Shown here in pieces: positions 1 through 64,000 of a stretch of DNA of 64,000 nucleotides. The notes beneath the pieces were generated by a model. It had not been told where the DNA came from. It made no database searches and worked only from the letters and a program-made list of their open reading frames with translations. The position numbers and the translations under genes were made by a program. The stretch lies in sequence record NC_028957.1. One strand, 5' to 3'. Origin of the DNA: Escherichia phage vB_EcoM_VR26. The number at the start of each line of letters is the position of its first letter. Positions within the stretch are counted from its first letter, which is position 1.

Positions 1-1389
1 TTCACGCCCACGAGATTTAATCGTTTCGTTGAATTCTTCATCAAGCGTAAAACTATAATCAGCTTCCATAACTTTCAGATAAGCATTAATTTGCTTATTA
101 AAGATAGGAATATATTTCTTAATAATCGCGCCTTTGATTCCAGAATCTTTCAACATATCCGTTAAGATACCACGTTGATATTTTTCCATAACAAGGTTTG
201 ATTTCTGTTTGACTATTTTATCAAGCTGGTCTTGAAGCGTTTTAATATCATCGGCATGGTCAATGAATTCAGACTTAGCTTGTTCAATTAACGTCTTAAC
301 CTTTTTAGCTTTATCCACAGTCTGGATTAACGTTTGTTTCTTAGTTTGAATCTCTTGAGCTATTGTACGTTGGTTTTGTCTTGCTTCAGCGTACGCATCA
401 AATCGTTCCTGAATGGAGGCCTGGAGAGCTTTATGGCTATCAGACTCACGATTATACTCTTCAATCTTTGTCTCAATCCTGGGGACTATGGAGTCTCCTG
501 GCGACAATTGACTCAAACACGTTTGGCAACAACCGCCTTTCTCGTACAAACCGATTACCTTACGGAAGCTATCGATTTTCGATTTAATCAGGAACGATTC
601 TTGCTTGACTTTCGTCAGTTCCTGTTCAGGGTCTTCACCCAAAATAATCTCGGTCAATCTTGTCGTTGCTTCATCAATCGTTGATTTGATATCACGAGCT
701 TCTGAAGCCAAATCATCATACATCGTTTGCAGTCGTAGCAGATTATCACCGGATAATTTTTTCTGCTTTTCAACGTTGTCCTGGTAGATTTTAATCTGTT
801 GCACAACACCATCATGCTGAACGTCAATCACCTGGATTTGACTGTTGACTTCACGGATAAGAGATTTGTTGAGCTTATCCATATCAGCCAGTACAGAAAC
901 CTCTAGCAGGTCTTCGACGAGTTTTCTTCTTGCAGGAGTGGATAGGCCCATGAAAGGGGTATATCCAGCTGTGCCGAGTACGACAATCTGTTTGAAACTG
1001 GCGTATGACATTCCGATAAGCTGTTCAAATTCTGCTTGGAAGTCTTTACTGCTGGCAGATTCATCAAGACGTTCACCGCCACAAGAGATTTCAAAAACAT
1101 TGGGTTTTTGCCCACGTTTGATATAGTATTCTTTGCCATCATATTCCATCCACAATTCAACGAGCATATCTTTTTTGTTGCTCGAGTTAATCAACTGCCC
1201 TTTCTTAACATCACGAAAAGGCTTACCAAACAATGCAAATGTAACGGCTTCAAGGAAGGTTGATTTACCTGCACCGTTCTTACCGGTCACCAGAGTTTTC
1301 TGGACCTTATCGAGTTGAACCGTAATTGCTTGTGCTCCAACTGACATAATATTTTTATAGATAACTTTCTTTAGCTTAAAAGTCTTCAT
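1..1389 (-). CDS. 46: Recombination endonuclease subunit gp46 (Rad50/SbcC-like ATPase), N-terminal ~463 codons; 3' end lies beyond window start
   Basis: Not in ORF track (no stop inside window). Reverse translation from ATG at 1389 reads MKTFKLKKVIYKNIMSVGAQAIT...LDKVQKTLVTGKNGAGKSTFLEAVT (Walker A), matching T4 gp46 N-terminus from memory; sits downstream of gene 47 as in T4. Confidence 0.85.
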   Translation of the reverse strand, partial: MKTFKLKKVIYKNIMSVGAQAITVQLDKVQKTLVTGKNGAGKSTFLEAVTFALFGKPFRDVKKGQLINSSNKKDMLVELWMEYDGKEYYIKRGQKPNVFEISCGGERLDESASSKDFQAEFEQLIGMSYASFKQIVVLGTAGYTPFMGLSTPARRKLVEDLLEVSVLADMDKLNKSLIREVNSQIQVIDVQHDGVVQQIKIYQDNVEKQKKLSGDNLLRLQTMYDDLASEARDIKSTIDEATTRLTEIILGEDPEQELTKVKQESFLIKSKIDSFRKVIGLYEKGGCCQTCLSQLSPGDSIVPRIETKIEEYNRESDSHKALQASIQERFDAYAEARQNQRTIAQEIQTKKQTLIQTVDKAKKVKTLIEQAKSEFIDHADDIKTLQDQLDKIVKQKSNLVMEKYQRGILTDMLKDSGIKGAIIKKYIPIFNKQINAYLKVMEADYSFTLDEEFNETIKSRGRE

Positions 1390-1639
1390 CGTAATAAGCA
1401 TCCTTGATGCAAGATTCTGCCATATGAATTAATGTCTCTGGTGTATCATCTTCCATTACATTAAAGCTAAATTCTACAGCCCAATCAGTGACTACATAGA
1501 CTTTGATAAGTTGACCGGTTTCCCGGTCAGTAATGGCTTCAAACCAATACTTAATAGTATTCGGTTGGTTATCATCGTCAACCACATCACATTCGCGGAT
1601 ATGTTCAAGACCCGCTTCATTAAAATCATAAAGTCTCAC
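1376..1639 (-). CDS. hypothetical protein (87 aa) between genes 47 and 46
   Basis: ORF track; ATG abuts gp47 stop, 3' end overlaps gp46 start by 14 nt; acidic small protein. Confidence 0.5.
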   Translation of the reverse strand: MRLYDFNEAGLEHIRECDVVDDDNQPNTIKYWFEAITDRETGQLIKVYVVTDWAVEFSFNVMEDDTPETLIHMAESCIKDAYYDEDF

Positions 1640-2655
1640 GGTTGCACCTCAAGGTATAATTTGTTGGCCAATGCTTTAAGAGCTTTTGATTCTTTTTCAT
1701 TGGCATCAGGTAATGCATCGATATATTCTGCCATCATATCCGTTAAGCGTTTTATGTCTAGCTCTTCATCAGCATCTGTTGTGTCTACACTATTGTCAAC
1801 CTTATTGACAATACGCAAGTCATGCACGCGCTTTTCTAATTCAGATTCAAACTTGGTCAGTTCTTTATCGACTTTTTCTACAATAACACGGACTGATAAG
1901 TCTTTGAAGTCGTCGTAGTTAATAGTTTCGTTTGGATAGAAAATCTTCCGATGCCAGGTGGTTTCATTTGGAATAAATTTCATCTCTTCGGTTTCTGTAT
2001 CGAATTCCCAGAACCCGCGAGGGTCGTTCTCATCGCCTGCTGTTAATGTCCATGGTGTACCGATGTACTTAACGTTTGCAGCTTCTGAAATGGTATGGAA
2101 GTGTCCAGACCAAACTTGCTTGTACTTCTTAAGGAAATCAGGCTCAAGCCCGTGTGATTTCAATCCTTTATAGAAATAAAACCCGGTTAATTCCCAGTGA
2201 CCAATGCAATATTCAGCACCAGAAGTTTTGATGTGTTGATGAATGTCAGTTGCGTTCTCATCGCACATCCATGGAATCATATCGATGGATACACCATCAA
2301 AATCAACAGTTGTTGGCTTATCGTAGATTTTAACATGGTCATACTTATTCAGGAGTTCGGTGATAGCGTTAGGATGAATCTTATTCTTTAGATTCATGTC
2401 ATGGTTCCCGATTATCGTGTGCAGAGTAATTCCTGCTTCACGAAGGAGTTCCATAATCTCACGGCTGAATTCCATCGTCTTATGCGTCACGGCCTTACGG
2501 ACATCAAAGATATCACCGTATTGAATCCAGACTTTAATTCCATTCGCCTTAGAATATGCAATCGCCTGTAAAATACCATCGCGTTGAATGTTTTGAGCCC
2601 ATGGGTCGTCAGCTTTGACACCCAAGTGCCAATCACCTAAATTTAAAATTTTCAT
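1636..2655 (-). CDS. 47: Recombination endonuclease subunit gp47 (Mre11/SbcD-like nuclease)
   Basis: 339 aa; MKILNLGDWHLGVK...GDIFD...GNHD phosphoesterase motifs; near-colinear with T4 gp47 as recalled. Confidence 0.95.
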   Translation of the reverse strand: MKILNLGDWHLGVKADDPWAQNIQRDGILQAIAYSKANGIKVWIQYGDIFDVRKAVTHKTMEFSREIMELLREAGITLHTIIGNHDMNLKNKIHPNAITELLNKYDHVKIYDKPTTVDFDGVSIDMIPWMCDENATDIHQHIKTSGAEYCIGHWELTGFYFYKGLKSHGLEPDFLKKYKQVWSGHFHTISEAANVKYIGTPWTLTAGDENDPRGFWEFDTETEEMKFIPNETTWHRKIFYPNETINYDDFKDLSVRVIVEKVDKELTKFESELEKRVHDLRIVNKVDNSVDTTDADEELDIKRLTDMMAEYIDALPDANEKESKALKALANKLYLEVQP

Positions 2656-2675
2656 ATACTCTCCTCAGTTGGTTC

Positions 2676-2700
2676 ATTTTATCATCCCGATTATAAAGCA
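2676..2700 (-). promoter_or_regulatory. Putative MotA-dependent middle promoter for genes 47-46
   Basis: Minus strand tttTGCTTTA (MotA box), 12-nt spacer, TAAAAT, then SD GAGGAG and ATG 2655. Confidence 0.5.
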
Positions 2701-2722
2701 AAAAAGGAAGCACTAGGCTTCC
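2695..2722 (-). terminator. Rho-independent terminator upstream of gene 47
   Basis: Minus strand GGAAGC-ctagt-GCTTCC followed by TTTTTTGCTTT. Confidence 0.6.
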
Positions 2723-2972
2723 TTTCCAATTAATACACCGTACAGAGGTTCATGAGAAGACTTGAACTTGATGGGCTTATAGGTAATAGTACCTTCATTT
2801 TCTGCTTTAATACGAGCGGCTTCAAATTGAAGCATCATCTCATTTTTGTCAGATTTAATCTTATCAAAATCCGTCGAACTCGTCATTCATACGCCCTCTT
2901 AAACCTTTTCGTATTCGTCGTTCAATCTATTAAAAATCCGGATGTTCGTCATTCATTAACCTTCTCCAAATC

Positions 2973-3176
2973 CTACCATCGCATCCACCACTTCTTAAGC
3001 TGATGTGAATCTACCCAAACCTTGACTACAGGCTCAATCTGAAAAATACCATCAGACTGACGGCCAATCATTTTGTATTCGGTTTCGGTCTGCTTAATAC
3101 AGATATTACCATATGAGCGAAGTCTGAAAGCGGCTCCAACAAGAAGCCGTTTAAAAGGTTTATTTACTAATGCCAT
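2973..3176 (-). CDS. hypothetical protein (67 aa)
   Basis: ORF track; co-oriented with early genes; overlaps next ORF start. Confidence 0.35.
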   Translation of the reverse strand: MALVNKPFKRLLVGAAFRLRSYGNICIKQTETEYKMIGRQSDGIFQIEPVVKVWVDSHQLKKWWMRW

Positions 3177-3471
3177 TTACGATTTCCCAAATTTGCTTGC
3201 GAGTAGTTTCCCACATCAACTTAATCAGGTCTTCCGTAACTGGTTGGCGGTAAATTCCACGCAGTTTAACTAAAGCATATTTGTATGCTTCAAAATTGTT
3301 TTCCAGCACTGCCCCTTGAGCATGCTTATTCAGTCGTTCAATTTCACGAGCATTCTTTTTCAGAATCTTTGCTGCCTGGCTGGTAGCTTCGAGTGCGTTC
3401 GCTTCTTCGAGACGTTCCTGTGCTTCTTCAATCTGCTTATCGGTCAGTTGAGAAATATCTGGAGCTTGCAT
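3160..3471 (-). CDS. hypothetical protein (103 aa)
   Basis: ORF track; co-oriented, tight spacing with flanking ORFs. Confidence 0.45.
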   Translation of the reverse strand: MQAPDISQLTDKQIEEAQERLEEANALEATSQAAKILKKNAREIERLNKHAQGAVLENNFEAYKYALVKLRGIYRQPVTEDLIKLMWETTRKQIWEIVNGISK

Positions 3472-3472
3472 A

Positions 3473-3724
3473 TTAATCCTTGGGAGTTAACTCAATTGTA
3501 AAATATAGATTAGCATTATCCACATGATAACGGTAATCAACGTTATTATCCGGTGAAGTAAATTCCAGATTCCGGACGTTTAAAGGGTCGATATCAATTG
3601 GAAGACCTTTTATGTCTCGCAGATAAAGTTTAATGAAATATGGGAGCGCTGTAAAGTCTTCCTCGATTTTATCTAAAAAATCGGTAATATCAAATTGATG
3701 TTCCATATAAAAAATCCAAATCAC
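3473..3724 (-). CDS. hypothetical protein (83 aa)
   Basis: ORF track; immediately downstream of gene 55. Confidence 0.45.
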
Positions 3725-4247
3725 CTTCTTTATCTTTGGCGCTCTTATCAGACCCTGGCGCTTTAACTAAGGAGGATTCGTACTGTGTCATTTTGTCATA
3801 GATGTCCTGGATAAATGTTTCGTCAGCCAGAGCCACCATATCGTCGTCACGTGAATCATACACGTTATGGACGAAGTAGCTATATTTCTTTGCCATTTCT
3901 TTACGTTCTTTTTTGATACGCTGAACGAAAGCATTGAAGCAAGCCATTGTTATGTAAGCATGTGGATTATCGTATTTTGTTTCGTCGAAGTTATGAAGAC
4001 CTTTTATTGCGGCCTCAATTCCGTCCGCTATCATTTCCTGCTTCCAAGATTGGGTATATCCTGAAAAGTTGAAACGTTTAGACAGACCTTCGGCTATAAG
4101 CATAATCGCCAGACCAATAACATCGTTCTGGCGAATAATTTTATTTGGGTCGGTATTTGCATTCAGCTTCTGTTTCCACTCCGAAATAGCTTTCAGAAGC
4201 TCTTTATTATTTACATAGTTATTCTTGGTTAATTTAATTTCGTTCAT
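3690..4247 (-). CDS. 55: Late-transcription sigma factor gp55
   Basis: 185 aa; NYVNNKELL...[36 protein letters not shown]...[21 protein letters not shown] matches T4 gp55 almost residue for residue from memory. Confidence 0.95.
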
Positions 4248-4295
4248 ATCGCCTCACTTAGTATATGAATATTATATCATCCTTGATACAAAGCG

Positions 4296-4562
4296 TTAGC
4301 GAAGTAAACAGTAAGCCTGGAAGACCTTCTCCATAATTGCCTTAAATTCGTGGATGTCAATATAAGGGATAACCTCAGCATCACTAATGAATTCCATCAG
4401 CCGGTCATGCTCTTCACGATAATAAGCTTCATTCAGCTTGCTGATATGAGATTCCCAGGAGCCATACCCTTCTGCACGTGGGAAGAATGTTATTTTCATG
4501 AATTCATCCACCCAAAACGTTCCCAGGTCCTGGACGGATATCATTGTATGATTGATGTGCAT
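4296..4562 (-). CDS. hypothetical protein (88 aa)
   Basis: ORF track; co-oriented small early ORF. Confidence 0.45.
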   Translation of the reverse strand: MHINHTMISVQDLGTFWVDEFMKITFFPRAEGYGSWESHISKLNEAYYREEHDRLMEFISDAEVIPYIDIHEFKAIMEKVFQAYCLLR

Positions 4563-4828
4563 CAGTGCACCAATTGGGCAGCTTCTAAAACATCATCAAG
4601 CTTATCAAACTGGTCAACATAATCAATCCCGCCAACTTCATCTTTGGCATACAACCAATACTGCTTGAATTCGTATTCAATAATAAAGTGGTCGCCTTCA
4701 ATCTGGAGGGCACCAACATCATTAAATTGAACTGCATAACCCGTAAAGCGGATATCATTCAGGAGTTCTTCTTTCATAGTAATCATTTCCAGGTTTTTCT
4801 CATAATGAGAGAGTTTAATTTTAATCAT
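4562..4828 (-). CDS. hypothetical protein (88 aa)
   Basis: ORF track; 1-nt overlap with downstream ORF. Confidence 0.45.
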   Translation of the reverse strand: MIKIKLSHYEKNLEMITMKEELLNDIRFTGYAVQFNDVGALQIEGDHFIIEYEFKQYWLYAKDEVGGIDYVDQFDKLDDVLEAAQLVH

Positions 4829-5169
4829 TTCGCGCCCTTAACAATTTTCAGGTCAACAAAACCTTTCTTACGCTGGGAATTCATGCGCTTGATGGCTTTG
4901 TCAGAAACTTCTTTGTTTTCACGTGGGAGCGGCAGACCAAACGCTACTACATCAAATTCATTCAGGATATACTGGACAAGGCTTTCACGAATACGCGCTT
5001 TACCCATTGTCTGACCTTCTGCAATAATCAACTTCTGTACATCACCTTCCCACTGGTCCAGAATCTCAGGAGTAACGAAACCAGATTTCATCAGAGTGTT
5101 AACTTTAGCAAATGCGAAATTAGCGATGGTGTTAGTGATAGATGCAGTCATGATATATTCCTCAGTCAA
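4825..5169 (-). CDS. hypothetical protein (114 aa)
   Basis: ORF track; 4-nt overlap with downstream ORF. Confidence 0.5.
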   Translation of the reverse strand: MTEEYIMTASITNTIANFAFAKVNTLMKSGFVTPEILDQWEGDVQKLIIAEGQTMGKARIRESLVQYILNEFDVVAFGLPLPRENKEVSDKAIKRMNSQRKKGFVDLKIVKGAK

Positions 5170-5223
5170 TTAAATTAAAATTTTATTATCCTTGGGGTCA
5201 TTATACCATGACCCCGTTGGTTT

Positions 5224-5421
5224 TTACTGCGCTTTAGCACCTTTCCAGCCTTCGTACATCAATGCGGCCGATAATAATATTGTCCCTGCACATTTTGAAT
5301 AATAGAGATTCCAAAACCAGTTCAGAAAAACTTCATCATCAATACCTTGAGCTATCATATTTTCAAAGAACTGACGACGAGATTCAGCAATTCGCTGTGA
5401 TAATTTAGATTCAGGATTCAT
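5224..5421 (-). CDS. hypothetical protein (65 aa)
   Basis: ORF track. Confidence 0.4.
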   Translation of the reverse strand: MNPESKLSQRIAESRRQFFENMIAQGIDDEVFLNWFWNLYYSKCAGTILLSAALMYEGWKGAKAQ

Positions 5422-5646
5422 TTAAATTTTCCAGTTACCGTTTTCATCAATAAATTTAATCCAGTCATTTACTGACCACTTAGTTGTATCGCCTTTTGGA
5501 GCAGAATTTAAAGTGTATAATCCTTGTTTAAAAAGCATTCGTTTAATATTCATGTTTTCCTCAGCTGTAACGATAACATTCGTTTGATTTACGCTTTGCA
5601 ACACGGTGAGAAGTATTATAATCCAAATCATCCTCAACGTATACAT
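5422..5646 (-). CDS. hypothetical small protein with N-terminal hydrophobic segment (74 aa)
   Basis: ORF track; MYTLRMIWIIILLTVLQS looks like a signal/TM segment. Confidence 0.4.
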   Translation of the reverse strand: MYTLRMIWIIILLTVLQSVNQTNVIVTAEENMNIKRMLFKQGLYTLNSAPKGDTTKWSVNDWIKFIDENGNWKI

Positions 5647-5878
5647 CTTTTTTCAACTGACGAACTTCTTTACGCAGTTGACGATTCATCTCATTCTTAA
5701 CTTCTGAATCAACACCACGCATACGCTTCCATTTGTCGGAACGGAAGATATTTTCGTTCAAAGTTTCTTCTGATACACCATCAGGCGCTTTACGTCTAGC
5801 TATGCAATTAAAATCTTTAGAAGACAAATCTTTACGACGAATAGTTTTACCCATAGTTACCTCAGCAGTTAGCGTCAA
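5561..5878 (-). CDS. hypothetical basic protein (105 aa)
   Basis: ORF track; K/R-rich; 86-nt overlap with downstream ORF so one of the two boundaries is uncertain. Confidence 0.4.
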   Translation of the reverse strand: MTLTAEVTMGKTIRRKDLSSKDFNCIARRKAPDGVSEETLNENIFRSDKWKRMRGVDSEVKNEMNRQLRKEVRQLKKDVYVEDDLDYNTSHRVAKRKSNECYRYS

Positions 5879-6137
5879 TAAGATTTTTGATATACTGGAT
5901 ATCTTTGATACCCAAATCCAACTTAAGGTCTTCCAGACGTTCGCCCAGGGACAAAAAGGTTACATGCTTCCAATTTTTTATTGGGCAACAATAAGTCTTA
6001 GGACCATTTGCAATTTCAATATTCTTATCAGCGATGGTGAGAAAAATCAGACGCTCATCATCCAGATTAAGGGTAATGATATTTTTCATTGCGTGTAATT
6101 TAAGGCTCATGATTTGATTTCCTCTGCTACTGCACAA
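5862..6137 (-). CDS. hypothetical protein (91 aa)
   Basis: ORF track. Confidence 0.4.
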   Translation of the reverse strand: MCSSRGNQIMSLKLHAMKNIITLNLDDERLIFLTIADKNIEIANGPKTYCCPIKNWKHVTFLSLGERLEDLKLDLGIKDIQYIKNLIDANC

Positions 6138-6289
6138 AACACGCTACGGTCACACACCATCTGTGGGGCATCAGGCCAATTCAAAGGTTGATACCATACA
6201 TCCAGACTTGATATTTTAGTTACTTGAACAGGATAGCCATTTACAGAATAATACCGGTCAACTTTAATTTCTTTATCTTGAACAACCAT
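6107..6289 (-). CDS. hypothetical protein (60 aa)
   Basis: ORF track; preceded by promoter-like cassette at 6321-6353. Confidence 0.4.
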   Translation of the reverse strand: MVVQDKEIKVDRYYSVNGYPVQVTKISSLDVWYQPLNWPDAPQMVCDRSVFCAVAEEIKS

Positions 6290-6320
6290 TTTGTTTTCCT
6301 CATCAGTAGTTGATGGGATA

Positions 6321-6353
6321 ATGATACATCATTCAAAGGGGCTTGTACACCCC
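6321..6353 (-). promoter_or_regulatory. Early-promoter/stem-loop cassette (PeSL-like)
   Basis: GC hairpin GGGG-tgtacaag-CCCC with -35-like GTGTAC in loop, about 17 nt to TATCAT. Confidence 0.4.
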
Positions 6354-6356
6354 TTT

Positions 6357-6674
6357 TTAATCTTCAATTAAGTCCTGGTCATACCCCAAGGATATCAGTT
6401 TTGTTTTAAAGGCAGGAATATTGGTCATTTTTTCATCATTGACAAAAATCACCGGGTAACGAATGTTAAGGGTAGGATATCCAGCACGCTTAGCCAGAGA
6501 CACGATTAAAGGCCTGTCATAAGCGATTTCAGAGCCTTGTTTGTTAAGGACTGAATAGAATGTATAGGGAAGGTTTAAGGAGCCCAGAAGGCTCCTGATG
6601 TGCATACAACCAGGGCATCGACCGACTTCTTCGGGAATGCCATAGATTTCAATTTTAGTCGAGTTTTGGCCCAC
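6357..6674 (-). CDS. Glutaredoxin/thioredoxin-fold protein with CPGC redox motif (nrdH-like position)
   Basis: 105 aa; KIEIYGIPEEVGRCPGCMHIRSLL resembles the N-terminal CxxC strand-helix of glutaredoxins; lies between 55 and 49 where T4 carries nrdH. Confidence 0.55.
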   Translation of the reverse strand: MGQNSTKIEIYGIPEEVGRCPGCMHIRSLLGSLNLPYTFYSVLNKQGSEIAYDRPLIVSLAKRAGYPTLNIRYPVIFVNDEKMTNIPAFKTKLISLGYDQDLIED

Positions 6675-6954
6675 AGGAAATTACTCCTTGGTAGTTCCAG
6701 GTTTTAATAACTTCTTCATCACTGGTAGTTTCATACGGAATGTAAACCTGTACAAGGAAACCAGTGTCATCGAAAGAGAAATAAACTGTCGGTTTGATTC
6801 CATGAATCTCGGATTGGGCATAGATATCTTTAAGGTCTTCTTCCTTATCAGCAAAGAATTCCGGGTTCAGGTCACAGTCATGGAAGTACCATTCATCACC
6901 GAACTTGTCCCACGCGGTCCAATTAGTAGCTACATATTCTTCAAAACGTTTCAT
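6655..6954 (-). CDS. hypothetical protein (99 aa)
   Basis: ORF track. Confidence 0.45.
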   Translation of the reverse strand: MKRFEEYVATNWTAWDKFGDEWYFHDCDLNPEFFADKEEDLKDIYAQSEIHGIKPTVYFSFDDTGFLVQVYIPYETTSDEEVIKTWNYQGVISCGPKLD

Positions 6955-7166
6955 TCTTTCACCTTCATCATTTTAGCAATAACACTATGGACAGCCTGGA
7001 TTCGTTTGTCGAACTCAGAGCTTTCGAGGCCAGGATTGGTGCTCAACCAACCAATGATAACAAACAGCAAACCAAACGGGATAGCCAGAATAAGCAGACA
7101 AACGATGAACAACACAAGCGTTATGTTTGCCAGAATATCTGCTGCTGCATTACGAAAATTATTCAT
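6951..7166 (-). CDS. hypothetical small membrane protein (71 aa)
   Basis: ORF track; central hydrophobic stretch LVLFIVCLLILAIPFGLLFVIIGWL. Confidence 0.5.
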   Translation of the reverse strand: MNNFRNAAADILANITLVLFIVCLLILAIPFGLLFVIIGWLSTNPGLESSEFDKRIQAVHSVIAKMMKVKE

Positions 7167-7287
7167 AGAATAGCCCAGGTATTATTAACAACAAATAACC
7201 ATAGAGAAGGATATTCTACACCCATGCGGCGGATAATATCATTCATAGATTCAGCTAAAGCATAAAATGTGTAGCCATAAAAATTAA

Positions 7288-7761
7288 TCATTTGAGCGAT
7301 TTCCTCAGTTGTTTTTTAAATGAAGCTTGTAGTTTAGGCTTCGTATCAGATTCATTATAAGTCATACCGTTCAAAAGCATTTCCTGAATCATTTCTTCTT
7401 TTCCCAGGCGACCAAACTCTTTGGCTTTGTCTGTCACAAAATTGGGGTGAATATTGTTTTCGGTATAATCAGATTTCAGATAGACAAGCAAACTCTCTAA
7501 CCATTCCAGGTAGTCAACATCGCGACCTTTCAGACCCGAGCGGCTGAACTTATGCTTCATTTGTCCTTCTGTTCCATTGCACAGATTGCATAGTAACCCA
7601 CGAACCTTACCGGCTTTTGGCCCGTTCAATTCGTGGTCATGGTCAAGATGGTTGGCCTGAACATCGGAGTCCAAATCACGGTGGCAAATTGGACACTTAC
7701 CAGCTTGTGCATCATAAAGTTTTTGTTTTTCTTCTTTGTATAATTTGCCAGTCAACAACAT
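7288..7761 (-). CDS. 49: Endonuclease VII, Holliday-junction resolvase gp49
   Basis: 157 aa; MLLTGKLYKEEKQK...HLDHDHELNGPKAGKVRGLLCNLCN matches T4 gp49 from memory. Confidence 0.95.
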   Translation of the reverse strand: MLLTGKLYKEEKQKLYDAQAGKCPICHRDLDSDVQANHLDHDHELNGPKAGKVRGLLCNLCNGTEGQMKHKFSRSGLKGRDVDYLEWLESLLVYLKSDYTENNIHPNFVTDKAKEFGRLGKEEMIQEMLLNGMTYNESDTKPKLQASFKKQLRKSLK

Positions 7762-7796
7762 AATAAACCCTTACCATTATTAGATAAGGGTATTTA

Positions 7797-7973
7797 TTAA
7801 ATATTATAGAACGAGCGATGCAACCGTTTAAATTGACGAATCATCTTTTTGGTAGGACGAGTATACAATCCCACACAGGTGGCCATAAACTGGTCAGTAG
7901 GACTTCCCTTGATAAAAAGTTTCCAGACCTTACCACCATTTAACTTTTCAGTATAGACTAATTCAGTTTTCAT
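7797..7973 (-). CDS. hypothetical small basic protein (58 aa), below ORF-track cutoff
   Basis: Own translation: MKTELVYTEKLNGGKVWKLFIKGSPTDQFMATCVGLYTRPTKKMIRQFKRLHRSFYNI; ATG overlaps upstream stop as TAATG. Confidence 0.45.
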   Translation of the reverse strand: MKTELVYTEKLNGGKVWKLFIKGSPTDQFMATCVGLYTRPTKKMIRQFKRLHRSFYNI

Positions 7974-8242
7974 TAAACAATCCTAAAACAAGGGTATTCA
8001 CATTCAACGTTACCATTATCAATTATCATATACTCTGTGATACAAGTCCATGACCCTTCAATTTCTATGGTATCAAAAAGGTATTCATCTGTTTCAACAA
8101 CGTCCCAAACATTACATTTAACATCAGGGTCAAAACGTTGTCTTAACGCCTGGATAACATCGCCATTTTTAAATCCTGTGTCTTGAAGCTCTTTCATAAA
8201 ACCTGATTGAGCAGCATGAATATTAACAATTTCTAAAAACAT
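7973..8242 (-). CDS. hypothetical protein (89 aa)
   Basis: ORF track. Confidence 0.45.
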   Translation of the reverse strand: MFLEIVNIHAAQSGFMKELQDTGFKNGDVIQALRQRFDPDVKCNVWDVVETDEYLFDTIEIEGSWTCITEYMIIDNGNVECEYPCFRIV

Positions 8243-8433
8243 TAAAAGGCCTCATCAGAATAGCGAAGTTGAGCTTCAAGCCAATGAATATAATCTGCTG
8301 CGGCAAAAATTAAAGCCGATTCTTCATCGGGTAACTTACGAGAATCCGACAGCTCGTAAAGAGAATGTTCAATTAAACGACCTTTATGTCGACCTACTTC
8401 AATTTTGGTACTCATACCCAAACTCCATATCAA
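8242..8433 (-). CDS. hypothetical protein (63 aa)
   Basis: ORF track; 1-nt overlap with downstream ORF. Confidence 0.4.
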   Translation of the reverse strand: MIWSLGMSTKIEVGRHKGRLIEHSLYELSDSRKLPDEESALIFAAADYIHWLEAQLRYSDEAF

Positions 8434-8531
8434 TTAAATCATTGTTTGAAGGTTCATTATACTCTATTTCGGAATCGTTGTAAACCGGTTCCTCTGGCTC
8501 GACAGTTTCCCATCGAGCGGTATACCATGGC

Positions 8532-8840
8532 TTAACGGTCACACCAATAACTACTTACTTCAAAATCAGGCTCACCGTCGTCCCAATACCAAGGACCAAC
8601 CGGATGCCAATCGCCATGCTTATCTTCTTCATATTCTTCAGATTCAAGCCCGACATATTGCCATTGGACTTCATAAGCAGTGCCACCAATTACAACCGTG
8701 TTTTCGCCGTACGGGTTAGCAACAGCAAAGTCAATACCTTCTTCTTTCGCCAGGGCTACCATGTATTCATAGAGTTTATATTCCAGGTCGTCTTCTGTAC
8801 CGTCACCTAGAAAAATGGTCTGTTCGTTTAATTCAATCAT
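8532..8840 (-). CDS. hypothetical acidic protein (102 aa)
   Basis: ORF track. Confidence 0.45.
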   Translation of the reverse strand: MIELNEQTIFLGDGTEDDLEYKLYEYMVALAKEEGIDFAVANPYGENTVVIGGTAYEVQWQYVGLESEEYEEDKHGDWHPVGPWYWDDGEPDFEVSSYWCDR

Positions 8841-9025
8841 AATTCCACCATAAATTCAAATAGCTGGTCACGTACACAAGTATCAGTCCAACCCCATTCG
8901 TTGGCTTCTTCTTTTAACCAATCCGGGAGATTTGCCAATACGGTTTCTTTACTAGGCGCAGGAGTATCAAACTCTCTTGCAAACTCTCTTGCGCAGGTTT
9001 CATAAGCTGTATCAAATTCGGTCAT
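8837..9025 (-). CDS. hypothetical protein (62 aa)
   Basis: ORF track; 4-nt overlaps on both sides. Confidence 0.45.
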   Translation of the reverse strand: MTEFDTAYETCAREFAREFDTPAPSKETVLANLPDWLKEEANEWGWTDTCVRDQLFEFMVEL

Positions 9026-9189
9026 TTAAAGTTCCAGAATGAAGCACCAACCAGAAATAAAGGCCAACAAATCATAGACGTCAGCCACCAACAAAAATCA
9101 CCTGCACCAAAATCATCTAATTTAGCTAGGGTCTTAGCATACCCAATACCAATGATAATATACAAAACACCCAACATTAATTCAATCAT
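9022..9189 (-). CDS. hypothetical small membrane protein (55 aa), below ORF-track cutoff
   Basis: Own translation: MIELMLGVLYIIIGIGYAKTLAKLDDFGAGDFCWWLTSMICWPLFLVGASFWNFK; ATGA overlaps with nrdC stop upstream and next ORF start downstream. Confidence 0.5.
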   Translation of the reverse strand: MIELMLGVLYIIIGIGYAKTLAKLDDFGAGDFCWWLTSMICWPLFLVGASFWNFK

Positions 9190-9449
9190 TTGAAATATTC
9201 TCGCAGTTCAGTGAATCCGCCAATATGACTTCCGTCAGGAGCAAACACTTGTGGCATAGTCAAACCAATTTGAGATTCGCGACCAAGTGCAGCCAGGAGT
9301 TGAGCAATCTTCTCATCATCAAACACACCTTTTTCTGGCATGACGTTGATGAATTCGTAAGGTTGTTTTTTAACATCCAAAAAACGTTTTACATTATCGC
9401 AGAATACACAGCGATGGATAGATGAATCATAACCATATACTTTAAACAT
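9186..9449 (-). CDS. nrdC: Glutaredoxin/thioredoxin NrdC
   Basis: 87 aa; MFKVYGYDSSIHRCVFCDNVKRFL...IGLTMPQVFAPDGSHIGGF matches T4 NrdC from memory. Confidence 0.9.
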   Translation of the reverse strand: MFKVYGYDSSIHRCVFCDNVKRFLDVKKQPYEFINVMPEKGVFDDEKIAQLLAALGRESQIGLTMPQVFAPDGSHIGGFTELREYFK

Positions 9450-9450
9450 A

Positions 9451-9708
9451 TTATTCCTTAATTCCTAATACTTGTTTGAAGGTCTCAGTATAATCGGAGT
9501 ATTGACCGGTTTGTTCTTTATGTTTGTCCATAATATCATAAACTTCTGAACGCATATTATTATACGAACGGGTTAAAGCGGATTTCAATACTGAATAACT
9601 ATCCGGAAATTTACCGTGTTCTTTATAATAGGCCAGAGTTAATTCACGGACCGCCTTATCAGCAGTCTCAAGATATTCTTTACGCTTTGCCATTTTCTTC
9701 TCGCTCAA
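9451..9708 (-). CDS. hypothetical protein (85 aa)
   Basis: ORF track. Confidence 0.45.
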
Positions 9709-9901
9709 ATTTGTGTTTACAATGACGGCATTTATATTGAAGCGGAGAGCTACGCCAATAAGTCAATTGGACCTGTTCAGTTCCGCATTCAGGGCAGTTC
9801 GGAACATTCTTAGAAGCTTGTTCACGTCGTTCGACAATTTTAATAATTTGGTTCCAATCAGGAATAGTTTCTGCAATGTCTTCTCTTAAACGTTGTTTCA
9901 T
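9680..9901 (-). CDS. hypothetical protein with two CxxC pairs (zinc-ribbon-like, 73 aa)
   Basis: NCPECG ... CRHCKH pairs about 21 residues apart. Confidence 0.45.
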
Positions 9902-10875
9902 TTCAACAGCTCCAGAGCCTGTTCCAGTTTATCCAGACGATTGGTTGATTCTTCCCAGAGCTTTTTAGCTTTAGTGTAGGCCTCAGTTAAGATTTTATTA
10001 TGTTCAAGAGCTTCCGAGTAAGCCTTTTCTAAGGCGATAACTTCAGGGCGTACATTATCAGGAACATTATTAATGGCTTCAGCCCATTTAACTTCTTGCG
10101 GTGCATTCATAATTTCCTCACTTTTCTTTTTATAGATTTCTGCATCAGTTGGTTGCTTTGCACATTTAACTTCGCGCAGTGTCACCACAATTTTATAACC
10201 TTTCCAACCATGAGAACTGGTGATAGGGTCAACTTTAATTTTTTCAACAGTGTGCATATAATTAAGTGCACACTGCAGCTGATGAGTGAGCGTGCACGCA
10301 ACATCAAGATACTTTTTGATATTTTCAGGCGTAGCCTCTGGAGTATAGAACTCACGCTTAACTGTAATAATTACCTGATTTTCACCAGAATCTTTAACCT
10401 TTACCATGTGCTCAGCCAGATGGTAGATAGTGCGAAAATCCCCACCCATCAATTTTGTTGCTGATTTTATGATAGACATTTTGTTATTTCTGAATTCACG
10501 TGACCAACTGTTTGCGAATTCAGAAACAGTATAGCCTTGTTTATCAAGATAGTATTTTTCAACATCACCAAACCAATGATATCCAATTGTACCTTTACCA
10601 CGTCTGGATTCAACACCAAACTTATTAAGAAGGTCTTTATTAACCAGGTATGCCAGGACTCTGGAACCTTTAAAAGTTTTCTTGATATCATCATTACCTG
10701 CGCGATTCGCAATAGCCGCGATGTCTTTCTCAAAGTGACAGGATGCAATAATCGTCGAGTCAATCTGATTTAACCAGGAATTGATAATTGAAAGGATAGC
10801 CGATTCACCTATTAATGGTTTTACTTTTGTATCGATAGTGGTGTTAAAGGCCTGAATATATTCGTTACGTGTCAT
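9898..10875 (-). CDS. hypothetical protein (325 aa) with C-terminal coiled coil
   Basis: ORF track; C-terminus ...[21 protein letters not shown] is heptad-like; no family recognised. Confidence 0.55.
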   Translation of the reverse strand: MTRNEYIQAFNTTIDTKVKPLIGESAILSIINSWLNQIDSTIIASCHFEKDIAAIANRAGNDDIKKTFKGSRVLAYLVNKDLLNKFGVESRRGKGTIGYHWFGDVEKYYLDKQGYTVSEFANSWSREFRNNKMSIIKSATKLMGGDFRTIYHLAEHMVKVKDSGENQVIITVKREFYTPEATPENIKKYLDVACTLTHQLQCALNYMHTVEKIKVDPITSSHGWKGYKIVVTLREVKCAKQPTDAEIYKKKSEEIMNAPQEVKWAEAINNVPDNVRPEVIALEKAYSEALEHNKILTEAYTKAKKLWEESTNRLDKLEQALELLK

Positions 10876-10932
10876 AGTGTTCTCCTCATAAAGTAGGAAT
10901 CATTATATTCCCTCCATCCTTGGAAGTAAACA

Positions 10933-11868
10933 TTATTTTAATGCTTTGATTGCAGCTTGCAATTTATTGCGTTGCTTTTCCATGTTCTTGATGCGATTCA
11001 GAACATCCTGGATACCCTTCTTCTCATCTTCAATCAGACCATTTAAGCGGTTGACTGATTCCTTGATAGCATCCGCATGATAGCTCTCAATAGGCTTCAT
11101 CGCAGGGTTAAAGATTTCAATAGAGCTGGCTGGCTTCATTGACGGGTTAAAGCCGGCTGGCTGGATTTTCCACTGATACGTATTTTTAACGTCCAGGGGT
11201 GAAATAGATGGTGATGTATATTGACCTGCAAATGCTGGGCCATATGATGCAGTAGGGATACGTTCCATTTCTGGTTCCTTTTTCTCTTGATAAGGTGCAT
11301 AAGACAAAAGATATTCCTTTGTCAGTTTAATATCGATAGTTACGGTTTTAAGGAATTTTTCCGTTTGGTGGATATAATTTGTATCTTCATCAAACGTGTA
11401 CGATTCAACAGCATGGCGCATATAAAACAGCGCAATACCCATAACCTCTTTAAAGTTATGACAAAGAGCAACATCGCCCTTGGTGGTTGGTTTGAACTTA
11501 ATCTGTACACCATCATTCTTGATATTGATAATCAAGTTGTCAGAGTTAAAATTATAGTTCTTGATGTTAACCGGAGCTTTGCGAATACGAAATCCGCCGG
11601 CCAGAATTTCCTTGATACTCTTACGAACCGTGGCACCAAACAAAAACGCTGGGCGGCGGCAGTAATCATTCAGAGAGTTAATTCTTACAATACGTTGGCC
11701 ATACCCCTGGGTAGCAGAACCTGATTTGATTTTGCCAAAGTTAACCAAAGAATTCATTGCGATAAGACGAGTCACACGACCGTCATGTGGTTCATAACTA
11801 CTAGCATATTCAGCGCGAGTTTTAATTTTCATATCATAGTCCAAATAATTTTTCATAAAATTTAGCAA
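10933..11868 (-). CDS. hypothetical protein (311 aa) with C-terminal coiled coil
   Basis: ORF track; C-terminus ...NRIKNMEKQRNKLQAAIKALK; start may be an internal Met near 11832. Confidence 0.55.
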   Translation of the reverse strand: MLNFMKNYLDYDMKIKTRAEYASSYEPHDGRVTRLIAMNSLVNFGKIKSGSATQGYGQRIVRINSLNDYCRRPAFLFGATVRKSIKEILAGGFRIRKAPVNIKNYNFNSDNLIINIKNDGVQIKFKPTTKGDVALCHNFKEVMGIALFYMRHAVESYTFDEDTNYIHQTEKFLKTVTIDIKLTKEYLLSYAPYQEKKEPEMERIPTASYGPAFAGQYTSPSISPLDVKNTYQWKIQPAGFNPSMKPASSIEIFNPAMKPIESYHADAIKESVNRLNGLIEDEKKGIQDVLNRIKNMEKQRNKLQAAIKALK

Positions 11869-12049
11869 TAGGCCAAAACACCATCATAATTGCCCAAACA
11901 AACCAAAGCAGAGGCCATACTAGTGTAATGAATACTGCATCATAACTTGACTCAATTTCGACTGGATTCCAATCACCAGATTTATGAATGAGTATGGTCG
12001 TTATGAATCCTAATACAAAGTAAAGGAAAATAAAACCTACTATTTCCAT
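11834..12049 (-). CDS. hypothetical membrane protein (71 aa)
   Basis: Two hydrophobic segments (IVGFIFLYFVLGFITTILI; LVWPLLWFVWAIMMVFWPI). Confidence 0.5.
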   Translation of the reverse strand: MEIVGFIFLYFVLGFITTILIHKSGDWNPVEIESSYDAVFITLVWPLLWFVWAIMMVFWPIAKFYEKLFGL

Positions 12050-12133
12050 ATTAACCTACAATATTTGAGAATATAAGCCACAAAATACCTGTGGCAACGA
12101 ATACATAACCGAGAACGGCGAGCCATTCCATCA

Positions 12134-12982
12134 TTAATCCTTAAGCAACTCAATAACGTTCATCAGTTTCTGACGTTCAGCTTTCGCTGCATTGTTCAGT
12201 CCTGACAGACGGAAAATTTCATCATCTTGCTGCTGGATGGTGATGTTAAGCTCTTCAATCTGTTTAGTGAAAAGCTCAATTTGCTCTGAATATTTTTCAT
12301 TGCTTCGCACTGGAACAGGTTCCATTTTAGGAGCTTGCTCTGAAGGACTATCAACTACAACTCGGTCTTTAATTTGACATAATTTAATACGCTGGACGCC
12401 TCCAGTTTTAACATCATAAAATACAAGAATTCCATGGGTCTCTAGTTCAGACAAAGCCAAACGGAGGTGGAATTTCCAGTTTTCGTATTGACATCCGCTA
12501 AAAGAAGAAATACTGTATTCGCCTTCATTTTGACCTTTAATAACATTAAATAGTTTGTAATCTAAAGAATTATTGGTTTTAAAGGTCATTTGTTTATCTT
12601 GACCGCTTGCTAAACGAGCACCTAATGCCAATAAACGGCGTTGGTTAGTATGAAGGTCTTTGACCACTTCATCAAATGTCATGGTGCTAATCGCACGACC
12701 ATAAAGGTCATAACCTTTATTATAATTTTTAAGTAAAATTTTGGCATTAGCACGAGACAACATACCTGAACGTTGAAGAGATTTCATGACTCGGTCTTCT
12801 AATGTAAGCAAGCCCGTTGTTTTATTAAAGATTTTAGTGAATTCAGCAGAATTAGTACAAACATTGAACTTATTCCACATCATATATAGAACATTTAAAA
12901 CAACATCTTTAGTGCTTGGAATACTGTTAAATTTAACAACTTTTTTAACTTCAGAACGAATTTCATTAATTGCTTGTGACAT
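12134..12982 (-). CDS. hypothetical protein (282 aa) with C-terminal coiled coil
   Basis: ORF track; C-terminus ...QIEELNITIQQQDDEIFRLSGLNNAAKAERQKLMNVIELLKD. Confidence 0.55.
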   Translation of the reverse strand: MSQAINEIRSEVKKVVKFNSIPSTKDVVLNVLYMMWNKFNVCTNSAEFTKIFNKTTGLLTLEDRVMKSLQRSGMLSRANAKILLKNYNKGYDLYGRAISTMTFDEVVKDLHTNQRRLLALGARLASGQDKQMTFKTNNSLDYKLFNVIKGQNEGEYSISSFSGCQYENWKFHLRLALSELETHGILVFYDVKTGGVQRIKLCQIKDRVVVDSPSEQAPKMEPVPVRSNEKYSEQIELFTKQIEELNITIQQQDDEIFRLSGLNNAAKAERQKLMNVIELLKD

Positions 12983-13045
12983 ATTATTTTCCTCAATAGA
13001 TTAATCAAAGGTCAGAACCATTATACCATCCTTGGGATAAAGCGT

Positions 13046-13570
13046 TTATGCGTGAACCGTCTTTAAACGCTCTTCAAATTTCAGAAGGAGTACCTGGCGC
13101 TCTGCTCTTTGTTTGGTATAGGTTTCAATACGCTCTGAAGTGAGATTGTATTGTTCATTAACTGATTCCCGCATGAATTCAGGAATCTCTTTACATGCTT
13201 TGATTTCATTGAACTTATCAAGCACTGCTTGTTGTTCAGCAATCAGACCATCATAATATTGGATATCTGATTTGATGTTCTGTACATCAGATTCAGTTGG
13301 CATATTTTTCTTTGCTCTTGCCGCTTGATACTCAGCATTAGTCTCTCTTGACCAGAACAAAGAGCGGTTTTTGTTAGTGTTTTTATACACATCAACAATA
13401 CCAACTGAATCAACAGTCACAATCCAGTTCCAGGCGTTTTTATAAGTTTGACCACCTGATACTGTAATCTCACCTGCACAAGCAACATCATTAAAGAACT
13501 TGCTTTGTGCTTCTGATTTAAAATTACCATTATTGTAATTAATCAGATTAAAGATTGATTTGACTTCCAT
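13046..13570 (-). CDS. hypothetical protein (174 aa)
   Basis: ORF track; preceded by SD GGGAG and promoter cassette 13608-13637. Confidence 0.55.
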   Translation of the reverse strand: MEVKSIFNLINYNNGNFKSEAQSKFFNDVACAGEITVSGGQTYKNAWNWIVTVDSVGIVDVYKNTNKNRSLFWSRETNAEYQAARAKKNMPTESDVQNIKSDIQYYDGLIAEQQAVLDKFNEIKACKEIPEFMRESVNEQYNLTSERIETYTKQRAERQVLLLKFEERLKTVHA

Positions 13571-13607
13571 TTTATTCTCCCGTTTGTTTGGTAACTCAGT
13601 ATAGGAA

Positions 13608-13637
13608 CATTATGTCACGCTCCCATACTGGTGTACA
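13608..13637 (-). promoter_or_regulatory. T4-type early promoter
   Basis: Minus strand GTGTAC -18 nt- CATAAT, inverted repeat cagtatggga/tcctatactg flanking the -10, conserved leader ctgagttaccaaa. Confidence 0.5.
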
Positions 13638-13640
13638 CAT

Positions 13641-13943
13641 TTAATTAAAAGTTCTTTCAGTATTTTCACCACTGAACCAGGCGCTCTTAACAGCTTGCTG
13701 TGCGCGATGAATCTGTTCAGCCATATAAACACCAAGGGCCTCTGCCTTTCTTGTCCTGTGGGCTTCTGCGGCGACCATTTGCAGCTTATCCATCATGATA
13801 AGAGCTTTACATTTCTCCTTCAGAGCATAACGTTTCTTCTCTTCTGGAGGTTTGACCATTCCTCTTAACTTGTGCATTTTCAACTTAAAATGGTCAGCAG
13901 ATTTAAGACATGCATCAATCATGTCAATTTCATACTTTTTCAT
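13641..13943 (-). CDS. hypothetical protein (100 aa)
   Basis: ORF track. Confidence 0.45.
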   Translation of the reverse strand: MKKYEIDMIDACLKSADHFKLKMHKLRGMVKPPEEKKRYALKEKCKALIMMDKLQMVAAEAHRTRKAEALGVYMAEQIHRAQQAVKSAWFSGENTERTFN

Positions 13944-13949
13944 AATTCC

Positions 13950-14156
13950 TCACTTGCGACGACGTTTTGGTAATGGTTTAGGGAAGAACATTGCTTTACC
14001 TGCAGGGGTCAAAGTCACACGCAAAGCATTACCAATACCAAGGGATGATTTAACCAGACCTTTGGCTTTTAACTCACCAAATGCTTGGCGTTGTTCAGGG
14101 TCACGTGTGTTAACCATCAGACCTTTTTCACCAGCAGCTTTGATTAATTCTAACAT
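13950..14156 (-). CDS. hypothetical basic protein (68 aa)
   Basis: ORF track; preceded by promoter cassette 14197-14226. Confidence 0.45.
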   Translation of the reverse strand: MLELIKAAGEKGLMVNTRDPEQRQAFGELKAKGLVKSSLGIGNALRVTLTPAGKAMFFPKPLPKRRRK

Positions 14157-14196
14157 TTTATTCTCCAGTTTTTATTTGGTAACTCAGTATGGGAAC

Positions 14197-14226
14197 ATTA
14201 TACGTCTATCCCATACTGATGTACAT
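14197..14226 (-). promoter_or_regulatory. T4-type early promoter
   Basis: ATGTAC -18- TATAAT with flanking inverted repeat and conserved leader. Confidence 0.5.
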
Positions 14227-14403
14227 CTATTTTATATAATTTTTAATATCAATTCTACCCTGGTAGTGCTTGGCGGTTTCCTTCATCTTTTCTACGTCAA
14301 TACCAACAATAACCTCACATGATTGACTTCCATGATGGTGTTTAAAATGTTCAATCGCTTCCTCTCGCGTTTGTTTGGATACGCGCGGTCTCATATGATT
14401 CAT
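14227..14403 (-). CDS. hypothetical His-rich small protein (58 aa), below ORF-track cutoff
   Basis: Own translation MNHMRPRVSKQTREEAIEHFKHHHGSQSCEVIVGIDVEKMKETAKHYQGRIDIKNYIK; strong SD TAAGGAG 6 nt upstream. Confidence 0.45.
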   Translation of the reverse strand: MNHMRPRVSKQTREEAIEHFKHHHGSQSCEVIVGIDVEKMKETAKHYQGRIDIKNYIK

Positions 14404-14464
14404 AAGGGCTCCTTAGTAAAAATTCATTATGCATCAACAGAGACAAGTTTGTATACCTTTAAAA

Positions 14465-14491
14465 TAAAAAAAAAAGGACCCCGAAGGGTCC
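14465..14491 (-). terminator. Rho-independent terminator
   Basis: Minus strand GGACCC-ttcg-GGGTCC followed by 10 T. Confidence 0.65.
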
Positions 14492-14734
14492 TTAGATTGC
14501 ACTCCAAAAATTATGGAATCTTATAGTATTGATAGCCCAGTTAACAAAACGCCTGGTTTGTTTGGAAGTTGGTTTACACGTGTACTTAATGTTGATTCGT
14601 CTGCCAGTTTCCCGACAGACTGCTTCGAGATACCAGCGCCGACCTTTATTGGGTCTTCCATATGATAAGAAGACCTTCATTTCTTCATTAACGATAATAG
14701 GAATTGTGGTTGTCAAGATATACCTCTTCAACAA
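14492..14734 (-). CDS. hypothetical basic protein (80 aa; may start at internal Met 14680)
   Basis: ORF track; followed by hairpin plus T-run terminator. Confidence 0.4.
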   Translation of the reverse strand: MLKRYILTTTIPIIVNEEMKVFLSYGRPNKGRRWYLEAVCRETGRRINIKYTCKPTSKQTRRFVNWAINTIRFHNFWSAI

Positions 14735-15698
14735 ACTTGTCCCAGAACTTCATGTCTACCTTATCAGGCATACCGTTCTTGGCCGCCCAGACGGCATTGG
14801 TTTCGACTTCATCGACGATTGCTTCAAGTTCAGCTTGTACATCTTTAAAAGCGTGTAGGCCTTGTTTGATTTCAAGGATAAATGGAGCCGTACGTAAAGG
14901 ATATTGAAGGTCACCGGTCATATAAATTTCCTTCAGCTGATATCCAGCTCGATAAGCATGACTCAATGCTTTCCAGTCAATACCTTCATTCGCTTCGGCC
15001 TTACGAGCGCGTTCACCATATTCGGCATCAAGTTTATTCAGAGATTGCTTAAGCTCGATTAATGACAAAGTAGTTTGGTATTTGCGACCGAGAACAGTAT
15101 AAAACGTTTGAGGACCGGTTTTCTCATGGTTATGGAACACCCATTCGCAAAATTCGTTCTCTGGAAGACGATGCTTAATATCTTCAACTTTAGTACGACG
15201 TTGTTTAGTCGTACCATCTTCTTGGTAGTCAACCCACTGTTCAGGAATCTGGTTAACAATTGCCAGTACACCACGTAAAGCAGCCAGTCTAGAACCTTTA
15301 ACACCATATTTTGAAGCTTGCTTACGGACATACCCCAAATATGCTTTCATGTTGGTCGTATAGAACCGTGAACGGTTGTCTTGGATAAATTTCCATACAT
15401 CTGGTAAATCGGATTTGACTACCAGGTTAGCCGGAGTGTGAATCATGTCCAGAGCAACAGTTTCACCTTCAGCCGCCAGTTTAAAGAAATATTTCAGGCT
15501 ATAAAGCTCGTGGTCAACATCGTCTTTAGTGTTTTTGGATGCCGTGTTATTCGTGTTCAAGTTTGTATGATTCATAGCCGTACCTAACAGAATGTCACGT
15601 GGGTGTGGAACAAAGATTTCCTTAAAATCGACATCAGATTCAGGAGTACTTGTTCCATAAAGATGTGAGCCAAAATAGCCCTTCATAACTGTTCTCAT
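14688..15698 (-). CDS. Predicted polymerase-beta-fold nucleotidyltransferase (336 aa)
   Basis: N-terminal GSHLYGTSTPESDVD fits the hG[GS]x9-13DxD motif; T4 has an uncharacterised nucleotidyltransferase-like ORF in the nrdC region. Confidence 0.6.
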   Translation of the reverse strand: MRTVMKGYFGSHLYGTSTPESDVDFKEIFVPHPRDILLGTAMNHTNLNTNNTASKNTKDDVDHELYSLKYFFKLAAEGETVALDMIHTPANLVVKSDLPDVWKFIQDNRSRFYTTNMKAYLGYVRKQASKYGVKGSRLAALRGVLAIVNQIPEQWVDYQEDGTTKQRRTKVEDIKHRLPENEFCEWVFHNHEKTGPQTFYTVLGRKYQTTLSLIELKQSLNKLDAEYGERARKAEANEGIDWKALSHAYRAGYQLKEIYMTGDLQYPLRTAPFILEIKQGLHAFKDVQAELEAIVDEVETNAVWAAKNGMPDKVDMKFWDKFVEEVYLDNHNSYYR

Positions 15699-16462
15699 TA
15701 TTCGCCTCTTTCATAGTCTTCAATAAATTGCATAATTAAACGTTGATAGTTAGATTTACGGTATCCTAATTTACTAATATGAGTACCAAAAGCTCCACGC
15801 TTAGGCCTATTTAATTTAACCCATAAAGAATAAAGCAAATCATAATCTTGCCAATGTTTTCCTATTCTTTGCTTTGCTTTAGAAGCGTCGGACTGCCTCT
15901 TTTTAGTCTCTGGATTATTTAGAGATTTCTTAACAGCATTTGAATGTCTTTCTCTAACACCCGGGCGTTTAAATGCTTCTTTAACAGATTTAGAAATTTT
16001 CTCTTTAACTTCAGGACGGTTTTGAGCTTCTATTTGAGCCGCCGACATTTTATCTTTTATTTCGGATAGACTCATAGTTATAGAACGTTTATTTCTATAC
16101 TCTTTGGTCTTCCATAGTTCTTTCATCGTATTTGAATGAATTTCTGAAAATTTTTCTCTAACTAATTGGTAGCCCCTAGAAGTTAGTTTAAGATTTCTTC
16201 CTAGAGAATCCTCGCCGAAGTTATAAAATGACCACCAGGCATAAATTAATCCAGAAGAATCAGAATGAATTCTGGCTAGAAGCCAGTGTGCTATAAAATG
16301 TTCTCTGGCCGTCAGCAGAACTAAATTATTAGGTTCATCACTCCCACCAATACATGATGGGAGTATATGATGGGACTCTGTATAAAAATTTAATTTGGAT
16401 TTGTCTAATCCTCTGAATTTACCTCTTTGGATTAGACTATCATAAAGCTTTGTATAATTCAT
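15698..16462 (-). CDS. HNH homing endonuclease (Mob-like)
   Basis: ESHHILPSCIGGSDEPNNLVLLTAREHFIAHW HNH core; start placed at internal MNYTKLYDSL (track extends to 16501). Confidence 0.75.
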   Translation of the reverse strand: MNYTKLYDSLIQRGKFRGLDKSKLNFYTESHHILPSCIGGSDEPNNLVLLTAREHFIAHWLLARIHSDSSGLIYAWWSFYNFGEDSLGRNLKLTSRGYQLVREKFSEIHSNTMKELWKTKEYRNKRSITMSLSEIKDKMSAAQIEAQNRPEVKEKISKSVKEAFKRPGVRERHSNAVKKSLNNPETKKRQSDASKAKQRIGKHWQDYDLLYSLWVKLNRPKRGAFGTHISKLGYRKSNYQRLIMQFIEDYERGE

Positions 16463-16464
16463 TA

Positions 16465-16920
16465 TTATTTTGTTTTGTCCTCGAAGTGAATTACCGGACA
16501 CATCTTAGATTTACGAGCTTTAATGTATTGGACGACAAGGTTTTCTTTAATTTCCTTTCCTTCACGCTCAGCTTTAATTCGTTTCCATTCTTTTTCTTCT
16601 TTATGTAAATCGTACCAGGTCCATAAATTCATTAGACCATACATTAAACCAAATGCTACCGCCAGAATAAGAGCCAGTGTAGATAGCCCCAAAATAAAAC
16701 CTAACCCCAAACCAACAGGAGTACTTAATACAAAGAACTGCTCCAATACACCAGCACCTGCAACAGTTAAGGCGAAAATAGTACTACCTGCAACCACAGA
16801 AAAAACAAAACAGGCCCATACAATTTTCCAGAAGTAAGCACACAATGAGTGTGGTCGAGAATGACGGTCATAAAAACGGTCGTGTAATTTAGCGTGCCAA
16901 GCGTTTGTATTGATAATCAT
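16465..16920 (-). CDS. hypothetical membrane protein (151 aa)
   Basis: Multiple hydrophobic segments. Confidence 0.5.
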   Translation of the reverse strand: MIINTNAWHAKLHDRFYDRHSRPHSLCAYFWKIVWACFVFSVVAGSTIFALTVAGAGVLEQFFVLSTPVGLGLGFILGLSTLALILAVAFGLMYGLMNLWTWYDLHKEEKEWKRIKAEREGKEIKENLVVQYIKARKSKMCPVIHFEDKTK

Positions 16921-16929
16921 AATAATTCC

Positions 16930-17484
16930 TTATGCGTTCATAGTTGGGATAACAGTGTTCAGGTATTTTACCAGAACTTTTAATTCGTCTTTAGCGAATA
17001 CTACTTCAGCTTCACCATCGTGGGTCTGGATGATAGATAACATATCGCGACCTTGATGTTGGCAGACACTGAATTCAGTATTATAATCACCTTCTTCATC
17101 ACCTTCAAAGGTTTCGCTTGAATGCATAATAGCATCACAACCAGGGATTTTCCACTCGAGCTCAGGTACGCACTCTTCTTGGAAGAGTTTAAAAATTTTC
17201 TCTAAAAATTCTGAACGGTTTTTAATGGATAAACAAGCCCATTCGGTTTCCAGATTAAAGCCATTTTCACCTCGATACAACCAAGCCACAACTTCATCGT
17301 TAATTTTAAAGACACGATTATTAGTTCGAATATACTGCTCTGCATCAATAACAGACAACTCGTACAGGTTCTGAATATCTTGAATGGTCAAAACGACTGT
17401 ATCATCTTCTTGTTTAAGCACGATTGCATTATCAATTACATCAGCAGTCAGGTCACCAAACAACCCAGATTTTTCAATAATCAT
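16930..17484 (-). CDS. hypothetical protein (184 aa)
   Basis: ORF track. Confidence 0.5.
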   Translation of the reverse strand: MIIEKSGLFGDLTADVIDNAIVLKQEDDTVVLTIQDIQNLYELSVIDAEQYIRTNNRVFKINDEVVAWLYRGENGFNLETEWACLSIKNRSEFLEKIFKLFQEECVPELEWKIPGCDAIMHSSETFEGDEEGDYNTEFSVCQHQGRDMLSIIQTHDGEAEVVFAKDELKVLVKYLNTVIPTMNA

Positions 17485-17496
17485 TTTAATTTCCTC

Positions 17497-17787
17497 TTAA
17501 CGGTTATGTTTTAAAATACTATAAAGAGCTTCTACTTGGCTTGCATCCAGGTAAATAACATCATCATCTTGCTCAATGGAAATCCCACCGGTATTTCCTT
17601 CAACGAAATTACATTCACACACTTCAATTGTCCTGTACACATCACCAGTCGGATGCTCAGGTTCCAGAACAATAATACCATTTTCAGAATTACCACTAGG
17701 GTCATATAACATTACAGTTTCCTCGCTAACCATGAAAAGAATAAACCAATTAAAACAGGCCCTACAGCCATTATTAACCAAGCCCAA
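17497..17787 (-). CDS. hypothetical protein (96 aa)
   Basis: ORF track. Confidence 0.45.
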   Translation of the reverse strand: MGLVNNGCRACFNWFILFMVSEETVMLYDPSGNSENGIIVLEPEHPTGDVYRTIEVCECNFVEGNTGGISIEQDDDVIYLDASQVEALYSILKHNR

Positions 17788-17803
17788 GGTTCAAGATAGT
17801 AAA

Positions 17804-18061
17804 TCATCTCATGCTCCTGTGCCAACAGTTACGTGGCTCACGTTTAAAAACTTTATCATGCATTGATTGACAACCAACACAATATATCACACCTTTAATC
17901 GCTTGTCTCCGCGCTTCAGGAATTTTTTCGTCGCAGTCAAAACAGAATTCAGCAGACTCCCTTTCAACTGCAACCTGTGCTCTCGCATGGGTGATAGCGG
18001 CTTGTACAACCGCTTCCATCTCTAACTGTTCAGCGCCATCTTTTGCAAATCCAACAGCCAT
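17804..18061 (-). CDS. TraR/DksA-type C4 zinc-finger protein (85 aa)
   Basis: CFDC-x17-CVGC spacing typical of the DksA/TraR zinc finger. Confidence 0.6.
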   Translation of the reverse strand: MAVGFAKDGAEQLEMEAVVQAAITHARAQVAVERESAEFCFDCDEKIPEARRQAIKGVIYCVGCQSMHDKVFKREPRNCWHRSMR

Positions 18062-18243
18062 TATGCTTTCAACTCGTTTAGATAAGCGACTAATTTTTCT
18101 TTAGAACCATTTAAATCACGTTTGCACTGCTCTATCCCAGAATATGAATATCCTTCGCAATGTTCAACAGCTAGTTCATATGAGTCAATTTCAATATCGC
18201 GAGCGAGTTTAATAATTTTTTCAATTTGTTCTAAAGTAATCAT
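18061..18243 (-). CDS. hypothetical protein (60 aa)
   Basis: ORF track; 1-nt overlap with upstream ORF. Confidence 0.4.
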   Translation of the reverse strand: MITLEQIEKIIKLARDIEIDSYELAVEHCEGYSYSGIEQCKRDLNGSKEKLVAYLNELKA

Positions 18244-18246
18244 ATG

Positions 18247-18483
18247 TCACCAGTATTTGTTAATGGTAGAAATTAATTCTTGGACTTGAGTATTTTTCAG
18301 TTTACACCCGCAACTTTTTAATGTTTCTTTAAAAAGCTCAACATCTTTAAGCTGTTCCTTTTCCAGGCGGATTCTGTATCCCCTGTAATCAGCAAATATA
18401 CTTCTGTCATCAAATATCTTAATTTCAAGAATATGATTGTTGGTTTCATATTCCAATGAAACCATAGTATTTGTAAGTTTCAT
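18247..18483 (-). CDS. hypothetical protein (78 aa)
   Basis: ORF track. Confidence 0.45.
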   Translation of the reverse strand: MKLTNTMVSLEYETNNHILEIKIFDDRSIFADYRGYRIRLEKEQLKDVELFKETLKSCGCKLKNTQVQELISTINKYW

Positions 18484-18686
18484 TATTCCACCACATATGA
18501 TAATGAGAAAATTGCTGATGAAAGATGAGTGGCATCTTCTTCACACAGTTCAAATGGAGCTTTCTGCAAGAGCTCAACCACTTCTTCATCAGTGGCACTG
18601 TCCATAAAGATTGCATAATCATTAAGATAGATAACAACCTCATCACCAGTATTAACTGCATCAATCTTGATGTTCTTAATTCTCAT
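18483..18686 (-). CDS. hypothetical protein (67 aa; start revised to internal Met)
   Basis: Track ORF runs to 18767 but SD GAGGAG and promoter cassette lie upstream of ATG 18686 (MRIKNIKID...). Confidence 0.45.
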   Translation of the reverse strand: MRIKNIKIDAVNTGDEVVIYLNDYAIFMDSATDEEVVELLQKAPFELCEEDATHLSSAIFSLSYVVE

Positions 18687-18714
18687 TGTATTCTCCTCAG
18701 TAGTTGATGGGATA

Positions 18715-18744
18715 ATAGTACACCCTTTTGATGAGGATGTAAAC
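18715..18744 (-). promoter_or_regulatory. T4-type early promoter
   Basis: GTTTAC -18- TACTAT, then SD GAGGAG and ATG 18686. Confidence 0.5.
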
Positions 18745-18754
18745 CCCCTAAATG

Positions 18755-18780
18755 AAAAAAGGTCCACCCGAAGGCAGACC
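18755..18780 (-). terminator. Rho-independent terminator
   Basis: Minus strand GGTCTGCC-ttcg-GGTGGACC (two G-U pairs) followed by TTTTTT. Confidence 0.55.
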
Positions 18781-18787
18781 TTTTGAA

Positions 18788-19171
18788 TTACTCTAATGTT
18801 AACAGGTACTTGGTTTGAAAGAAAACGCCAACGATATCGTCCAGAGTCGATTGAATAGCCTTTGGTACAACTTTATAGACTCTTTCAGAGCTTTTAATCA
18901 TTTCATCTAAAAACAAAATTGTATCTTTCGGCAAGTCCGAGGCGGACGGTAATGCAGCTTTGTATTGTTTCCCGCTGTAACCTAACCATTGTTCACTGAA
19001 CTGGTCGAGTGGACCTTGGATTTCTGTGAAGTAGAAATCATAAGCTTTATGGCGGGCATAACTTTTGGTTTCAAGATGGGCAGATTTAAAATAAGCCAAA
19101 GAGACTAATAGCCACCCAATGTATGAATCCACCTCAGACCCACGACCTGTTACGAAATCATCGAATTTCAT
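18788..19171 (-). CDS. hypothetical protein (127 aa)
   Basis: ORF track; followed by terminator hairpin. Confidence 0.5.
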   Translation of the reverse strand: MKFDDFVTGRGSEVDSYIGWLLVSLAYFKSAHLETKSYARHKAYDFYFTEIQGPLDQFSEQWLGYSGKQYKAALPSASDLPKDTILFLDEMIKSSERVYKVVPKAIQSTLDDIVGVFFQTKYLLTLE

Positions 19172-19502
19172 CTTCCAATTTTACCTTCATTAATTTAGCG
19201 TATTCGACTGCAGCAGCCCGGCCATCAATTTGACATGTGATTTCATTTACACATTGACTCTTATTGTTCCATTCAGTTTTAATAAAAGCCCAAAATTGTT
19301 CGGACTGCTCGACGCTGGGTTCTTTGAATTGCGAATAGATTTGCATCGCACTATCTGCGTACTGGGTAAATTTACCATCTGTAGCAGAGGACAGATTTGG
19401 GCCTAAACAGCCCATTAGTAATAGACTTAGAGAAAGTCCTCGAATAAGGTCCATAAAGGACTCCTTATTGTTGGTCATGATTACGCTTTGCAGCCTTAAC
19501 AT
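19158..19502 (-). CDS. putative lipoprotein (lipobox-like LLLMGC); start may be internal Met at 19454
   Basis: MDLIRGLSLSLLLMGCLG resembles signal peptide plus lipobox. Confidence 0.45.
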   Translation of the reverse strand: MLRLQSVIMTNNKESFMDLIRGLSLSLLLMGCLGPNLSSATDGKFTQYADSAMQIYSQFKEPSVEQSEQFWAFIKTEWNNKSQCVNEITCQIDGRAAAVEYAKLMKVKLEDEIR

Positions 19503-19528
19503 AGCGGAATACTAGTTAGTATCTGTAT

Positions 19529-19804
19529 TTATAATCTTTTAAACTTGAAACAATATATTGCAAATAAATCAGAAAAATGTCTATCAACCCATATTCTTTG
19601 CACTGGACTAGTAACAGTCAGCATATAATGTGCTTTTTGTAAATTTATTCCATTTTTATTCGGGCATTCTTTATTAACAGAATGGTACGTGCTTGCTACT
19701 ATTTCAATTTCCCTTTCATATCTCTCGCTATCTGTTTGCGTGGGGATAAATGCAATTCCAGCAATAACAAAAATAGAGATATAAGTCCAAATCTTATATA
19801 TCAT
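19529..19804 (-). CDS. hypothetical protein with N-terminal TM/signal segment (91 aa)
   Basis: ISIFVIAGIAFIPTQ hydrophobic N-terminus. Confidence 0.45.
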   Translation of the reverse strand: MIYKIWTYISIFVIAGIAFIPTQTDSERYEREIEIVASTYHSVNKECPNKNGINLQKAHYMLTVTSPVQRIWVDRHFSDLFAIYCFKFKRL

Positions 19805-19811
19805 AAGGACC

Positions 19812-20384
19812 TCAGCTTGTCAATTCGAGCCAATGTTTCCTGCATAAAGATACGTACGATTCATTCCCACCGACTAACACTTGCTCGCCGTCCTTTACAG
19901 CAGCACCGTCGATTACTCGAGCGGTCATGGTTGCTTTCCGGCCGCAATGGCAGACGCCCTTTAATTCAACCAGTTTATCCGAAATAGCCAGAAGTCTGGC
20001 TGAACCGGGAAATAATTGACCCCGAAAATCTGTTCTTAACCCGTAACACATAACGGGGATATTGTAATTATCAACCACTCGTGCTAACTGGTCAATTTGC
20101 TCTGGTAACAAAAATTGAGCTTCATCAACCAGGACACAATGGATATCCTTTTGAGACTCGGCCCATTTATAGAATTCAAACAGGTTCATGTCGGCCGTTA
20201 CCAGGTTTGCTTCCTGGCTAATACCAATACGTGATTTAATTTCAGATTCCGAGTCCCGATTATCAATAACAGGTTTTAGCAAAAGCACACTCATTCCACG
20301 CTCTTTATAGGAATAAGCTGCAGTCAGCAATGAAGCTGTTTTGCCTGCATTCATTGCTGCGTAATGATAAATTAAACTCGCCAT
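19812..20384 (-). CDS. tk: Thymidine kinase
   Basis: 190 aa; YAAMNAGKTASLL P-loop, VLVDEAQFL, CxxC...CRKH zinc site; matches T4 Tk from memory. Confidence 0.95.
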   Translation of the reverse strand: MASLIYHYAAMNAGKTASLLTAAYSYKERGMSVLLLKPVIDNRDSESEIKSRIGISQEANLVTADMNLFEFYKWAESQKDIHCVLVDEAQFLLPEQIDQLARVVDNYNIPVMCYGLRTDFRGQLFPGSARLLAISDKLVELKGVCHCGRKATMTARVIDGAAVKDGEQVLVGGNESYVSLCRKHWLELTS

Positions 20385-20393
20385 ATCACCTTC

Positions 20394-20597
20394 TTAAAGA
20401 GTATTCACATAAGCAATTAATTCGTTTTCTTTCTCATCAAACTGTTCAGCGATTTTTTCGTAATCTTCGGCGCTCACAGGACCCCATTCATCGTATGATT
20501 GCATTCCAGAATTCTCTTCTAGAAGCTCATGGATAAGCTCAAACAATTTATCTTTTTGTTCTTTACTTAGGCTCATAACCATTGCACCTTTAAACAA
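20394..20597 (-). CDS. hypothetical acidic protein (67 aa)
   Basis: ORF track. Confidence 0.45.
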   Translation of the reverse strand: MFKGAMVMSLSKEQKDKLFELIHELLEENSGMQSYDEWGPVSAEDYEKIAEQFDEKENELIAYVNTL

Positions 20598-20791
20598 TAT
20601 TCATCTACGTGTTGGACACGTTTGTTTTTGTCAATAAAAGTATATTCAACATACTCGCCGATATACCACTTATCTACATTGTGCGGACTTTTTATAGGAC
20701 ACTTGGTTGCCCGTGTTTCGGACCAGTGTCGAATAATTGTAGCTTTGTTTTTAGGGTCAAATGGGTGTGGATAATGTGCTTTCATAATCAA
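20573..20791 (-). CDS. hypothetical protein (72 aa)
   Basis: ORF track. Confidence 0.4.
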   Translation of the reverse strand: MIMKAHYPHPFDPKNKATIIRHWSETRATKCPIKSPHNVDKWYIGEYVEYTFIDKNKRVQHVDEYCLKVQWL

Positions 20792-21236
20792 CTACCACCA
20801 AATCAATATCAGGAGTAAACATATCAATTAACCGGGAAACCTTATCCCAATCACCACCTGCAATACCACATCCAATCCTGGGAATATAAATCACAGGCTT
20901 GAACAAAAGGGATTCTGCTTGTCGATTTAATTCTATCATACAATTTACTAAAGCGCCATAATCCAGATTTGGACCCGGTTCATACTGGGTATAAAGGTTA
21001 TAGCACATACCAAATCCAGTTGGCTTATGTTTAAAAACGATAGACATATCACCGAGTTTTTCTCGGGAACCGTATTCAGTTGATGTTTTATCCATTTCTA
21101 AAATTTTTGGGTAAGCCTTTGCCAGTTGGCCAGCAACGCCTGACCCCATTGTATGGAAACAATTACAGCCATGAGCTATGATGTTTCCTTCAAGAAAGAG
21201 GGCGACAATATCGCCCTTAATATAGTTAACAATCAT
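20757..21236 (-). CDS. Macro-domain (ADP-ribose binding/processing) protein
   Basis: 159 aa; HGCNCFHTMGSGVAGQLAKAYP and later GCGIAGGDWDKV resemble macro-domain Gly-rich loops. Confidence 0.55.
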   Translation of the reverse strand: MIVNYIKGDIVALFLEGNIIAHGCNCFHTMGSGVAGQLAKAYPKILEMDKTSTEYGSREKLGDMSIVFKHKPTGFGMCYNLYTQYEPGPNLDYGALVNCMIELNRQAESLLFKPVIYIPRIGCGIAGGDWDKVSRLIDMFTPDIDLVVVDYESTLSTPI

Positions 21237-21592
21237 TTAGAGTTCAATCCTCTGTTATAGGAATCGACTAACCTGTCAACCATACTGGTGCAGGCCGCTT
21301 TATATTTGGCACTCGACAGAATACAATCCATTTCAAATAGTTTCTTTTCATATTTGTTGGATAAAATACTCTTTTTCATAAGAGTGTGTTCAACATCATT
21401 TTGACCGTCTTTATATGCAGCAGTGAGTTTGGCACTGAACTGGATTACACAATCCACATTGCTTGATGCGCAATAATCTTTGGCCGTCCTCGTTGCATAT
21501 TCTATGATGCTATTATTATCATCGCTCTGTACTGAAGCTATTCCTCCCGTGCTGAATACTAACCCTATGGCTAAAGTTATGACTCTTACCAT
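21233..21592 (-). CDS. hypothetical secreted protein (119 aa, signal peptide)
   Basis: MVRVITLAIGLVFSTGGIASVQS signal-peptide-like N-terminus. Confidence 0.5.
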   Translation of the reverse strand: MVRVITLAIGLVFSTGGIASVQSDDNNSIIEYATRTAKDYCASSNVDCVIQFSAKLTAAYKDGQNDVEHTLMKKSILSNKYEKKLFEMDCILSSAKYKAACTSMVDRLVDSYNRGLNSK

Positions 21593-22135
21593 TTAATCCA
21601 CCGTTTTTAATAGGCCTCGTGATTTTAAGTAGTTAGCTTTTTCTAGGACTTGCGAAGCATACGTATTTCCAGCTTTCACATTCCACCCTGCGTTATATGA
21701 TGATAGTGTTTTTCTTATGTCCCCCTTGTGGATGTTCAACCAGTATGAAAGCTCAATATAAGCCCAGCGTGCACTGTTCTCTCTCTTGCTTATCATCTTG
21801 ATTATTTCTTTATCTGTCATTGTCCACCCAACCTGTTTTACGCGCTCGCGCACGGTTGGAAGATAATTTTGGAATATACCATATGCATGATGCTTATCTT
21901 TATTTAATCCTGTATTAACGCCAGCAGATGATTCCTGCCAGGTTAAACCAGCCATGATATATCCCAAACCATTATGTTGGTGCGGATTTTCTTTGTACTT
22001 ACCATTTTTCTGGAACTGTTCTCCAAACGCATAAGCATATTGGAGGTTCTCCATTTGTTCATTACTGAAAGTAGGCTCTACGCTATGGGCAGACATACTA
22101 ACTGTCAATAGTAAAGTGGCTATTACTTTTTTCAT
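21593..22135 (-). CDS. Periplasmic lytic transglycosylase (SLT-domain) protein
   Basis: Signal peptide plus family-1 LT motifs in order: QESS ... GIFQ ... SYNAG. Confidence 0.65.
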   Translation of the reverse strand: MKKVIATLLLTVSMSAHSVEPTFSNEQMENLQYAYAFGEQFQKNGKYKENPHQHNGLGYIMAGLTWQESSAGVNTGLNKDKHHAYGIFQNYLPTVRERVKQVGWTMTDKEIIKMISKRENSARWAYIELSYWLNIHKGDIRKTLSSYNAGWNVKAGNTYASQVLEKANYLKSRGLLKTVD

Positions 22136-22145
22136 GAATTCCCCA

Positions 22146-22604
22146 TTAGATATAAATCACTTTTGTGCTAATTTTTCCTTCCAGACGATTAGAGTTAACA
22201 AACGCCATACGACAACACATGGTTGGAGACTTCCCAGGAAGAGCTGGGTTAACTGTCATTCCTAACCATAAGTTCTTGTCTGTGATTTCCAGACGAAGTG
22301 GACGGTAGTTCACATTCGGGTCAATTTGTGCTTCAACTTCCGGGAGTGGTTTCATCTCCAGGAATTCAACAATTTCTTTTACATGTGGTGTGATTTTTCC
22401 AAACAAGTCAAAAACATATTGTTCGTCAATTTCACGTTGGATTGCACGGTCCAACAGGTGTGGACTGTACTTAATGAAGAATGCTTCAAGGCCTGCTTCT
22501 TTACAAGCCTTGTTGATAGCATTATTAATTTTGAGGAACTCCGTTTCAAAAATACGACGAAGTTTATTGCGGCGAATGTAAACACTTGAATCGATAGTAG
22601 TCAT
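22146..22604 (-). CDS. regB: Site-specific RNA endonuclease RegB
   Basis: MTTIDSSVYIRRNKLRRIFETEF...SPHLLDRAIQREIDE matches T4 RegB from memory; start at ATG 22604 with SD GGAGA (track GTG start at 22661 lies in the promoter). Confidence 0.9.
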   Translation of the reverse strand: MTTIDSSVYIRRNKLRRIFETEFLKINNAINKACKEAGLEAFFIKYSPHLLDRAIQREIDEQYVFDLFGKITPHVKEIVEFLEMKPLPEVEAQIDPNVNYRPLRLEITDKNLWLGMTVNPALPGKSPTMCCRMAFVNSNRLEGKISTKVIYI

Positions 22605-22631
22605 GATTATCTCCTTTTGTTTGATGGGATA

Positions 22632-22661
22632 ATCATAACTCATTTCAACCTGCTTGTACAC
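22632..22661 (-). promoter_or_regulatory. T4-type early promoter upstream of regB
   Basis: GTGTAC -18- TATGAT. Confidence 0.45.
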
Positions 22662-22966
22662 TATTCTTTAAAACGAATTAGCTTATTTAATGACTGTGAG
22701 ACTTCAGCACGAACAGCGTGTAAATTCTTAAGCTGTTCAAGGCGTTGCTCGTAGTAAGCAATTTCATCTTCTTCAAGACAGTCGTTTGAATCTTCTTTAA
22801 GATAGTTCCCGTAGTCCTGAAAGGCCTTACGAATAACTTCCTGGAAATCGTCTAGACTTTGAATTTTTGGCTGTTTCGGTGTGAATCCAAACGGATTGGA
22901 ATCATTTATGCGGCGATGAGAAGCGGTTGATAACTCATAACCAAAACCAGAATTAATCTGCGCCAT
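22661..22966 (-). CDS. hypothetical protein (about 101 aa)
   Basis: ORF track; start moved to internal Met giving TAATG coupling with upstream ORF. Confidence 0.45.
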
Positions 22967-23229
22967 TAGTATTTTTCCTCGGATCGAAATACTGCACGAC
23001 ATGCCCACATGCTGGCTTCTTTTAGATGTTGCTTAGCATACTTAAGAGCCTGCACTGCATCCATATCTTCTTTGGTTTGTTGCTCTGTTTCATTTTCTTT
23101 CAAGATATATGCTTCTTCAATCAGAGCATCAAACATCAATCCAAGACGGACTTCTGCATCTTTAATAGCGTTCACTTTACCGATTTTATCGTCGGTGTGC
23201 GGCTTGTAACCTTTGATATCTTCAATCAT
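22966..23229 (-). CDS. hypothetical protein (about 87 aa)
   Basis: ORF track; start moved to Met 23229 giving ATGA coupling with upstream ORF. Confidence 0.45.
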
Positions 23230-23459
23230 TTCACTTCCTCGCCAGTTGCGATATCGTATTCTACCAAACGAAGGCCATCGGTCCAACCCTGAACGGAGAT
23301 ATAAGTGCTAGGATAAACCAGTTCTTTACCGTTCCACTGACCACCGTCCCAAACTTCCAGAAAGTCTTGTTCACCCGGACCATTAAACCATTCAACGAAT
23401 CTTTTCAAGGCTGCATCAGAGCCTTCAATCGTCAGTTTAGACATATTTTTTCCAGTCAC
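23226..23459 (-). CDS. hypothetical protein (77 aa)
   Basis: ORF track. Confidence 0.45.
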   Translation of the reverse strand: MTGKNMSKLTIEGSDAALKRFVEWFNGPGEQDFLEVWDGGQWNGKELVYPSTYISVQGWTDGLRLVEYDIATGEEVK

Positions 23460-23733
23460 TAATTAATCGCACATCCTGGTCATACGTCAGGAGGCTACGA
23501 GTTATAATACCCTTACATGGTCCAGAAATAAATTCCAGAGTAAAGTAAGGAACCAACTTCATCAAGCGAATACTCGGAGCAGTGCAACGAAATCTGGACC
23601 CAATAAAAGGTCCAGACAAAAACACGTACTCAAAGAAATTTGCTTTATTAAAGATTTCAAAATTCTTTACGAAATCTTCAGACCTAACCTTTGGAATAAA
23701 ATAGATTTGGTCAAAAAGCTCTTCATGAGTCAT
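23437..23733 (-). CDS. hypothetical protein (98 aa)
   Basis: ORF track. Confidence 0.45.
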   Translation of the reverse strand: MTHEELFDQIYFIPKVRSEDFVKNFEIFNKANFFEYVFLSGPFIGSRFRCTAPSIRLMKLVPYFTLEFISGPCKGIITRSLLTYDQDVRLISDWKKYV

Positions 23734-24260
23734 TATTGCATTCCTATCACAAAGAATAGCGGTAAAGGCTTAGCGCCTTGACACATAAATTTATTCATCA
23801 TTACCTGATAAGCTTCATAGAACTTATCCATCGCTGGAAGTCGCATGGGCTCTTCGATAATAATCAATAATCGAGTAACAGATAATCCACGATACTTATG
23901 GAAGTTATCTTCGTCTAAAAATGAACGAACGGTATCATAGGCGATAAATCCAGGGCGTTCTACTTGAAGATGTGGTTGTGCCTTAGAAACCTGTTTTATT
24001 ACATTACAGATTTCTCGTGAGCGATGTGAAGAACTCGACATAACAATCACATCATTACCCTTAGAAACCCAATCTGCTGCAAACTGCGCAAGGGCACTTG
24101 TTTTACCTGTTTGACGACCACCGTCAAGTCGAAGAGTACCAAACTCTTGCATTCTTGAAGCAGGTTCATACCAGGTGTATTGGTCTGAATCTAAGCGTTC
24201 AATGGCGCGTTCAGCGAAGGCGTGCATTAAGGTTAGATAAATTGGAGTTAAAAATTTCAT
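23733..24260 (-). CDS. small P-loop NTPase-like protein (175 aa)
   Basis: Walker A-like DGGRQTGKTSAL and Walker B-like LLIIIEEP. Confidence 0.5.
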   Translation of the reverse strand: MKFLTPIYLTLMHAFAERAIERLDSDQYTWYEPASRMQEFGTLRLDGGRQTGKTSALAQFAADWVSKGNDVIVMSSSSHRSREICNVIKQVSKAQPHLQVERPGFIAYDTVRSFLDEDNFHKYRGLSVTRLLIIIEEPMRLPAMDKFYEAYQVMMNKFMCQGAKPLPLFFVIGMQ

Positions 24261-24421
24261 AGTTGTCTCTTAGTTGTAGGGCCATTCCTTGGCACATTAA
24301 TTCGTCCATGTATCCGAATGTAAACCCCTTACCGCACTCGGGCTCGACCTTATTACAGGTAGGGAAAGGTCCATCACTCAGAGGACACGACGTTCATGAG
24401 GAGAGGGTCGGTTTGCCTTTA

Positions 24422-24724
24422 TTAAAAAGAACCAGAGCCTTTAATTGTGTTCTGGCGACCTTTATTTTCTACTTCAGAATGGTCGATTTCGTATGCTTGT
24501 GCTACGCCAAAGGCCTTTTTAACTTTAGCTAAAGAACCTTTAGATGTAACAATATTAAAAGTATTGCCTTTGGTAAAATCAACCAAATCCACTTGCACCC
24601 CTTGTTTACCGAGGCTTGCTACAATAGCATCAACATATTGTTGGTCTAAATTGCCTTGAACCCCAATTTGAAATGCTTTAGGAACTTTAGCAGATTCAGT
24701 AATAAATTCTTGATATGTTTTCAT
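24422..24724 (-). CDS. Internal-protein-like capsid-targeted protein (MKTYQEFITES leader)
   Basis: N-terminus MKTYQEFITE matches the capsid-targeting leader shared by T4 IPI/IPII/IPIII as recalled. Confidence 0.7.
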   Translation of the reverse strand: MKTYQEFITESAKVPKAFQIGVQGNLDQQYVDAIVASLGKQGVQVDLVDFTKGNTFNIVTSKGSLAKVKKAFGVAQAYEIDHSEVENKGRQNTIKGSGSF

Positions 24725-24737
24725 ATTGTTTCTTTAA

Positions 24738-25052
24738 TTAAGCTTTAGGGAAATCGCGCAAAAACGCATCATAAAGTTTATTACCAATGCGACGGAATGC
24801 TTTTGCCGCATGAACGTTATCTGGGTTTGCAATTTTAATCTGCATTACATGACTACCAGCCCATGATTTAGCTTCGTCATAATAACCTTTAATTTCTTTA
24901 ATAGTCTTGCGTTTTCCACCAGGACCATCGACAGTAATTTTCCACGAACCAGTGCTTGTTTCACTTGGTGGGGTTAACTGTTCAATCCAGACATAACCAC
25001 CTTCAACACGTTGTTGAGTAGATTCAGTAATAAATTCTTGATAAGTTTTCAT
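24738..25052 (-). CDS. Internal-protein-like capsid-targeted protein (start at MKTYQEFITES)
   Basis: Track ORF extends to 25091; internal MKTYQEFITEST at 25052 is the likely start. Confidence 0.7.
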   Translation of the reverse strand: MKTYQEFITESTQQRVEGGYVWIEQLTPPSETSTGSWKITVDGPGGKRKTIKEIKGYYDEAKSWAGSHVMQIKIANPDNVHAAKAFRRIGNKLYDAFLRDFPKA

Positions 25053-25100
25053 TTTATATTCCATTGTTTGGTTGATAAAATCATTATACAACCTTTTTAG

Positions 25101-25517
25101 TTAAGCGTACACAGCTTTCCCATAGTATTTGTACCAGGTAGGCTTTTGAGAAATTTTCTCATTCAGTCTGGATTGACTGATTTCAATTGACCAGATTGAT
25201 GGTTGATAATCATTCTTCCATTCATCAGGAATATCATTTAAATCTTGGGTAGAAATATCTTTTATATTAAACCCTCGCTTTAAACATTCAGCAATAAGTT
25301 CTTGATGACGGTTTTTAAGGAACAAAAGCTTATCATAAAAGAAGGTGACATGACCAGTTCCTAAAAGAAAAGATGATGGGATTTTAAAGTCAGACACCTT
25401 TTTACCATTTTGCACATGCTTACGAACAGCACCAAACACGCGAGGAAGCTCACGATATTCAGCCATAAGGTGTTGGTCGGCAAGTTCAGATACCAGGGTT
25501 AAATTAATGCGAGTCAT
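25101..25517 (-). CDS. denV: Endonuclease V (pyrimidine-dimer DNA glycosylase) DenV
   Basis: 138 aa; [35 protein letters not shown]...[11 protein letters not shown] matches T4 DenV from memory. Confidence 0.95.
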
Positions 25518-25543
25518 GTTTGTTCTCCGTAGTTGATAGGGTC

Positions 25544-25573
25544 ATTATAACCCTATCGTTTGGAGATGTAAAC
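25544..25573 (-). promoter_or_regulatory. T4-type early promoter upstream of denV
   Basis: GTTTAC -18- TATAAT with inverted repeat atagggt/accctat around the -10; -35 overlaps e stop codon. Confidence 0.5.
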
Positions 25574-26061
25574 TAATAAGCGTCAAAAGTTCCAGTACGG
25601 AAAGTTTCAATAACTCGTTTGGCCCGGTTTGGAGTCTGGACTTTATACCATCTTGAGTCAGCCAGTTCCTTAGCAGCAGCTTCCCATGATTTAGCCTTGA
25701 GCAATCGCAGCCCCTTAGGAAAACCAGCAACACCAGCTACACCCATTTGGAATACCATATTAATGAGTGCACAACGACGAACTTCATCCAGTACATCATA
25801 AACAGGCTTTAAGACAGGATGTTTCAAGATTCCGGCTTTAGCTTTTTCGACCGAACGGTTAAACAATGTTTCGGCTTCGTGCTGGGTTATACGACCATTA
25901 CAGATACGACCCATGAGCTTGTCGAGCTCAGCACGAGCAACATCTTTCGATGGGTTCTTAGTTATCAATTGCCCGATACCAATGGTCCAATAACCTTCGG
26001 TATCTTTATACAAATCCAACTTACAACCTTCATCTATGCGTAACATTTCGAATATATTCAT
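25573..26061 (-). CDS. e: Lysozyme (endolysin) e
   Basis: 162 aa; [12 protein letters not shown]...[15 protein letters not shown]...[12 protein letters not shown] matches T4 lysozyme from memory. Confidence 0.95.
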
Positions 26062-26063
26062 AA

Positions 26064-26090
26064 TACCCCCTTATATAGGGGTATTTATTA
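26064..26090 (-). promoter_or_regulatory. RBS-sequestering hairpin plus late-promoter-like box upstream of lysozyme gene e
   Basis: Minus strand aATAAATA then ATACCCC-tatataa-GGGGGTAT with SD in the 3' arm, 1 nt before ATG. Confidence 0.5.
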
Positions 26091-26549
26091 TCCGAAAATT
26101 TGAGTCAAAACCTTGTACATCGATTTACCCATTACGTATTGCCATTGACTCGGTTTAATCAGAGCAAATGCATCAAACTCTGGGACCAAACTACCATCCG
26201 GGAATGTATGATATGCGGAGCATTTACTATGTCTGAATTGCTCATGCTCGACCGGGACCGTGTACAAAAACAGGTGAAGGTTTTTGTTATCTGAATAACG
26301 GAACTCGCCTAGGTCTTTTAAGAATGCCGGGTCATACTGGGTAAAGCCTGTTTCTTCTTCGCATTCACGTATAGCCGCTTCAATCGGGGATTCACCGGCT
26401 TCAACATGACCCTTAGGGATATCCCATTTATGTGCAGGCATACCCGGTTTGCGAGAACCAGTCACGCGACCCATGAATAGCTCTTTATCTTCAGTCATGA
26501 AAATAATACCAGCAGATAATTCTTTCACCACGTTTTTCTTACTCATCAT
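26088..26549 (-). CDS. nudE: Nudix hydrolase NudE
   Basis: Nudix box GHVEAGESPIEAAIRECEEETG; start placed at internal MMSKK (track runs to 26675). Confidence 0.8.
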   Translation of the reverse strand: MMSKKNVVKELSAGIIFMTEDKELFMGRVTGSRKPGMPAHKWDIPKGHVEAGESPIEAAIRECEEETGFTQYDPAFLKDLGEFRYSDNKNLHLFLYTVPVEHEQFRHSKCSAYHTFPDGSLVPEFDAFALIKPSQWQYVMGKSMYKVLTQIFG

Positions 26550-26775
26550 CACGTTCCCACGATTTTTTAAAGATTTCAGCCATAATAATTTCAATACGTG
26601 TTTCTGTTGATGGCGATTCACTACTAGAAGTTTGAACTCTGTATTCAGAAATCGGGCGGAACAAGTCCAGGTCAATTTCTAAATCATCTTTGATTTCAAC
26701 TTCGGGCGTACCTTTATCATAGGAATACAGGTAAGAATCACATGACTCTGATTTAATATAAATTGCAATACTCAT
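26539..26775 (-). CDS. hypothetical acidic protein (78 aa)
   Basis: ORF track. Confidence 0.45.
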   Translation of the reverse strand: MSIAIYIKSESCDSYLYSYDKGTPEVEIKDDLEIDLDLFRPISEYRVQTSSSESPSTETRIEIIMAEIFKKSWERDDE

Positions 26776-27353
26776 TTACGGCATTCCTCAATAAAAGAGT
26801 TTAATGTATTTTTCTTTGTAACATCATCATATACCTTTTTAACTTTAGAAATACGAAAAGGTACTTCAATAACAGAGGTCCATAAAAATGATGCGATAAG
26901 TCCTGAGATAGCCGCAGACATAGCTGACGCGAATACAGAAATAGGCAGGTCATTATCTGTTGTCAGGAAAAAACCCAGGATTGGAAAAAACAGTATCCCC
27001 ATCCAAACATAGAACCTGGAGCACACCAACTTGTCATATTCATCGCTCCATGTACGAAAACCATATTTTTCACTATAACAAATCAATGGGTCAGGTGTTT
27101 GTTCTTTATGCGGTTCTGGTTGCCAACCTTTAACGATGTGCTTCATTTTATATTCCTCAATTAAAAGCTCTTTCATATGCCGGTTACAATGCGACCAATC
27201 AACGTTTTCCACCTTGATTCCTTCATCACCATCATCAAGGTTTGCCCAATATCTTTTGGTAATCATAAATTCATCTCTTGGAACTGGAATACCTGCACAT
27301 CCTTGTGGACCTTTCATATCACCCATGCAACCGGGTTCATACATCATTACCAT
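26772..27353 (-). CDS. hypothetical protein with C-terminal transmembrane region (193 aa)
   Basis: Cys-rich soluble N-terminus then FYVWMGILFFPILGFFL and AISGLIASFLW hydrophobic segments. Confidence 0.5.
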   Translation of the reverse strand: MVMMYEPGCMGDMKGPQGCAGIPVPRDEFMITKRYWANLDDGDEGIKVENVDWSHCNRHMKELLIEEYKMKHIVKGWQPEPHKEQTPDPLICYSEKYGFRTWSDEYDKLVCSRFYVWMGILFFPILGFFLTTDNDLPISVFASAMSAAISGLIASFLWTSVIEVPFRISKVKKVYDDVTKKNTLNSFIEECRK

Positions 27354-28033
27354 CCCTCCATAGGGAATTCTAGATATACTTGGGCATTAACGCGGATTTC
27401 ATTGGTAATATTTTTAACACGGTCAGTGTTACGAGATACACGACCAAACCAACGCCAGCCATTGCGCACTGTCTGGGAACCAGTATGCCAGGTATGACAA
27501 TTAAACTGCAGGAGTGTGCGGTCAGGAGCTTCCCATTGCTCTAATTCACCTGATTCAATTTTAGTCAGAACTTCTTTATGCCATTGGCGATAAATCAATT
27601 CACCTTCCGGGATTTCACTAAAGGTAGCTTCGCCTGTAGCAAAATGGGTAGGACACACATCAGCGTTAACAAGACCAAGAATGTGTTCAGACATATAGCG
27701 AGGATTGTCATAATCTGGTTGACCCGCAGTAATAAAATGTTGTCCAGTTGGAATGGGTGGACGCGGAACATCATCATGATGATAGCCAGGGATAGCTGGA
27801 TACCAACCCGGCATTAACATATGCACACGTGAATCAAACACAACATGTTGATTAGTCCAATCAATTGGGAGATTGGCAATAAAGCTACGAGTGATTGGGC
27901 CACCATTATCCCAAGCAAAACTCAAATCACAGTTAAAGAACATTGGTTCATTTTTGATTTGGTCATTTTGTACGTTATGTGCAAAACCACCTACTGCACG
28001 AGCTTGACTATTAAAAGTTTTAGGACCGTTCAT
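27347..28033 (-). CDS. hypothetical protein (228 aa); possible 2OG-Fe(II)-oxygenase/cupin-like
   Basis: HHDD ... about 95 aa ... HTWHTG ... RNGWRW could be an HxD...H...R metal triad; weak. Confidence 0.5.
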   Translation of the reverse strand: MNGPKTFNSQARAVGGFAHNVQNDQIKNEPMFFNCDLSFAWDNGGPITRSFIANLPIDWTNQHVVFDSRVHMLMPGWYPAIPGYHHDDVPRPPIPTGQHFITAGQPDYDNPRYMSEHILGLVNADVCPTHFATGEATFSEIPEGELIYRQWHKEVLTKIESGELEQWEAPDRTLLQFNCHTWHTGSQTVRNGWRWFGRVSRNTDRVKNITNEIRVNAQVYLEFPMEGW

Positions 28034-28060
28034 AATATTTTCCTCATTGATTGTGGGACC

Positions 28061-28090
28061 ATTATGTCATAGCCCCATTTGGTTGTACAC
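28061..28090 (-). promoter_or_regulatory. T4-type early promoter
   Basis: GTGTAC -18- CATAAT. Confidence 0.45.
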
Positions 28091-28092
28091 AC

Positions 28093-36053: not shown

Positions 36054-36434
36054 TTAACCTTCATCAACAATAGTATGGGTGTTGGCATTAACAATCTGCC
36101 ACCAGTCAAAACGGTTAGAACCATATTGAGGCTTATTCTCGTTTTCTTTAATGATATCGCGCAGTTCGTCTTCAGTCGCAGCTTTTGCGATTAGGTCTGC
36201 ATAACCACCCCGGGGATAATAGCTATCGCCAGCAAAGAGTAAAAAGTTTGTTTTGATATTCTTGAATTCTTCAAGAGTAATAACCGTTCCAGATGGTTGA
36301 ACAATATCTACGTAACTATACCCCAATTGCTGGGCTTTATCTACCGCTTCAAGCAGGGTGTCATGCGCCCACCCAATTTGACACTCTGGTTTGTCAGATG
36401 GATTGGCCTGATAATCCGCATACACTTTATACAT
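36054..36434 (-). CDS. hypothetical protein (start at internal MYKVYADY)
   Basis: SD AAGGTGAG 5 nt before ATG 36434; track ORF extends to 36482. Confidence 0.5.
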   Translation of the reverse strand: MYKVYADYQANPSDKPECQIGWAHDTLLEAVDKAQQLGYSYVDIVQPSGTVITLEEFKNIKTNFLLFAGDSYYPRGGYADLIAKAATEDELRDIIKENENKPQYGSNRFDWWQIVNANTHTIVDEG

Positions 36435-36435
36435 T

Positions 36436-36621
36436 TTACTCACCTTTAGATATTTTATCCATAACGAAAGAGATTGAACCAATTAAGAATGCAACTACTA
36501 AAGAGATTGTATTCTCAGAAGTTGAAAGCATATTCAACATAAAGCCAGCAAACATGCTAAAACCAAAAGCAGTAACAGCAACAAGGGCAGTAACATTTCT
36601 AATTAATTCGCAACGTTTCAT
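36436..36621 (-). CDS. hypothetical small membrane protein (61 aa)
   Basis: Two hydrophobic segments. Confidence 0.45.
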   Translation of the reverse strand: MKRCELIRNVTALVAVTAFGFSMFAGFMLNMLSTSENTISLVVAFLIGSISFVMDKISKGE

Positions 36622-36649
36622 TTTATTCTCCTCAGTAGTTGATGGGATA

Positions 36650-36678
36650 ATTGTACACTATCCCATTCAAAAGTACAC
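36650..36678 (-). promoter_or_regulatory. T4-type early promoter
   Basis: GTGTAC -17- TACAAT with inverted repeat tgggata/tatccca. Confidence 0.45.
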
Positions 36679-36912
36679 TTATTTTTTACGGAAAATTGAT
36701 TTATACTTGTTAGCCCATTTCTCGATAACTTCTGCCGGACCCTGGATAACAAAATAGTCACCAAACTCTTCACCGCCGAGCTGACCGTAATTATCTAAGG
36801 CGTCGCGGAGAGTTCCATAAGGCATTTCGCCCATTTTATCTTTCTTGCCAGTGTAAATGAATTGCACTTTAACATCAGCAGTTTCATTAATAAATTCTTG
36901 ATAAGTTTTCAT
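36679..36912 (-). CDS. Internal-protein-like capsid-targeted protein (MKTYQEFINET leader)
   Basis: IP-type N-terminal leader. Confidence 0.7.
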   Translation of the reverse strand: MKTYQEFINETADVKVQFIYTGKKDKMGEMPYGTLRDALDNYGQLGGEEFGDYFVIQGPAEVIEKWANKYKSIFRKK

Positions 36913-36937
36913 GCTGTCTCCAGTAGTTGATGGGATA

Positions 36938-36967
36938 ATTATACTGCAGTTATTCCATCATGTATAC
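36938..36967 (-). promoter_or_regulatory. T4-type early promoter upstream of IP-like gene
   Basis: GTATAC -18- TATAAT. Confidence 0.45.
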
Positions 36968-37210
36968 TTATTTTAAGTCTTCTAGGCGTTTTTTCATCTT
37001 GGTGCCATTCTTAGCAATTTCGCCTGCATCAGAACAAAGAGCAAGGAGAGCTTTAACTTTACCCTGGTCGCCTTTAAAAGATGATGCATCTACAGAATCA
37101 GCAAGTTCTTTGATGCGAGCAAACAGGCGCTCTGCTTCAGCAAGGGCTTGACCAAGTTTAACTTCCATACCATGGGAAGATTCTGTCATAAATGTTTGAT
37201 AAGTTTTCAT
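36968..37210 (-). CDS. Internal-protein-like capsid-targeted protein (MKTYQTFMTES leader)
   Basis: IP-type N-terminal leader. Confidence 0.7.
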   Translation of the reverse strand: MKTYQTFMTESSHGMEVKLGQALAEAERLFARIKELADSVDASSFKGDQGKVKALLALCSDAGEIAKNGTKMKKRLEDLK

Positions 37211-37218
37211 TTGAAATC

Positions 37219-37491
37219 CTATTTTAGATAAATTGCATATTTTTTATACCCAGCTGTCTCATGGCGGAGACCCTTGTCATTGGCAAAACGCTCAATGTTA
37301 TTAATTTGGTTCTGGTCAAGTTCAGAGATGTCAAACGCGAAAAAGTTGCGTTTGTTACCAATTGTTATATGGTCAGTTAAGTCAATGCTGTACAGGTGAT
37401 TGATATTGTCAATCATAGCTTTGACTGCTTTACTAATTTTTACTTCTTCATTCAGTTGGGACTCGTTGAAAAGTTCATTAAAAGTTTTCAT
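37219..37491 (-). CDS. Internal-protein-like protein (variant leader MKTFNELFNES)
   Basis: Leader variant of MKTYQEF. Confidence 0.6.
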   Translation of the reverse strand: MKTFNELFNESQLNEEVKISKAVKAMIDNINHLYSIDLTDHITIGNKRNFFAFDISELDQNQINNIERFANDKGLRHETAGYKKYAIYLK

Positions 37492-37499
37492 AAGAAACC

Positions 37500-37832
37500 T
37501 TATTTATACAGTTTAGCTAGTTCTTTACGTCCGCGAGCAGACATAATGAATTGTTCATCACCAATTTTGAAATAAGCCATACCGCCGTCAACAGCGATGC
37601 CAATTTCTTTAGTACCTTCTTTGCCTTTCCACTTGCCACCAGATTTCAGGACAGCTTCAACTGCAGCTTTGGAATATTTGGACGTTTGAAAACGTTCATT
37701 ACCAATCTGAAAGAAAACACCATCTGCGTTTTTGGATAAACCAAATTTCAGAGAGCCTTCACTATCATCAATTGATTTGGTCTCATTGATGGCGGATTCG
37801 GCTAAAAACTCATTATAAGTCTTGATGTTCAT
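37500..37832 (-). CDS. Internal-protein-like protein (start at MNIKTYNEFLAES)
   Basis: Leader variant; track ORF extends to 37865. Confidence 0.6.
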   Translation of the reverse strand: MNIKTYNEFLAESAINETKSIDDSEGSLKFGLSKNADGVFFQIGNERFQTSKYSKAAVEAVLKSGGKWKGKEGTKEIGIAVDGGMAYFKIGDEQFIMSARGRKELAKLYK

Positions 37833-37863
37833 TTTAACTCCGTTTGTTCGTTGGTGTAGGAAC

Positions 37864-37892
37864 ATAATACTGCACCTACACTCGTTTGTACA

Positions 37893-37893
<1 letters not shown>
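37864..37893 (-). promoter_or_regulatory. T4-type early promoter upstream of IP-like gene
   Basis: GTGTAC -18- TATTAT with inverted repeat gtgtagg/cctacac. Confidence 0.45.
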
Positions 37894-38583
<690 letters not shown>

Positions 38584-38584
<1 letters not shown>

Positions 38585-39261
38585 TATATTACCTTATTAA
38601 TTTTATCAAAAAGTTCTTCGAGTGTGCCATCGTTTTTAATAACAATGTCACTAGCTAGTGGTGGAAGTCCAGCTTCCGTAATGTGTGTATCAGTAGAATG
38701 ATTTGCTTCATCGCGTTCTACAAAGATTATTGTAGCACCCATCGCCCGAAGCGAATCAAGTTCGTTCTTTTGGCGAACATCAGGGACAACGTAATATTTA
38801 TATCCAGAATAGAGGTTGTCAAGATAATCGCACGCAAAAGTTTTAATCCAAAACATGCTGTCGAACTCTGTACAAACGATGTCAGTTCCAAGGGTCTGCA
38901 TGAAACGTCTAACTGTCCAGGGCTCAACATTATTTAGTGTGTGAAATTCAATGATTTTACGAACCATATCTGGATTCGGAAGGTCAAGATTATATTGTTG
39001 TTTCAACCATTCAAGAGCATCAACCAGAAGAATATGAGCTTCAGTGTTGTTCATTATCAAGGTTTTTTCGCGGTCATAACCTTGTCCATCAAAATTTTCC
39101 AGGGTCAAATTGTGTGGCAGGTCTTGACGAACCCACGCTTTATAAAGCGCTTCTTTAATTGGACCAGCAAGTTGCCACTTTGTTCCGTTTTGACTAATAA
39201 CATAATCAGCAGTCGTATCTTTACCACTGCGTTTTTTACCCACAATCGCAATTAATTTCAT
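38584..39261 (-). CDS. 1: Deoxynucleoside monophosphate kinase gp1
   Basis: 225 aa; P-loop IAIVGKKRSGKDTTADYV; position between 57A and 3. Confidence 0.9.
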
Positions 39262-39857
39262 ACGTTTCTCATAGATGGATGCATTGACTTAGACCTGATT
39301 TCCTGTTGCATTGCTGCATTACTATCAATCTGTGGTCTACCTTCTATTATTATACCATCAATTTCTACAGCAAAAGACTTAAAGTTAAAAGTTGCTGTTG
39401 CGTTGATGGCAGGGTCAGAATCTTCTTTATATGAATACTGAATCTCTGACAGGTCGGACGGCCATGCTCCATAGTAATGGATTGACATGACAATTTTGTC
39501 CTTGTTGTTATCTAAGATATGAAGCGTGACCGCTTCGGGACGACCCTTTGGATGCCATGCTTTTGATTCGTGTGTGATGTAGTTATTAAGCGAGAGCATC
39601 CATTTATAGATGTCAAGCCATGCCCTTAGGTCTTTGTCACACAGAAAGTTAACAATCAGCGGGTCGAATTCTATTGTACTACCAGGAAGACTGGAGCGAT
39701 TTATACCTTGCGTTCCACCGGGGACATCCGTCACAGGAATGTGAACCCCTGGGAGGGTAACGTCTTGAACGTTGAGTTTAAAAGTCTGTGTGAGGTTTGA
39801 ATCGCTTACCTCTAATATAAAGTTAGTCGTGTTAGTTTGATTATATAAACCTGACAT
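39258..39857 (-). CDS. 3: Tail completion / sheath stabiliser gp3 (start at MSGLYNQTNTTNF)
   Basis: Track ORF runs to 40019 into gene 2; internal ATG 39857 with SD AAGG; gene order 2-3-1 as in T4. Confidence 0.8.
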   Translation of the reverse strand: MSGLYNQTNTTNFILEVSDSNLTQTFKLNVQDVTLPGVHIPVTDVPGGTQGINRSSLPGSTIEFDPLIVNFLCDKDLRAWLDIYKWMLSLNNYITHESKAWHPKGRPEAVTLHILDNNKDKIVMSIHYYGAWPSDLSEIQYSYKEDSDPAINATATFNFKSFAVEIDGIIIEGRPQIDSNAAMQQEIRSKSMHPSMRNV

Positions 39858-39942
39858 AGTGCACCTTGTTTGCTTTAAACCAATCAGTGTTATAATGGTT
39901 CTAGACCTTTTGTCCTTACCAATAACACTGACCGATAATAGA

Positions 39943-40767
39943 TTATGAATTTCTCCATACTTTCTGGGAAGAGAATCTTTTGCCTTTCGACATAAATTGT
40001 TGCAATGGAAGCATAACAACGTTTGCCCAGTCGCTGGGCTTGATTTCAGTGATAGTACCTTTTATATTACCAGGTATATATGCTTTAATCATCTGGTCAG
40101 CCCCTTTAAATCCCTTCACCTTTGACCAATCAATCTTCAGATGAGTCTTGTTCGTAATCGTAGGAGTATTAGCATATTGCTTAAGCAGTTCCTCAAGGAA
40201 CTCTTGACGTGCCTTCGGTGGAATATAGTGCAAGTTCAAACCATACATCAAATTGTGCTTACCCAACCCAAGATAAATGATTAACGGGTATTTGTCCCAG
40301 TACGGAAGAGTATCCTTATGCTTTGCATCATAGATATAAGCATAAATCTTACCTGGTTGAGGTTTAGCCGTTACGTGCCCTCTGACAGCTTTCTTAATTG
40401 TCTCTGCGAACCATCTGGCAGATTTGGTGTTGCTTGCAGCGCCTTCGTTAGCAATCTTATCTCTTATGCTCTTTCTAAAGCTATTCACCATTATTAGCTG
40501 GCGTTCAGCCTTCGTAAGTTTACCAGCAGGTTTCTTTTTGAGTTTGGATACTTTATAAGCAGTCTGAATTCTCGAATGATATCTTGACATGCTTTTGGTA
40601 AAGGTTGAATAGTTGATTCCTTTCTCTTCAGCAAACTTTTTCGAGGTCATTCCCTTTTCTTTTGCTGTATAAAATTCAACCCCTATCTCAACCCATTGTT
40701 GTTCGGATTTACTGGGTTTCGGACCCGGTTTATCTGCAGATTCATTGATAAATGTAAAAATACTCAT
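39943..40767 (-). CDS. 2: DNA end-protector protein gp2
   Basis: Start at [25 protein letters not shown] (ATGA overlap with gp4 stop); 274 aa as in T4. Confidence 0.85.
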
Positions 40768-41213
40768 CCTTTCCATCCTAATTTTTTCAGTGAGTTTTCA
40801 GTGATTATCCTAAACGTTATACCCATTTTATCTGCCGTAGATTGTGCAGCTTTCCATTTGTCCGAGTTAACAGCCCAGGTATACATCTCGTTAATAAATC
40901 TCTTTTTGCTCGCAGCGGTATTATTAACAGGTTTGGTTGGTGGTCTTGTTTCTTTTAATGGCTTAACTTCGAAAAAGAACTGTTGTCCTGTATCAAACTT
41001 AACCCAGAAATCCATATAATACCTGCGCTTTTTACCATCGGCATTGCTAAAGTAAGGGATGATAACAGTCTCAGAACCCCATTGAACAACGTTCGGATGG
41101 TTGTCGAGCCATCTCATAAGCCAGGCCTCCCAGCTTGACCGGTATTGTATTTTCTTCCAGTCGCCCTTATATTTTTCTATATTAGTGGGCTTAAATTTCC
41201 CGGAGTATGCCAT
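40764..41213 (-). CDS. 4: Head completion protein gp4
   Basis: 149 aa; [29 protein letters not shown]...[14 protein letters not shown] matches T4 gp4 from memory. Confidence 0.9.
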
Positions 41214-41242
41214 ATAGCCTCCTAATAAATATTGATATACTT

Positions 41243-41253
41243 ATTTATAAATG
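41243..41253. promoter_or_regulatory. Divergent overlapping late promoters (gene 4 leftward, gene 53 rightward)
   Basis: ttaTTTATAaatgg: minus strand reads TATAAATA, plus strand TATAAATG. Confidence 0.5.
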
Positions 41254-41261
41254 GAGGCTTT

Positions 41262-41864
41262 ATGCTTTTTTCATTTTTTAACCCAATTGATTATGATGCT
41301 AAAACAATCAGAAAAAACCCTGCATCATTGACGAAAGAAGACGTCTTAAGCATTCCAATGACTGACATTTTCAGAAATTATCGTGCTTACTTTGATAAGG
41401 TCGCGGTCAATTATACACCAAAAACCTATTACATTGCCGGAGCTCCACGCCCGGAAGAATTAGCATATCAGCTATACGGCAACACTCAGCTCTATTGGGT
41501 TCTCCTTATGCTCAATGATATCTATGACCCGTATTATGGTTGGCTTTGTACCCAAGAAGCATCGTATCAAGCATCAATTCAGAAATATTCAAATGTCGGG
41601 GGCAATCAGGTCCTTTATCATGTGAACGAAAACGGTGAGAAGTTCTGGAACCTTGTTTCTTATCCTGATAATCCATACACCTGGTACGATAAAGGCGATA
41701 AAAACAAATTATATCCGCAATACGAAGGTCCATTAGCCGCAGTGGATATCTATGAAGATGCTATTCGCAAAAATGAATACAAACGAGAAATAAAGATAAT
41801 CGACCCTAACGATATCGAATCTTTTATTTCGGCGCTTATTCGTGAGATGGAGAAGTCGCTATGA
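41262..41864 (+). CDS. 53: Baseplate wedge protein gp53
   Basis: MLFSFFNPIDYDAKT...PMTDIFRNYR...YHVNENGEKF matches T4 gp53; ATG 41262 after SD GGAGG (track TTG start at 41232 overlaps the promoter). Confidence 0.9.
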   Translation: MLFSFFNPIDYDAKTIRKNPASLTKEDVLSIPMTDIFRNYRAYFDKVAVNYTPKTYYIAGAPRPEELAYQLYGNTQLYWVLLMLNDIYDPYYGWLCTQEASYQASIQKYSNVGGNQVLYHVNENGEKFWNLVSYPDNPYTWYDKGDKNKLYPQYEGPLAAVDIYEDAIRKNEYKREIKIIDPNDIESFISALIREMEKSL

Positions 41865-43603
41865 TTAATATGTCAGATAGTGTAAGCTGGTTCGTCGGTG
41901 TGGTTGAAGACCGAATGGACCCACTGCAACAAGGCCGTGTGCGCGTTCGCGTGTGGGGGATGCATCCTTACGAAAAATCACAGGGACCTGTTAAAGGTAT
42001 AAGAACCGAAGACTTGCCATGGATGTCTGTGCTGATGCCAACATCATCTGCGTCGGTTTCTGGAATTCAAACTGCAATGACTGGTATGGTACCAGGGACT
42101 CAGGTATATGGTCACTTTTTAGACAAGTGGAAGCTCAACGGTCTTGTCATTGGTACATACGGTTCAGCCTCAAGACAAAAAGCAAATCCTAACGAAGGCT
42201 TCTCTGACCCTACGGGACAATACCCGCTTTATGTTGGTAATGATGCTGCGGCGCTTAACCGGGGCGGTGAAGTCGGTTATGATGCCACTTCAAACGTAAT
42301 CCAAGATTCAAACCTTGATTTAGGTATTAACCCCGATGGTCTTGATTTAAGTCAGGTTAAGCCAGACGATAACCCTAATTTCACAATTGAAAATATGCTT
42401 CACCGTGATGAGGGACTTCGTCTGAAAGTATATTGGGACACCGAAGGTTATCCGACTGTCGGGATTGGCCACCTTATTACACCACAACCTATTAGAGATA
42501 TGAATCAGATAAACAAAATATTATCTAATCAAATAGGCCGTGAAGTTAAAGGTAACCCTGGTGCAATATCAATGGACGAGGCTTCTGCATTATTCCAGGA
42601 AGACCTTAAGAAAGTACAAAGTGATATAGGTAGGCATAGTGTTGTAGGTCCGGTTTACAATAAAGAAAACCGTTCGAGACAAATGGCTCTTGAAAACATG
42701 GCTTTCCAAATGGGATTAGGTGGATTGGCTAAATTCCGTGGAATGCTTGGTGCAATGTTAATAGGCGATTATAAAAAGGCATTTGAGGAAGCTCGTAATT
42801 CAGTATGGTTTAACCAAACTAAAGGGCGCGCGTCAAGGGTATCAATGATTATCCTCACCGGTAATATGGAATCATATGGTATTATGGCTCCTAAAGAAAG
42901 ATCATTTAATGGTCGAATGTACCGAATGATTGAAACATTTAGTACCAAGGCTGGGGAAGACCCGGCTGACCCGTGGACCCCAGAAGATACAAGGATTCTG
43001 TTTAAAGAACCAGAATCAAGTTACAAAGGCGAATATCCTTACATACAGACAATGCAAACCGAAGGCGGTCACATTCAGGAATTCGATAACACTCCTGGGC
43101 AAGAACGTTATCGACTGATTCACCCGACTGGCTCCTACGAGGAAGTTGCACCAGATGGTCGTAAGACTTCGAAGACAGTAGCCGATGGTTATTATATGAC
43201 CCAGGGTGATTCGAGTACTTATGTCGGTGGTAATAATAAAGTCAACGTTGGTGGTGATGAAACCTATTACAATATGGCTAACGTTCGCAGACAAACCGAT
43301 GGAAACGAAAGCATTCATATCAGAGGGAATGAAACCAAAACTATCGAAGGTGACGGTACAATTATTGTCAAAGGTAATGTAAGTATTCTGGTCGAAGGTA
43401 ATGCTGAAATAACTGTTAAAGGTGATGCAAAAACTCTTGTCGAAGGTAACCATGATTATACAGTAAATGGTAATGTCAAATGGTCCGTTAATGGAAACGT
43501 TGATATGACTGTAGCTGGCAACTGGTCCGAGACTATGGCTTCAATGAGTTCTATTGCATCTGGACAATATACTATTGATGGTTCGAGGATTGACATTGGC
43601 TAA
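41861..43603 (+). CDS. 5: Baseplate hub / cell-puncturing spike with lysozyme domain gp5
   Basis: 580 aa; VGVVEDRMDPLQQGRVRVRVWGMHP OB-fold, lysozyme core RDEGLRLKVYWDTEGYPTVGIGHLI, C-terminal VxGxxxxxx beta-helix repeats. Confidence 0.95.
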   Translation: MINMSDSVSWFVGVVEDRMDPLQQGRVRVRVWGMHPYEKSQGPVKGIRTEDLPWMSVLMPTSSASVSGIQTAMTGMVPGTQVYGHFLDKWKLNGLVIGTYGSASRQKANPNEGFSDPTGQYPLYVGNDAAALNRGGEVGYDATSNVIQDSNLDLGINPDGLDLSQVKPDDNPNFTIENMLHRDEGLRLKVYWDTEGYPTVGIGHLITPQPIRDMNQINKILSNQIGREVKGNPGAISMDEASALFQEDLKKVQSDIGRHSVVGPVYNKENRSRQMALENMAFQMGLGGLAKFRGMLGAMLIGDYKKAFEEARNSVWFNQTKGRASRVSMIILTGNMESYGIMAPKERSFNGRMYRMIETFSTKAGEDPADPWTPEDTRILFKEPESSYKGEYPYIQTMQTEGGHIQEFDNTPGQERYRLIHPTGSYEEVAPDGRKTSKTVADGYYMTQGDSSTYVGGNNKVNVGGDETYYNMANVRRQTDGNESIHIRGNETKTIEGDGTIIVKGNVSILVEGNAEITVKGDAKTLVEGNHDYTVNGNVKWSVNGNVDMTVAGNWSETMASMSSIASGQYTIDGSRIDIG

Positions 43604-43637
43604 TATAATCCCAATGAGCACTGATTTAGGAGACTCC

Positions 43638-44135
43638 ATGGAAGGAGCTTCAATCGATGTTACGTTTACCGCTCAATTAGAAACAAACGAAACATTAGTC
43701 GAAATAAATATAACTGAATATGAGGCCACCCCTGGCGTTAATGTTGAGGGCAATCATCTTTATGGTGTTTATGAATCCGTGTTCGGATTTGCAGATGATG
43801 CGCTTAAATATCGGCTTAACGATGAATTCAAAACTGCTGCTTCATGGGAAGAACTTCCTGTGGATAAGAGTACTCAATTGTATCTCTGGAGGGCCCCAGC
43901 GAGCCTCCAGAAGGTCTTTTCATACACAGTAACCCTAACCTATGACTTTCAAGAAGAGAGCTCTGGAGGAGACACAGGGAACTCTGGTGGTAGTAATAGT
44001 CGGGCAGGCAACGAGACAGACCCACCTCCGGCCCCAGTAAGAAAGACAATGACAAAAGTTTACACAAAAACTATCGTCGGTAACTGGAGCCGATGGGCAG
44101 ATAAATTGCGTTCATACGTATACGCGAGGGATTAA
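43638..44135 (+). CDS. hypothetical protein downstream of gene 5 (5.1-like position)
   Basis: Track ORF starts at 43554 inside gene 5; ATG 43638 has SD AGGAG (alternative ATG 43614). Confidence 0.55.
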   Translation: MEGASIDVTFTAQLETNETLVEINITEYEATPGVNVEGNHLYGVYESVFGFADDALKYRLNDEFKTAASWEELPVDKSTQLYLWRAPASLQKVFSYTVTLTYDFQEESSGGDTGNSGGSNSRAGNETDPPPAPVRKTMTKVYTKTIVGNWSRWADKLRSYVYARD

Positions 44136-44429
44136 ATGGCTGGATTAAGTTTTAATCAATGTGTTACAGCAGGTCACGAAGCATGGCCACCGACTGTAAT
44201 CAATGCAACTCAAGGTAAAGTATTCACCGGGGGAATTCCTGTGTTAGTTGCCGGGGACCCTATTACCGAACATACCGAAATTAAAAAACCATATGAAACC
44301 CACGGTGGAGTAACACAACCAAGAACTCCGAAGGTATTTGTTACCGGTAAGAAAGCTGTTCAAATGGCGGACCCGATTTCATGTGGTGATACTGTGGCTC
44401 AAGCTTCAGGAAAGGTGTTCATAAAATGA
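44136..44429 (+). CDS. 5.4: PAAR-repeat spike-tip protein gp5.4
   Basis: 97 aa, same length and position as T4 gp5.4; Gly/Val-rich PAAR-like sequence. Confidence 0.8.
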
Positions 44430-45103
44430 ACAAAGAATTTAATTTTGTATATGTAACTACAAACCTAGAAAATGGTAAAAAGTATATAGGCAAACATTCT
44501 ACTGATGATATGTTTGATGGATATTACGGTACAGGGGAGCTTATCAAAAAAGCTTATAAAAAATATGGAAAGGATTTGTTTGAGACAAAAATAATAAAAT
44601 TTTTTGATACTGAAGATGAGGCTTACGACTACGAAGAATTTTTAGTAGACGAATCTATAATTTATGATGATAGATATTATAATATAGATTTGGGTGGCAA
44701 AGGAAGTATGCGAGGAAGAAAGCATAAGGAATCTTCAAAGAAGCAAATATCAGACAAAATGAAGGGTAGGTCAAAGCCACCACGAAGTAAAGAATATATT
44801 GAAAATTTTGAAAAAGCTATGGCCAAAAGGAGAAAACCTAAGTCACCTCCTAAACCGAGGGTTTTTGTTAGAGGAGAAGAACATCCTTTATATAAAAGAC
44901 CCAGACCGCAATCTGTTATTGACCTATGTAAACTTAATAATAGAAAACACCCCATATGGCAATCATACGATATTTTATTCAAATTATGGAAAGAAAATGA
45001 TAAGCCAGGTTGGAGAAAAATGACCCGATTAGCCATTGAAAACGGATTTCCAAATACGGCTTATGATAAAATGATAAAACAATTTAAACAGGATTCAGAA
45101 TAA
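44426..45103 (+). CDS. GIY-YIG homing endonuclease (Seg-like) inserted between 5.4 and 6
   Basis: [25 protein letters not shown] motif, [23 protein letters not shown]3-like basic tail; ATGA and TAATG coupling to both neighbours. Confidence 0.85.
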
Positions 45104-47049
45104 TGGCTACTCCTACGAATTACCAATTAACAAGAACCGTTAACGCTATCCCAAAAGTATTTGTGGGAGCTACGTTTGAAGAAATTAAAAAGAACATCAT
45201 CGACTGGTTATCAAGCCAGGATGAATTTAAGGATTATGATTTCGTAGGTTCGCGAATGAACATCCTGATTGATATGCTTGCATATAATACATTGTATATG
45301 CAGCAGTTTGCTAATACAGCGGTTTATGAAACATTCATCGGAACTGCAAACTTAAGGTCTTCGGTTGTTCAGGCGGCACAGGATAATGGCTATCTTCCAT
45401 CTTCTCGCTCAGCTGCAAAGACTTCTGTTATGTTGACGTGTTCCCATGCTCTGCAGCCATCGAATATTGAAATACCTCGTGGAACTAAGTTCCTGGCTTA
45501 TGCTCGGGATACATCAGCTGACCCTTATGTTTTTGTTACCACGGAAAATGTTATCGCAGTTAAAGATATTAACAACCAATACCTTCCGATTGTATCTCTG
45601 GCACAAGGTCGTATTATTCGTACAGAACTTTTATATGACCCGAAACAACCTATTCTTATTCGTGACCCGGATATCGACCGCAAAGAAGTTAAGTTATACG
45701 TGAACGGCGTTGAGTGGGTTGACTGGACGAACAAATCAATGGTTCACGCTGGTTCGACTTCCACCATATTTTATATGCGTGAAACAATCGATGGTTATAC
45801 GGAATTTTTCTTCGGTGAAGGTGAATCTACTAAATCTGTAGCCGGCGGCGTTATGGAAGCCAACTATATTGGCGGTCTTAAACCTGTGCAAGATTCGACA
45901 ATTGTTATTGAGTATCTTCGTACATCAGGAGCGGATGCTAACGGTGCAGTAGATTTCAGTTATGCTGATACGTTGTCTTATATCACAGTGGATAAGATTA
46001 CCGAAAACTACAATGACGACCCTGATTATGTCGGTGCCGATGGTGGTGGTGACCAGGAAGATATCGAACGAATCCGTGAACTGGCTGTTGTTAAACGTGA
46101 AGCGCAGATGCGTGCTGTCACCGGAACGGATTATGATACCTTCGTATCTGAAAGATTCGGCTCAATCGTGCAAGCCGTACAGACGTTTACGGACGCCAAT
46201 AAACCTGGGTATGCGTTTATATCAGTTAAGCCTAAATCGGGCCTATATCTCACTGCAGTGCAGCGTGAGGACATACAGAACTACCTGGCGGATTTCAACG
46301 TATCAACAATTACACCATCGGTTATTTCTCCAGATTATTTGTTCCTTAGACATAATATCAAAGTATCTTATGCACTGAACAAATTACAAGAATCTGAACA
46401 ATGGTTGCAAGCGCAAATCATTAATCAAATTGACCGTTATTATATCGATGAAGTCGAAATCTTTAACAGAAGTTTTGCTAAGTCAAAAATGCTCACATAT
46501 GTTGATAATACTGACCATAGTATTCTTGGTTCGTCTGCAACTATTTCGATGGTGCGTGAAGTCCTGAACTTCTTTAAGACACCAGAATCCGGCATTAAAT
46601 ACTATAACCAGTATGGCAACCGTTCCGTCGAATCAAGTGAATTTGAATTTGTTCCGACCACAGGTGAAGCCTATAACGTTCGCATTGTTGCAACTGATAA
46701 AGATTCTCGTGGTGATGGTAAAATGGTAATTGGTCCATTCCGTCAGGGCGATGTTATCGAAAACGTAAACATCCAGCCTTATCTACAAGATGACTTTAAT
46801 AAAATGGAAGCTCCGGCTGACCAAACAGTTTATTACGCAATCGGCGAAATTGACTATTATTCTGATTATATTTTTTGGGATATCGCTGCGATTGGATTGA
46901 CCTCCGACCGCTTTGAGGTTCAATCAATCGAACTTTATGCAAGTCCTAACCAAGATAATATATACACGCAAGATGGTTCGCTGATTGTATTTGAGAATGA
47001 CCTTCGTCCCCAATATACAAAGATTGACCTCGAACCAATTACACTATAA
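45103..47049 (+). CDS. 6: Baseplate wedge protein gp6
   Basis: 648 aa; [17 protein letters not shown]... colinear with T4 gp6 from memory. Confidence 0.95.
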   Translation: MATPTNYQLTRTVNAIPKVFVGATFEEIKKNIIDWLSSQDEFKDYDFVGSRMNILIDMLAYNTLYMQQFANTAVYETFIGTANLRSSVVQAAQDNGYLPSSRSAAKTSVMLTCSHALQPSNIEIPRGTKFLAYARDTSADPYVFVTTENVIAVKDINNQYLPIVSLAQGRIIRTELLYDPKQPILIRDPDIDRKEVKLYVNGVEWVDWTNKSMVHAGSTSTIFYMRETIDGYTEFFFGEGESTKSVAGGVMEANYIGGLKPVQDSTIVIEYLRTSGADANGAVDFSYADTLSYITVDKITENYNDDPDYVGADGGGDQEDIERIRELAVVKREAQMRAVTGTDYDTFVSERFGSIVQAVQTFTDANKPGYAFISVKPKSGLYLTAVQREDIQNYLADFNVSTITPSVISPDYLFLRHNIKVSYALNKLQESEQWLQAQIINQIDRYYIDEVEIFNRSFAKSKMLTYVDNTDHSILGSSATISMVREVLNFFKTPESGIKYYNQYGNRSVESSEFEFVPTTGEAYNVRIVATDKDSRGDGKMVIGPFRQGDVIENVNIQPYLQDDFNKMEAPADQTVYYAIGEIDYYSDYIFWDIAAIGLTSDRFEVQSIELYASPNQDNIYTQDGSLIVFENDLRPQYTKIDLEPITL

Positions 47050-47068
47050 GCCTCTTCGGAGGCTTTTT
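47049..47068 (+). terminator. Hairpin with UUCG loop between genes 6 and 7
   Basis: AGCCTC-ttcg-GAGGCT followed by TTTT then SD of gene 7. Confidence 0.4.
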
Positions 47069-47077
47069 AAGGAAACC

Positions 47078-50000
47078 ATGATGAGTGTTAAAGCCCCTTA
47101 TGTAACCAGCTTACGGATTGATAAACTATCTGCTAACCAGGTTAGCATAAAATGGGATAATGTTGGCGCCAACTTTTATTATTTTGTTGAGATTGCTCCG
47201 ACAAAAGAAAATGGTGTTGCTATTCCAGAAGAAAATCTGTTATGGAGGAATTTAGGTTATACTCCAGACAATGAATGGTTCGAACAAGATTTTATTCGTC
47301 CAGTATCATTTTACAAAATGCGTGTTGCCGTTGCAGCAATGGGTTTTGAGCAATCTGATTGGGTTTATACCGAAGAATTTGAAACCTTTGCAACTAACGC
47401 ATACACATTTGAACACATGCGTGAGTTTACATTAACAAATAAATTCATTGAAGAAAAATTCGCAAACAACAACCAGGCTTATATTAACTTTAATAATGAT
47501 GCGATTACGGCATCGTTGATGTCCGAAGATTTTAGCTTTACTCCTGCATATTCTCATTTGTCTTCAATTTCAAACTATGTATTAAAGGAAGACCAATATC
47601 ACGAAATTCAGGGTAGCATTCAGCCAGTGTGTAACGATGTTAATCGTACAATGATTGCTGAACTTGGTGGCGTGTTGTATTTGTTTGAACGATTCCAGAC
47701 AACTGTCAAAGTCTCCAATGATAAAGGACAGAACTGGTATTATGTGAAATTGTTTAATGACCGTATCGGCAACCCCGTATCGCGCACAATTTATTATCAA
47801 TCAGATACGACAACTTATGTGCTTGGGTATGACCGAATTTTTTACGGTCGTAAATCAAGTGACGTAAGATGGTCTGCTGATGATGTTCGATTCAGTTCTC
47901 AGGATATAACATTTGCAAAAATTGGTTCGGATATCAATCTCGGATTCGATATTGAAATATTTGGCACGTATGCAAGACTCCCTGCTTATATCTCAACAAT
48001 TGCTGAAGCAATTACTACGACTGATTCCATGATTTACGTTTCTGGCCGTGACCGCGTGTACAAAGCTAAATCTTCTGATGCTCCGATTGATAATGACCCT
48101 AACTCTCCAACGTTTGGTGAAAAATTGTTTGAAGCTGGTTTTAGCACAATAAGCGGCAACCCAAAAGCTGTTTGTTATAAGATGGATTCAATTGATGGTG
48201 AAGTGTTTGCATTAATCACAGGTGAAGTAAAAGAAGAACGTCAAGACCCGACTAAACCTGAAAACGTTGTCGATTCACTATCGAAGGGCGTTTATAAATT
48301 AAATACTGATACCGATACATGGACACGAGTTTTTGGTAACACAGAAGACGAACGTCGCCGTATTGAACATGGTTACACAAGCATGTCAACTGATGGAATT
48401 GAACTTTTTATCAGTTCAAGTAATTTCCATTATTCCGTGGAACCAGATACTGCATTACCTGAAAAATACCCTGATGAAGTTAATAGCGCAGTCAAATATG
48501 TGTACGACGAACAATGGATACATGACAAGCATTATTTGATGATGAGTTTTAGGTCAAATAAAGATTCAGGCTGGGAAGAATTTAAACCAGGTCGAATGAC
48601 TTATTACGCTGAACCATTTTTCAACTGGTCAAGACGCGATGATACTCGTTGTTGGATTACGACTTCTGACCGAGCTCTGGTTGTGTACAACGATATGTTG
48701 TATCAAAAAATTATCGATACATTCGGCGGTTCATCCCCGGAACGTATTGTGCATGAATATTGGAACAAAGGTCAAGTAACAGTAACAGCGCCTAACATCG
48801 AATTTAATGGCTTTAAAAAATATGCTTCCGGTATTATGCTGCACAAAAATACTGGGGAACTTATTGGTTATTTTGAATTCGACTATCGTATGCGTGATGA
48901 AGTTCGCCTTATCTGGAAACCAAAAGAAATTATGTTCACTGCTGAATTACAAAACCAGGAACACGATATTCCATGGACTCCTGATAATGATAATCAGGAA
49001 AAAGACCCGGACTTGCGCCCGTTGTTAACTAAAATGGTACCGGATAGTTACTTACTACAAGATTCCAACTTTGAAAAATTCTGTGAATACTATTTGCAGT
49101 TTATCAGTGATGGTTCTGGTACGTATTACAACAACCTTTTAAATCTTATTCGCAACCAATATCCTCGTGAAGAAGATGCATGGGAATACTTGTGGAGTGA
49201 GATGTACAAAAGAAACATTTATTTGTCAAAAACCAAGCGTGATGAAGTTGTAAGGTTTTTCGAAGCTCGCCAATCAGATTTCTGGGCAACCAAGGGGACT
49301 GAAGCGTCTTACAAATTCTTGTTTAAATTGTTGTACAATGAAGACGTTGAAATTGATATCGAATCCAAGAATGGAACCGAATACGACATAATTGTTGAAT
49401 CTGATAATATCAGTGAAGATATCGTAGGGCAAACCATTTACACCCCAACTGGCCGTAGTAACGTAACTTATATGGAGCGTGACTATAAACAGGGTAAATT
49501 GAGATGGCGTATAACAATCCATAACTTGCTTGGACGCTTTATTGTCGGTCAAGAAATTAAATCCGAACGAACTTCTTTCGAAGGTATGATTGTTCAGGGT
49601 GTTCGCGGTAAAGAATTGTTAAGCAACAATATTGACTATATCAACCGAAATCGTTCTTATTATGTGATGACTATTAAATCAAGTCTGCCTACCTCCCGTT
49701 ATCGCAATGACGTTTTGCGTTTTGTGCATCCGGTTGGATTTGGATTTGTTGGAATTACATTATTGACAATGTTTGTTAACGCGGGTTTGTCATTAAAACA
49801 CACTGAGACAATTATCAACAAATTGAACAACTATCGTTGGTCGTCTGGTATTCCGTCTGAATGGTGTGACCGTATCGCAGTTATCGGTGTTGATAGTAAT
49901 ATTGAGAAAAACCCAGTCACTGGTGAAGCAGTATATAATATTGCTCCTAATGCTGGATTGCCGTTCCCATTACCGGCCGATTACGATGCAGAAAACGATT

Positions 50001-50176
50001 TCTCGGATTTCCATGGAACTCTTCCTTCTGAACGTCGTAAAAAGTACAGTCCATTGTTTGACCAGTCTGCGGTTACATTTTCTAACTGGCGCAATTTGGT
50101 TAATCAACGTCTTAAGGATGATATTGGAAATCCACGTGACCCTAGAGACCCGACACAGGTAAAAGTAAATGAATAA
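47078..50176 (+). CDS. 7: Baseplate wedge protein gp7
   Basis: Start MMSVKAPYVTSLRIDKLSANQVSIKWDNVGANFYYFV after SD AAGGA; track ORF 46985 overlaps gene 6. Confidence 0.95.
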   Translation: MMSVKAPYVTSLRIDKLSANQVSIKWDNVGANFYYFVEIAPTKENGVAIPEENLLWRNLGYTPDNEWFEQDFIRPVSFYKMRVAVAAMGFEQSDWVYTEEFETFATNAYTFEHMREFTLTNKFIEEKFANNNQAYINFNNDAITASLMSEDFSFTPAYSHLSSISNYVLKEDQYHEIQGSIQPVCNDVNRTMIAELGGVLYLFERFQTTVKVSNDKGQNWYYVKLFNDRIGNPVSRTIYYQSDTTTYVLGYDRIFYGRKSSDVRWSADDVRFSSQDITFAKIGSDINLGFDIEIFGTYARLPAYISTIAEAITTTDSMIYVSGRDRVYKAKSSDAPIDNDPNSPTFGEKLFEAGFSTISGNPKAVCYKMDSIDGEVFALITGEVKEERQDPTKPENVVDSLSKGVYKLNTDTDTWTRVFGNTEDERRRIEHGYTSMSTDGIELFISSSNFHYSVEPDTALPEKYPDEVNSAVKYVYDEQWIHDKHYLMMSFRSNKDSGWEEFKPGRMTYYAEPFFNWSRRDDTRCWITTSDRALVVYNDMLYQKIIDTFGGSSPERIVHEYWNKGQVTVTAPNIEFNGFKKYASGIMLHKNTGELIGYFEFDYRMRDEVRLIWKPKEIMFTAELQNQEHDIPWTPDNDNQEKDPDLRPLLTKMVPDSYLLQDSNFEKFCEYYLQFISDGSGTYYNNLLNLIRNQYPREEDAWEYLWSEMYKRNIYLSKTKRDEVVRFFEARQSDFWATKGTEASYKFLFKLLYNEDVEIDIESKNGTEYDIIVESDNISEDIVGQTIYTPTGRSNVTYMERDYKQGKLRWRITIHNLLGRFIVGQEIKSERTSFEGMIVQGVRGKELLSNNIDYINRNRSYYVMTIKSSLPTSRYRNDVLRFVHPVGFGFVGITLLTMFVNAGLSLKHTETIINKLNNYRWSSGIPSEWCDRIAVIGVDSNIEKNPVTGEAVYNIAPNAGLPFPLPADYDAENDFSDFHGTLPSERRKKYSPLFDQSAVTFSNWRNLVNQRLKDDIGNPRDPRDPTQVKVNE

Positions 50177-51173
50177 TTCAACTGTAGTTTACCGTTCGAT
50201 AATTACCTCCAAATTTCGAACGGAAAAAATGTATAATTTCTATAAAATGATTGGCAACGAACCGGACGAAAACACTATGTATGTGACGTTCGGACGCGCT
50301 GAACCCTGGGCATCGAATGAGAATGACCCGGGGTTCGCCCCTCCTTATCCTGTTGATACAGCGCAAGGTGTTGAAGATACATGGACAAATATGATGGGCG
50401 CCGTTAAGGTTTACAAATCAATGCTTGACTGTGTTGTCCCTCGCAAAGACTGGGGTGATATAAGATATCCTAATCCGTTGAACTTCCAAGTCGGTGAAAT
50501 TGTTGTAGCTAACAGCGCACCATATAACCGAACAGATGTTGGTAAAGGTTGGATGGTTTATCGTTGTGTTGATGTTCCGGATGTTGGTACTTGCTCCATT
50601 TATTCAATTATCAATAAAGAAGAATGCTTAAAACTCGGTGGTCGCTGGACTGCAGAATTTAACTCAACCCGTGCCCCCGCAGGTACAGGTGATACCGAAG
50701 GAAGAGTTGATATGGGCGATGGTTATCTGTGGGAATATTTGTATGAGATTCCACCGGATGTGTCTATCAACCGATGCACAAACGAATATATCGTTGTTCC
50801 ATGGCCGGAAGAAATTGAGGAAGACCCTGTTCGTTGGGGATATGCAGACAATATCAGCTGGCAGCAAAATGATTATGGATTGATTTATCGAATTAAAGGT
50901 TATACGATTCGATTTAAAGCATTCATGGATTCCATTTACTTCCCGGAATTTAGTTTACCAGGTAACAAAGGTTTCCGTCAGCTGTCGATTATTGCTAACC
51001 CATTGGAAGTAAAAGTTCACCCTAATGACCCAAATATCAAAGCAATCAAAGAATACTATGATGCGATTGATTTGGACCGTCATTCTGGGGAAATGATTTA
51101 CATGGAAAACCGTCCGCCGATTATCCGTGCAATGGACCAGACAGAAGAAGTTAATATTATTTTTGAATTCTAA
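50169..51173 (+). CDS. 8: Baseplate wedge protein gp8
   Basis: 334 aa; SIITSKFRTEKM...NTMYVTFGRAEPWASNEN matches T4 gp8. Confidence 0.95.
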   Translation: MNNSTVVYRSIITSKFRTEKMYNFYKMIGNEPDENTMYVTFGRAEPWASNENDPGFAPPYPVDTAQGVEDTWTNMMGAVKVYKSMLDCVVPRKDWGDIRYPNPLNFQVGEIVVANSAPYNRTDVGKGWMVYRCVDVPDVGTCSIYSIINKEECLKLGGRWTAEFNSTRAPAGTGDTEGRVDMGDGYLWEYLYEIPPDVSINRCTNEYIVVPWPEEIEEDPVRWGYADNISWQQNDYGLIYRIKGYTIRFKAFMDSIYFPEFSLPGNKGFRQLSIIANPLEVKVHPNDPNIKAIKEYYDAIDLDRHSGEMIYMENRPPIIRAMDQTEEVNIIFEF

Positions 51174-51176
51174 CAA

Positions 51177-51199
51177 GGGACCTTTGGGTCCCTTTTTTA
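51177..51199 (+). terminator. Rho-independent terminator after gene 8
   Basis: GGGACC-tttg-GGTCCC followed by TTTTTTATTTT. Confidence 0.65.
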
Positions 51200-51202
51200 T
51201 TT

Positions 51203-51210
51203 TATAAATA
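51203..51210 (+). promoter_or_regulatory. Late promoter TATAAATA for gene 9
   Basis: Exact TATAAATA 28 nt upstream of ATG. Confidence 0.6.
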
Positions 51211-51237
51211 TAGCTATATCAATAACGAGGCTTACCT

Positions 51238-52107
51238 ATGATTAATCAAACCCCAAAATTATTAGTAGACATCGGCGAGATTGGTAACGCCAGCACCGGT
51301 GATATTCTATATGAAGGCGGTCGTAAACTGAACGTGGATTTAGACAGTTTGTATAATACATTCGGTGACCAGCGTCTGTACTCTGTGAACAATGGAGAAA
51401 ACTCCCAGGTACTTCATGCGACTGGCTACTATCAAAAAGCTACAAATATCATCGAATGGAACTCAACTGTTGCTCTCGGCTCTATGCGTGATGTCAATAC
51501 TGCAGAAGGAGTTGTTACTGCAAGAATTGCAAAAGGTAAAGCGGGTGAAGGCATTATCTTTATTAACTCCAACGGTTCATTATCTACCTCGATGCCACTG
51601 GAAGTTGAACTGCAAGGCACAGATTCGTTCCTGACCGCTGCAACGAACAAAATGAAATTTACCCAACCTTATACAAAAATTACATTGTGGTGTATTGACG
51701 ATGCCAACGGCGTAGGTACCTGGGACTACAAAATCGAAAGTATGTTTGGCAACCAATCTGTATTGCTCGACAAAACATATAATATGAGCTCGGTTGTTCG
51801 TGATATTCCAATCGCTTTCCGGGCAGATTATAAAACTATAAAATTGATGCTGACAGCTATTTCAACAGACGAAACTAAATACAAAGCATCAGAAATATTA
51901 CTTTACATCGACCTTAAAGACCGCAAGGTATATAGCACAGAATACGCTGTAATCAGACGTGGTCAAGCTAGCGAAGAAGATGAGATATACGCCATCGATT
52001 TTAGAATTGATAATCAGGACATCATCCAGGCGGCTATAAGCTCACCCACTGCCATGAAGCTCGCTATTAAAGTAATTTCCGCCCAAACAATCGGAGTACC
52101 GGTATAA
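51238..52107 (+). CDS. 9: Baseplate wedge / long-tail-fibre socket protein gp9
   Basis: 289 aa; MINQTPKLLVDIGEIGNASTGDILYEGGRKLN; preceded by TATAAATA. Confidence 0.95.
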   Translation: MINQTPKLLVDIGEIGNASTGDILYEGGRKLNVDLDSLYNTFGDQRLYSVNNGENSQVLHATGYYQKATNIIEWNSTVALGSMRDVNTAEGVVTARIAKGKAGEGIIFINSNGSLSTSMPLEVELQGTDSFLTAATNKMKFTQPYTKITLWCIDDANGVGTWDYKIESMFGNQSVLLDKTYNMSSVVRDIPIAFRADYKTIKLMLTAISTDETKYKASEILLYIDLKDRKVYSTEYAVIRRGQASEEDEIYAIDFRIDNQDIIQAAISSPTAMKLAIKVISAQTIGVPV

Positions 52108-53918
52108 TGAAACAGAATTTAAAAATTGGCAATATGGTTGATGATGGTACTGGTGATTACCTTCGTCTCGGTGGTCAAAAAATAAACAATAACTTTGATG
52201 ACCTTTATTATCAGCTGGGTGACGGTGAAAATCCTCACGCGGCCGGGTCATGGAAAACCTGGACTACGCAAGAAGGCACCGAGTTGTCTGCTGTTATGGG
52301 TCGAAGCTATACCATCGATACATCAGCTGGCGCAGTTCGAGTCGTCCTTCCGAAAGGAACAACTCAAGAATACAATTATGTAATTCGTTTGCGTGATGTG
52401 TTTGCTACATGGCAAATCAACCCAGTGACAATTGTTCCTGCAGTCGGGGATACAATTAAAGGCTCACCGAACCCAGTAGAAATTAAACGCAACTTGGCTG
52501 ACCTCGAACTTGTATATTGTTCACCAGGTCGCTGGGAATATATTGATAATAAACAAGTCGATAAAATTTCAAATAACGACGTTGCCACAGTTGCATCCCA
52601 ACAGTTTATTGCAACTGAAGGTCAAACTGACTTTATCAATGTTTTTGGTGCTATTCCGTATAGTGTATCGAACTTAGAAGTCAAACATCGTGGTAACGAC
52701 TTGTTTTATGGTAAAGACGATATTTTTGACCCGGTGAATGCTGAATTCGGTTCCCCCGGCACAAACCCAGGCGAAATTGTTGCGCTTGACGGTAAAAGTA
52801 TCCGTCTAAAAATGCCATGTGCTGAAGGTGATACGGTTATCATCCGAACATTTAATGATGGTATTGCTCAATGGCGTAGTTCGTATAACCGTCGTGATGT
52901 GCTTGTTCGTAGCCAGGACAGGACTAAAGAAACAACAATTAATGGTTCTTTGATTGTTACAGATTTGGCATCCAAACACACATTTACAATTGAAGAACTT
53001 GGTATTTCTCCAGGTAGCCCAATTAACCCAAACGCATGTCAGGTATTCATTAACAGTATTTTACAACATCAAGCCGGTACTGCAGGAACTCCAGTATTTT
53101 ATTGTGAAGGTGCACAAGGTTCTACTGCTGCGGAATGTAGTGCAAATGGTGGTAGTTGGTCCGAATCAACCCAGGATTATTTGCTACAATTTGATGAGGA
53201 CAACCGTATTGAAGGTATTAGCATTTATCGTGAATTTGAAGACGGTGATATTCTGTCGGTCATTTGGTACAATAACGATATCGGCACAACTATGACCATG
53301 GATGAAATCCGTGATGAGACTGATACTCTTTATGTTTCTCAGGGAAATACATTGAGCCTAACCGGTCGTGTACGTATTACAGATTTTGATAATCCATTTG
53401 CACCGAACGTTGAGCCAGTCGGTCTTCAAGAAGTTGTTCCATCTTCTGTTGGTGCTATCTTTGAATTATTCTACCCTGTTGGTACAATTTACGAAAATAC
53501 GGTTAACCCAAATAACCCGGTTACTTATATGGGGTTTGGTTCATGGAAACGTCTTAAAGAACGCGTAATTGTTGCCTGGTCGGACGACCCTGCCTCAAAC
53601 TTCCATACAAACAATAACGACCTGGATTCTGGTGGTAACCCACAAGCGACGGCAGGCGGCACAGGTGGTAGCGTTGAAGTTCATATTAAAGATATAAATG
53701 TACCTAAACTTGAAACTGATGAGAAAGTTTTGGTTGTTGATGATAATGGTCCAATTGTCGTCGGTGGTTGTCAGGTAGACCCAGATGCACAAGGTCCAGC
53801 TTATACCAAATACAGAGAAGATAAAGCCACCATTAATCAGGCACAAGACCCTCAAGCTCAACCGGTTTATACAATGCCTCCATATTTGATTGCTCATCGC
53901 TGGGTAAGGATTGCTTAA
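52107..53918 (+). CDS. 10: Baseplate wedge protein gp10
   Basis: 603 aa at T4 gp10 position and size; MKQNLKIGNMVDDGTGDYLRLGG. Confidence 0.95.
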   Translation: MKQNLKIGNMVDDGTGDYLRLGGQKINNNFDDLYYQLGDGENPHAAGSWKTWTTQEGTELSAVMGRSYTIDTSAGAVRVVLPKGTTQEYNYVIRLRDVFATWQINPVTIVPAVGDTIKGSPNPVEIKRNLADLELVYCSPGRWEYIDNKQVDKISNNDVATVASQQFIATEGQTDFINVFGAIPYSVSNLEVKHRGNDLFYGKDDIFDPVNAEFGSPGTNPGEIVALDGKSIRLKMPCAEGDTVIIRTFNDGIAQWRSSYNRRDVLVRSQDRTKETTINGSLIVTDLASKHTFTIEELGISPGSPINPNACQVFINSILQHQAGTAGTPVFYCEGAQGSTAAECSANGGSWSESTQDYLLQFDEDNRIEGISIYREFEDGDILSVIWYNNDIGTTMTMDEIRDETDTLYVSQGNTLSLTGRVRITDFDNPFAPNVEPVGLQEVVPSSVGAIFELFYPVGTIYENTVNPNNPVTYMGFGSWKRLKERVIVAWSDDPASNFHTNNNDLDSGGNPQATAGGTGGSVEVHIKDINVPKLETDEKVLVVDDNGPIVVGGCQVDPDAQGPAYTKYREDKATINQAQDPQAQPVYTMPPYLIAHRWVRIA

Positions 53919-54583
53919 TGAAAACATTAACGAATAAAAAGGCTGGAGTAATTTCCCGCCATGCTAGTTACTTAGAATTTCAAAATACATCAAAAAATAT
54001 TACGGCTGTGATGGGTCAACGAGCAATCGGCGGCCCATCCGCAACACAGACAACCGAAGGTATTTTTTACCCAACAGTTCAGAGCGCAATAGATGATATT
54101 GCGTTTCGATATGAGCTTCCGGTTGGTAGTGTAATTACTAATACAAATAACCTTTCTCCAGCAGCAATCAGTCAGTCGGATAAAATTAAATTTACCGGGT
54201 CTATTTCTGGTGCCGGGGTCGGTGATACTGTTTTATTTTTCATTTTTGGTATTCCGGTTGAGGTTATTGTTGGGGATTCAGCCGTATTGGTTGCTTCCAA
54301 GGTTAACGATGCTTTGTTGACGGCTGTTGCTGATAGTTTAATCGTGTCAAGCTCTGCAATTGATAGTGTGGACCAGTCTATATTAAATATTACATATAAC
54401 GACTATCAAAACCATAATTTTGCACCTTTCGCTCAATATGGTTGTACGCTTAGCCAGACTATTACACAGCAACCGCGCGGCGGTTATGGTTCCTGGGAAT
54501 ATCTTGGAACTTCAACCCAGACGTTATCCGGCGGCTCAGCAAATGGCACAATTTCACTTTATCATTATAAGCGAGTATCATAA
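53918..54583 (+). CDS. 11: Baseplate wedge protein gp11
   Basis: 221 aa, T4 gp11 position and size. Confidence 0.9.
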   Translation: MKTLTNKKAGVISRHASYLEFQNTSKNITAVMGQRAIGGPSATQTTEGIFYPTVQSAIDDIAFRYELPVGSVITNTNNLSPAAISQSDKIKFTGSISGAGVGDTVLFFIFGIPVEVIVGDSAVLVASKVNDALLTAVADSLIVSSSAIDSVDQSILNITYNDYQNHNFAPFAQYGCTLSQTITQQPRGGYGSWEYLGTSTQTLSGGSANGTISLYHYKRVS

Positions 54584-56133
54584 TGACAATGCCAAACACA
54601 CTAAAACACATTAGCGACAAATCAGAATATAAATCATTCGACCCGGCGGGAACGGCTTTCCCGTCGACTGTTACCAACGTACAAGAGGCTTTAGGGTCTC
54701 TTAATAAAATTGCATTAGATGGATTTATCCCAGCCGCTTCGGAAACGACACCAGGGCTCATCAGACTGGCCACCACGCAAGAAGTTCTTGATGGCATTAG
54801 TCCAGACTCTGCTGTGACTCCAGCGACCTTAAAAGCTCGTTTAGACATCCCTACGCAAGCTACCGAAACTTATGTAGGTATTACCCGTTATGCCACCGAT
54901 GCAGAAGCAATCGCAGGGACCGTAACCGATGCAGCTATTGTTCCATCTTCATTAAAAGCAACAATTGATAATGTTTTTACTGTTCGTGTCGGTACCGAAA
55001 ATAACCTGGGTGTTCTTCGTATTAGCACCGAGGATGCAGCTTTAGCTGGTACAGATGATACAACCGCCATGTCTCCGTTGAAAGTTGCTCTGGCAATTGG
55101 CAAAGCAACCGCAGCGCTTCCGACTTATTCAACTGCCACACAAACTGTTTCCGGTTTAGTGCGAATTGCTACAAATGCTGAAGTACAAGCAGGAACTCTG
55201 GGTGACGGCGTGGCAATTTCTCCGGCTGGTTTAAATGCTCGTACAGCAACACAAGACCGCGCAGGGATTATTCGTCTGGGTAATCAGTCAGAAATCAATA
55301 ACAGTGCTGATGGTGTTGCGGTAACTGGTGCAACTCTTAATGGTCGTGGTGCTACAACCGATATTCGTGGTGTCGTTAGATTAACTACTCAGGCTGGGAT
55401 TGCTCCTGGTGGTGATGGAGCTGGAGCCCTGGCCTGGAACGCAGATGTAATTAACACTCGAGGTGGTCAACGAATTAATGGAAGTCTTTCTTTAGATTAT
55501 ATTTCCACTGGCAATATTGACTCCACTACGGCTCATATGGGCGGTCAATTACTTTCTACACAGCGTTATGCTTCCGAACGTGTTCCTGTCGGAACCGTGA
55601 TGATGTTTGCAGGTGATAGCGCTCCTCCTGGTTGGATTATGTGTCATGGCGGTACTGTTAATGGTGACCAATTCCCTGACTATCGAAATACTGTTGGGGC
55701 TCGTTTTGGTGGTGACTGGAATAACCCTGGCGTTCCTGATATGCGCGGCTTATTCGTTCGTGGCGCAGGTACAGGCGGTCATATTCTGAATAGCCGTGGT
55801 CAAGATGGTTATGGTAAAGACCGTTTGGGTGTTGGTTGTGATGGAATGCATGTTGGTGGTGTTCAGGCACAACAAATGTCATACCATAAACACGCTGGTG
55901 GCTGGGGTGAATATCAACGCAATGAAGCTCCATTTGGTGCGTCAGTTTATCAAGGTTATCTTGGTACCAGAAAATATTCAGACTGGGATAATGCTTCGTA
56001 TTTCACAAATGACGGATTTGAATTAGGTGGTGGTCGTGATTCTCTCGGAACGTTAAACCGTGAAGGCCTTATCGGATATGAAACAAGACCTTGGAATATG
56101 TCTTTAAACTATATTATTAAAGTTCACTATTAA
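54583..56133 (+). CDS. 12: Short tail fibre protein gp12
   Basis: 516 aa; repetitive Thr/Ala-rich shaft; T4 gp12 position. Confidence 0.9.
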   Translation: MTMPNTLKHISDKSEYKSFDPAGTAFPSTVTNVQEALGSLNKIALDGFIPAASETTPGLIRLATTQEVLDGISPDSAVTPATLKARLDIPTQATETYVGITRYATDAEAIAGTVTDAAIVPSSLKATIDNVFTVRVGTENNLGVLRISTEDAALAGTDDTTAMSPLKVALAIGKATAALPTYSTATQTVSGLVRIATNAEVQAGTLGDGVAISPAGLNARTATQDRAGIIRLGNQSEINNSADGVAVTGATLNGRGATTDIRGVVRLTTQAGIAPGGDGAGALAWNADVINTRGGQRINGSLSLDYISTGNIDSTTAHMGGQLLSTQRYASERVPVGTVMMFAGDSAPPGWIMCHGGTVNGDQFPDYRNTVGARFGGDWNNPGVPDMRGLFVRGAGTGGHILNSRGQDGYGKDRLGVGCDGMHVGGVQAQQMSYHKHAGGWGEYQRNEAPFGASVYQGYLGTRKYSDWDNASYFTNDGFELGGGRDSLGTLNREGLIGYETRPWNMSLNYIIKVHY

Positions 56134-56141
56134 GGACCAAA

Positions 56142-58310
56142 ATGATTAATAAACTCAGTCTCAAAGAACTGCCGTATAGCATCGGTATTCCAGACGAAGG
56201 TCAACAGAGAATTCGTTGGATACAAAACGGTGATTGTATGACTGCGGCCAGTACCAAATATGGTCATGATGGTAATTTGAACGCCGCCGCGGTTGGCGTT
56301 CAAACAAACGTAGATACACTCGACGACAACTCAAATACATCTAAAGAAAAAATCAATGAAATTATTGATAACGTCAATAATATCCAGGAAGCTTTGGATA
56401 TAACAACTAACACGGAAGTTGTTAAGCAAATTGAAAAAAACCGTACGGATATTCTTGACCTGGACGAACGTCAATTTAATACCGAATTGCTGTCAAGCGA
56501 AACATCAGAAGGTCTTAAAACGTTAAAGGAAGATGTTGGTGTTTATGACCCATTAACCGATTCATATTATCGCACTGTTCGTAATGACCTTGTATGGATT
56601 AAAAATGAATTAGGTCAGTATGTTGACCAAGATATAAATGGTCTACAGGTTATTGGTAATCCATCAAGAGGCATGAAACGTCGCATCATCGATAACAGTT
56701 CGGCTATTGTTGCTCATGGAGTTCGTATTAAGACTCTTGAGGATAATTACCATGATTCTGATGTTGGTTCTCTTAACGTAAAAGTAATTAAAATTCGCGA
56801 AGAATTGGGTGAGTCGACTTTAGCAGTAGGTAAACCAGCTGTATTTGTTCGACTGAATACTCTTGACGACAAAGTAGTCGAAATTGACAAAGATATTGCC
56901 AATATTCAAGAAGATATCGGTTTTGGCACCGGGCTTGCAATTACAACTCGCGTTGAAAATCTTGGTGGACGTGTTTCGGTCAATGAAACAGATATTGCGA
57001 ATATCAAACCAAGACTCACTAAGGTTGAAGCTGATATCGGCACCGCTCTGGAACCATTAACAATTAATGGTCGAATCAGTGCTTTGCGCTCGGATGTTAA
57101 TGGATTGCAGGCTGTTGTTGGTCAGGATTCAAGTTCAGGTTTGCGCGGAACCACTGCATGGCTTTCTCAGAGAATCGGTACAGAGCAATCTCCGGAGCCA
57201 AACACCATCACGTATAAGTTGAATGCAACCACTGCGCTGGCTAATGAAACTGTATCAGGTCTCCAGGATGTGCAGGCTGAAATTGGTACAAATAGCACTG
57301 GTATGAAAGGTTCTATTTTGACTTTAACTAGCCAGATGAACGGGACTAACCCTAACGGTGCTACTGTGGCTGAACGTGGTGTTCTTCCAGTCGTAATTAA
57401 CTTGGATATGTTGATGGCATCCAAGCTGAACGATGCACCGTTGGACAACAAGTTATACGGCCGCAAGCAAGGTGCCTGGTCTGAAATTATCGATTCCACA
57501 ACCGAAGTTGATGCAGTTAAAGCTTCATTGGTAACAACTGATGGACGCGTAACAACATTAACTGGTCGTGTCGATGATAATGATACAACAATCAGTTCGT
57601 TAGATACTCGTTATGGTGCATTGAACACTTCCGTTACGAATGTTAAGGCAGATGTTCTCGCTCTGCAAAATAAAGATACGGAACAAGATGGTCGAATTAC
57701 TGCATTAGAAACGAAGGATACGACTGTTGATGGTAAAATAACCGCATTGGAAACTAAAACATCTACGACCGATGATGATGTCACTGCTTTAGCTTTAGAC
57801 GTTAGCAATGTTGAAGGTGAGCTGGTTACCATTAAAGCAAATATCGAAACAAACAAAGGCGGTTTGGTAACCTTGACCGGTCGAATGACTTCGGCGGAAG
57901 GGGAAATCACTGCAATTAAACTCGATACTGCAAAAATTACACCGTTAACTGCTCGTGTTTCATCAAGTGAAAACGAAATCACTGCAATTAAACTCGATAC
58001 TGCAAAAATTGCGCCGCTAGACGAAAGAGTTACAACAGCTGAAGATGAAATCAATACGATTAAAATCGATACTGCAAAAATTGCACCGTTAACTACTCGT
58101 GTGACAACTCTTGAAGGTACAGTAACTCCGCTCCCTGGTCGCCTGGATGCAGCCGAGACGAAGATAACTACTTTAGAAGGTAAAGTATCAGCCTTAGAAA
58201 CGGAGCTCGCCAAAAGGCCTCCTGTCGCTCCTGTGGCTGATGGTCTCCCTTACGTGCTTGTTGATAATGCATGGGTTCTTTTGTCTACATTCGTGACTGT
58301 TGGACCATAA
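56142..58310 (+). CDS. wac: Fibritin (whisker) Wac, expanded coiled-coil form
   Basis: 722 aa; YRTVRNDLVWIKNELGQYVDQDINGL as in T4 fibritin; C-terminal foldon-like DGLPYVLVDNAWVLLSTFV. Confidence 0.9.
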   Translation: MINKLSLKELPYSIGIPDEGQQRIRWIQNGDCMTAASTKYGHDGNLNAAAVGVQTNVDTLDDNSNTSKEKINEIIDNVNNIQEALDITTNTEVVKQIEKNRTDILDLDERQFNTELLSSETSEGLKTLKEDVGVYDPLTDSYYRTVRNDLVWIKNELGQYVDQDINGLQVIGNPSRGMKRRIIDNSSAIVAHGVRIKTLEDNYHDSDVGSLNVKVIKIREELGESTLAVGKPAVFVRLNTLDDKVVEIDKDIANIQEDIGFGTGLAITTRVENLGGRVSVNETDIANIKPRLTKVEADIGTALEPLTINGRISALRSDVNGLQAVVGQDSSSGLRGTTAWLSQRIGTEQSPEPNTITYKLNATTALANETVSGLQDVQAEIGTNSTGMKGSILTLTSQMNGTNPNGATVAERGVLPVVINLDMLMASKLNDAPLDNKLYGRKQGAWSEIIDSTTEVDAVKASLVTTDGRVTTLTGRVDDNDTTISSLDTRYGALNTSVTNVKADVLALQNKDTEQDGRITALETKDTTVDGKITALETKTSTTDDDVTALALDVSNVEGELVTIKANIETNKGGLVTLTGRMTSAEGEITAIKLDTAKITPLTARVSSSENEITAIKLDTAKIAPLDERVTTAEDEINTIKIDTAKIAPLTTRVTTLEGTVTPLPGRLDAAETKITTLEGKVSALETELAKRPPVAPVADGLPYVLVDNAWVLLSTFVTVGP
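57903..58118 (+). repeat. Three tandem 72-nt (24-codon) repeats inside wac
   Basis: gaaatcactgcaattaaactcgatactgcaaaaatt... recurs at 57903, 57975, 58047 (EITAIKLDTAKI(T/A)PL...). Confidence 0.7.
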
Positions 58311-58313
58311 CAA

Positions 58314-58334
58314 AAGGGCTTCGGCCCTTTTTTC
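58314..58334 (+). terminator. Rho-independent terminator after wac
   Basis: AAGGGC-ttcg-GCCCTT followed by TTTT. Confidence 0.65.
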
Positions 58335-58335
58335 G

Positions 58336-58343
58336 TATAAATA
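58336..58343 (+). promoter_or_regulatory. Late promoter TATAAATA for gene 13
   Basis: Exact TATAAATA 18 nt upstream of ATG. Confidence 0.6.
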
Positions 58344-58361
58344 CAGTAAAGAGGAAAACAT

Positions 58362-59300
58362 ATGGCAACTGAATCATACAACCCGAAACAATTAAAAGAT
58401 GCAATCCTTCGTCGTCTTGGTGCTCCAATCACGAATATCGAAGTTACGACCGACCAAGTCTATGATTGCATCCAGCGTGCATTAGAATTATACGGTGAAT
58501 ATCATTATAATGGATATAACAAAGGTTATCAGGCTTTTTATATCGGTCATGATGAAGTTTCACAACAGAAATTCCGCGATGGTGTTTTCGATTTAAAAGG
58601 ACGTAATATTTTTGCAGTAACGCAGATTATTCGTACTAACGTCGGTTCATTAACTTCAATGGACGGACAAGCCACATATCCATGGTTTACAGATTTCGTT
58701 CTGGGCCTTGCCGGGATTAACGGTGGGATGGGTAGCTCGTGTAATAGCTTTGGTCCAAATGCTTTTGGTGCAGACCTTGGTTATTTTACACAGCTTATGC
58801 AATATCGTTCAATGATGCAAGACCTGATGGTTCCGCTTCCGGATTACTGGTATAACGATGATACCGAACAACTTAAAATTATGGGCAACTTCCGTCAGGG
58901 GGATGTGATTGTAATTGAAGTTTATACCAAATCGTATAACGGTGTGGATTCAATGGTTGGCAATACAGCTGGTTATGGTTTTGCCTCGGCTGATTGTGAT
59001 AATCCGTGGAATGCCGGTGCACAGTGGGATAACCCGGCGCGCAGAATAAGCGGTATGAGAGCTGGTGAGGACCTTGGACTTCAAGATGGTGCATACAACA
59101 ACCGTTGGGTGAAAGACTATGCCACGGCGCTTGTTAAGGAAGTTAACGGCAACGTATTGGCTAAACACCAAGGGATGATGATGCCAGGTGGAGTTACGGT
59201 CGATGGTGTTCGTTTAATCGAAGAAGCTCGTATGGAAAAAGAACGTCTCCGCGAAGAACTTGACCTGCTGGATGCACCGACTCCTATATTGGTGGGCTAA
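58362..59300 (+). CDS. 13: Neck protein gp13
   Basis: 312 aa; [39 protein letters not shown] matches T4 gp13. Confidence 0.95.
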
Positions 59301-59935
59301 TGGCTACATATTATAGACTTTATGTGTCGACATTTGAAACATCTAATGGGGTAATGGTGTATGGCGGTAAACGTCATTCACCATATGAAGATTTTAAAGC
59401 AGATAGTTATTTTGGGTCGGGTACTATTGTTAAACGAGCTAAACAAAAATATGGAAGAAAATGTTTAGTCGATATTACCTGGTCTAAACCTTTTGAATCC
59501 CCTGCTCTATTAAAGGAAGCCGAGGCTTTACTAGTCAGTGAACTTTTAGAAAGTTTTGATAATTGTGCAAATTTACACCCAACAGGGGGAGGTGGCCCGG
59601 AAGGTTATAGTCGTCCAGAAGATTCCCCTGCTTTTGGTAAAAAGAGAACAGCAGAATCAAGAAAACGAATGTCGGAAGCCGCAAAACAAAGGGAATGGTC
59701 CGAAGAGGGATTAAAACGTCGTAAAGAGGCAACAGCTCGAATGTGGATTGATTTTAAGGACCGACATCCTGATTTTTCTGATGATAAAAATCCGGCCGCA
59801 CGTAAAATTATTACCGGCGACCTAGAATTTTGTACCGGAAGAAAATGTGCAGAATATTATTCGATAACTCCGGCTGCAGTCATTTACAGATGTAAAAGTA
59901 CAGCCGAAAAATGGAAATTATGGAATTATGCGTAA
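59300..59935 (+). CDS. GIY-YIG-like (Seg-like, possibly degenerate) homing endonuclease inserted between 13 and 14
   Basis: [22 protein letters not shown] and [18 protein letters not shown] align with the Seg-like ORF at 44426; NUMOD3-like [13 protein letters not shown]. Confidence 0.6.
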
Positions 59936-60716
59936 TTCTTATGATGCAAGCTTATTCGCCCGACTTGAAGATGGAACCGGGTATGACAATACAAACTCGT
60001 CAGAGATACTCAACCAATATGTAAACTTTATGCATCATGAAAATACCCAGACTTTAGCCGATGTTATTGTTGCTGAAAGTATTCAGATGCGCGGAATGTC
60101 TCTCTATTACATCCCAAGACAATTCGTTAAACCAGATTTGTTATTCGGCGAAGACCTCCAGAGCAAATTTGATAAAGCATGGAAATTTGCTGGTTATCTG
60201 GATACATTCGATGCATATCAGGGTGATGGTTCCATCTTCAGTAAATTTGGTATGACTGTGAATGATGAAATCACAGTGTCGATTAACCCTAATCTGTTTA
60301 AACATCAATGTAATGGAACCGAACCTATTGCCGGGGATTTGATTTATTTCCCTCTCGATAACAGTCTGTTCGAAATAACCTGGGTACAGCCTTATGACCC
60401 ATTCTATCAGGTAGGTCAAAACGCCATCCGTAAAATCACCGCGAGCAAATACATTTACTCCGGAGAAGAGCTTAAACCTGAATTGCAACGAAATGAAGGT
60501 ATTAATATTCCAGAATTCAGTGAGCTCGATTTGCAACCAATCCACAATATCGATGGCCTTACAGATATCAGTGATATCCCTTATGCAGAATCTGATGAGA
60601 TTAACGCAGAAGCAGCTGAATATGTTAAACCATATTTTGTGCAGAATGGTCGTGGGATTGAGTCTCCTCCTAAGGCAAAACAGGATAGCTTTGACGACAG
60701 TTTCTTTGATGAATAA
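59928..60716 (+). CDS. 14: Neck protein gp14
   Basis: 262 aa; [26 protein letters not shown]...[24 protein letters not shown] matches T4 gp14. Confidence 0.9.
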
Positions 60717-60759
60717 ATACATTTATTAATGCGCCCGAACTGGGCGCCTGGAGGTTACT

Positions 60760-61631
60760 TTGTTTGGGCATTTTTATAATTCGTCTCTGCGTCGCTATAT
60801 CGTTTTAATGGGCGATTTATTTTCCCATGTACAAGTGGCCAGAACCAGAGAAGACACTGGACTTAAATATATTAAGGTCCCTATTTCTTATGCTTCAAAA
60901 GAAAAATTCATGATGCAGCTTGGAAAATGGACCGCTATTCAGAATACACCGACTCCTGACATGACACCGCAAGAACGTGCTGCTCAGAAGGCTAAAATCG
61001 AGACCGTACTGCCCCGTATGAACTTACATCTTGTTGACTTGATGTATAACGGGCAATATAAAACGGCTCTCCAGAATCACACACAGGCGCGATTTGCTAA
61101 TAACGACCCTCGCAAGCAGATATCTCAATATTCTCCTGTACCGGTCAAAATGATTTTTGAGCTTGGGATATATACAAGGCATCAAGATGATATGTTCCAG
61201 ATTATCGAACAAATCATGCCTTACTTCCAACCGCATTTTAATACAACTATCACTGAACTTTACACGAATGAAATTACATTCGAACGTGATATAAGAATCG
61301 TGCTTCAGTCCATTGCTATGGATGAGCAAATTGAAGGTGATGCAATGACTCGTCGTAGACTCGAATGGTCCATTATGTTCGAAGTCAACGGCTGGTTATA
61401 TCCACCGGTTAAAGAAGTGGCCGGAGAAATCCGTACTATCTATCTTGACTTCTTTGCAAATTCCAGAGAGCTTGCGCCGGAAGGTAATTTCGAATCTGTT
61501 GACTCGGAAGCCGTTCCGCGAGACGTTGACCAAGAAGACTGGCAAGGTGAATCCATTCAAACATATTCGCAGGATATTCCTGTACCGGTTGACCCGGTAC
61601 CCCCAGCACCGCGACAAAATAAGGTACCATT

Positions 61632-61635
<4 letters not shown>
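60760..61635 (+). CDS. 15: Tail sheath stabiliser / tail terminator gp15
   Basis: [22 protein letters not shown] matches T4 gp15; TTG start after SD GGAGG. Confidence 0.9.
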
Positions 61636-63942
<2,307 letters not shown>

Positions 63943-63971
63943 AAGTAAAGCAAACTATTAGAGGACTCAAA

Positions 63972-64000
63972 ATGGCTTTATTATCCCCGGGCATTGAGCT
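63972..64000 (+). CDS. 18: Tail sheath protein gp18, first codons only (continues beyond window)
   Basis: ATG 63972 after SD GAGGA and TATAAATA; MALLSPGIE matches T4 gp18 MTLLSPGIE. Confidence 0.8.

Follow-up and report, generated by a model that had tools for sequence, protein, structure and literature searches.

Long early transcripts of bacteriophage T4 reach the lysozyme gene e and form an inhibitory structure at its ribosome-binding site, and lysozyme synthesis is cut ~100-fold (PMC3014915). Two late promoters are located just upstream of e, and their transcripts, which lack the 5′ part of the structure, are well translated (PMC3014915, citing McPheeters et al. 1986, Nucleic Acids Res 14:5813). 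Similar leaders, in which a T4-type late promoter lies within the DNA for the 5′ strand, have been predicted in close T4-type relatives (PMC3014915; Uzan and Miller 2010). The T4 inhibitory leaders given as examples are those of e, soc, 49, and I-TevI (PMC3014915). T4 late promoters carry an 8-bp box at positions −13 to −6 (PMC1524935). The T4 RefSeq record annotates no promoter features for e, and our literature searches for VR7 late promoters and for modern T4 start-site maps found nothing relevant.

The DNA analyzed here is a 64-kb stretch (hereafter the window) identified as belonging to Gaprivervirus, a genus of T4-like phages. At positions 25400-26700, it shares 98% DNA identity with phage vB_EcoM_VR7 and 91% with Shigella phage SP18. 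In this region, the gene order on the minus strand is nudE-e-denV, as it is in VR7. The nudE gene for a Nudix hydrolase (26088-26549; open reading frame and VR7 annotation; Pfam NUDIX, E 1.9e-16) ends with the stop codon TAA at 26090-26088. Gene e (25573-26061, with its AUG at 26061-26059) is an open reading frame for a T4-type lysozyme of 162 amino acids that carries a Pfam Phage_lysozyme match. Its product has 99.4% identity to VR7 e and ~70% protein identity to T4 e, and it matches the T4 lysozyme in the PDB with an E value of 4e-70. The third gene, denV (25517-25101), is assigned by its open reading frame, the VR7 annotation, and a Pfam Pyr_excise match. Across its length, the window is separated from VR7 by several indels, with offsets of 610, 354, 352, 0, and 335 at positions 1000, 5000, 8000, 26000, and 40000, respectively. 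It also carries two adjacent tRNA genes on the minus strand, Arg(tct) and Met(cat), at 35359-35514; the part of the VR7 record that was compared has one tRNA-Met only.

The 26-nt gap between nudE and e is wholly occupied by a late-promoter box and a hairpin (minus strand, 26090 to 26059, TAATAAATACCCCTATATAAGGGGGTATTATG). The box, AATAAATA, spans 26089-26082 and shares its first two bases with the end of the nudE stop codon. Only the A at −13 sets it apart from the T4 consensus TATAAATA. The minimum-energy fold is a 9-bp hairpin of −13.1 kcal/mol that consists of a 5′ arm complementary to the Shine-Dalgarno (SD) sequence (AAUACCCCU, 26077-26085), a 6-nt loop (AUAUAA, 26071-26076), and a 3′ arm (GGGGGUAUU, 26062-26070) that contains the SD GGGGGU (26070-26065) and abuts the AUG at 26061. 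The identical hairpin forms in every context tried, from 81 to 271 nt. The duplex energy of the SD with the anti-SD is −9.0 kcal/mol.

A first-pass annotation of this DNA had described a 7-bp stem, ATACCCC/GGGGTAT, whose 3′ arm holds the SD and ends 1 nt before the ATG. The 7-bp core was read correctly, and the fold widens it to 9 bp by an extra A-U pair and a closing U·G pair. The location of the SD in the 3′ arm likewise stands, but the 9-bp fold adjoins the AUG directly. The same annotation recognized a near-consensus late box, and we also find one there. However, it placed the box before the stem, whereas the box actually overlaps the stem by 3-4 nt, which is why the string it gave writes ATA twice.

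Two further elements of the leader were considered. In minimum-energy folds, a possible outer helix within 26046-26097, pairing 26097-26089 with 26054-26046, would form around the hairpin and AUG of read-through RNA. This helix is found in SP18 and absent from other genera, and thus it is unsupported by comparison. The loop sequence TATATAAG was examined as a second late box of the kind present in T4 and was rejected because of its mismatch to TATAAATA. When Rfam was searched at gathering and permissive thresholds, no family covered the e leader, and the best local matches there scored 15-16.5 bits with E values above 1. At the gathering score, the whole window yielded two tRNAs only.

The resemblance of this leader to that of T4 extends to most of its parts. 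The gene is orthologous and occupies the same nudE-e position, and in both phages ATAAATAC is followed by a pyrimidine-rich, SD-complementary 5′ arm, past which the late start is predicted. In each case, GGUAUU closes the 3′ arm immediately upstream of the AUG. Calculated in the same frame, the hairpin energies are also alike (−13.1 kcal/mol for the window and −13.3 kcal/mol for T4). The differences are that T4 has two TATAAATA boxes, one at the 5′ arm and one in the loop, whereas the window has one box, which carries A at −13 unlike the T4 consensus. The SD pairing is GGGGG with CCCC in the window and GGAGG with CCTTC or CCTCC in T4, the loop has 6 rather than 8 nt, and the intergenic gap is 26 rather than 37 nt. 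T4 e has been studied experimentally, whereas e of the window is known from sequence and modeling.

By the rule that places the box at −13 to −6, the late start site should lie at about 26076, which is the sixth base after the box and the first base of the loop. The predicted late RNA begins AUAUAAGGGGGUAUUAUG and lacks the entire 5′ arm. Partition-function folding gives a mean probability of 0.01 that the SD is unpaired in read-through RNAs of the window that start at 26120-26260 (91-271 nt) and about 0.51 in predicted late RNAs that start at 26075-26077. The same procedure yields 0.001 for T4 read-through RNA and 0.42 for the predicted T4 late RNA. The SD of the predicted late RNA of the window is thus only about half free in the model, which counts against the gate proposed below.

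Based on these features, we propose that early and middle transcripts passing through nudE would carry both arms of the hairpin. Lysozyme would not be made early because the hairpin pairs the leader from the SD up to the AUG, and ribosomes cannot start. After the onset of DNA replication, RNA polymerase carrying gp55 would recognize AATAAATA and initiate at about 26076 in the loop. The resulting RNA would have no 5′ arm, its SD would be free on a 15-nt leader, and lysozyme would be translated late. The first-pass annotation had pointed to early silencing by a hairpin and an internal late start in T4; this is indeed the published mechanism for T4 gene e (PMC3014915), and the sequence-level features that it requires are all present here. 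We therefore assign a probability of roughly 85% to the reading that T4 gene e and this Gaprivervirus gene have orthologous leaders, with translation gated by transcript origin. The function of the gate in this phage is supported by orthology and modeling. Sequence anatomy, thermodynamics, orthology, and conservation were computed; read-through transcription, promoter activity of the box, the position of the start, and the effect on translation are what we infer.

The e late box is expected to be read in trans by the late sigma factor gp55, whose gene is located at 3693-4247 on the minus strand (100% tblastn match to VR7 gp55; PHROG 234, E 3.7e-68). A search of NCBIfam with the gene 55 product gave no match, whereas PHROGs was matched. 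The proteins gp33 and gp45 are absent from the 64-kb window.

Entry of early RNA into e also seems plausible because the genes upstream of e are co-oriented and tightly packed, the terminator scan predicts no minus-strand terminator between 28948 and e (26062), and sigma70-like promoter candidates are found in intergenic gaps near 28089 and 29943. We infer that such read-through RNA would plausibly enter e from nudE.

The proximity of nudE also raises another possible role for the hairpin, in which it would act mainly on the early RNA of nudE as a weak intrinsic terminator or a 3′ stabilizer and would sequester the SD only incidentally. The stem begins 2 nt past the nudE stop codon, and like an intrinsic terminator it is a G+C-rich stem-loop directly after a stop codon. 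Moreover, the homologous e hairpin in phage ATK47 (NC_055708) is annotated as a 'putative terminator determined with ARNold'. Unlike an intrinsic terminator, however, the e hairpin lacks a U-tract in its transcript: on the minus strand, AUGAAUAU comes after the stem instead of a run of U residues, and the scan calls no terminator at the site. Longer early transcripts of T4 extend into e (PMC3014915), and what every genus conserves of the stem is the complement of the SD. Given these observations, we consider a role mainly in nudE RNA to be quite improbable. A terminator acting on the plus strand, where the reverse complement of the hairpin scores as terminator-like, was rejected because there are no plus-strand transcription units to terminate, with no genes or late boxes on that strand for 41 kb upstream and with terminator-like matches occurring at the chance rate (4 found versus 3.9 expected).

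A second concern is whether the box is a working promoter. The hairpin might be real and the box AATAAATA inactive, in which case lysozyme would be produced by some other route, such as processing of the long RNA or melting of the hairpin by translation of nudE. Because the nudE stop codon is only 2 nt away, a terminating nudE ribosome could transiently open the stem. The box itself also invites doubt in that it deviates from consensus at −13 and is followed by CCCCT, whereas T4 late promoters favor AT-rich DNA just after the box (PMC2988020). The deviation at −13 is nevertheless a familiar one. An A replaces T in 9 of the 50 T4 late sites listed and is the commonest natural variant (PMC2988020), and −13 is commonly A or T in T4 relatives (PMC1524935); variants of this kind are both common and used in T4. 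The C-run at −5 to −1 is better explained by pairing with the SD, given the preference of T4 late promoters for AT-rich DNA at this place. Such a run occurs after only two of the 13 NATAAATA sites in the window (where N is any base), namely those of e (CCCCT) and gene 49 (CCCTT).

The distribution of late boxes in the genome also argues against an idle box at e. All 13 of the NATAAATA sites in the window are oriented toward the gene that they precede. The antisense core TATTTAT is depleted, with 2 seen versus 9-17 expected, and both are in the divergent intergenic region of genes 4 and 53, each upstream of its own gene. Likewise, VATAAATA, which has a non-consensus first base (V being A, C, or G), is seen 5 times versus 18.1 ± 4.4 expected in 64 kb, the e box being one of the five. 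These depletions, together with the orientation of the sites, look like the result of purging antisense late promoters, and selection in this genome acts on the late-box core. There is no other NATAAATA on the minus strand within 11 kb upstream of e, and the e box is thus the only late-type start available to this gene. As described below, ATAAATAC is also invariant at a fixed place among related leaders while the neighboring bases vary. We therefore regard a nonfunctional box as improbable, to about the same degree as a role mainly in the nudE transcript.

By its folding energy alone, the hairpin is not exceptional. The z-score from dinucleotide shuffles is modest, at −2.0 to −2.3, and 4-7 of 200 shuffles fold equally well, because the C4 run and the G5 run pair in most shuffles. 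As a baseline for burial of the SD, we used 110 annotated gene starts from the near-identical stretch of VR7, taking the best anti-SD match of each gene and computing its pairing probability. The median probability of being unpaired is 0.43, and it falls below 0.05 for five genes (53, 4, 49, 109c, and e). Among these, 109c has no real SD match, and the buried SDs of genes 4 and 53 face each other and form a palindrome.

The region between the divergent genes 4 (minus strand) and 53 (plus strand), at 41195-41275, deserves a brief description. The palindrome of the facing SDs (GGAGGC) buries both of them in RNA that crosses the region. The late boxes of the two genes are in the loop (TATAAATA at 41249-41242 on the minus strand and AATAAATA at 41224-41231 on the plus strand), and each late RNA would consequently lack the opposing arm.

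Within the genus, the e leader is strongly conserved. Of 31 Gaprivervirus records, 29 carry the same 56-nt module without a change, and the flanking DNA is 89-98% identical. The two exceptional records, both unverified, retain every stem pair; one has an extra loop base, and the other has a longer G run where the 3′ arm meets the loop. In the alignment of the window with SP18, 124 of 1301 nt are differing or unaligned, and the longest identical run (114 nt, 26107-25994) is centered on the module. This run reaches 68 nt into the e coding region, well past the hairpin. The second-longest identical run, of 58 nt (25555-25498), spans the beginning of denV and part of its leader.

For comparison across T4 relatives, we collected e leaders from 18 annotated phages and from 80 loci in IMG/VR, a public collection of viral contigs. 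Among IMG/VR loci whose lysozymes have at least 59% identity, 37 of 38 carry both an SD-pairing hairpin and ATAAATA, located 27-34 nt upstream of the AUG. The one exception, a Nanhuvirus-type locus, has CTAAATA in the loop of a 14-bp SD hairpin. At 56% identity or less, none of 40 IMG/VR loci has the box. In total, ATAAATAC and an SD-pairing hairpin are kept in all 27 distinct leader variants, which span at least 10 genera of Tevenvirinae (Tequatro-, Mosig-, Dhaka-, Gapriver-, Winkler-, Kanagawa-, Jiaoda-, Moon-, and Marfavirus, among others). At −13, 16 of these leaders have A, 6 have G, and 5 have T. A second box in the loop is restricted to Tequatrovirus leaders, and every non-Tequatrovirus genus sampled has one box.

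The helix occurs in two registers. In one, ATACCTCC pairs with GGAGGTAT and GGTATT precedes the ATG; in the other, CTCCTATC pairs with GATAGGAG and GGTCCT precedes the ATG. The SD is the paired element in both. Which register a genus has depends on whether its 5′ arm carries the CC or the C form, and for this reason RNAalifold finds no consensus structure on the 27-leader alignment. Pair counts were therefore taken on the subset of 13 sequences that share the register of the window, in which 88.7% of cells are paired, versus 43-55% after the partners are shifted by 1-3 columns. Both sides change at a single pair, from U-A to C-G, and this change is in the lineage of the window itself, where GGAGG became GGGGG and CCTCC became CCCC. 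Shuffle controls for covariation are borderline (22 and 26 of 500). The conservation of the arms could partly reflect constraints on the SD and the promoter. Because the covariation is thin, most of the weight falls on conservation, the rarity of such burial, and the experiments in T4.

A G-rich SD and a C-run beside an AT-rich box might also be complementary by coincidence, without selected function. The z-score of only about −2 would fit this idea, as would the stem pairs, most of which are either invariant or changed in one strand alone. It is nevertheless very improbable given conservation in at least 10 genera with the SD staying paired as the register changes, a compensatory change in the lineage of the window, a module kept perfectly within the genus while the background diverges by 9%, and the rarity of so buried an SD among 110 gene starts.

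Hairpins of a similar kind also precede other lysozyme genes. The Cronobacter phage LPCS28 (Nanhuvirus) has a 14-bp hairpin that buries the SD before its lysozyme gene and that carries CTAAATA, a late box of the Aeh1 type (PMC1524935), in the loop. An unrelated group of metagenomic phages in IMG/VR, with lysozymes of 52-53% identity, hides the SD within CUUCCUU-AAAUAA-AAGGAA. The hairpins of LPCS28 and of this metagenomic group may be independent versions of the same logic. In Edwardsiella phage PEi20 (AP014714), there is an in-frame ATG right after the hairpin, at locus position 421, which gives MDIFG..., and the start of e is probably annotated 27 nt too far downstream in that record.

Other T4 genes are regulated in a related manner. 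As with e, the long early RNAs of T4 49, soc, and I-TevI form an inhibitory helix at the translation initiation region, and a late promoter is so positioned that the late RNAs lack the 5′ strand. Unlike in the orthologous e leaders, these are other genes, without sequence homology beyond the box and the SD complement. The window contains one of them, and its gene 49 leader (7759-7798, minus strand) is the counterpart of the published T4 gene 49 case. This leader has the box AATAAATA at 7798-7791, followed by CCCTT, and its start, AATAAATACCC, is near-identical to that at e, with the ATG at 7761. A hairpin formed by ACCCUUAUC and GGUAAGGGU, together with outer pairs, buries the SD (ΔG −14.1 kcal/mol, z −3.8, probability of an unpaired SD 0.001).

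The leader of denV, the gene downstream of e, appears to present a mirror image of the e gate that is built on an early-type promoter. This leader (25575-25515, minus strand) includes a strong candidate sigma70 promoter in which TTTACA (25572-25567) and TATAAT (25549-25544) are separated by 17 bp, with 11 of 12 matches. The predicted structure that contains this promoter has an energy of −20.1 kcal/mol and a z-score of −5.75. In this structure, UCUCC in the promoter spacer forms the 5′ arm and pairs with the denV SD, GGAGA (25528-25524). The computed probability that this SD is unpaired is 0.03 in read-through RNA versus 0.46 in RNA from the predicted denV start near 25537. The helix is shared by T4 and most Tevenvirinae denV leaders, with the 5′ arm in the spacer or right after the −10 element, and the part of the helix outside the SD covaries (TGTAG/CTACA, GTTTG/CAAAC, AAG/CTT, and TGTG/CACA). 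Our literature search found no description of the denV structure, and it is not among the T4 inhibitory leaders listed in PMC3014915. Perhaps the e gate is half of a reciprocal pair, such that late e RNA would be silent for denV and RNA from the denV promoter would be translatable. This proposal comes from modeling, and we regard it as a tentative idea that is at present doubtful.

The e gate of this phage is already known in kind and by orthology, and this lineage differs only in minor ways, having a single box, an A at −13, and a G5/C4 core. The classic T4 device for delaying lysozyme would thus be intact in the Gaprivervirus lineage, a conclusion that matters little beyond annotation. For annotation, the e site would be a regulatory element and not a terminator, as the record of one relative labels it. 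For the family, the single-box layout is the common form and the second loop promoter of T4 is specific to Tequatrovirus, and ATAAATAC is invariant while −13 is free. The Gaprivervirus lineage also supplies the sole compensatory base-pair change that supports the helix. If the denV gate is true and undescribed, then gating by transcript origin would be general in this gene block and would operate in both temporal directions.

Follow-up and report, generated by a model that had tools for sequence, protein, structure and literature searches.

What is encoded by the four small open reading frames (ORFs) that lie side by side between 57B and trna.4 in Escherichia phage vB_EcoM_VR26, and how does this locus relate to the single ipI gene of T4? 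To answer this we analysed a stretch of 64,000 nucleotides from the phage (NC_028957.1), which we call the window, and compared it with related phages. The locus contains four ORFs that start with a shared type of leader and belong to protein families found in other phages; it is polymorphic among relatives, and it has recombination junctions and repeated promoter cassettes. The reading that we favour, at a probability of roughly three in four, is that we see here the polymorphic ipI slot of a T4-like phage of the Gaprivervirus type, with four internal protein (IP) genes whose products would be packaged, cleaved, injected and most likely directed against host restriction.

Four leader-bearing genes and their surroundings

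A sequence-only reading of the window had described four consecutive small ORFs with MKTYQEF-like leaders. This description is borne out: the genes, here called A to D from low to high coordinates, follow each other on the minus strand at 36679-37832, and the limits are exactly those first noted. Each gene has its own Shine-Dalgarno sequence. The coordinates are collected in Table 1.

The same reading placed the cluster "upstream of 57B", which is right for the coordinates, as these are lower than those of 57B, but not for transcription. Read along the minus strand, the genes are gene 2, gene 3, gene 1 (dNMP kinase), 57A, 57B, D, C, B, A, trna.4 and trna.3, the same synteny as in T4, and therefore the IP genes are transcriptionally downstream of 57B. 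The slot between 57B and trna.4 is one of the two T-even IP loci, and the synteny is shared with T4, RB51, VR7, VR25 and P8.

For gene D we use the start codon at 37832, which has a GGAG 5 nt upstream; the MKTY at the corresponding position is where the homologues of D in other phages start. The alternative ATG at 37865, which is used in the VR7 record, is located inside the -10 box of a promoter.

Table 1. Features of the IP loci and their surroundings in the window. A slash marks the end of the leader.
Feature	Coordinates	Strand	Description
Dispersed cassette	6304-6320, 18698-18714, 29898-29914, 36633-36649, 36921-36937	-	(-10 box)-TATCCCATCAACTACTG-(A)GGAG-ATG; four exact, one with three mismatches
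Second IP locus	24422-25052	-	adjoins denV (25101-25517) and e (25573-26061)
trna.4 homologue	36436-36621	-	conserved distal flank of the slot
Same-type cassette before trna.4	36622-36678	-	exact 17-mer at 36633-36649; distal edge of the variable slot
Gene A	36679-36912	-	77 aa; leader MKTYQEFINE/T; Ip6 family, phrog_8111
Promoter cassette before A	36913-36967	-	TATACA-17-TATAAT (36966-36938), 17-mer TATCCCATCAACTACTG (36921-36937), then GGAG
Gene B	36968-37210	-	80 aa; leader MKTYQTFMTE/S; Ip5-like, phrog_3499; starts 8 nt after the C stop codon
Gene C	37219-37491	-	90 aa; leader MKTFNELFNE/S; Ip9 family, phrog_7673; starts 8 nt after the D stop codon
Gene D	37500-37832	-	110 aa; N-terminus MNIKTYNEFLAES; leader MNIKTYNEFLAE/S; unnamed internal-protein family, phrog_3966
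Early-type promoter cassette before D	37864-37892	-	TGTACA-17-TATTAT; conserved in VR7 and P8
57B (Acb1 family)	37893-38348	-	conserved proximal flank; PF23474, E 1.2e-59
Late-promoter motif TATAAATA inside gene 1	38795-38802	-	upstream of 57A-57B and the IP genes; four such motifs on the strand in the window

Some observations concern the neighbouring genes. The protein encoded by 57B is a strong match to Acb1, an anti-CBASS phosphodiesterase, and it is labelled 'RNA ligase' in most relatives. With 57B in the Acb1 family, the IP cluster directly adjoins another anti-defence gene. The tRNA region (35359-35514, minus strand) contains only two tRNA genes, Arg-TCT and Met-CAT, while T4 has eight. 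Immediately after the two tRNA genes there is an ORF of 219 aa (34680-35339, minus strand); the tRNA clusters of T4 and RB51 contain homing endonuclease genes.

Leaders were searched for with a permissive pattern, M(..)?K[TS][YF]..[FLIM]..E, that was run on the ORFs of the window as well as on shuffled windows. Six ORFs in the 64-kb window match it, compared with 0.02 per shuffled window, i.e. 300-fold over chance. In addition to A-D these are an Ip7 homologue at 24422-24724 and an Ip10 homologue at 24738-25052, which together make up the second IP locus. The DNA that codes for the leader is itself a direct repeat (families D1/D2).

A failure of the leaders to align with the targeting sequences of the T4 internal proteins had been named as the result that would speak against the internal-protein interpretation. 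All four do align, without gaps, to the MKTYQEFIAE of IPII/IPIII: over the first ten residues A is identical at 9/10 positions, B at 7/10, C at 5/10 and D at 7/9. The leader of D has two extra residues at the N-terminus (MNI-KTY).

The definition of the gp21 cleavage motif and the mutational data for the capsid-targeting sequence (CTS) are summarised in PMC9026906. The motif, (L/I)-x-E, is present at the expected leader position in A (I-N-E) and D (L-A-E). In B (M-T-E) and C (F-N-E) leader position 8 deviates from the expected L/I; in C there is an L-N-E further on, at residues 13-15. All four leaders retain Glu10, and A, B and D also retain the residues at targeting positions 4 and 7, while C has F4, as in T4 IPI, and L7. 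When applied to T4 IPI, the (L/I)-x-E rule yields the published mature form of 76 residues (IPI*, PMC3012670), which indicates that the rule is valid as used here. After the predicted cleavage, the mature forms would be about 6-11 kDa in size, with computed pI values of 7.8-9.3.

Protein families and polymorphism of the locus

Each of A-D has a full-length match to a PHROG family (E 1e-33 to 1e-56), and the families matched by A, B and C are labelled internal head/virion protein (E 1e-41 to 1e-56). Protein A is Ip6 in the annotation of VR7 and VR25 and is thus a member of an already named Ip family, and C is Ip9 in the annotation of VR7 and RB15. B is Ip5-like: it is 50% identical to ip5 of VR25, and phrog_3499 is annotated as Ip5 in ECML-359 and RB51. 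The exact sequence of B is the 'internal head protein' of VR26. Taken together, the leader alignment, the PHROG families and the names Ip6, Ip5 and Ip9 in relatives support the internal-protein interpretation that had been made from the letters.

For D no name was found: phrog_3966 is of 'unknown function', and the protein is hypothetical or uncharacterised in every record checked. The exact sequence of D is also present in VR20 and UPEC01. The homologues of D fall into 11 clusters plus three more distant relatives, and nearly all of them begin with MKTY.EF..E[SA], which indicates that the D family is a leader-bearing family that is simply unnamed.

When the leaders are removed, no significant similarity is detected in pairwise comparisons of the A-D bodies, in agreement with the earlier claim that the bodies are unrelated. 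Two candidate links between bodies were rejected. A BLAST hit between A and D (E 0.002, in a database of four sequences) and an hhalign value of 94% for the A and D families come from an alignment carried by the shared leader. In the same way, the grouping of D with the Ip10 homologue (24738-25052) in phrog_3966 is leader-driven, as hhalign aligns 12 leader residues only.

No homology to T4 Ip1, Ip2 or Ip3 was found for A-D. The T4 proteins belong to PHROGs 4363, 7857 and 5341 (Ip1-3), compared with 8111, 3499, 7673 and 3966 for A-D, and the hhalign probability between the D family and T4 IPI is 16%. Further, searches of Pfam and NCBIfam gave no match for the four proteins, and sequence searches of PDB gave no meaningful match for any of them.

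Judged by its DNA, the window is a Gaprivervirus of the VR7/VR25/TH40 group. Over its full length it is 97.4% identical to Escherichia virus TH40, a Gaprivervirus whose record is unannotated, and it is 95-98% identical to VR25, VR7, ECML-359, UPEC07 and Yersinia phage P8 in the genes that they have in common. All four proteins are encoded in TH40 too, in unchanged order and with 97-100% amino-acid identity.

The content of the slot varies between phages. In T4 the space between 57B and trna.4 is taken by a single gene, ipI, as the sequence-only reading had stated, and RB51 also has one (Ip5), while there are four in VR25 and five in each of VR7 and P8. We surveyed 33 related loci, anchored on 57B and trna.4, and found 1-5 leader-bearing genes per slot and at least 15 body families. 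In the family numbering of this survey the order in the window is G2-G1-G7-G3. With four genes against one in T4, and this range across the 33 loci, the suggestion that the locus is expanded and diversified is upheld by comparative genomics.

The number of families depends on the clustering threshold: single linkage at E 1e-3 chained several families, and E 1e-6 was used instead. At E 1e-6 there are still weak links between the Ip6, G5 and G11 families, which have a C-terminal 'GP.e.I..W..KN' motif in common and may, from these sequence similarities, be a real superfamily. We also note that the Ip9 body is unusually conserved across genera for a hyperplastic locus, with a mean column identity of 77% and long invariant stretches; in gene C of the window the leader is more diverged than the body.

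The limits of the exchanged segments can be mapped by comparison with close relatives. Against VR25 the homology is continuous except at 36965-37202, which corresponds to the body of B from its first codons to the stop codon, plus the -35 box of the A cassette. Against P8 and ECML-359 it is continuous except at 36693-36865, i.e. the body of A from the end of the leader DNA to the last codons of A and the trna.4 cassette. The replaced segments end in leader DNA and promoter cassettes, which indicates that whole gene bodies are exchanged through these two elements. The junctions mapped in these sequences fit the published shuffling of cassettes at the polymorphic ip locus.

The second IP locus gives a related picture. 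In VR25 this locus has four IP genes, including Ip5 between e and denV. Between e and denV the window has a single promoter cassette only, and the Ip5-like gene is found in the 57B slot instead. This difference in the placement of an Ip5-family gene suggests that IP genes move between the two loci, which appear, from the sequences compared, to draw on a common pool. In total the window has six IP genes, VR25 has eight and T4 has three.

The polymorphic ip locus of T-even phages was described by Repoila et al. (1994, EMBO J 13:4181), as cited in PMC12373910 and PMC3012670. According to PMC12373910, which refers to the same study, related phages encode 'at least 10' Ips that are recognised by their signal sequence. 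The window agrees with this locus in the slot, the leader and three of the four gene families (Ip5, Ip6 and Ip9), which are those named in GenBank relatives. It differs in gene D, which is without an Ip name in the records checked and has a leader that is two residues longer. What we describe is a usual feature of T-even-type phages that has been documented before, and the public TH40 record has the whole arrangement. Since the locus, its variability and the shuffling mechanism have already been described, the window adds an example and not a new principle. What is new is limited to the correction of the transcription layout, the mapping of the junctions, and the D family, which is recognised here and given a predicted fold.

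Promoter cassettes and transcription

The sequence-only reading had assigned a separate early-promoter cassette to each of the four genes. This had to be revised, as only D and A have a cassette, while C and B have a Shine-Dalgarno sequence only. C and B each start 8 nt past the preceding stop codon, and D-C-B therefore reads as one operon. From this layout, D, C and B are probably transcribed together from the D cassette. A generic promoter scan found 16 sites, compared with 12.1 +/- 4.1 in shuffled sequences; this is no enrichment, and the scan has no statistical power here.

The cassette is a genuine repeated element all the same: the 17-mer TATCCCATCAACTACTG has four exact copies on the minus strand of the window, against 0.17 expected. 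Each copy has a -10 box on one side and the Shine-Dalgarno/ATG of a small gene on the other. In T4, trna.4 is preceded by the same cassette arrangement, including the 17-mer. In the copies at 6304 and 18698 the -35 box is also surrounded by stem-loops rich in G/C.

In each cassette an inverted repeat brackets the -10 box, as GTGTAGG/CCTACAC does in the D cassette, and the stem sequences differ between cassettes. This organisation resembles the PeSL cassettes of T4-type phages (PMC2839356, PMC4122927): both have an intergenic sigma-70-like promoter, a stem-loop over the -10 box and then a Shine-Dalgarno sequence and ATG, both are repeated in the genome before small variable genes, and in both recombination junctions are found at the cassettes. 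However, the stems in the window are short and singly of modest stability, with RNA-folding z-scores of -0.9 to -2.4, compared with -4.1 for T4 ipI, and half of the junctions are in leader-coding DNA. Cassettes of the PeSL type are predicted from the sequence before D, A and trna.4; before C and B there is none.

Late transcription was considered as well. No late-promoter motif TATAAATA was found directly before any IP gene, apart from a candidate at 37508, before C, that was rejected: it coincides with the L-Y-K-stop codons of D, and only about 4 nt of leader would remain, which makes it an unlikely late promoter. The motif inside gene 1 is, by its position, a possible source of late read-through transcripts of the IP genes. 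Gene 1 of T4 also contains a TATAAATA late motif upstream of 57A (about 11006-11013 of the T4 sequence used for comparison, minus strand), at a different distance from the end of the gene.

Proposed function and other explanations

The function proposed here is based on analogy: we infer from T4 Ip1-3 that A-D are packaged, cleaved, injected and active against restriction. Each protein would have a capsid-targeting sequence of about 10-12 residues at its N-terminus, which would dock it onto the scaffolding core of the prohead. The prohead protease gp21 would then remove the leader after (L/I)-x-E, and the small mature proteins, kept in the head along with the DNA, would be delivered into the host together with it. 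In the host, each of them would most likely neutralise one specific defence nuclease. The four genes would be transcribed from two early-type promoter/stem-loop cassettes, of which the first would be used for D-C-B and the second for A, and the gene set would change by recombination through the leader-coding DNA and the repeated cassettes, so that whole bodies are swapped.

Among the GmrSD type IV restriction enzymes, T4 Ip1, Ip2 and Ip3 each block one of their own, without cross-protection, and other proteins of the two Ip loci are expected by the authors to target further variants (PMC12373910). As all three T4 Ips are specific inhibitors of type IV restriction, any additional Ip family is a candidate inhibitor of another defence. 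A-D resemble T4 Ip1 (IPI*), Ip2 and Ip3 in the N-terminal targeting sequence, the small size and the location in an IP locus, and they probably take the same route into the cell. They differ from them in their bodies, which are without sequence homology and fall in other PHROG families; further, the DNA of the lineage is reportedly modified but unglycosylated. The host cytoplasm is reached by internal proteins before any other phage protein, and A-D are ready-made candidates for screens of defence inhibitors. Our literature search found no report of virion proteomics for A-D.

In VR7 the cytosines of the DNA are reported to be modified but unglycosylated (PMC6326788). In agreement with this report, no gene for an alpha- or beta-glucosyltransferase was found at the T4 positions in VR25 (NC_028925, 12000-68000), and in the same region there is no gene 42 between uvsX and imm. 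Given unglycosylated cytosines, the glucosyl-hmC-specific enzymes that are targeted by T4 Ip1 may not be relevant here. A larger repertoire of IPs might make up for the DNA glycosylation that is reportedly lacking in the lineage.

Three other explanations can be weighed against this proposal. The least credible is that the ORFs are chance frames or pseudogenes in an AT-rich spacer, to which we give next to no weight. They are indeed short, at 77-110 aa, and neither Pfam nor NCBIfam gives a match, but homology rejects this explanation, both through the full-length PHROG matches and through conserved full-length homologues in many phages; each ORF has its own Shine-Dalgarno sequence, while antisense ORFs are without support. 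It is far less extreme, although still unlikely, that the proteins are packaged but have a structural or physical role, such as charge neutralisation, organisation of the DNA in the head or aid in ejection. Generic packing of DNA would not need at least 15 unrelated and rapidly exchanged body families, and all three T4 Ips have specific anti-restriction targets (PMC12373910). The charge of the mature forms can be read in both directions: they are neutral to basic, and lysines of internal proteins contact DNA phosphates according to a review of the T4 head (PMC3012670), but A (pI 7.8) and C (pI 8.3) are weakly basic. A structural role would also be in line with the fold predicted for D, which occurs in binders of single-stranded nucleic acid.

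Some of the proteins, especially B and C, could instead no longer be packaged and act as early accessory proteins in the cytoplasm, with a leader kept by descent or recombination. Directly upstream there are only early-type promoters, although the late motif in gene 1 could supply late transcripts. The CTS data (PMC9026906) bring in the leader positions themselves, where M (B) or F (C) replaces L/I at position 8 and C has F and L at positions 4 and 7; however, position 4 is F in T4 IPI too, which is packaged. As Ip9 and Ip5 orthologues in other phages carry the canonical MKTYQEFI.E leader, and Glu10 is kept in all four proteins, we regard a loss of packaging as quite improbable. The preferred reading remains that all four are packaged and injected internal proteins, most likely with anti-restriction activity.

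For D a structural model adds some detail. The model (built from an alignment of 12 sequences, pLDDT 76, pTM 0.63) has, at moderate confidence, two tandem beta4-alpha units. This agrees with a significant internal sequence repeat of about 40 aa (score 49, z 6.6, 0/2000 shuffles). The predicted fold structurally resembles that of Whirly, PUR-alpha and MRP1-MRP2, i.e. the tandem beta4-alpha fold of single-stranded nucleic-acid binders, a likeness at the level of the fold only and one that applies to D only. At the sequence level D has no similarity to Whirly/PUR-like families, and no Pfam, NCBIfam or PDB sequence match. The same tandem beta4-alpha fold is also found in SsgA and Borrelia ErpC, neither of which is known to bind nucleic acid.

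As a predicted minimal domain of the Whirly/PUR type, D may act on the incoming phage DNA or on RNA or DNA of the host or its defences. On the basis of the model, D could then be an unrecognised class of injected internal protein that acts on nucleic acid rather than binding a restriction enzyme, an idea that we consider possible but doubtful. For the Ip9 homologue, C, the model (pLDDT 79) shows a generic alpha/beta sandwich without an informative match. D is conserved in Gaprivervirus and also in phages of Edwardsiella, Salmonella, Serratia and Kosakonia.

Follow-up and report, generated by a model that had tools for sequence, protein, structure and literature searches.

Organization of the gene 4/53 intergenic region

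The region under study lies in a 64,000-nucleotide stretch of Escherichia phage vB_EcoM_VR26 DNA (the window), and is 96% identical to the corresponding regions of the Gapriverviruses vB_EcoM_VR7, VR25 and TH15 (Straboviridae, Tevenvirinae; T4-like). At the switch from minus-strand to plus-strand genes, the start codon of gene 4 (CAT on the plus strand, 41211–41213) and that of gene 53 (ATG, 41262–41264) are separated by a 48-bp gap at 41214–41261, such that the plus strand from 41211 to 41264 reads CAT-ATAGCCTCCTAATAAATATTGATATACTTATTTATAAATGGAGGCTTT-ATG. The original prediction had named the flanking genes as 4 and 53, and the VR7 annotation and PHROG matches agree with both assignments. Gene 53 opens a plus-strand baseplate block that continues, by the VR7 annotation, with genes 5, 5.1, 5.4, 6 and 7. 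The features of the locus are as follows.

40764–41213, minus strand: gene 4, head completion (head closure) protein, 149 aa; open reading frame, VR7 annotation of the 96%-identical region, PHROG head closure match (1e-62)
41218–41223, minus strand: Shine-Dalgarno sequence (SD) of gene 4, AGGAGG, 4 nt from the ATG; from sequence, with CTCCT invariant in an eight-haplotype alignment (A1)
41224–41231, plus strand: proposed late promoter box of gene 53, AATAAATA, with A at −13; from positional orthology and conservation
41232–41241, no strand: 10-bp spacer separating the two facing boxes and containing both predicted +1 positions; from geometry
41242–41249, minus strand (read 41249→41242): very probable late promoter box of gene 4, TATAAATA, perfect; from an 8/8 match, conservation and annotated or predicted orthologues
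41246–41253, plus strand: box of the original prediction, TATAAATG, with one mismatch, G at −6; from sequence
41253–41257, plus strand: SD of gene 53, GGAGG, 4 nt from the ATG; from sequence, with GGA invariant in A1
41262–41864, plus strand: gene 53, baseplate wedge subunit, 200 aa; open reading frame, VR7 annotation, PHROG baseplate wedge subunit match (8e-72)

Read along the plus strand, the order of elements in the gap is gene 4 SD, plus-strand box, spacer, minus-strand box and gene 53 SD. Based on this geometry, the two predicted starts fall on neighbouring base pairs, with the minus-strand +1 at 41236 and the plus-strand +1 at 41237. A scan of the gap for sigma-70-type promoters and terminators returned none. 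The two translation-initiation regions (41211–41222 and 41253–41264) are near mirror images of one another, reading GGAGGCTATATG for gene 4 and GGAGGCTTTATG for gene 53 (12 nt, 92% complementary), and the whole 54-bp region forms a quasi-palindrome of initiation region, box, spacer, box and initiation region. This quasi-palindrome is absent from T4 and from the T4-like contig L013, and is partial in JS98-like phages.

Late promoter rules and the gp55 homologue of the window

A T4 late promoter consists of TATAAATA at positions −13 to −6 and lacks a −35 element (PMC1524935; PMC2988020). Among the 50 T4 late sites listed in a 2010 review, 32 are perfect, nine carry A(−13), which is the commonest variant, and the remainder are mostly other single deviations, together with two further exceptions (PMC2988020); the review cautions that in vivo activity has been demonstrated for not all of the 50 sites. 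Late promoters with a single deviation work in vitro, and some have been tied to in vivo 5' ends (PMC2988020). Substitution by G at −6 is not among the variants that the review names, and the segment from −5 to −1 shows a preponderance of AT (PMC2988020). In T4-like phages T(−13) is poorly conserved, this position being commonly A or T (PMC1524935). In the cryo-EM structure, the bases at −12, −9 and −8 are flipped by gp55 into pockets (PMC7892883).

The window encodes its own late sigma factor.

3690–4247, minus strand: gene 55 homologue, late sigma factor; PHROG late sigma transcription factor match (3.7e-68)

The window gp55 is 79% identical to T4 gp55, and all seven pocket residues examined (N13, L54, R57, F86, H95, Y97 and T99) are conserved. 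Because the pockets are retained, the late promoter rules of T4 should apply in the window. Promoter features were looked for in the T4 GenBank record and none were found, and a literature search for divergent or overlapping late promoters, or for T4 transcription start site maps, returned nothing usable; T4 dRNA-seq data are public (GSE255091, 2024 preprint).

A perfect minus-strand late box precedes gene 4

The original prediction rested on the sequence TTATTTATAAATGG, which is present in the gap at 41241–41254. As described there, it reads TATAAATA on the minus strand toward gene 4 (41249→41242) and TATAAATG on the plus strand toward gene 53 (41246–41253), and its core ATTTATAAAT (41243–41252) is a perfect 10-bp palindrome. 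The observation itself is therefore confirmed, and the interpretation attached to it, in which late promoters for both genes are arranged back to back on one palindromic TATA element, is partly supported.

The part concerning gene 4 stands. With the box at −13 to −6, the predicted +1 of the minus-strand TATAAATA is the A at 41236, and the resulting 23-nt leader contains AGGAGG before the gene 4 ATG. None of the eight box positions varies in A1 or across 11 gap haplotypes. In the Tequatrovirus vB_EcoM_SA20RB (OL960581) the orthologous box carries a late promoter annotation, and in RB69 it has been predicted to be one. The minus-strand box therefore has the sequence and, by geometry, the placement of a T4-type late promoter, and TATAAATA is very probably the late promoter of gene 4.

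Two plus-strand candidates for the gene 53 promoter

In addition to TATAAATG, the gap contains a second plus-strand candidate that was absent from the original prediction. This distal box, AATAAATA, occupies 41224–41231, where it directly abuts the gene 4 SD. It deviates from TATAAATA at −13 alone, and its −12, −9 and −8 bases are intact. With the box at −13 to −6, the predicted +1 is the A at 41237, which yields a 25-nt leader containing the GGAGG SD. In T4, RB69, JS98-like and other phages, a perfect TATAAATA is found at this site. The distal box is thus of a known variant type, correctly placed and conserved in position, as would be expected of a gp55-dependent late promoter.

The placement of TATAAATG is different. 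It ends on the G that opens the gene 53 SD, and its predicted +1 is the T at 41259, which follows the SD, lies 3 nt before the ATG and leaves a 3-nt leader (TTT). Since this start is downstream of the SD at 41253–41257, a transcript from TATAAATG would lack a ribosome-binding site. A short leader is by itself not decisive against a box, as a perfect minus-strand TATAAATA elsewhere in the window (37508→37501) has a predicted start only 4 nt before the ATG of a gene. The presence of the plus-strand reading can be explained without a promoter function: the gene 4 box is preceded by CATT on its own strand, and the C in CATT is the partner of the initial G of the gene 53 SD. Most likely, TATAAATG is no more than the complement of the gene 4 box together with the flank upstream of it.

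In the arrangement originally proposed, TATAAATA would drive gene 4 and the overlapping TATAAATG would drive gene 53 back to back, leaving AATAAATA inactive. Both 8-mers are indeed present, TATAAATG with a single mismatch, and a shared palindrome of this kind is biologically possible, as a true example, TATTTATAAATA, is found in phages UPEC07 (MW250787), TH22, TH55 and 212. The UPEC07-type palindrome, which belongs to the same genus and also stands before gene 53, corresponds to the proposed arrangement with both readings sound. The window differs from it in the G(−6) of its plus reading, in its 3-nt leader and in the presence of a separate distal box; the UPEC07 version lies 35 nt from the gene 53 ATG, as compared with 3 nt in the window. 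On the plus strand of the window, the start at 41259 falls after the SD, and G(−6) is outside the variants named by the review (PMC2988020). Together with the chance and conservation analyses below, these features make an arrangement based on the shared palindrome very unlikely. Accordingly, two candidates were rejected: TATAAATG as gene 53 promoter, on its placement (a 3-nt leader without SD), and a bidirectional late promoter on one palindrome, for which the minus reading qualifies and the plus reading does not (a 3-nt leader, as compared with 13 and 35 nt in UPEC07).

In the phages that carry TATTTATAAATA, genes 4 and 53 are separated by an inserted homing-endonuclease gene that has a NUMOD3 motif. 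The palindrome, a perfect 12-bp one (UPEC07, 1218–1229 of locus L021), lies in the gap between the endonuclease gene and gene 53 and consists of two perfect late boxes sharing a TATA; the leaders are 13 nt (endonuclease) and 35 nt (gene 53), both with an SD. In these insertion phages the original gene 53-proximal box is destroyed (ATTGTAAATGGAGG), and gene 4 is apparently co-transcribed with the endonuclease gene.

Chance occurrence and placement of late boxes in the window

Matches to the three 8-mers were counted in the 64-kb window, compared with shuffled sequence and scored for placement. A box was taken as correctly placed when its predicted start lies 10–70 nt upstream of a same-strand gene start, for which the random strand-specific background is 5.5%.

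TATAAATA: 8 found, 5.8 expected; correctly placed 4/8 (P=5.5e-4)
AATAAATA: 5 found, 8.2 expected; correctly placed 3/5 (P=1.6e-3)
TATAAATG: 8 found, 5.3 expected; correctly placed 1/8 (P=0.37)

None of the three is enriched in raw number in the window, all counts being within chance, and weight can therefore be placed on position and conservation only. By position, TATAAATA and AATAAATA are concentrated before genes, and TATAAATG is not enriched there, which argues against the shared palindrome. The other single-mismatch variants show no significant placement enrichment, the best being TATAAAGA (2/9, P=0.085). From base composition, an opposite-strand match of at least 7/8 that shares its TATA with a TATAAATA box is expected at ~8.5% of boxes, and one of the eight perfect boxes has such a match. 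The second, palindromic reading is thus within chance and needs no special explanation.

The count of AATAAATA also bears on whether gene 53 has a promoter of its own in the gap, since with five copies against 8.2 expected a 7/8 box is unconvincing by composition. If it had none, plus-strand transcription would start further upstream and run antisense to genes 4, 2 and 3. No plus-strand TATAAATA exists upstream of the gap within the window, however, as all four plus-strand copies are downstream. Furthermore, all relatives examined have kept the distal box, and at its site a promoter has been annotated (OL960581) or predicted (RB69). An upstream origin for gene 53 transcription is consequently considered exceedingly improbable.

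Conservation of the facing boxes among relatives

The window gap was compared with the gaps of T4, RB69, VR7, SP18, MN01, RZ and P8, with 17 IMG/VR loci found with gp4, and with 38 IMG/VR stretches matching the pattern CTCCTWATAAATA-N7-11-TATTTATA. A single architecture is observed in all 11 gap haplotypes: the gene 4 SD, (T/A)ATAAATA on the plus strand, a spacer of 7–11 bp, TATTTATA (the minus box) and the gene 53 SD. The spacers of the relatives fall into classes of 7 and 9–11 bp. In A1 the invariant blocks are CTCCT, ATAAATA, TATTTATA and GGA. The four bases that follow TATTTATA, which would form the end of the plus box, vary among haplotypes. The plus-strand readings at the position of TATAAATG are listed below.

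Window clade, L011/L035, L041 and L058: TATAAATG
T4: TATAAACA
JS98-like phages: TATACTCG
RB69: TATACCAA
L013, L015 and L017: TATAAAAG
L012: TATAAGAG
L016: TATACTTC

The recurrence of TATAAATG in four haplotypes (the window clade, L011/L035, L041 and L058) would favour a shared palindrome. The three of these that lie beyond the window clade all have a perfect distal TATAAATA, such that TATAAATG is never the sole candidate, and there are three to four mismatches at its position in the JS98-like phages, RB69, L012 and L016. Overall, the TATAAATG position shows one to four mismatches among the 11 haplotypes, with positions 5–8 variable, and TATAAATG as a conserved box was rejected on this basis as well. 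In L016, the distal box is AATAAATA itself and the proximal plus reading, TATACTTC, is unusable, which leaves the A(−13) box as the sole candidate in that locus. From the combined placement and conservation, the gene 53 promoter is more likely to be the distal AATAAATA than TATAAATG.

Within the genus, seven Gapriverviruses (VR7, VR25, VR20, SP18, MN01, P8 and RZ) have a 48-bp gap identical to that of the window, and the gene 53 of these same seven phages differs from that of the window at 39–73 of 600 positions (6.5–12%). By this comparison, the gap is under stronger constraint than its coding flanks, as would be expected for a segment that holds two SDs, the putative boxes and short leaders.

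The same facing layout is described in other T4-type phages. In OL960581, two regulatory features in the gene 4/53 gap are given as T4 late promoters; the plus box is nearer gene 4, the minus box is nearer gene 53, and 7 bp lie between them. For RB69, late promoters have been predicted at Pl:80613(+) and Pl:80684(−) (Nolan et al. 2006); these map to the gene 4/53 gap, the sequence of which has both facing boxes. Like the present assignments, the OL960581 annotation and the RB69 predictions are sequence-based, being string or HMM matches. On these grounds, the putative facing promoter pair is an ordinary feature of T4-type phages that had been recognized before. The T4 pair itself is found in AF158101 at 77349–77356 (+) and 77371–77364 (−). 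The window shares with the T4-type pair (T4, OL960581 and RB69) the same genes, element order and facing orientation, with leaders of 21–26 nt. It differs in that the window clade has A rather than T at −13 of the gene 53 box, a site that is perfect consensus in T4, and in its spacer (10 bp, as compared with 7 bp in the T4-type pair), which makes the predicted starts adjacent rather than 4 bp apart.

A proposed facing arrangement of two late promoters

Taken together, the comparisons make it probable that the gap holds two separate, facing T4-type late promoters, the minus-strand TATAAATA for gene 4 and the plus-strand AATAAATA for gene 53. The compact divergent late-gene control region that had been envisaged at the strand switch is thereby supported, and so is its gene 4 half. 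Its gene 53 box appears to have been misassigned to a reading whose start is past the SD, and in place of back-to-back promoters with one common palindromic TATA there would be a pair of distinct boxes that face one another over a 10-bp spacer.

In this proposal, which takes the T4 system as its model, both promoters would depend on gp55, gp33 and gp45. From the minus-strand TATAAATA (41249→41242), initiation at ~41236 would produce a gene 4 mRNA with a 23-nt leader containing AGGAGG. From the plus-strand AATAAATA (41224–41231), initiation at ~41237 would produce an mRNA that covers gene 53 together with the baseplate genes downstream of it and whose 25-nt leader includes GGAGG. Each box would lie inside the transcribed leader of the opposite gene, so that each leader is predicted to include the complement of the other box. 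The melted regions (−12 to about +2) would overlap, and one promoter would be occupied at a time per DNA copy; because two open complexes would need the same DNA, mutual exclusion on a single molecule is anticipated. For the window, the start sites, late timing, in vivo activity, gp55/gp33/gp45 dependence and mutual exclusion are inferred from sequence and analogy to T4.

A variation on this arrangement retains the facing pair for the main work and adds low-level opening of TATAAATG by gp55-RNA polymerase. The outcome would be either a near-leaderless gene 53 transcript or mere competition with the gene 4 promoter, with which TATAAATG has four base pairs in common. Several features are consistent with such a third site: single-deviation variants are used in vitro, some with in vivo 5' ends (PMC2988020), the −12, −9 and −8 bases that fit the gp55 pockets (PMC7892883) are intact in TATAAATG, and the whole gap is frozen in seven Gapriverviruses. 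In addition, the distal box of the window clade is weaker than perfect, at 7/8, the same score as the proximal reading. All of the evidence against the shared palindrome applies equally here, however, and the conservation of the gap is fully accounted for by two boxes, two SDs and two short leaders. The −5 to −1 segment of TATAAATG is GAGGC, which is GC-rich as compared with the AT preponderance of late promoters (PMC2988020), although this is a weak criterion. Three active sites are therefore regarded as unlikely. A stronger form, in which the gene 53 promoter of Gapriverviruses has been weakened to A(−13) and TATAAATG is a genuine third gp55 site acting as a switch, is highly improbable. If it held, RNA polymerase at TATAAATG would exclude the gene 4 promoter through the four shared base pairs while making a near-leaderless gene 53 transcript, and the palindrome would set the ratio of head-completion to baseplate expression.

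The original prediction would be contradicted if start-site mapping at late times placed no transcript 5' ends within 10 nt of either of its boxes. A start at 41237 is 9 nt upstream of the TATAAATG box and would pass this test even though it contradicts the model under test. On the plus strand, the 10-nt criterion is therefore blind to the difference between facing boxes and a shared palindrome.

Apart from correcting the annotation, the reassignment is of little importance. When promoters are called by eye, the near-palindromic TATAAATA can be read on the wrong strand, and here the wrong reading would put the gene 53 start past its own ribosome-binding site. The corrected layout offers a clear example of two putative promoters and two translation-initiation regions packed into 48 bp, and the gap could serve as a natural test case for the competition of overlapping gp55 promoters.

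Related boxes and insertions at other sites

In the window, the variant box AATAAATA is also found ahead of two other genes, at 7791–7798 (−) before gene 49 (endonuclease VII) and at 26082–26089 (−) before gene e (endolysin); from predicted start to ATG the distances are 24 nt and 15 nt, respectively. In T4, where A(−13) promoters account for nine of the 50 sites, the identical 8-mer AATAAATA stands before gene 49, and TATAAATA stands before gene e. Both window boxes overlap the upstream stop codon, and a test that requires a box to be fully intergenic is therefore too coarse. An AT-rich downstream segment was likewise rejected as a discriminator, as the C-rich segments CCCTTA (gene 49) and CCCCTA (gene e) follow these two A(−13) boxes. 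Each of these two boxes is followed by a short inverted repeat (CCCTTA...TAAGGG and CCCCT...AGGGG, respectively) that reaches into the SD or stops a little before it. If late transcription began 6 nt past either box, the start would land in the 5' arm of the repeat. This combination of box and repeat may resemble the one described for T4 e and 49, in which the ribosome-binding site is exposed in late transcripts only.

The perfect TATAAATA at 37501–37508 (−) overlaps the stop codon of an upstream open reading frame (37500–37865), and the next gene, at 37219–37491, is ip9-like. This box may be either a chance match or a promoter for genes further downstream.

In the T4-like IMG/VR contigs L014 and L017, genes 4 and 53 are about 600 bp apart, with an extra open reading frame inserted between them. 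The facing perfect boxes are kept beside gene 53 and now precede the inserted reading frame, and gene 4 is consequently presumed to depend on read-through. The genes 3-2-4 region is a hotspot for mobile endonuclease insertion within the genus. Such genes are found between genes 2 and 4 in RZ (L022, 65–793) and P8 (L025, 65–712), and between genes 3 and 2 in VR7 (L001, 4588–5244). In the window, genes 3 (39258–39857), 2 (39943–40767) and 4 (40764–41213) follow one another without mobile endonuclease insertions. Finally, an unrelated viral contig (IMGVR_UViG_3300032258_000067; L029, 5918–5954) contains a divergent region of full symmetry, CTCCTTATAAATA-N11-TATTTATAAGGAG, in which either strand fits the search pattern; the SD-flanked layout of facing boxes is therefore not confined to the gene 4/53 gap.

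Follow-up and report, generated by a model that had tools for sequence, protein, structure and literature searches.

A Seg-type GIY-YIG homing endonuclease gene, probably of recent arrival, at the 5.4/6 junction of Escherichia phage vB_EcoM_VR26

Between genes 5.4 and 6 of its baseplate cluster, Escherichia phage vB_EcoM_VR26 carries what is very likely a free-standing homing endonuclease gene (HEG) of the Seg-type GIY-YIG class, one that homed recently into the 5.4/6 junction of a TH15-like Gaprivervirus. Free-standing homing endonucleases are a main source of variation and of marker exclusion in T4-like phages, therapy phages included. The VR26 gene belongs to a well-known type of element and introduces no new principle; its value lies in an unusually clean record of cross-genus homing with minimal flanks. 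It newly defines the 5.4/6 junction as a HEG insertion site, offers natural pairs of genomes with and without the insert (HEG+ and HEG-) in three Tevenvirinae genera, and accounts for part of the difference between VR26 and its near-twin TH15. It is also a handy and sharply bounded case on which to test target-site prediction, the length of co-conversion and the way such a cassette spares its neighbours polar effects.

Position, composition and protein domains

We analyzed a window of 64,000 nucleotides from sequence record NC_028957.1, and all coordinates refer to this whole stretch of DNA. The list of its open reading frames includes an ATG-start ORF of 225 aa at 44426..45103 on the plus strand. 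The first-pass annotation had reported this ORF together with short overlaps at both ends, and we found it exactly so: the HEG ATG overlaps the TGA of gene 5.4 (ATGA), and the HEG TAA overlaps the ATG of gene 6 (TAATG). The gene, its neighbours and the domains of its product are listed here.

44136..44429, plus strand: gene 5.4, PAAR spike-tip protein, 97 aa, left neighbour (PF05488, 2.1e-10; PHROG 281, 1.3e-36)
44426..45103, plus strand: HEG, putative free-standing Seg-type GIY-YIG homing endonuclease gene, 225 aa, TAA at 45101-45103
44426..44710, plus strand: predicted N-terminal GIY-YIG catalytic domain, about residues 1-95 (pLDDT 81-95; beta-beta-alpha-beta-alpha; I-TevI in Foldseek; invariant motif residues)
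44711..44779, plus strand: basic linker with one NUMOD3-like motif, residues 96-118 (PF07460)
44909..45100, plus strand: C-terminal helical domain, about residues 162-225, presumed DNA-binding (four helices, pLDDT 65-85; aligns with the SegA C-terminus)
45103..47049, plus strand: gene 6, baseplate wedge, 648 aa, right neighbour (five gp6 Pfam domains with E values of 1e-35 to 1e-45; PHROG 219, 7e-205)

Farther upstream of the HEG lie a gp5.1-like gene (PHROG 1168) and gp5 (Gp5_OB, lysozyme and Gp5_C). The GC content of the HEG is 0.28-0.35 versus 0.40-0.47 on either side, about 10 points lower, and the HEG is one of only two places in the whole 64 kb where a GC window falls below 0.31. A match to PHROG 314 'homing endonuclease' in the phage-specific profile library (4.8e-43, residues 1-220), together with 25 database homologs, places the ORF beyond chance.

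Support from GIY-YIG profiles is marginal with curated general models and strong with the phage-specific library. Among the former, the Pfam model PF19835 SegE_GIY-YIG just clears its cutoff of 25 with 26.1 bits and covers residues 2-24 only, the general GIY-YIG model PF01541 falls slightly under its cutoff (22.0 versus 22.6 bits), and the NCBIfam model TIGR01453 'group I intron endonuclease' matches residues 7-140 with an E value of 8.8e-12 but stays below its cutoff (45.5 versus 56.05). The SegE_GIY-YIG and PHROG 314 matches bear out the GIY-YIG assignment of the first-pass annotation, and the motif that it had quoted is present at residues 7-25. A match to PHROG 447 'NAD synthetase' (2e-11) was rejected as an indication of function, and we take PHROG 447 for a GIY-YIG family under a wrong label.

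An alignment with SegA, SegC and the database homologs revealed that Y9 (in FVY, the counterpart of 'GIY'), Y20 and G22 (YIG), H24, E70 and Y85/N86 are invariant, and the same motif residues are invariant or at least 90% conserved across a 23-sequence alignment of HEG homologs. The Seg-type alignment contains no invariant arginine equivalent to I-TevI R27. Neither do the active enzymes SegA and SegC show it in this alignment, so this feature does not by itself argue against activity.

Beyond the catalytic domain, the first-pass annotation had described a basic NUMOD-like tail. This tail amounts to a basic linker with one weak NUMOD3-like motif, the single PF07460 match in the protein, which is sub-threshold (E 0.063; 13.7 bits versus a cutoff of 20.4). 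Several HEG homologs have precomputed PF07460 matches, and the profile search of the HEG protein gave no NUMOD1 match. After the linker comes a C-terminal domain made of helices, which is homologous to the C-terminal domain of SegA. This C-terminal module also occurs in the HNH-type endonuclease ORF at 15698..16501 (30% identity over 60 aa, E 1e-6).

We built an AlphaFold2 model of the HEG protein on an alignment of database homologs only. Its mean pLDDT is 79.9, with 81-95 in the N-terminal domain, and its layout comprises an N-terminal domain (residues 1 to about 90), a disordered low-confidence hinge (93-99), a basic helical linker and a C-terminal four-helix domain (162-224). The top three Foldseek matches in the PDB are all the I-TevI catalytic domain (1mk0 and 1ln0_A/B), with probabilities of 0.99-1.00 and TM scores on the target of 0.62-0.65, at E values of only 0.02-0.05; the Foldseek search of the PDB returned nothing meaningful beyond this domain. 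A sequence-only PDB search with the HEG protein gave nothing at E <= 1, and the link to I-TevI comes from the fold search only. Taken together, the profiles, the alignments and the model show a protein of the Seg-type GIY-YIG nucleases, in which a basic linker joins the GIY-YIG domain to a helical C-terminal domain like that of SegA.

Distribution and transfer of the gene

VR26 is a Gaprivervirus whose closest relatives are TH15 and VR7. Downstream of the HEG it is 99-100% identical to Escherichia virus TH15, and on the upstream side TH15-like and VR7-like stretches form a mosaic all through 40.6-44.4 kb. Gene 5 of VR26 contains a Dhakavirus-like patch. An alignment of the junction with insert-less phages defined compact HEG- junctions: in TH15, VR7, Dhakavirus VR5 and T4, the gene 5.4 stop codon TAG is followed by an 8-nt spacer and the gene 6 ATG. 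The ORF is far from universally present, since the nearest relatives TH15 and VR7 lack it precisely, and only two of the 412 phage records matching the region cover it, both of them Dhakavirus CLB_P2, which alone is near-identical.

In CLB_P2 the HEG lies at the same junction and is identical at 678 of 678 nt. Beyond the gene, another 26 nt on the left and 91 nt on the right match VR26 exactly, giving no difference in 795 nt, and outside this island the two genomes are only about 65-85% identical, so that the flanks are roughly 25% divergent. The right-hand 91 nt tell nothing, since all five Dhakaviruses and Gapriverviruses compared agree over the first 93-99 nt of gene 6. Three segments next to the insert enter the argument.

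44358..44392, plus strand: presumed left homology arm in cross-genus repair, the ADPISCGDT codons of gene 5.4 (35-nt exact run between CLB_P2 and TH15)
44400..44425, plus strand: HEG-linked tract at the 3' end of gene 5.4 (26 nt identical to CLB_P2; travels with the HEG)
45102..45200, plus strand: start of gene 6, presumed to act as right homology arm and a candidate for the recognition sequence (exact-run comparison)

Between VR5 and VR7, no exact run in the 8-kb alignment exceeds the 99 nt at 45102..45200, the second longest having 55 nt, and the exact run between CLB_P2 and TH15 at the start of gene 6 is 93 nt. On the left, VR26 turns from VR7-type to CLB_P2-type sequence between 44399 and 44405. 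This comparison gives direct sequence evidence for a very recent horizontal move of the HEG across about 25% divergence, with homology arms of only about 35 and 95 nt. Adjoining the HEG are 17 VR7-type informative sites in a row (44276-44369), and the backbone downstream is otherwise TH15-type. This run fits co-conversion, and given the mosaic upstream it could also stem from unrelated recombination. A transfer from Dhakavirus to Gaprivervirus is weakly suggested, and we do not claim this direction. VR5 has two of the six variable tract bases in common with the HEG+ alleles, and HEG copies on two Dhakavirus-type backbones differ by about 3%.

The 26-nt tract differs from TH15 and VR7 at six positions (44405, 44409, 44410, 44414, 44417 and 44420), with the change S94G in gp5.4. 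Two further genomes carry it: L011, whose backbone is VR7-like (97.7% identical upstream), keeps the tract together with a HEG that has two synonymous differences, and L017, which is Dhakavirus-like (89% identical to CLB_P2 upstream), has the tract with one difference and a HEG that is 96.8% identical. The tract is therefore found in four backbones. The L017 gene has a 1-nt deletion that causes a frameshift at the equivalent of 44849, and this copy is either decaying or the product of an assembly error. Across 7,694 aligned columns, the two HEG+ genomes are set apart from the three HEG- genomes at no more than 12 sites. Of these, four lie at 44405-44420 immediately beside the gene, one (44994) is an artefact of the alignment within the insert, and the remainder are scattered single sites. 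Apart from the splitting of the junction, the sites at 44405-44420 are the only local features common to HEG+ genomes and absent from HEG- genomes.

Few proteins make up the family: one cluster at 100% and a handful of members at 57-85% identity. A scan of IMG/VR with the HEG protein found no relatives. All homologs of 57-100% identity are encoded between PAAR/5.4 and gene 6. At the 57-66% level, the same junction is occupied in the Winklervirus Serratia phages X20 and LC53 (64-66%) and in metagenomic T4-like contigs, the same-junction contigs being L006, L007 and L008-L010. Winklervirus shows an independent polymorphism, with X20 and LC53 HEG+ and CHI14, CBH8, Vettismorki, Virsaitis27, Kc304 and Gravdalen HEG-, on flanks that are about 98% identical. 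The main variation within this genus has been described as HEG presence or absence (LC53 paper, PMC10132071). The Winklervirus HEG- junction is a TAATG overlap of genes 5.4 and 6 (CHI14, Vettismorki). Where X20 departs from its HEG- relatives, the changes are concentrated in the final ~28 nt of gene 5.4, with GTY->GTG and TTT->TTC recurring among them. For X20 versus L007, the sole pair with unsaturated dS (1.02), dN/dS is 0.12, and pN is far below pS in all pairs, a mark of purifying selection on the HEG lineage.

Several of these observations bear on how the gene came to VR26 and why it persists. One alternative is that the HEG was moved by ordinary homologous or homeologous recombination in which its own nuclease took no part, making it a passenger that may be inactive. 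Mosaicism is strong, with TH15/VR7-type patches every few hundred nt upstream and the Dhakavirus-like patch in gene 5; the HEG is flanked by the two most conserved stretches of its neighbourhood, which would favour any crossover; and the L017 copy is frameshifted. We nonetheless regard this explanation as unlikely, since the transferred block nearly coincides with the ORF (exceeding it by 26 nt on the left and by no more than 91 nt on the right), the HEG lineage sits at one junction in three genera and several metagenomic backbones, the catalytic residues are conserved at a dN/dS of about 0.12, and those paralogs that have been characterised, SegA and SegC, are active in homing (PMC2988022).

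A second alternative, which we judge quite improbable, is that the gene is kept mainly for the benefit of the phage, by cutting competing relatives (marker exclusion) or other DNA such as that of satellites. Seg enzymes do exclude T2 markers in T4 x T2 crosses (PMC2988022), domains related to HEGs act in phage-satellite conflicts (PMC10448857), and purifying selection on the lineage would be expected here as well. Against this, the HEG is sporadic and missing from nearly all sequenced Gaprivervirus and Dhakavirus genomes, and it is therefore not needed by the phage. This explanation also shares its molecular mechanism with homing, and the two do not exclude each other. Finally, divergent homologs (57-66% identity) at the same site in distant T4-like phages could speak for a gene that has long belonged to the baseplate region, passing down vertically with many losses, but this is scarcely credible and effectively refuted by the absence of any difference over 795 nt between genera whose flanks are about 25% apart, the low GC content of the gene, the intact and compact insert-less junctions (TAG + 8 nt + ATG, or TAATG) without remnants, and a search for structural-protein homology of the HEG protein that found none.

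Recent homing of a nuclease that is active, or was very recently so, forms part of the explanation that we prefer. The first-pass annotation had proposed a free-standing homing endonuclease that invaded the structural module, and the profiles, the fold and the insert-less relatives support this proposal; its activity and target site we infer.

Expression signals and a proposed homing route

Two short elements near the ends of the HEG resemble ribosome-binding sites.

44412..44417, plus strand: Shine-Dalgarno-like AAGGTG, 8 nt upstream of the HEG ATG, read from the sequence
45090..45093, plus strand: AGGA within the last HEG codons (AAA CAG GAT, KQD), 9 nt upstream of the gene 6 ATG, read from the sequence

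The HEG-linked substitutions in the tract turn AAAGTC, found in the insert-less alleles, into AAGGTG, which would serve as the ribosome-binding site of the HEG. The linkage of the tract to the HEG could equally reflect this role and not immunity. At the position of the AGGA, AAACAGGAT or AAAGAGGAC is conserved in all HEG lineages, and in the insert-less allele TAGGAAATAAAATG / TAGGAAATAAA serves before gene 6 in place of the HEG-borne AGGA. The AGGA is a probable replacement ribosome-binding site for gene 6.

The exact T4 late-promoter consensus TATAAATA does not occur on the plus strand between 41.2 and 51.2 kb, and sigma-70-like and terminator-like matches in and near the HEG are at or below shuffle expectation. 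Given that it has neither a promoter nor a terminator of its own, the HEG is a promoter-less cassette, like segC, segF and segG, the first of which uses an upstream promoter (PMC2988022). It looks as if the gene is read through from the baseplate late operon. The start codon of the HEG lies within a perfect 7-bp hairpin, UGUUCAU-AAA-AUGAACA at 44416-44432, which owes part of its pairing to two of the HEG-linked substitutions. We considered this hairpin as a regulatory element and rejected it: its energy is no better than that of shuffled sequences (z -0.89 and +0.52), and among the other lineages only L006 has a comparable structure. At the start of gene 6 we found no RNA structure (z +0.87).

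These observations can be assembled into a route by which the HEG would spread. The gene would be transcribed within the late baseplate operon and translated in coupling with gene 5.4, through the ATGA overlap and the cassette-borne Shine-Dalgarno-like AAGGTG. When the carrier and an insert-less relative infect together, the C-terminal domain would bind the conserved sequence of the 5.4/6 junction, and the GIY-YIG domain would then make a double-strand break at the HEG- junction. Recombination-dependent repair of the T4 type would copy the HEG from the HEG+ genome, using the conserved 35 nt (44358-44392) and about 95 nt (45102-45200) as arms. HEG+ genomes would be protected because their site is split by the insertion, altered by the 26-nt tract, or both. 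By supplying gene 6 with a new ribosome-binding site and a TAATG overlap, the cassette would leave the essential baseplate operon undisturbed.

Where the enzyme might cut follows from immunity. HEG+ genomes must be immune, yet outside 44400-45194 they follow their own divergent backbones, so that any local, cis-acting immunity would have to reside in the tract or in the split junction. The cut is predicted near the 5.4/6 junction, within a few tens of bp of it (about 30 bp of CAAGCCTCATCAAAAGTCTTTATAAAATAGGAAATAAAATGGCTACTCC). This junction-proximal cut is a prediction for the present gene and no family rule, as it would be nearer than the usual cut sites of Seg enzymes; free-standing T4 endonucleases usually cleave hundreds of bp from their own gene (PMC2988022). 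A point against homing is the rarity of the HEG, with one isolate among 412 matching phage records, since a very efficient drive would be expected to be commoner.

We tentatively suggest, as possible rather than probable, that the lineage behaves like an intron-encoded endonuclease without its intron: it would recognise the sequence formed by the gene 5.4 stop and the gene 6 start, so that insertion splits its own target, and it would be a compact cassette free of polar effects, bringing two ribosome-binding sites, its own within the recoded final 26 nt of gene 5.4 and that of gene 6 within the closing HEG codons. Such a design would account for a transfer between genera that co-converted only some 26 nt of flank. 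If true, it would make the HEG a small, well-defined natural system in which to study homing across genera and how target-site immunity arises.

Comparison with SegA, SegC, I-TevI and annotated relatives

Two relatives of the HEG have been annotated automatically. The CLB_P2 protein UNI73014.1, labelled 'homing endonuclease', is 100% identical and encoded at the same junction, and the Serratia phage X20 protein YP_010092310.1, labelled 'putative endonuclease segE', is 64% identical and likewise encoded at 5.4/6. In the literature on CLB_P2, X20/CHI14 and segC, we found no description of the element, its site or its activity.

The region itself has a precedent in T4, where the GIY-YIG gene segC lies between genes 5.1 and 5.3, about 450 bp upstream of the 5.4/6 junction. 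Because segC falls in the gene 5-6 interval, this interval was known before as a HEG neighbourhood. The first-pass annotation had taken T4 to have no gene here, which is correct for the 5.4/6 junction, where T4 has only the 8-nt spacer, but misses segC nearby. SegC is 37% identical to the HEG protein over the catalytic domain (BLASTP, E 2e-22), and both genes occupy the small gene 5-6 interval of the baseplate cluster. They differ in junction and in length: SegC has 140 aa and no C-terminal helical domain, whereas the 225-aa HEG protein has one. The metagenomic phages L008 and L009 have both a NUMOD3 gene at a SegC-like position and a HEG at 5.4/6. The HEG is not an ortholog of SegC or of any other T4 seg gene.

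T4 SegA is the closest characterised homolog, with 33% identity in BLASTP (residues 3-221 versus 7-215, E 3e-31). Both proteins are built of three parts, with a GIY-YIG domain first, then a basic linker and last a helical domain at the C-terminus (...LAIE.GFPN..Y..M...F), and both genes are free-standing between conserved genes. SegA lies at uvsX/beta-gt and the HEG at 5.4/6, and their targets presumably differ too. Cleavage by SegA in uvsX has been demonstrated (PMC2988022), and cleavage by the HEG enzyme is a prediction.

With I-TevI, the endonuclease of the T4 td intron, the HEG protein shares the catalytic fold, and its linker resembles that of I-TevI in the weak NUMOD3-like motif. Unlike I-TevI, the HEG is not located in an intron, sequence identity between the two is about 20%, and no zinc finger is evident in the HEG protein. 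Intron-encoded endonucleases cut at most 25 bp from their insertion site, and in its predicted cut near the point of insertion the HEG would resemble them.

Mosaicism around the endonuclease gene

The pattern of sites at which the window agrees with either TH15 or VR7, two Gaprivervirus relatives that lack the GIY-YIG homing endonuclease gene between genes 5.4 and 6 (5.4/6 HEG), is strongly asymmetric about that gene. Upstream (40600..44400), TH15-type and VR7-type informative sites alternate every few hundred nucleotides and include a VR7-type block of 78 sites (43288-43522), whereas the downstream interval (45300..49000) is nearly uniformly TH15-type across approximately 700 sites. Within the lysozyme region of gene 5 (42481..42877), two Dhakaviruses, CLB_P2 and VR5, match the window and TH15 at 91-97% identity, whereas the Gaprivervirus VR7, a member of the window's own genus, reaches only 73-76%. 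Judged from these identities, the patch is an apparent product of inter-genus recombination. The adjoining 42878-42977 is divergent in all comparisons (58-70%).

The start codon and a frameshifted copy

The start codon of the 5.4/6 HEG lies within one arm of a perfect 7-bp inverted repeat, TGTTCAT-AAA-ATGAACA (44416..44432), and two of the HEG-linked substitutions, which distinguish the window from TH15 and VR7 immediately upstream of the gene, contribute to its 5′ arm. The hairpin was not significant when compared with shuffled sequences, and it is not conserved beyond the window's HEG sublineage.

The HEG copy in the Dhakavirus-like contig L017 (Logan SRR32022501) carries a 1-nt deletion in a C-run, equivalent to window position 44849, which shifts the frame after approximately residue 141. 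Its C-terminal domain is complete and still readable in the new frame, and an alternative-frame ORF in the window (44799..45023) matches this shifted reading. The frameshift represents either early decay of the HEG or an assembly error.

Other candidate nuclease-type genes in the window

Three further ORFs in the window resemble genes for mobile nucleases; they are listed here with the two neck genes that border one of them.

15698..16501, minus strand: HNH-type homing endonuclease ORF, 267 aa (PHROG 655 at 2.9e-55)
34680..35339, minus strand: T5orf172/MUG113-domain ORF, 219 aa (E 4e-8 and 1e-5; PHROG 5032 at 1.7e-59)
58362..59300: neck gene gp13, left neighbor of the second Seg-like gene
59300..59935, plus strand: second Seg-like gene, 211 aa (PHROG 314 at 3.9e-30)
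59928..60716: neck gene gp14, right neighbor of the second Seg-like gene

The second Seg-like gene overlaps both neck genes, and its product has a weak NUMOD3 match and 28% identity to the 5.4/6 HEG. Like the latter, it is polymorphic for presence, being absent from TH15 and VR7 and carried at approximately 93% identity by SP18, vB_EcoM_RZ, TH40, and others; the SP18 copy is labeled "segC" in its annotation.

The HNH-type ORF contains the motif HHILPSCIGGSDEPNNLVLLTAREHFIAH, and a Pfam search returned no match for it at 0.01. Homology (30% identity, E 1e-6) links its last ~60 aa to the C-terminal domain of the 5.4/6 HEG, a relationship that places one presumed DNA-binding module on two different nuclease domains within a single genome. 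The T5orf172/MUG113 ORF, located in the window's only other low-GC island (GC ~0.30 at 34801-35300), may be a further nuclease-type mobile gene.

Annotation and neighbors of gene 5.4

The PAAR protein gp5.4 is labeled "phospholipase" in the CLB_P2 GenBank record (OL770107, 3536..3829) and has no CDS call in the Winklervirus CHI14; the TH15 record as a whole carries no annotation. These differences are annotation gaps rather than biology.

Two metagenomic T4-like contigs, L008 and L009, carry an extra endonuclease gene alongside the 5.4/6 HEG.

L008 2140..2754 and L009 1756..2370: NUMOD3-containing gene, 204 aa, between 5.1 and 5.4

The 97-aa PAAR gene of these contigs is thus flanked by two endonuclease genes, and the extra gene occupies the position of segC in T4.

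Follow-up and report, generated by a model that had tools for sequence, protein, structure and literature searches.

The gene at positions 56142 to 58310 of the window (the whole 64-kb stretch of DNA that was analysed) is, taken as a whole and with high probability, wac of the T4-like coliphage VR26, encoding a JS98-type fibritin whose spacer carries a VNTR. The observation is ordinary but real, and of little importance beyond tidy annotation, since the VR26 fibritin is already in RefSeq and the architecture with a double foldon and a variable spacer is published. Its addition is modest: a spacer length known to vary is resolved into discrete in-frame changes in the copy number of a tandem unit, with a recombination footprint, and two sister genera, Gaprivervirus and Dhakavirus, vary different units at one position. 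Residues 1 to 450 correspond to a full T4-like fibritin with a foldon-like beta-hairpin motif at its end, followed after residue 450 by a coiled-coil spacer of about 250 aa and then by a second, terminal foldon. The spacer itself is made from old internal duplications, its last part being a 72-nt/24-aa VNTR. The parts of the gene are as follows.

56142..58310, + strand: wac, from an ATG start, encoding a 722-aa fibritin (neck whisker/collar fibre) of JS98 type with two foldon-like motifs
56142..57386, + strand: aa 1-415, which comprise the N-terminal neck-attachment domain and the segmented coiled-coil shaft and align collinearly with residues 4-420 of T4 fibritin
57246..57491, + strand: region resembling the T4 C-terminus (aa 369-450), with the internal foldon-like motif APLDNKLYGRKQGAW at its end (aa 432-446), from Pfam, BLASTP, AF2 and a motif scan
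57504..57902, + strand: spacer part A, aa 455-587, an alpha-helical coiled-coil module common to Dhakavirus fibritins, from alignments, tblastn and AF2
57686..57758, + strand: two tandem 42-nt/14-aa units, DTEQDGRITALETK and DTTVDGKITALETK, 74% identical in the repeat search
57903..57974, + strand: 24-aa repeat unit 1, aa 588-611, EITAIKLDTAKITPLTARVSSSEN; counterpart TH44_u1 (88% nt identity)
57975..58046, + strand: 24-aa repeat unit 2, aa 612-635, EITAIKLDTAKIAPLDERVTTAED; counterparts MN01_u5 (92%) and TH44_u2 (89% nt identity)
58047..58118, + strand: 24-aa repeat unit 3, aa 636-659, EINTIKIDTAKIAPLTTRVTTLEG; counterparts MN01_u6 (92%), TH44_u4 (89%) and YenP8/RZ (86% nt identity)
58119..58310, + strand: last coiled-coil segment and terminal foldon, aa 660-722, with the foldon motif PVADGLPYVLVDNAW plus VLLSTFV at aa 697-718

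Identity of wac and its two foldon-like motifs

The product of the open reading frame is 100% identical to YP_009214008.1 (fibritin, Escherichia phage vB_EcoM_VR26, Gaprivervirus, RefSeq). At the nucleotide level, a megablast search of the phage collection returned no identical record for wac, the best match being TH15 at 97.3%. Upstream lies gp12, with Pfam short tail fibre domains, and downstream lie gp13/gp14 (T4_neck-protein), so placed that the gene order gp11-gp12-wac-gp13-gp14 is syntenic with annotated relatives. A phmmer search matched the protein to T4 fibritin 2bsg_A at E 1.2e-87. An earlier, sequence-only reading had named the gene as wac/fibritin and noted that its 722 aa exceed the length of the T4 protein; the open reading frame and the 487-aa T4 fibritin chains in the PDB bear this out, leaving 235 residues extra in VR26.

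The N-terminal neck-attachment domain of gpwac, about 50 aa, is present and keeps 65-70% identity even with VR7 and Dhakavirus, and aa 5-84 align to the N-termini of T4 fibritin and mini-fibritin (1ox3, E 1.9e-14). The long, segmented, alpha-helical coiled-coil shaft is also found, as indicated by the alignment to the T4 shaft and by generic coiled-coil Pfam matches. This shaft is hypervariable, with 42-46% aa identity to VR7 and Dhakavirus as against 88-97% for the adjoining gp13. By analogy with T4 fibritin, and from an AF2 model of the monomer, we infer that VR26 Wac would be a trimeric, segmented alpha-helical coiled-coil fibre of the neck collar and whiskers.

The motif scan located PLDNKLYGRKQGAW at aa 433 and PVADGLPYVLVDNAW at aa 697, both of which align to one T-even C-terminal region. 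AF2 predicts a beta-hairpin at each (aa 439-448 in the internal motif and aa 704-713 in the terminal foldon), which gives the protein both the C-terminal hairpin motif of gpwac and the pair of foldon-like motifs that marks a JS98-type fibritin. The Pfam Fibritin_C model aligns with aa 369-449 over positions 3-90 of its 93 (E 4.7e-18), and BLASTP aligns the same T4 C-terminus-like region with RB33 fibritin residues 377-475 (E 8e-16), the internal motif being included in the alignment. At the other end, aa 650-719 match the C-terminus of the T-even RB33 fibritin (BLASTP, E 4e-10, 39% identity), and the terminal foldon matches PDB 1avy at E 1e-4. Since the C-terminal 74 aa alone gave no Pfam Fibritin_C match at E ≤ 0.01, the call of a terminal foldon rests on BLASTP, PDB and structural evidence. 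Foldseek, used as supporting evidence only, returned T4 fibritin and foldon constructs as the best PDB matches, with an rmsd of 0.8-1.3 Å over 25 residues and E-values only of at least 0.12, which are weak because the foldon is short and the remainder is a single helix. The earlier claim that the C-terminal foldon is retained is thus supported by BLASTP, PDB and AF2, but the second, internal motif had been overlooked. It is the terminal foldon that would likely act as the trimerisation nucleus.

Two foldon-like motifs, 36-322 aa apart, were found by motif scan in 57 of 148 fibritin sequences, a set that includes several duplicates between the locus set and the database matches. In megablast, the last 160 nt of wac are 88-94% identical to VR7, SP18 and CJ20, and the other parts of wac are unmatched there.

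The spacer and its tandem array

As in JS98-type fibritins, the region between the two motifs has a coiled-coil pattern and varies in length among relatives, with 250 aa in VR26, and tblastn finds it homologous to the JS98 spacer at 55-62%. Its first module, part A (~133 aa), has 65-69% aa identity to JS98, IME08, VR5, dhaeg, MX01 and UP19 and is missing from the short Gaprivervirus alleles of YenP8, RZ and VR7. AF2 predicts part A as one continuous helix (pLDDT 86-98), and its hydrophobic periodicity is 7.0. Across aa 452-689, the range covered by AF2 and the heptad analysis, the predicted helix spans aa 452-616 and continues onward with short breaks. Matches of the spacer to P22-type tail-needle gp26 and phrog_1219, and likewise those to tropomyosin, HMMR and crescentin in Pfam, were judged to be generic coiled-coil similarity and not functional homology.

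Further ETKDTTVDGKITALETK-like repeats, also claimed in the sequence-only reading, are real: copies at 57686-57716 and 57728-57758 lie 42 nt apart and are 74% identical, and a weaker, distant third copy occurs at 58175. The 14-aa doublet is in two copies in every long-spacer fibritin examined, including all Dhakavirus sequences examined, and we read it as an old duplication. The idea that the whole spacer consists of recognisable copies of the 24-aa unit found no support, as no score elsewhere in the protein exceeds 22, whereas shuffles reach 41. An antisense ORF at 57611-58213 (200 aa) was also rejected as a gene; it has no Pfam match and sits within repetitive sequence that keeps frames open. 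A scan of 55900-58500 for sigma-70 promoters and terminators suggested no embedded regulatory element, with fewer sites than in shuffles.

The 72-nt array is the sole tandem repeat scoring at least 80 by TRF in the entire window (57903-58108, period 72, 2.9 copies, 78% matches, score 263). The repeat search gave three copies spaced exactly 72/72 nt, in frame and free of gaps, so that the three 24-residue repeats are tandem at the nucleotide level, as had been proposed. Identity at lag 72 is 0.757, compared with 0.327 ± 0.038 in 20,000 codon shuffles (maximum 0.486; z = 11.3), and at the protein level three copies, and no more, reach scores of 89-102 against the unit consensus, where the maximum in 300 shuffles was 41. 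The description of the units as "near-identical" was overstated, given pairwise identities of 74-79% nt and 63-71% aa; the high between-unit identity of a recently expanded VNTR is not seen. Their 5′ halves share identical stretches of 20-36 nt, and units 1 and 2 are identical only over the first 36 nt. Three heptads and a 3-residue discontinuity at Ala-Pro-Leu would account for each 24-aa unit. The AF2 pLDDT is only 58-75 in this region, and the positions of helix breaks within the unit are therefore uncertain.

Copy number among relatives and how it may have changed

We compared wac lengths among relatives, as the earlier reading had advised, and found alleles of 674, 722, 748 and 789 aa that step by units: one in TH15, three in VR26, four in TH44 and five full units plus a truncated one (51 nt/17 aa) in MN01. 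TH15, TH44 and MN01 are ~91-97% nt identical to VR26 over wac, so the array has the head-to-tail units, differing in number between near-identical genomes, that define a VNTR. Unit 3 is the one retained in all alleles, including those with a single unit. No allele with exactly two units appeared among the sequences examined (40 of the 45 cluster members; 15 among the matches listed). These differences are extremely unlikely to come from collapse or expansion of the repeat in assembly. Repeat arrays are classic sites of assembly error and the 722-aa allele is on a single contig; however, an array of only 216 nt whose units differ at 21-26% of positions lets reads be placed without ambiguity. 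Furthermore, 7 independent contigs carry the 674-aa allele and 5 the 748-aa allele (in a look-up reading 40 of the 45 cluster members), units can be paired clearly by position from genome to genome and the reading frame is preserved in all alleles.

The lone unit of TH15 is chimeric, following unit 1 of the window for nt 1-49 and unit 3 for nt 51-72, and appears to be a direct footprint of in-register unequal recombination. The 5′ halves of units 1 and 2 of the window are 100% identical, where the counterpart TH44_u2 differs at 4 synonymous sites, and one 5′-half allele is common to MN01 u2, MN01 u4 and TH44 u2. Copy number would shift in one-unit, in-frame steps through in-register unequal recombination, or possibly through replication slippage; sequence does not distinguish slipped-strand replication from unequal homologous recombination. 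Units of the window are 88-92% nt identical to their positional counterparts in TH44 or MN01, compared with 74-79% to their own paralogues, which indicates an array of long standing that has not recently expanded, and this low identity within one genome also means that recombination between units cannot be very frequent. Altogether, these patterns suggest an old array with occasional recombination and no recent expansion in the VR26 lineage; the clearest recent event is a contraction, in TH15. The earlier proposal of expansion by slipped recombination therefore survives in part: recombination of units does seem to change copy number, as the TH15 chimera and the series of 1, 3, 4 and 5 plus truncated units suggest, but the array is not recent and extra repeat units account for only 48 of the 235 residues beyond the T4 length. 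The bulk of the extra length is the ~133-aa coiled-coil spacer module plus a duplicated last coiled coil and foldon, common with Dhakavirus.

It is possible, though on balance unlikely, that the VR26-like Gaprivervirus lineage gained the long spacer laterally, with or without its repeats, by exchange of the wac 3′ module with a Dhakavirus-like phage, the short alleles of VR7, YenP8 and RZ then being ancestral. The gene is indeed a mosaic, in that the spacer is 65-69% aa identical to that of Dhakavirus when the shaft is only 42-46% identical, and in that the shaft is 43% identical to that of VR7, of the same genus, while the last 160 nt are 88-94% identical; modular swapping at the wac locus has also been described (Letarov & Krisch, PMC3797505). 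However, constraint could equally account for the higher conservation of the spacer, and no recent donor is visible, as the spacer is only 65-69% identical to any Dhakavirus sequence. The short allele of YenP8 and RZ, moreover, reads as a deletion derivative: at its junction, TEIDA/IKLDTAKI, the start of the long spacer (TEVDAVKA, or TEIDAVKA in IME08) runs directly into a repeat unit.

A different role for the units, as a separate ligand- or surface-binding structure (for example, beta-rich) used in receptor recognition by the whiskers, with copy number tuning avidity, seems very improbable to us. Each unit contains a proline, the dominant hydrophobic period of the array is 2.4 and not 3.5 or 7, AF2 confidence is lower there (pLDDT 58-75), and the spacer has weak matches to P22-type tail-needle proteins (PDB 4lin, E 1.9e-9; phrog_1219, E 1.3e-14). 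AF2 nevertheless gives the units as helices interrupted by short breaks, and three heptads with an insertion of 3 residues accommodate the core residues at unit positions 2, 5, 12, 15, 19 and 26. The tail-needle matches cover trimeric coiled-coil regions, the others are to generic coiled-coil families (tropomyosin, HMMR, crescentin), and the segmented coiled coil of T4 fibritin itself contains loops (PMC3797505).

If fully helical, each unit would add or remove ~3.6 nm of fibre and leave both end domains undisturbed. We can only speculate, and with considerable doubt, that the spacer is a tunable recombinational "length dial" before the terminal foldon, in which 24-aa or 31-aa units give steps of ~3.6-4.6 nm of whisker reach that match the geometry of the long tail fibres or alter the threshold at which the environment is sensed; the internal foldon-like motif would then serve as a hinge or a second tail-fibre contact. 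The spacer might influence how long tail fibres are handled. Its length does not obviously track the low-temperature phenotype, since VR7 and VR26 are both low-temperature phages, the former with a short spacer and the latter with a long one. The length of wac could serve as a marker in phage typing, and the resolution of the spacer into units could help in engineering fibritin/foldon scaffolds of defined length and in tests for an effect of whisker length on long-tail-fibre retraction.

Comparison with known systems

The JS98-type architecture combines a T4-like fibritin with a foldon-like motif, a variable coiled-coil spacer and a terminal foldon, and self-sufficient trimer folding using only foldon motifs has been reported for T4 and JS98 fibritins (Letarov & Krisch 2013, PMC3797505). 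Like these fibritins in Dhakavirus JS98, JS10, IME08, VR5 and MX01, VR26 Wac has an N-domain and shaft, an internal motif, a spacer and a terminal foldon. Dhakavirus and VR26 have in common, at 65-69% aa identity, the 133-aa spacer module, the 14-aa doublet and a single copy of the 24-aa unit, whereas the shafts are only 42-46% identical. Spacers vary by whole tandem units in both, but the unit differs: VR26-like Gapriverviruses vary the 24-aa EITAIKLDTAKIAPLTTRVTxxEx unit (one to five full plus one truncated), while Dhakaviruses have a single copy of it and vary a downstream 93-nt/31-aa unit, KITTLETGLAAVKVESDKVAGINTRLGTAEG, instead. Accordingly, Dhakavirus fibritins of 689, 720 and 751 aa have 1, 2 and 3 copies of the 31-aa unit. 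The source for the JS98-type fibritin is said to be Latypov et al. 2007.

T4 fibritin (gpwac; 2bsg, 3j2o, 1aa0, 1avy) is collinear with VR26 Wac over aa 5-415 (T4 4-420, E 1e-87); the two have a homologous last coiled coil and foldon, and both genes lie between 12 and 13. T4, however, has one foldon and no spacer, whereas VR26 has two counterparts of the T4 C-terminal region, aa 369-450 and 650-719, about 250 aa apart, the internal foldon-like motif being without the WVLLSTFL tail. Within Gaprivervirus, the short fibritins of VR7 (528 aa), YenP8 (541 aa) and RZ (543 aa) resemble VR26 in having two foldon-like motifs, the terminal foldon among them, and YenP8 and RZ are 93-100% identical to VR26 outside the spacer. 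Their spacers, in contrast, are only 51-69 aa long, lack the 133-aa module and have at most one 24-aa unit. Outside phages, in-frame repeats in the coiled-coil rod of other fibrous surface proteins, such as streptococcal M proteins, vary in number by unequal recombination, which alters fibre length while the end domains stay fixed. Such proteins and VR26 Wac are unrelated, and the setting of the former is a host and not a phage.

Architecture of VR26 fibritin

The gene wac, which encodes fibritin (neck whisker), is a real open reading frame for 722 amino acids (aa), as a sequence-only reading had proposed. Its product matched T4 fibritin (2bsg_A; E = 1.2e-87, phmmer against PDB), whose length of 487 aa likewise bears out the value given there. 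An exact-sequence look-up identified VR26 Wac as YP_009214008.1/AIZ02808.1, "fibritin neck whisker," from a genome of 171,541 bp; this protein had been deposited and annotated before, and its fibritin type is a published one. VR26 is a low-temperature T4-like coliphage (PMC8307508), and the closest relatives of the window in the phage collection belong to the genus Gaprivervirus.

In the PDB search alignment, T4 residues 4 to 420 correspond to Wac aa 5 to 415 and T4 residues 422 to 485 to Wac aa 653 to 719. The Pfam model of the T4 C-terminal region, Fibritin_C, matched aa 369 to 449 (model positions 3 to 90 of 93, E = 4.7e-18), and no Fibritin_C match was found at the Wac terminus. BLASTP aligned aa 374 to 446 with residues 377 to 475 of the T-even fibritin of RB33 (E = 8e-16), placing NDAPLDNKLYGRKQGAW opposite part of that RB33 stretch, and aa 650 to 719 with RB33 residues 417 to 483 (E = 4e-10; both RB33 alignments are to record P0092). 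Since both regions of Wac align to one RB33 C-terminal stretch, Wac has two foldon-like motifs; the conserved C-terminal foldon proposed earlier stands through the second alignment, while the internal motif had been missed. An AF2 model of aa 416 to 722 (mean pLDDT, 80.8) contains beta-hairpins at aa 439 to 448 and 704 to 713 and a long helix starting at aa 452, with pLDDT of 86 to 98 across the spacer, the putative coiled coil between the two motifs, and short helix breaks in the repeat region (pLDDT, 58 to 75). Structurally, the model came closest in the PDB to fragments of T4 fibritin and to foldon constructs (rmsd of ~1 Å over 25 residues), with weak E values.

VR26 Wac is a JS98-type fibritin, as that type is described by Letarov and Krisch (2013; PMC3797505), who cite Latypov et al. 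(2007). A motif scan found two foldon-like motifs in 57 of 148 fibritin sequences, a set that includes duplicates between the locus set and database matches, with spacers of 36 to 322 aa; the VR26 spacer is 250 aa. The fibritin of Serratia phage CHI14 (P0038; 584 aa) is the sole case among the 148 with four such motifs (P.D...Y......W), at residues 467, 496, 528, and 560, ~30 aa apart; there the foldon itself, not the coiled coil, is multiplied in tandem.

Tandem units and their variation among relatives

TRF detected 2.9 copies of a 72-nt period (78% matches, score 263) at 57903-58108, the sole tandem repeat scoring at least 80 within the 64-kb window, and a repeat search resolved it into three gapless copies spaced exactly 72/72 nt.

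56142..58310, + strand: wac ORF, 722 aa
start 57903 (aa 588), + strand: repeat unit 1 (u1), in frame
start 57975 (aa 612), + strand: repeat unit 2 (u2), in frame
start 58047 (aa 636), + strand: repeat unit 3 (u3), in frame

Identity at lag 72 was 0.757, against 0.327 ± 0.038 (maximum, 0.486) in 20,000 codon shuffles, and exactly three unit copies were recovered at the protein level (scores of 89 to 102 versus a shuffle maximum of 41). Three 72-nt/24-aa repeats, in tandem at the nucleotide level, had thus been read correctly; they are not near-identical, as had been claimed, but share 74 to 79% nucleotide and 63 to 71% amino acid identity pairwise. The 5′ half of the unit (EITAIKLDTAKI) is conserved, with u1 and u2 the same across 36 nt, and the 3′ half is only 56 to 69% identical. 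The further repeats noted there were found as a 14-aa doublet, DTEQDGRITALETK/DTTVDGKITALETK, at 57686 and 57728 (42 nt apart, 74% identical). An antisense ORF (57611-58213, − strand, 200 aa) spans the repeat region; it had no match in a Pfam family search and is considered spurious as a gene, probably being open because few TTA, CTA, and TCA codons occur on the sense strand in this region.

The length comparison suggested earlier, made among close relatives (~91 to 97% nucleotide identity across wac), gave proteins of 541 to 789 aa that differ in unit number.

Wac length and 24-aa units in VR26 and relatives
TH15: 674 aa; 1 unit
VR26 (window): 722 aa; 3 units
TH44: 748 aa; 4 units
MN01: 789 aa; 5 full units and one truncated (17 aa)
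YenP8/RZ: 541/543 aa; 1 unit, without the 133-aa module discussed below

The 674-aa and 748-aa alleles recurred on seven and five independent contigs, respectively, which argues against assembly artifacts. The truncated unit (EITAIKLDTAKIATVED; 51 nt/17 aa), mid-array in MN01 wac (L003 4762-5142), is equivalent to an in-frame 21-nt loss of PLTTRVA between two GCA/GCT-flanked positions. The single TH15 unit equals window u1 at nt 1 to 49 and u3 at nt 51 to 72, with a private base at position 50; this chimera is what an in-register crossover deleting two units would be expected to leave. In YenP8 and RZ, the long spacer's initial codons are fused to a repeat unit at a shared GCA(A/G)TTAAA (junction TEIDA|IKLDTAKI), and the short allele would fit a deletion derivative.

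Window units are closer to positional counterparts (u1 to TH44_u1, 88%; u2 to MN01_u5, 92%; u3 to MN01_u6, 92%) than to their own paralogues (74 to 79%), so the three-unit array is older than the split of these phages. Within the 5′ halves, window u1 equals u2, four synonymous sites set the counterpart TH44_u2 apart, and one allele is common to MN01 u2, MN01 u4, and TH44 u2; these mosaic halves indicate conversion-like exchange between units. Unit number may have been altered through unequal homologous recombination or replication slippage, and the sequence fits either. T4-type phages are highly recombinogenic, which favors recombination. The slipped recombination proposed earlier thus holds insofar as relatives show in-register recombination between 72-nt units, but the array itself is old. 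The gain is small: a finer resolution of what makes JS98-type spacer length vary.

Core hydrophobic positions of the unit are 2, 5, 12, 15, and 19, plus 26 (position 2 of the next unit), a pattern consistent with the segmented coiled coil of T4 fibritin (PMC3797505). The 24 residues fit three heptads with a 3-residue discontinuity at A-P-L, and every unit would thereby restore the same register. At ~1.5 Å per residue, the fiber might gain ~3.6 nm per unit and ~35 nm from the whole spacer. T4 fibritin aids long tail fiber attachment and keeps the fibers retracted in adverse conditions (PMC3797505). VR7 is a low-temperature phage too, yet has a short spacer, and we see no obvious link between spacer length and this phenotype.

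A mosaic locus and its neighbors

Upstream of wac lie gp11 and gp12 (Pfam S_tail_recep_bd, gp12-short_mid, and Collar, short-tail-fiber domains), and downstream lie gp13, then the gene for a 211-aa homing endonuclease, and then gp14 (Pfam T4_neck-protein match). Compared with the adjacent genes, wac and gp12 are hypervariable: against VR7, of the same genus (L006; 54583-58310 region), amino acid identity is 97% for gp13, 59% for gp12, and 43% for the wac shaft. The final ~160 nt of wac, however, share 88 to 94% nucleotide identity with VR7, SP18, and CJ20. A divergent shaft with a conserved 3′ end indicates mosaic exchange, the breakpoint lying within the gene, in agreement with the published view of the locus (Letarov and Krisch, 2013; PMC3797505).

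A promoter and terminator scan of the wac region (55900-58500) was unremarkable. Within the 51 nt that separate the wac stop codon from the gene 13 start, TATAAATA at 58336-58343 (+) matches the T4 late-promoter consensus exactly; the eight such sites in the window are no excess over chance (at least 8 in 21 of 100 shuffles). The homing endonuclease gene (59300-59935, +; phrog_314, E = 3.9e-30; weak NUMOD3) is inserted between neck genes 13 and 14, with an 8-nt overlap at the start of gene 14. It is a mobile element with presence/absence polymorphism: the site is filled in YenP8, RZ (96.7% aa identity), and Dhakavirus MX01 (58.7%) and empty in MN01, VR7, JS98, IME08, VR5, dhaeg, and UP19. Public annotation of wac is inconsistent (cluster members P0123, P0127, and P0128; YenP8 [L004 2950-4626], MN01 [H3], and ESCO10 [H31]). 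Some records start upstream, overlapping gp12, and give 558 or 560 aa instead of 541 or 543; wac is a "hypothetical protein" in the MN01, PSD2001, and P479 records, and the feature under the ESCO10 match is a "phospholipase."

Source of the extra length

Wac exceeds T4 fibritin by 235 aa. By tblastn, the spacer matched wac of Dhakavirus (JS98, JS10, IME08, VR5, MX01, dhaeg, and others) over its full length at 53 to 62% identity; compared block by block, identity is 65 to 69% in the spacer and only 42 to 46% in the shaft. Dhakavirus fibritins share with VR26 a ~133-aa module, the 14-aa doublet, and the 24-aa unit, so the "expansion" consists mostly of an old module common to both. The tandem array explains only two additional 24-aa units, or 48 aa; recombination between the units, earlier proposed as the source of the expansion, contributes just one-fifth of the additional residues. 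In Dhakavirus, unlike VR26, the 24-aa unit is single copy and is followed by a separate 31-aa unit (KITTLETGLAAVKVESDKVAGINTRLGTAEG) in 1 to ~5 copies, such that Wac proteins of 689, 720, and 751 aa carry one, two, and three copies, respectively, and TRF assigns IME08 wac a period of 93.

What the first reader, a model, noticed from the sequence alone, without database searches (positions are those of the whole stretch)
59300..59935. Second, more degenerate Seg-like ORF wedged between neck genes 13 and 14
The 211-aa ORF aligns by eye with the Seg-like protein at 44426 ([19 protein letters not shown] vs [17 protein letters not shown]; [18 protein letters not shown] vs [18 protein letters not shown]), but YIG is altered to VYGG, so it may be inactive. 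It begins MATY and overlaps both the gp13 stop and the gp14 start. From memory T4 gp14 begins MATYDKN..., which would mean the insert took over the original gene 14 start; this needs verification.
Basis: partly seen in the sequence, partly recalled or inferred. Interest (0 to 1): 0.6.

Follow-up and report, generated by a model that had tools for sequence, protein, structure and literature searches.

The report
Homing endonuclease borrowing gene 14's start
This is an intact, recently mobile selfish nuclease gene of a well-known phage type, sitting just inside the start of neck gene 14: it uses that gene's start signal and hands the gene a replacement, which is tidy but ordinary for T4-like phages.

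Summary
The 211-aa ORF at 59300..59935 is real. It overlaps the gene 13 stop (TAATG) and the gene 14 start (ATGCGTAA).

It is a free-standing Seg-type GIY-YIG homing endonuclease gene:
- PHROG 314, 4e-30.
- BLASTP E=4e-9 to T4 SegC and 3e-10 to the window's other Seg.

The closest genome, TH15, lacks the gene. It reads ...TAATGGCTACATAT|GAC, so a 631-nt insert follows codon 4 of gene 14. The ORF is read from gene 14's original start. Gene 14 restarts (MRNSY) from an ATG inside the ORF's last codons.

"Degenerate or inactive" is not supported:
- YGG is conserved across the whole family, and Tyr8, Tyr21, Glu75 and Asn91 are invariant.
- dN/dS is 0.05.
- The same allele (0-5 nt differences) sits in backbones that differ by 4-8% in the flanks.

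Orthologues occupy the same site in five genera and are already annotated, for example as SP18 "segC". It is a new member of a known kind, of low to moderate interest.

The parts
58336..58343 (+). T4-type late promoter consensus TATAAATA upstream of gene 13. It is the only such match on this strand between 51203 and 63436, so it is the presumed promoter for a 13-HEG-14 transcript.
   Evidence: No sigma-70-like or terminator-like signal stands out between genes 13 and 14. The use of this promoter is inferred.
58362..59300 (+). Gene 13 (neck, head-tail adaptor), 312 aa. Its TAA stop shares one base with the endonuclease ATG (TAATG).
   Evidence: phrog_211, 8e-42. Annotated as gp13 in SP18 and VR7.
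59300..59311 (+). Captured gene 14 start: ATG GCT ACA TAT (MATY). It is identical to the gene 14 start of the insert-free phages VR7 and TH15 and has the same TAATG overlap with gene 13.
   Evidence: T4 gp14 MATYDKN. The other five HEG+ database phages read ATGACTACATAC or similar here.
59300..59935 (+). Free-standing Seg-type GIY-YIG homing endonuclease gene, 211 aa.
   Evidence: phrog_314 homing endonuclease 4e-30. BLASTP to T4 SegC E=4e-9. 96-97% identical to the annotated 'homing endonuclease'/'segC' of RZ, SP18, pEC and P8.
59312..59942 (+). The 631-nt insertion relative to insert-free TH15/VR7. The boundaries are ambiguous by 3 nt because TAT flanks both ends.
   Evidence: (1501 nt of query against 870 nt in TH15).
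59309..59578 (+). GIY-YIG catalytic domain (about aa 4-93): RLY (Tyr8), YGG (Tyr21, Gly23), Glu75, Asn91.
59624..59674 (+). NUMOD3-like DNA-binding motif in the linker (aa 109-125).
   Evidence: Pfam PF07460, E=0.0045, below the curated cutoff for this sequence but found in 8 of 9 family members.
59792..59932 (+). C-terminal helix-turn-helix subdomain like that of the I-TevI DNA-binding domain (about aa 165-211).
   Evidence: Family profile against PDB 1I3J/1T2T, E=1.4e-4. PF20987 in 6 of 9 members. AF2 pLDDT is 88-92 here.
59928..59935 (+). ATGCGTAA: the replacement start codon of gene 14 lies inside the last codons of the endonuclease gene (…W N Y A *), an 8-nt overlap.
   Evidence: All 11 endonuclease genes examined at this site show the same 8- or 14-nt overlap.
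59928..60716 (+). Gene 14 (neck, head closure), 262 aa. Its N-terminus is MRNSYDAS instead of the native MATYDAN.
   Evidence: Pfam T4_neck-protein 2e-103.
59943..60017 (+). Co-converted right flank. The first 75 nt or so of resumed gene 14 carry the HEG+ allele (11 of 12 differences fixed between HEG+ and HEG- phages). The backbone returns to TH15 type by 60059.
   Evidence: There are 16/81 differences from TH15 here against 47/2818 elsewhere, Fisher p=4e-12.

Best explanation
The ORF is an intact, probably active, free-standing Seg-type GIY-YIG homing endonuclease gene (HEG). It belongs to a lineage that homes into the 5' end of neck gene 14 of T4-like phages.

**Shown**
- Compared with its closest insert-free relative, the window carries a 631-nt insert straight after codon 4 of gene 14.
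- The HEG reading frame therefore opens with gene 14's own ATG and first four codons (MATY) and keeps the native TAATG overlap with gene 13.
- The last codons of the HEG contain a new ATG from which gene 14 restarts, one residue longer (MRNSY instead of MATY).

**Inferred**
- The three genes are co-transcribed late from the promoter upstream of gene 13 and are translationally coupled (TAATG, then ATGCGTAA).
- The protein binds the unoccupied gene 13/14 junction through its NUMOD3 and helix-turn-helix tail and cuts nearby with the GIY-YIG domain.
- Repair from an HEG+ co-infecting genome copies the gene together with roughly 35-130 nt of flank.
- HEG+ alleles are protected by the insertion itself and by the block of substitutions in the first ~80 nt of gene 14.
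For: **Family assignment**
- phrog_314, 4e-30.
- BLASTP to T4 SegC E=4e-9 and to the window's other Seg E=3e-10.
- Family profile hit to the I-TevI DNA-binding domain, E=1.4e-4.

**Intactness and selection**
- Y8, Y21, G23, E75 and N91 are invariant across 9 sequences; they align to I-TevI Y6, Y17, G19, E75 and N90.
- dN/dS is 0.05 at dS 0.33 against SP18. gp13 gives 0.050 and gp14 0.048.

**Sporadic presence**
- Present in 7 of the 31 Gaprivervirus-group records, those matching at 90% identity or more (35 records matched in all).
- Present in 16 of 112 records matched by the Slopekvirus query.

**Start capture**
- The empty site reads ...GGGCTAATGGCTACATAT|GACGCG.
- The same capture of the gene 14 SD and ATG occurs in Slopekvirus: KP27 taaGGAGGAAAAATGCAAAAT against RCIP0008 taaGGAGGAAAAATGCACTATAGA.
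- It also occurs in Tequatrovirus F2 (MATY) and Dhakavirus MX01 (same ATG).

**Mobility**
- The window backbone is TH15-like, 97.5% over 24 kb.
- It switches to the HEG+ allele only from 59312 to about 60017.
- The exact protein occurs on 13 metagenome contigs. In five compared base by base, the HEG differs by 0-5 nt. Their gene 13 differs by 64-73 of 938 nt and their right flank by 50-69 of 1400 nt. The nearly identical block runs from about 59202-59266 to about 60046-60063; one of the five has a single difference inside it, at 59975.

**Expression context**
- The late promoter consensus lies only upstream of gene 13.
- T4 free-standing HEGs are typically promoter-less, overlapping cassettes; mobE, for example, overlaps nrdA as UAAUGA (PMC2988022).
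Against: - No enzyme activity or cleavage site is known for any member of this lineage.
- Pfam GIY-YIG and SegE_GIY-YIG models give no hit to this sequence at E<=1. The hhalign match to I-TevI is weak on its own (E 0.028).
- The equivalent of I-TevI Arg27 cannot be assigned. The candidates are R25 and R46, and neither is invariant.
- The middle residue of YIG is Gly, which is unusual.
- The Shine-Dalgarno-like sequence upstream of the new gene 14 ATG is weak in this genus (GGAA) compared with AAGGAG or GGGAGG in other genera. Gene 14 expression therefore rests on inferred coupling.
- The direction of the conversion event is inferred, not shown: gain in the window lineage, or loss in TH15.
Confidence: 0.85

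Rival explanations
1. The gene is a degenerate, catalytically dead remnant of a Seg gene. It would be retained only because its 3' end now supplies the gene 14 start.
For: - YIG reads YGG.
- There is no Pfam GIY-YIG hit.
- The Arg27 equivalent is ambiguous.
- The 3' end is indeed needed for the gene 14 start.
Against: - Retention for the 3' end alone would not constrain the whole ORF, yet dN/dS is 0.05 over all 211 codons, with 36.5 synonymous against 8.5 non-synonymous differences.
- YGG and the Tyr, Tyr, Glu and Asn residues are conserved in orthologues down to 50% identity in five genera.
- A near-identical allele in backbones that differ by 4-8% indicates recent spread.
- T4 SegC, listed as an active enzyme (PMC2988022), also lacks Arg at the R46 position.
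Confidence: 0.07
2. The protein is domesticated. It still binds or cuts DNA, but it is kept for a benefit to the phage rather than for its own homing. Possible benefits are exclusion of competing phages' gene 13-14 alleles or regulation of neck-gene expression.
For: - Purifying selection is as strong as on the structural neighbours.
- Expression is tied to structural late genes.
- I-TevI is known to double as an autorepressor (PMC2988022).
Against: - The gene is absent from most close relatives, so it is dispensable.
- The co-conversion pattern and the spread of one allele among diverged backbones are what homing predicts.
- Marker exclusion is simply the population-level face of homing, so this rival is hard to separate from the main explanation.
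Confidence: 0.06
3. The MATY match is a coincidence. The endonuclease gene brought its own start codon and simply sits in the intergenic space.
For: In Krischvirus (Phi1, G5211, E26) related genes have their own SD and ATG in a real intergenic spacer.
Against: - Twelve of 12 nt are identical to the empty-site gene 14 start, at the identical position relative to the gene 13 stop.
- The N-terminal residues ahead of the conserved [YF]RLY core track the local gp14 N-terminus in three genera: MATY in Gaprivervirus and Tequatrovirus, MQ in the Slopekvirus phT4A.
- There is no intergenic space between genes 13 and 14 in this genus.
Confidence: 0.02

Closest known systems
Annotated orthologues at the same site: Shigella phage SP18 'segC' (ADO19516), Escherichia phages RZ, pEC-M719-6WT.2 and TH40, Yersinia phage P8
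   Same: - 96-97% protein identity.
- Same position between genes 13 and 14.
- Same 8-nt overlap with gene 14.

   Different: - They carry a different allele, 43-47 nt apart.
- They have a different left flank: gene 13 ends ...GGGTGA, then TTA, then ATG(A/G)CTAC, so the gene does not overlap the gene 13 stop.
- In the window the left flank is the insert-free type.
- SP18's gp14 is annotated from an internal Met.
T4 SegC (free-standing GIY-YIG homing endonuclease between genes 5.1 and 5.3)
   Same: - The catalytic domain is homologous: 30% identity over 126 aa, E=4e-9.
- Both are promoter-less cassettes that overlap the upstream ORF (PMC2988022).
   Different: - It sits at a different site and has the canonical YVG motif.
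- The T4 annotation is only 140 aa and lacks the helix-turn-helix tail.
- The name 'segC' given to the gene 13/14 element in SP18 and Phi1 reflects similarity, not orthology.
I-TevI (intron-encoded GIY-YIG endonuclease of T4 td)
   Different: - The window gene is free-standing, not intron-encoded, and no Rfam intron was found.
- No Zn-finger cysteines are evident.
- It has one helix where I-TevI has two between strands 2 and 3.
T4 mobE/nrdA, and SegF and SegG (intronless homing with co-conversion of flanks)
   Same: - Start and stop overlap of the UAAUG type, suggesting translational coupling.
- Promoter-less cassette.
- Spread together with flanking polymorphisms (PMC2988022; references to SegF and SegG in PMC2993671).
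   Different: - Those genes lie between host genes.
- Here the insert lies inside the first codons of the target gene, uses that gene's initiation region, and supplies a substitute.
Aeromonas phage Aeh1 mobE inside a ribonucleotide reductase gene ('genes in pieces'). Recalled from memory, not checked here.
   Same: A free-standing HEG lies inside a coding region, and the downstream part of the host gene is re-initiated.
   Different: There the host protein is split into two functional polypeptides. Here only 3-4 N-terminal residues are exchanged.

Membership tests
GIY-YIG homing endonucleases, Seg type (free-standing, T4-like phages) | GIY-YIG alpha/beta catalytic fold | tested here: met
GIY-YIG homing endonucleases, Seg type (free-standing, T4-like phages) | Conserved Tyr of 'GIY', Tyr and Gly of 'YIG', catalytic Glu (I-TevI E75) and Asn (N90) | tested here: met
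   Y8, Y21, G23, E75 and N91 are invariant in A3. They align to I-TevI Y6, Y17, G19, E75 and N90 (a weak alignment backed by the fold match). The motifs read RLY and YGG rather than GIY and YIG.
GIY-YIG homing endonucleases, Seg type (free-standing, T4-like phages) | Catalytic Arg (I-TevI R27) | tested here: inconclusive
   The candidates are R25 (GGKRHS) and R46 (IVKRA). Neither column is invariant. hhalign places the R27 region opposite a gap. T4 SegC has Asn at the R46 column.
GIY-YIG homing endonucleases, Seg type (free-standing, T4-like phages) | Match to curated sequence models (Pfam PF01541 GIY-YIG, PF19835 SegE_GIY-YIG, TIGR01453) | tested here: not met
   - No Pfam catalytic-domain hit at E<=1.
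- TIGR01453 scores only 15.6 bits against a cutoff of 56.
- PHROG 314 'homing endonuclease' does match, 4e-30.
- T4 SegC, to which the ORF is related at E=4e-9, passes PF19835.
- This is a detection criterion, not a biochemical definition.
GIY-YIG homing endonucleases, Seg type (free-standing, T4-like phages) | Separate C-terminal DNA-binding module (NUMOD3 and/or helix-turn-helix) | tested here: met
   - NUMOD3 in 8 of 9 family members; E=0.0045 in this one, below the cutoff.
- Profile against the I-TevI DNA-binding domain 1I3J, E=1.4e-4.
GIY-YIG homing endonucleases, Seg type (free-standing, T4-like phages) | Sporadic presence or absence at one precise site among close relatives | tested here: met
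   - Present in 7 of the 31 Gaprivervirus-group records (matches at 90% identity or more) and in 16 of 112 records matched by the Slopekvirus query.
- Junctions are clean to the nucleotide.
GIY-YIG homing endonucleases, Seg type (free-standing, T4-like phages) | Co-conversion of flanking markers and horizontal spread | tested here: met
   - Fixed HEG+/HEG- differences occur only next to the insert.
- The window is a TH15-like backbone with a donor-type tract from 59312 to about 60017.
- The same allele sits in backbones that differ by 4-8%.
GIY-YIG homing endonucleases, Seg type (free-standing, T4-like phages) | Site-specific double-strand cleavage of the insert-free allele and biased inheritance in crosses | not testable with these tools
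   Needs biochemistry and phage crosses. No paper on this element was found.
Group I intron-encoded endonuclease | ORF embedded in a self-splicing intron | tested here: not met
   No Rfam family matches at E<=1 in 58200-60900. Gene 14 restarts from its own ATG, so no splicing is needed.

The most novel reading that the evidence does not exclude
This endonuclease lineage may be a mobile cassette that has no translation-initiation region of its own in most genera.

- It lands a few codons into essential gene 14 and is translated from that gene's ribosome-binding site and ATG.
- Its own last codons (KW..W.Y*) carry a portable SD-like sequence and ATG that re-start gene 14.
- The element's 3' end would thereby become essential to the phage, giving built-in protection against anything but precise loss.
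- The same tail-plus-start module is shared by a GIY-YIG nuclease and an HNH nuclease at the same site (phage FB). The DNA-binding and initiation module, rather than the nuclease, would then be the unit adapted to this site.
Probability: 0.35. Interest if true: 0.5.

Novelty: new member of a known kind. Interest (0 to 1): 0.3.

Why it matters
For annotation:
- The ORF is a real homing endonuclease gene, not a pseudogene.
- gp14 in HEG+ phages starts at the ATG inside the endonuclease gene. SP18's gp14 is annotated from an internal Met because of this.

For phage biology:
- It is a clean natural before/after pair. TH15-like backbones exist with and without the element, and one allele sits in several diverged backbones. 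That would allow direct tests of intronless homing and of co-conversion tract length.
- It would also allow a test of how an essential late gene tolerates having its initiation region swapped.

The start-swap layout recurs in at least four genera. I found no description of it in the searchable literature. It remains a variation on well-known behaviour of T4 seg and mob genes.

Tried and rejected
- **Curated models.** Pfam and NCBIfam scans gave no usable catalytic-domain hit for this sequence. I relied instead on PHROGs, pairwise homology to T4 SegC, and the fold.
- **Arg27 equivalent.** Assignment failed. Model coordinates are not exposed, so I could not superpose.
- **Regulatory hairpins.** I looked for hairpins around the two start codons, as known for I-TevI and mobE. 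The z-scores ran from -1.16 to +0.70, so nothing was significant.
- **Intron.** I looked for a group I intron or any Rfam family and found none.
- **More family members.** The IMG/VR scan returned only 2 loci. The large protein search returned only 9 clusters. The family is small.
- **Literature.** Four searches found no paper describing an endonuclease at the gene 13/14 junction or start-codon exchange. The reviews read do not mention it.
- **In-frame insertion.** I first took the insert to be in frame (633 nt) and rejected that on recount. Against TH15 it is 631 nt, and gene 14 resumes in the +1 frame relative to the endonuclease ORF.

Full report
**Observation.** The ORF is there as described: 59300..59935, + strand, 211 aa, ATG start. 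The sequence reads ...GGGCTAATGGCTACATATTATAGACTT... Here TAA (59298-59300) ends gene 13 and ATG (59300-02) opens the ORF. At the other end...TGGAATTATGCGTAATTCTTATGAT... holds the ATG of gene 14 (59928-30) five bases ahead of the ORF's TAA (59933-35). The neighbours are the two neck proteins. The upstream ORF matches phrog_211, head-tail adaptor (8e-42). The downstream ORF matches Pfam T4_neck-protein (2e-103).

**What the protein is.**
- The ORF matches PHROG 314 'homing endonuclease' over its whole length (4e-30).
- It is homologous to the other Seg-like ORF of the window, 44426..45103 (28% identity, E=3e-10).
- It is homologous to T4 SegC (30% over 126 aa, E=4e-9). T4 SegC itself passes the Pfam SegE_GIY-YIG threshold.
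- Pfam's catalytic-domain models do not see this sequence directly. Only a sub-threshold NUMOD3 hit appears.
- An AlphaFold2 model built on an 11-sequence alignment is confident over the N-terminal 90 residues and the C-terminal 45.
[quoted passage not shown] Other GIY-YIG enzymes follow: UvrC, T4 EndoII, Eco29kI and SLX1.
- A profile of the family hits the I-TevI DNA-binding domain (1I3J, E=1.4e-4).
- The protein therefore has the I-TevI/Seg two-domain plan.

**Is it degenerate?** No.
- I collected orthologues from six groups of phages and aligned them.
- All members of the lineage that share 50-97% identity with the ORF have (I/V)-Y-G-G-K where canonical Seg proteins have Y-(I/V)-G. Aligned properly, the motif is Y21-G22-G23 and only the middle residue has changed.
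- Y8, Y21, G23, E75 and N91 are invariant in the nine-sequence alignment A3 that includes the canonical Phi1 SegC and the window's other Seg. In the eleven-sequence alignment A4, Y21 and G23 are 'nearly invariant', at 90% or more.
- They line up with I-TevI Y6, Y17, G19, E75 and N90.
- The one catalytic residue I could not place is the equivalent of Arg27. R25 and R46 are candidates, and neither column is invariant. T4 SegC is listed as an active, mobile endonuclease in the Edgell, Gibb and Belfort review (PMC2988022). It has Asn at the R46 column, so that position is not diagnostic.
- Against the SP18 allele the ORF has 45 nucleotide differences but only 8 amino-acid changes. dN/dS is 0.05 at dS 0.33, the same as for gp13 (0.050) and gp14 (0.048).

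**Start-codon capture.**
T4 gp14 begins MATYDKNLFAKLENRTGY.
- More to the point, the window belongs to the genus Gaprivervirus. Its closest sequenced relative, TH15 (97.5% over 24 kb), lacks the ORF, as do VR7 and about 20 others.
- Their junction reads ...GGGCTAATGGCTACATAT GAC GCG AAC..., which gives gp14 = MATYDAN.
- The window reads ...GGGCTAATGGCTACATAT [631 nt] GAT GCA AGC....
- The insert therefore follows codon 4 of gene 14, and the endonuclease ORF is opened by gene 14's own ATG and first four codons.
- The last 15 nt of the insert (ATG CGT AAT TCT TAT) give gene 14 a new start, MRNSY, in the +1 frame relative to the endonuclease.
- In the T4 neck cryo-EM model, gp14 is built from residue 5 (PMC12929587). 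The exchanged residues are thus the unmodelled tip. By inference, this is why the swap is tolerated.

**The same trick in other genera.** tblastn finds orthologues (49-59% identity) at the same junction in several genera. A distant relative (31%) is annotated 'SegC' in Phi1.

| Genus | Phage with the gene | Insert-free comparison | What the endonuclease gene uses |
|---|---|---|---|
| Slopekvirus | RCIP0008 (taaGGAGGAAAAATGCACTATAGA), phT4A (taaGGGGGAAAAATGCAATTTAGA) | KP27: taaGGAGGAAAAATGCAAAAT (gp14 MQNW...) | Gene 14's SD, ATG and part of codon 2; gene 14 restarts as MRDW |
| Tequatrovirus | F2: starts MATY; gene 14 restarts MSTYNSN | T4: MATYDKN | Gene 14's start codons |
| Dhakavirus | MX01 | Bp7 | The very ATG that Bp7 uses for gene 14 |
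| Krischvirus | Phi1, G5211, E26 | pEJ01 | Its own SD, because a real spacer separates genes 13 and 14 |

In all 11 endonuclease genes examined at this site, the stop overlaps the gene 14 ATG by 8 or 14 nt. An SD-like AAGGAG or GGGAGG is usually encoded by the conserved K-W-x-x-W codons; it is weaker (GGAA) in Gaprivervirus.

**Evidence of mobility.**
- I compared five HEG+ and five HEG- Gaprivervirus genomes over 3.6 kb. The only fixed differences are nine substitutions plus a 4-nt indel in the last 20 nt of gene 13 (59280-59297), and twelve substitutions in the first ~80 nt of resumed gene 14 (59945-60017).
- The window carries the HEG+ state at 11 of the 12 right-hand sites but the HEG- state at all nine left-hand sites. 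Its MATY codons match the HEG- sequence exactly.
- The left crossover therefore fell at or within the 12 nt shared by the endonuclease gene and gene 14.
- Against TH15 the window has 16 differences in the 81 nt after the insert, compared with 47 in the other 2818 nt compared (Fisher p=4e-12).
- The exact 211-aa protein occurs on 13 metagenome contigs. In five that I compared base by base, the endonuclease gene differs from the window's by 0-5 nt. Their gene 13 differs by 64-73 of 938 nt and the downstream 1400 nt by 50-69.
- The nearly identical block runs from about 59202-59266 to about 60046-60063. One contig, L030, has a single difference inside it, at 59975.
- One allele in several diverged backbones, carried with short flanks, is what homing with co-conversion produces. 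The direction of any single event (gain here or loss in TH15) is inferred.

**Expression (inferred).**
- The only T4-type late promoter consensus nearby is at 58336-58343, just upstream of gene 13.
- Nothing promoter-like or terminator-like stands out between the genes.
- There is no significant hairpin at either start and no Rfam hit, so no intron.
- The likely arrangement is one late transcript with two coupled restarts, TAATG and ATGCGTAA. This resembles the overlapping, promoter-less layout described for T4 mobE, segC and segF (PMC2988022).

**Comparison with what is known, and novelty.**
- The gene is already annotated as a homing endonuclease in public records: 'segC' in SP18 and Phi1, and 'homing endonuclease' in RZ, P8, pEC and many Klebsiella phages.
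- The window's allele differs by 43-47 nt from the Gaprivervirus alleles in the phage collection, and it has the insert-free type of left flank.
- I found no paper that describes an endonuclease at the 13/14 junction or the exchange of initiation regions. That absence covers only the searchable open-access library.
- I rate it a new member of a known kind. The start-swap layout is a modest, unreported twist.

**Verdict.** Interest is 0.3.

Noticed in passing
L015:508-1152 (Escherichia phage vB_EcoM_FB, Dhakavirus, MT682711): At the same gene 13/14 site this phage carries an HNH endonuclease instead of a GIY-YIG one (Pfam HNH 7e-4, motif EKHHIVPKSMGG). Its C-terminal half (NUMOD3 plus I-TevI-like helix-turn-helix, ending KWRDWNYV*) is homologous to that of the window ORF (BLASTP E=3e-11 over 111 aa). 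It overlaps the gene 14 ATG by the same 8 nt. The nuclease domain appears to have been swapped on a shared site-specific tail.
   Followed up: partly
L016:502-1437 (Escherichia phage E26) and L009:1429-1494 (Phi1): Krischvirus phages carry two further versions at the same site. One is a 311-aa GIY-YIG protein with several NUMOD3-like repeats (E26). The other is the 194-aa Phi1 'SegC'. Upstream of the Phi1 gene lies an inverted repeat, GTTCTCGT...ACGAGAAC, just before its SD. This is reminiscent of the RBS-sequestering hairpins of T4 endonuclease genes.
   Followed up: no
L014:480-515 (pEJ01, insert-free) vs L011:1469-1485 (G5211): The insert-free Krischvirus spacer holds a GC-rich hairpin, GGGGGAGTATTCCCCC. 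In G5211 the left junction of the endonuclease gene falls in the loop, so the left arm GGGGGAG becomes the gene's Shine-Dalgarno sequence.
   Followed up: no
L001:2531-3319 (Shigella phage SP18, GQ981382): SP18 gp14 is annotated from an internal Met (locus 2633). This skips 34 codons, evidently because the true ATG is hidden inside the end of 'segC'. Other records, such as pEC and RZ, annotate it from 2531.
   Followed up: yes
L025:1360-1500 (vB_EcoM_005, MK295203 / IMGVR_UViG_2974741249_000001): Upstream of its endonuclease gene this record has an extra copy of the first ~99 nt of gene 14 (insert-free allele, MATFDSS...). A repeat of the last ~50 nt of gene 13 follows. Together they create a 257-aa fusion ORF. 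Gene 13 also shows frameshifts and an internal duplication. This is either a recombination intermediate or an assembly of a mixed HEG+/HEG- population.
   Followed up: partly
window 44426-45103: The other Seg-like gene (225 aa; TIGR01453 8.8e-12, canonical KYIG) is wedged in the same style. Its ATG overlaps the stop of gene 5.4 by 4 nt, and its stop shares a base with the gene 6 ATG at 45103. I did not check whether relatives lack it.
   Followed up: no
window ~57400-58100 (3' part of wac/fibritin, 56142-58310): This stretch is 97-100% identical to TH15 but essentially unalignable (about 40%) with SP18, pEC and VR7. Identity recovers to 95-100% near the gene's end. Fibritin appears to carry a swapped variable cassette.
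   Followed up: no
L032:1440-1510 (Logan ERR14760483 contig): One metagenome contig encodes exactly the window's endonuclease protein (4 nt differences) but has the SP18-type left flank (…GGGTGATTAATGGCTACATAT). The left flank and the endonuclease allele therefore reassort independently.
   Followed up: partly
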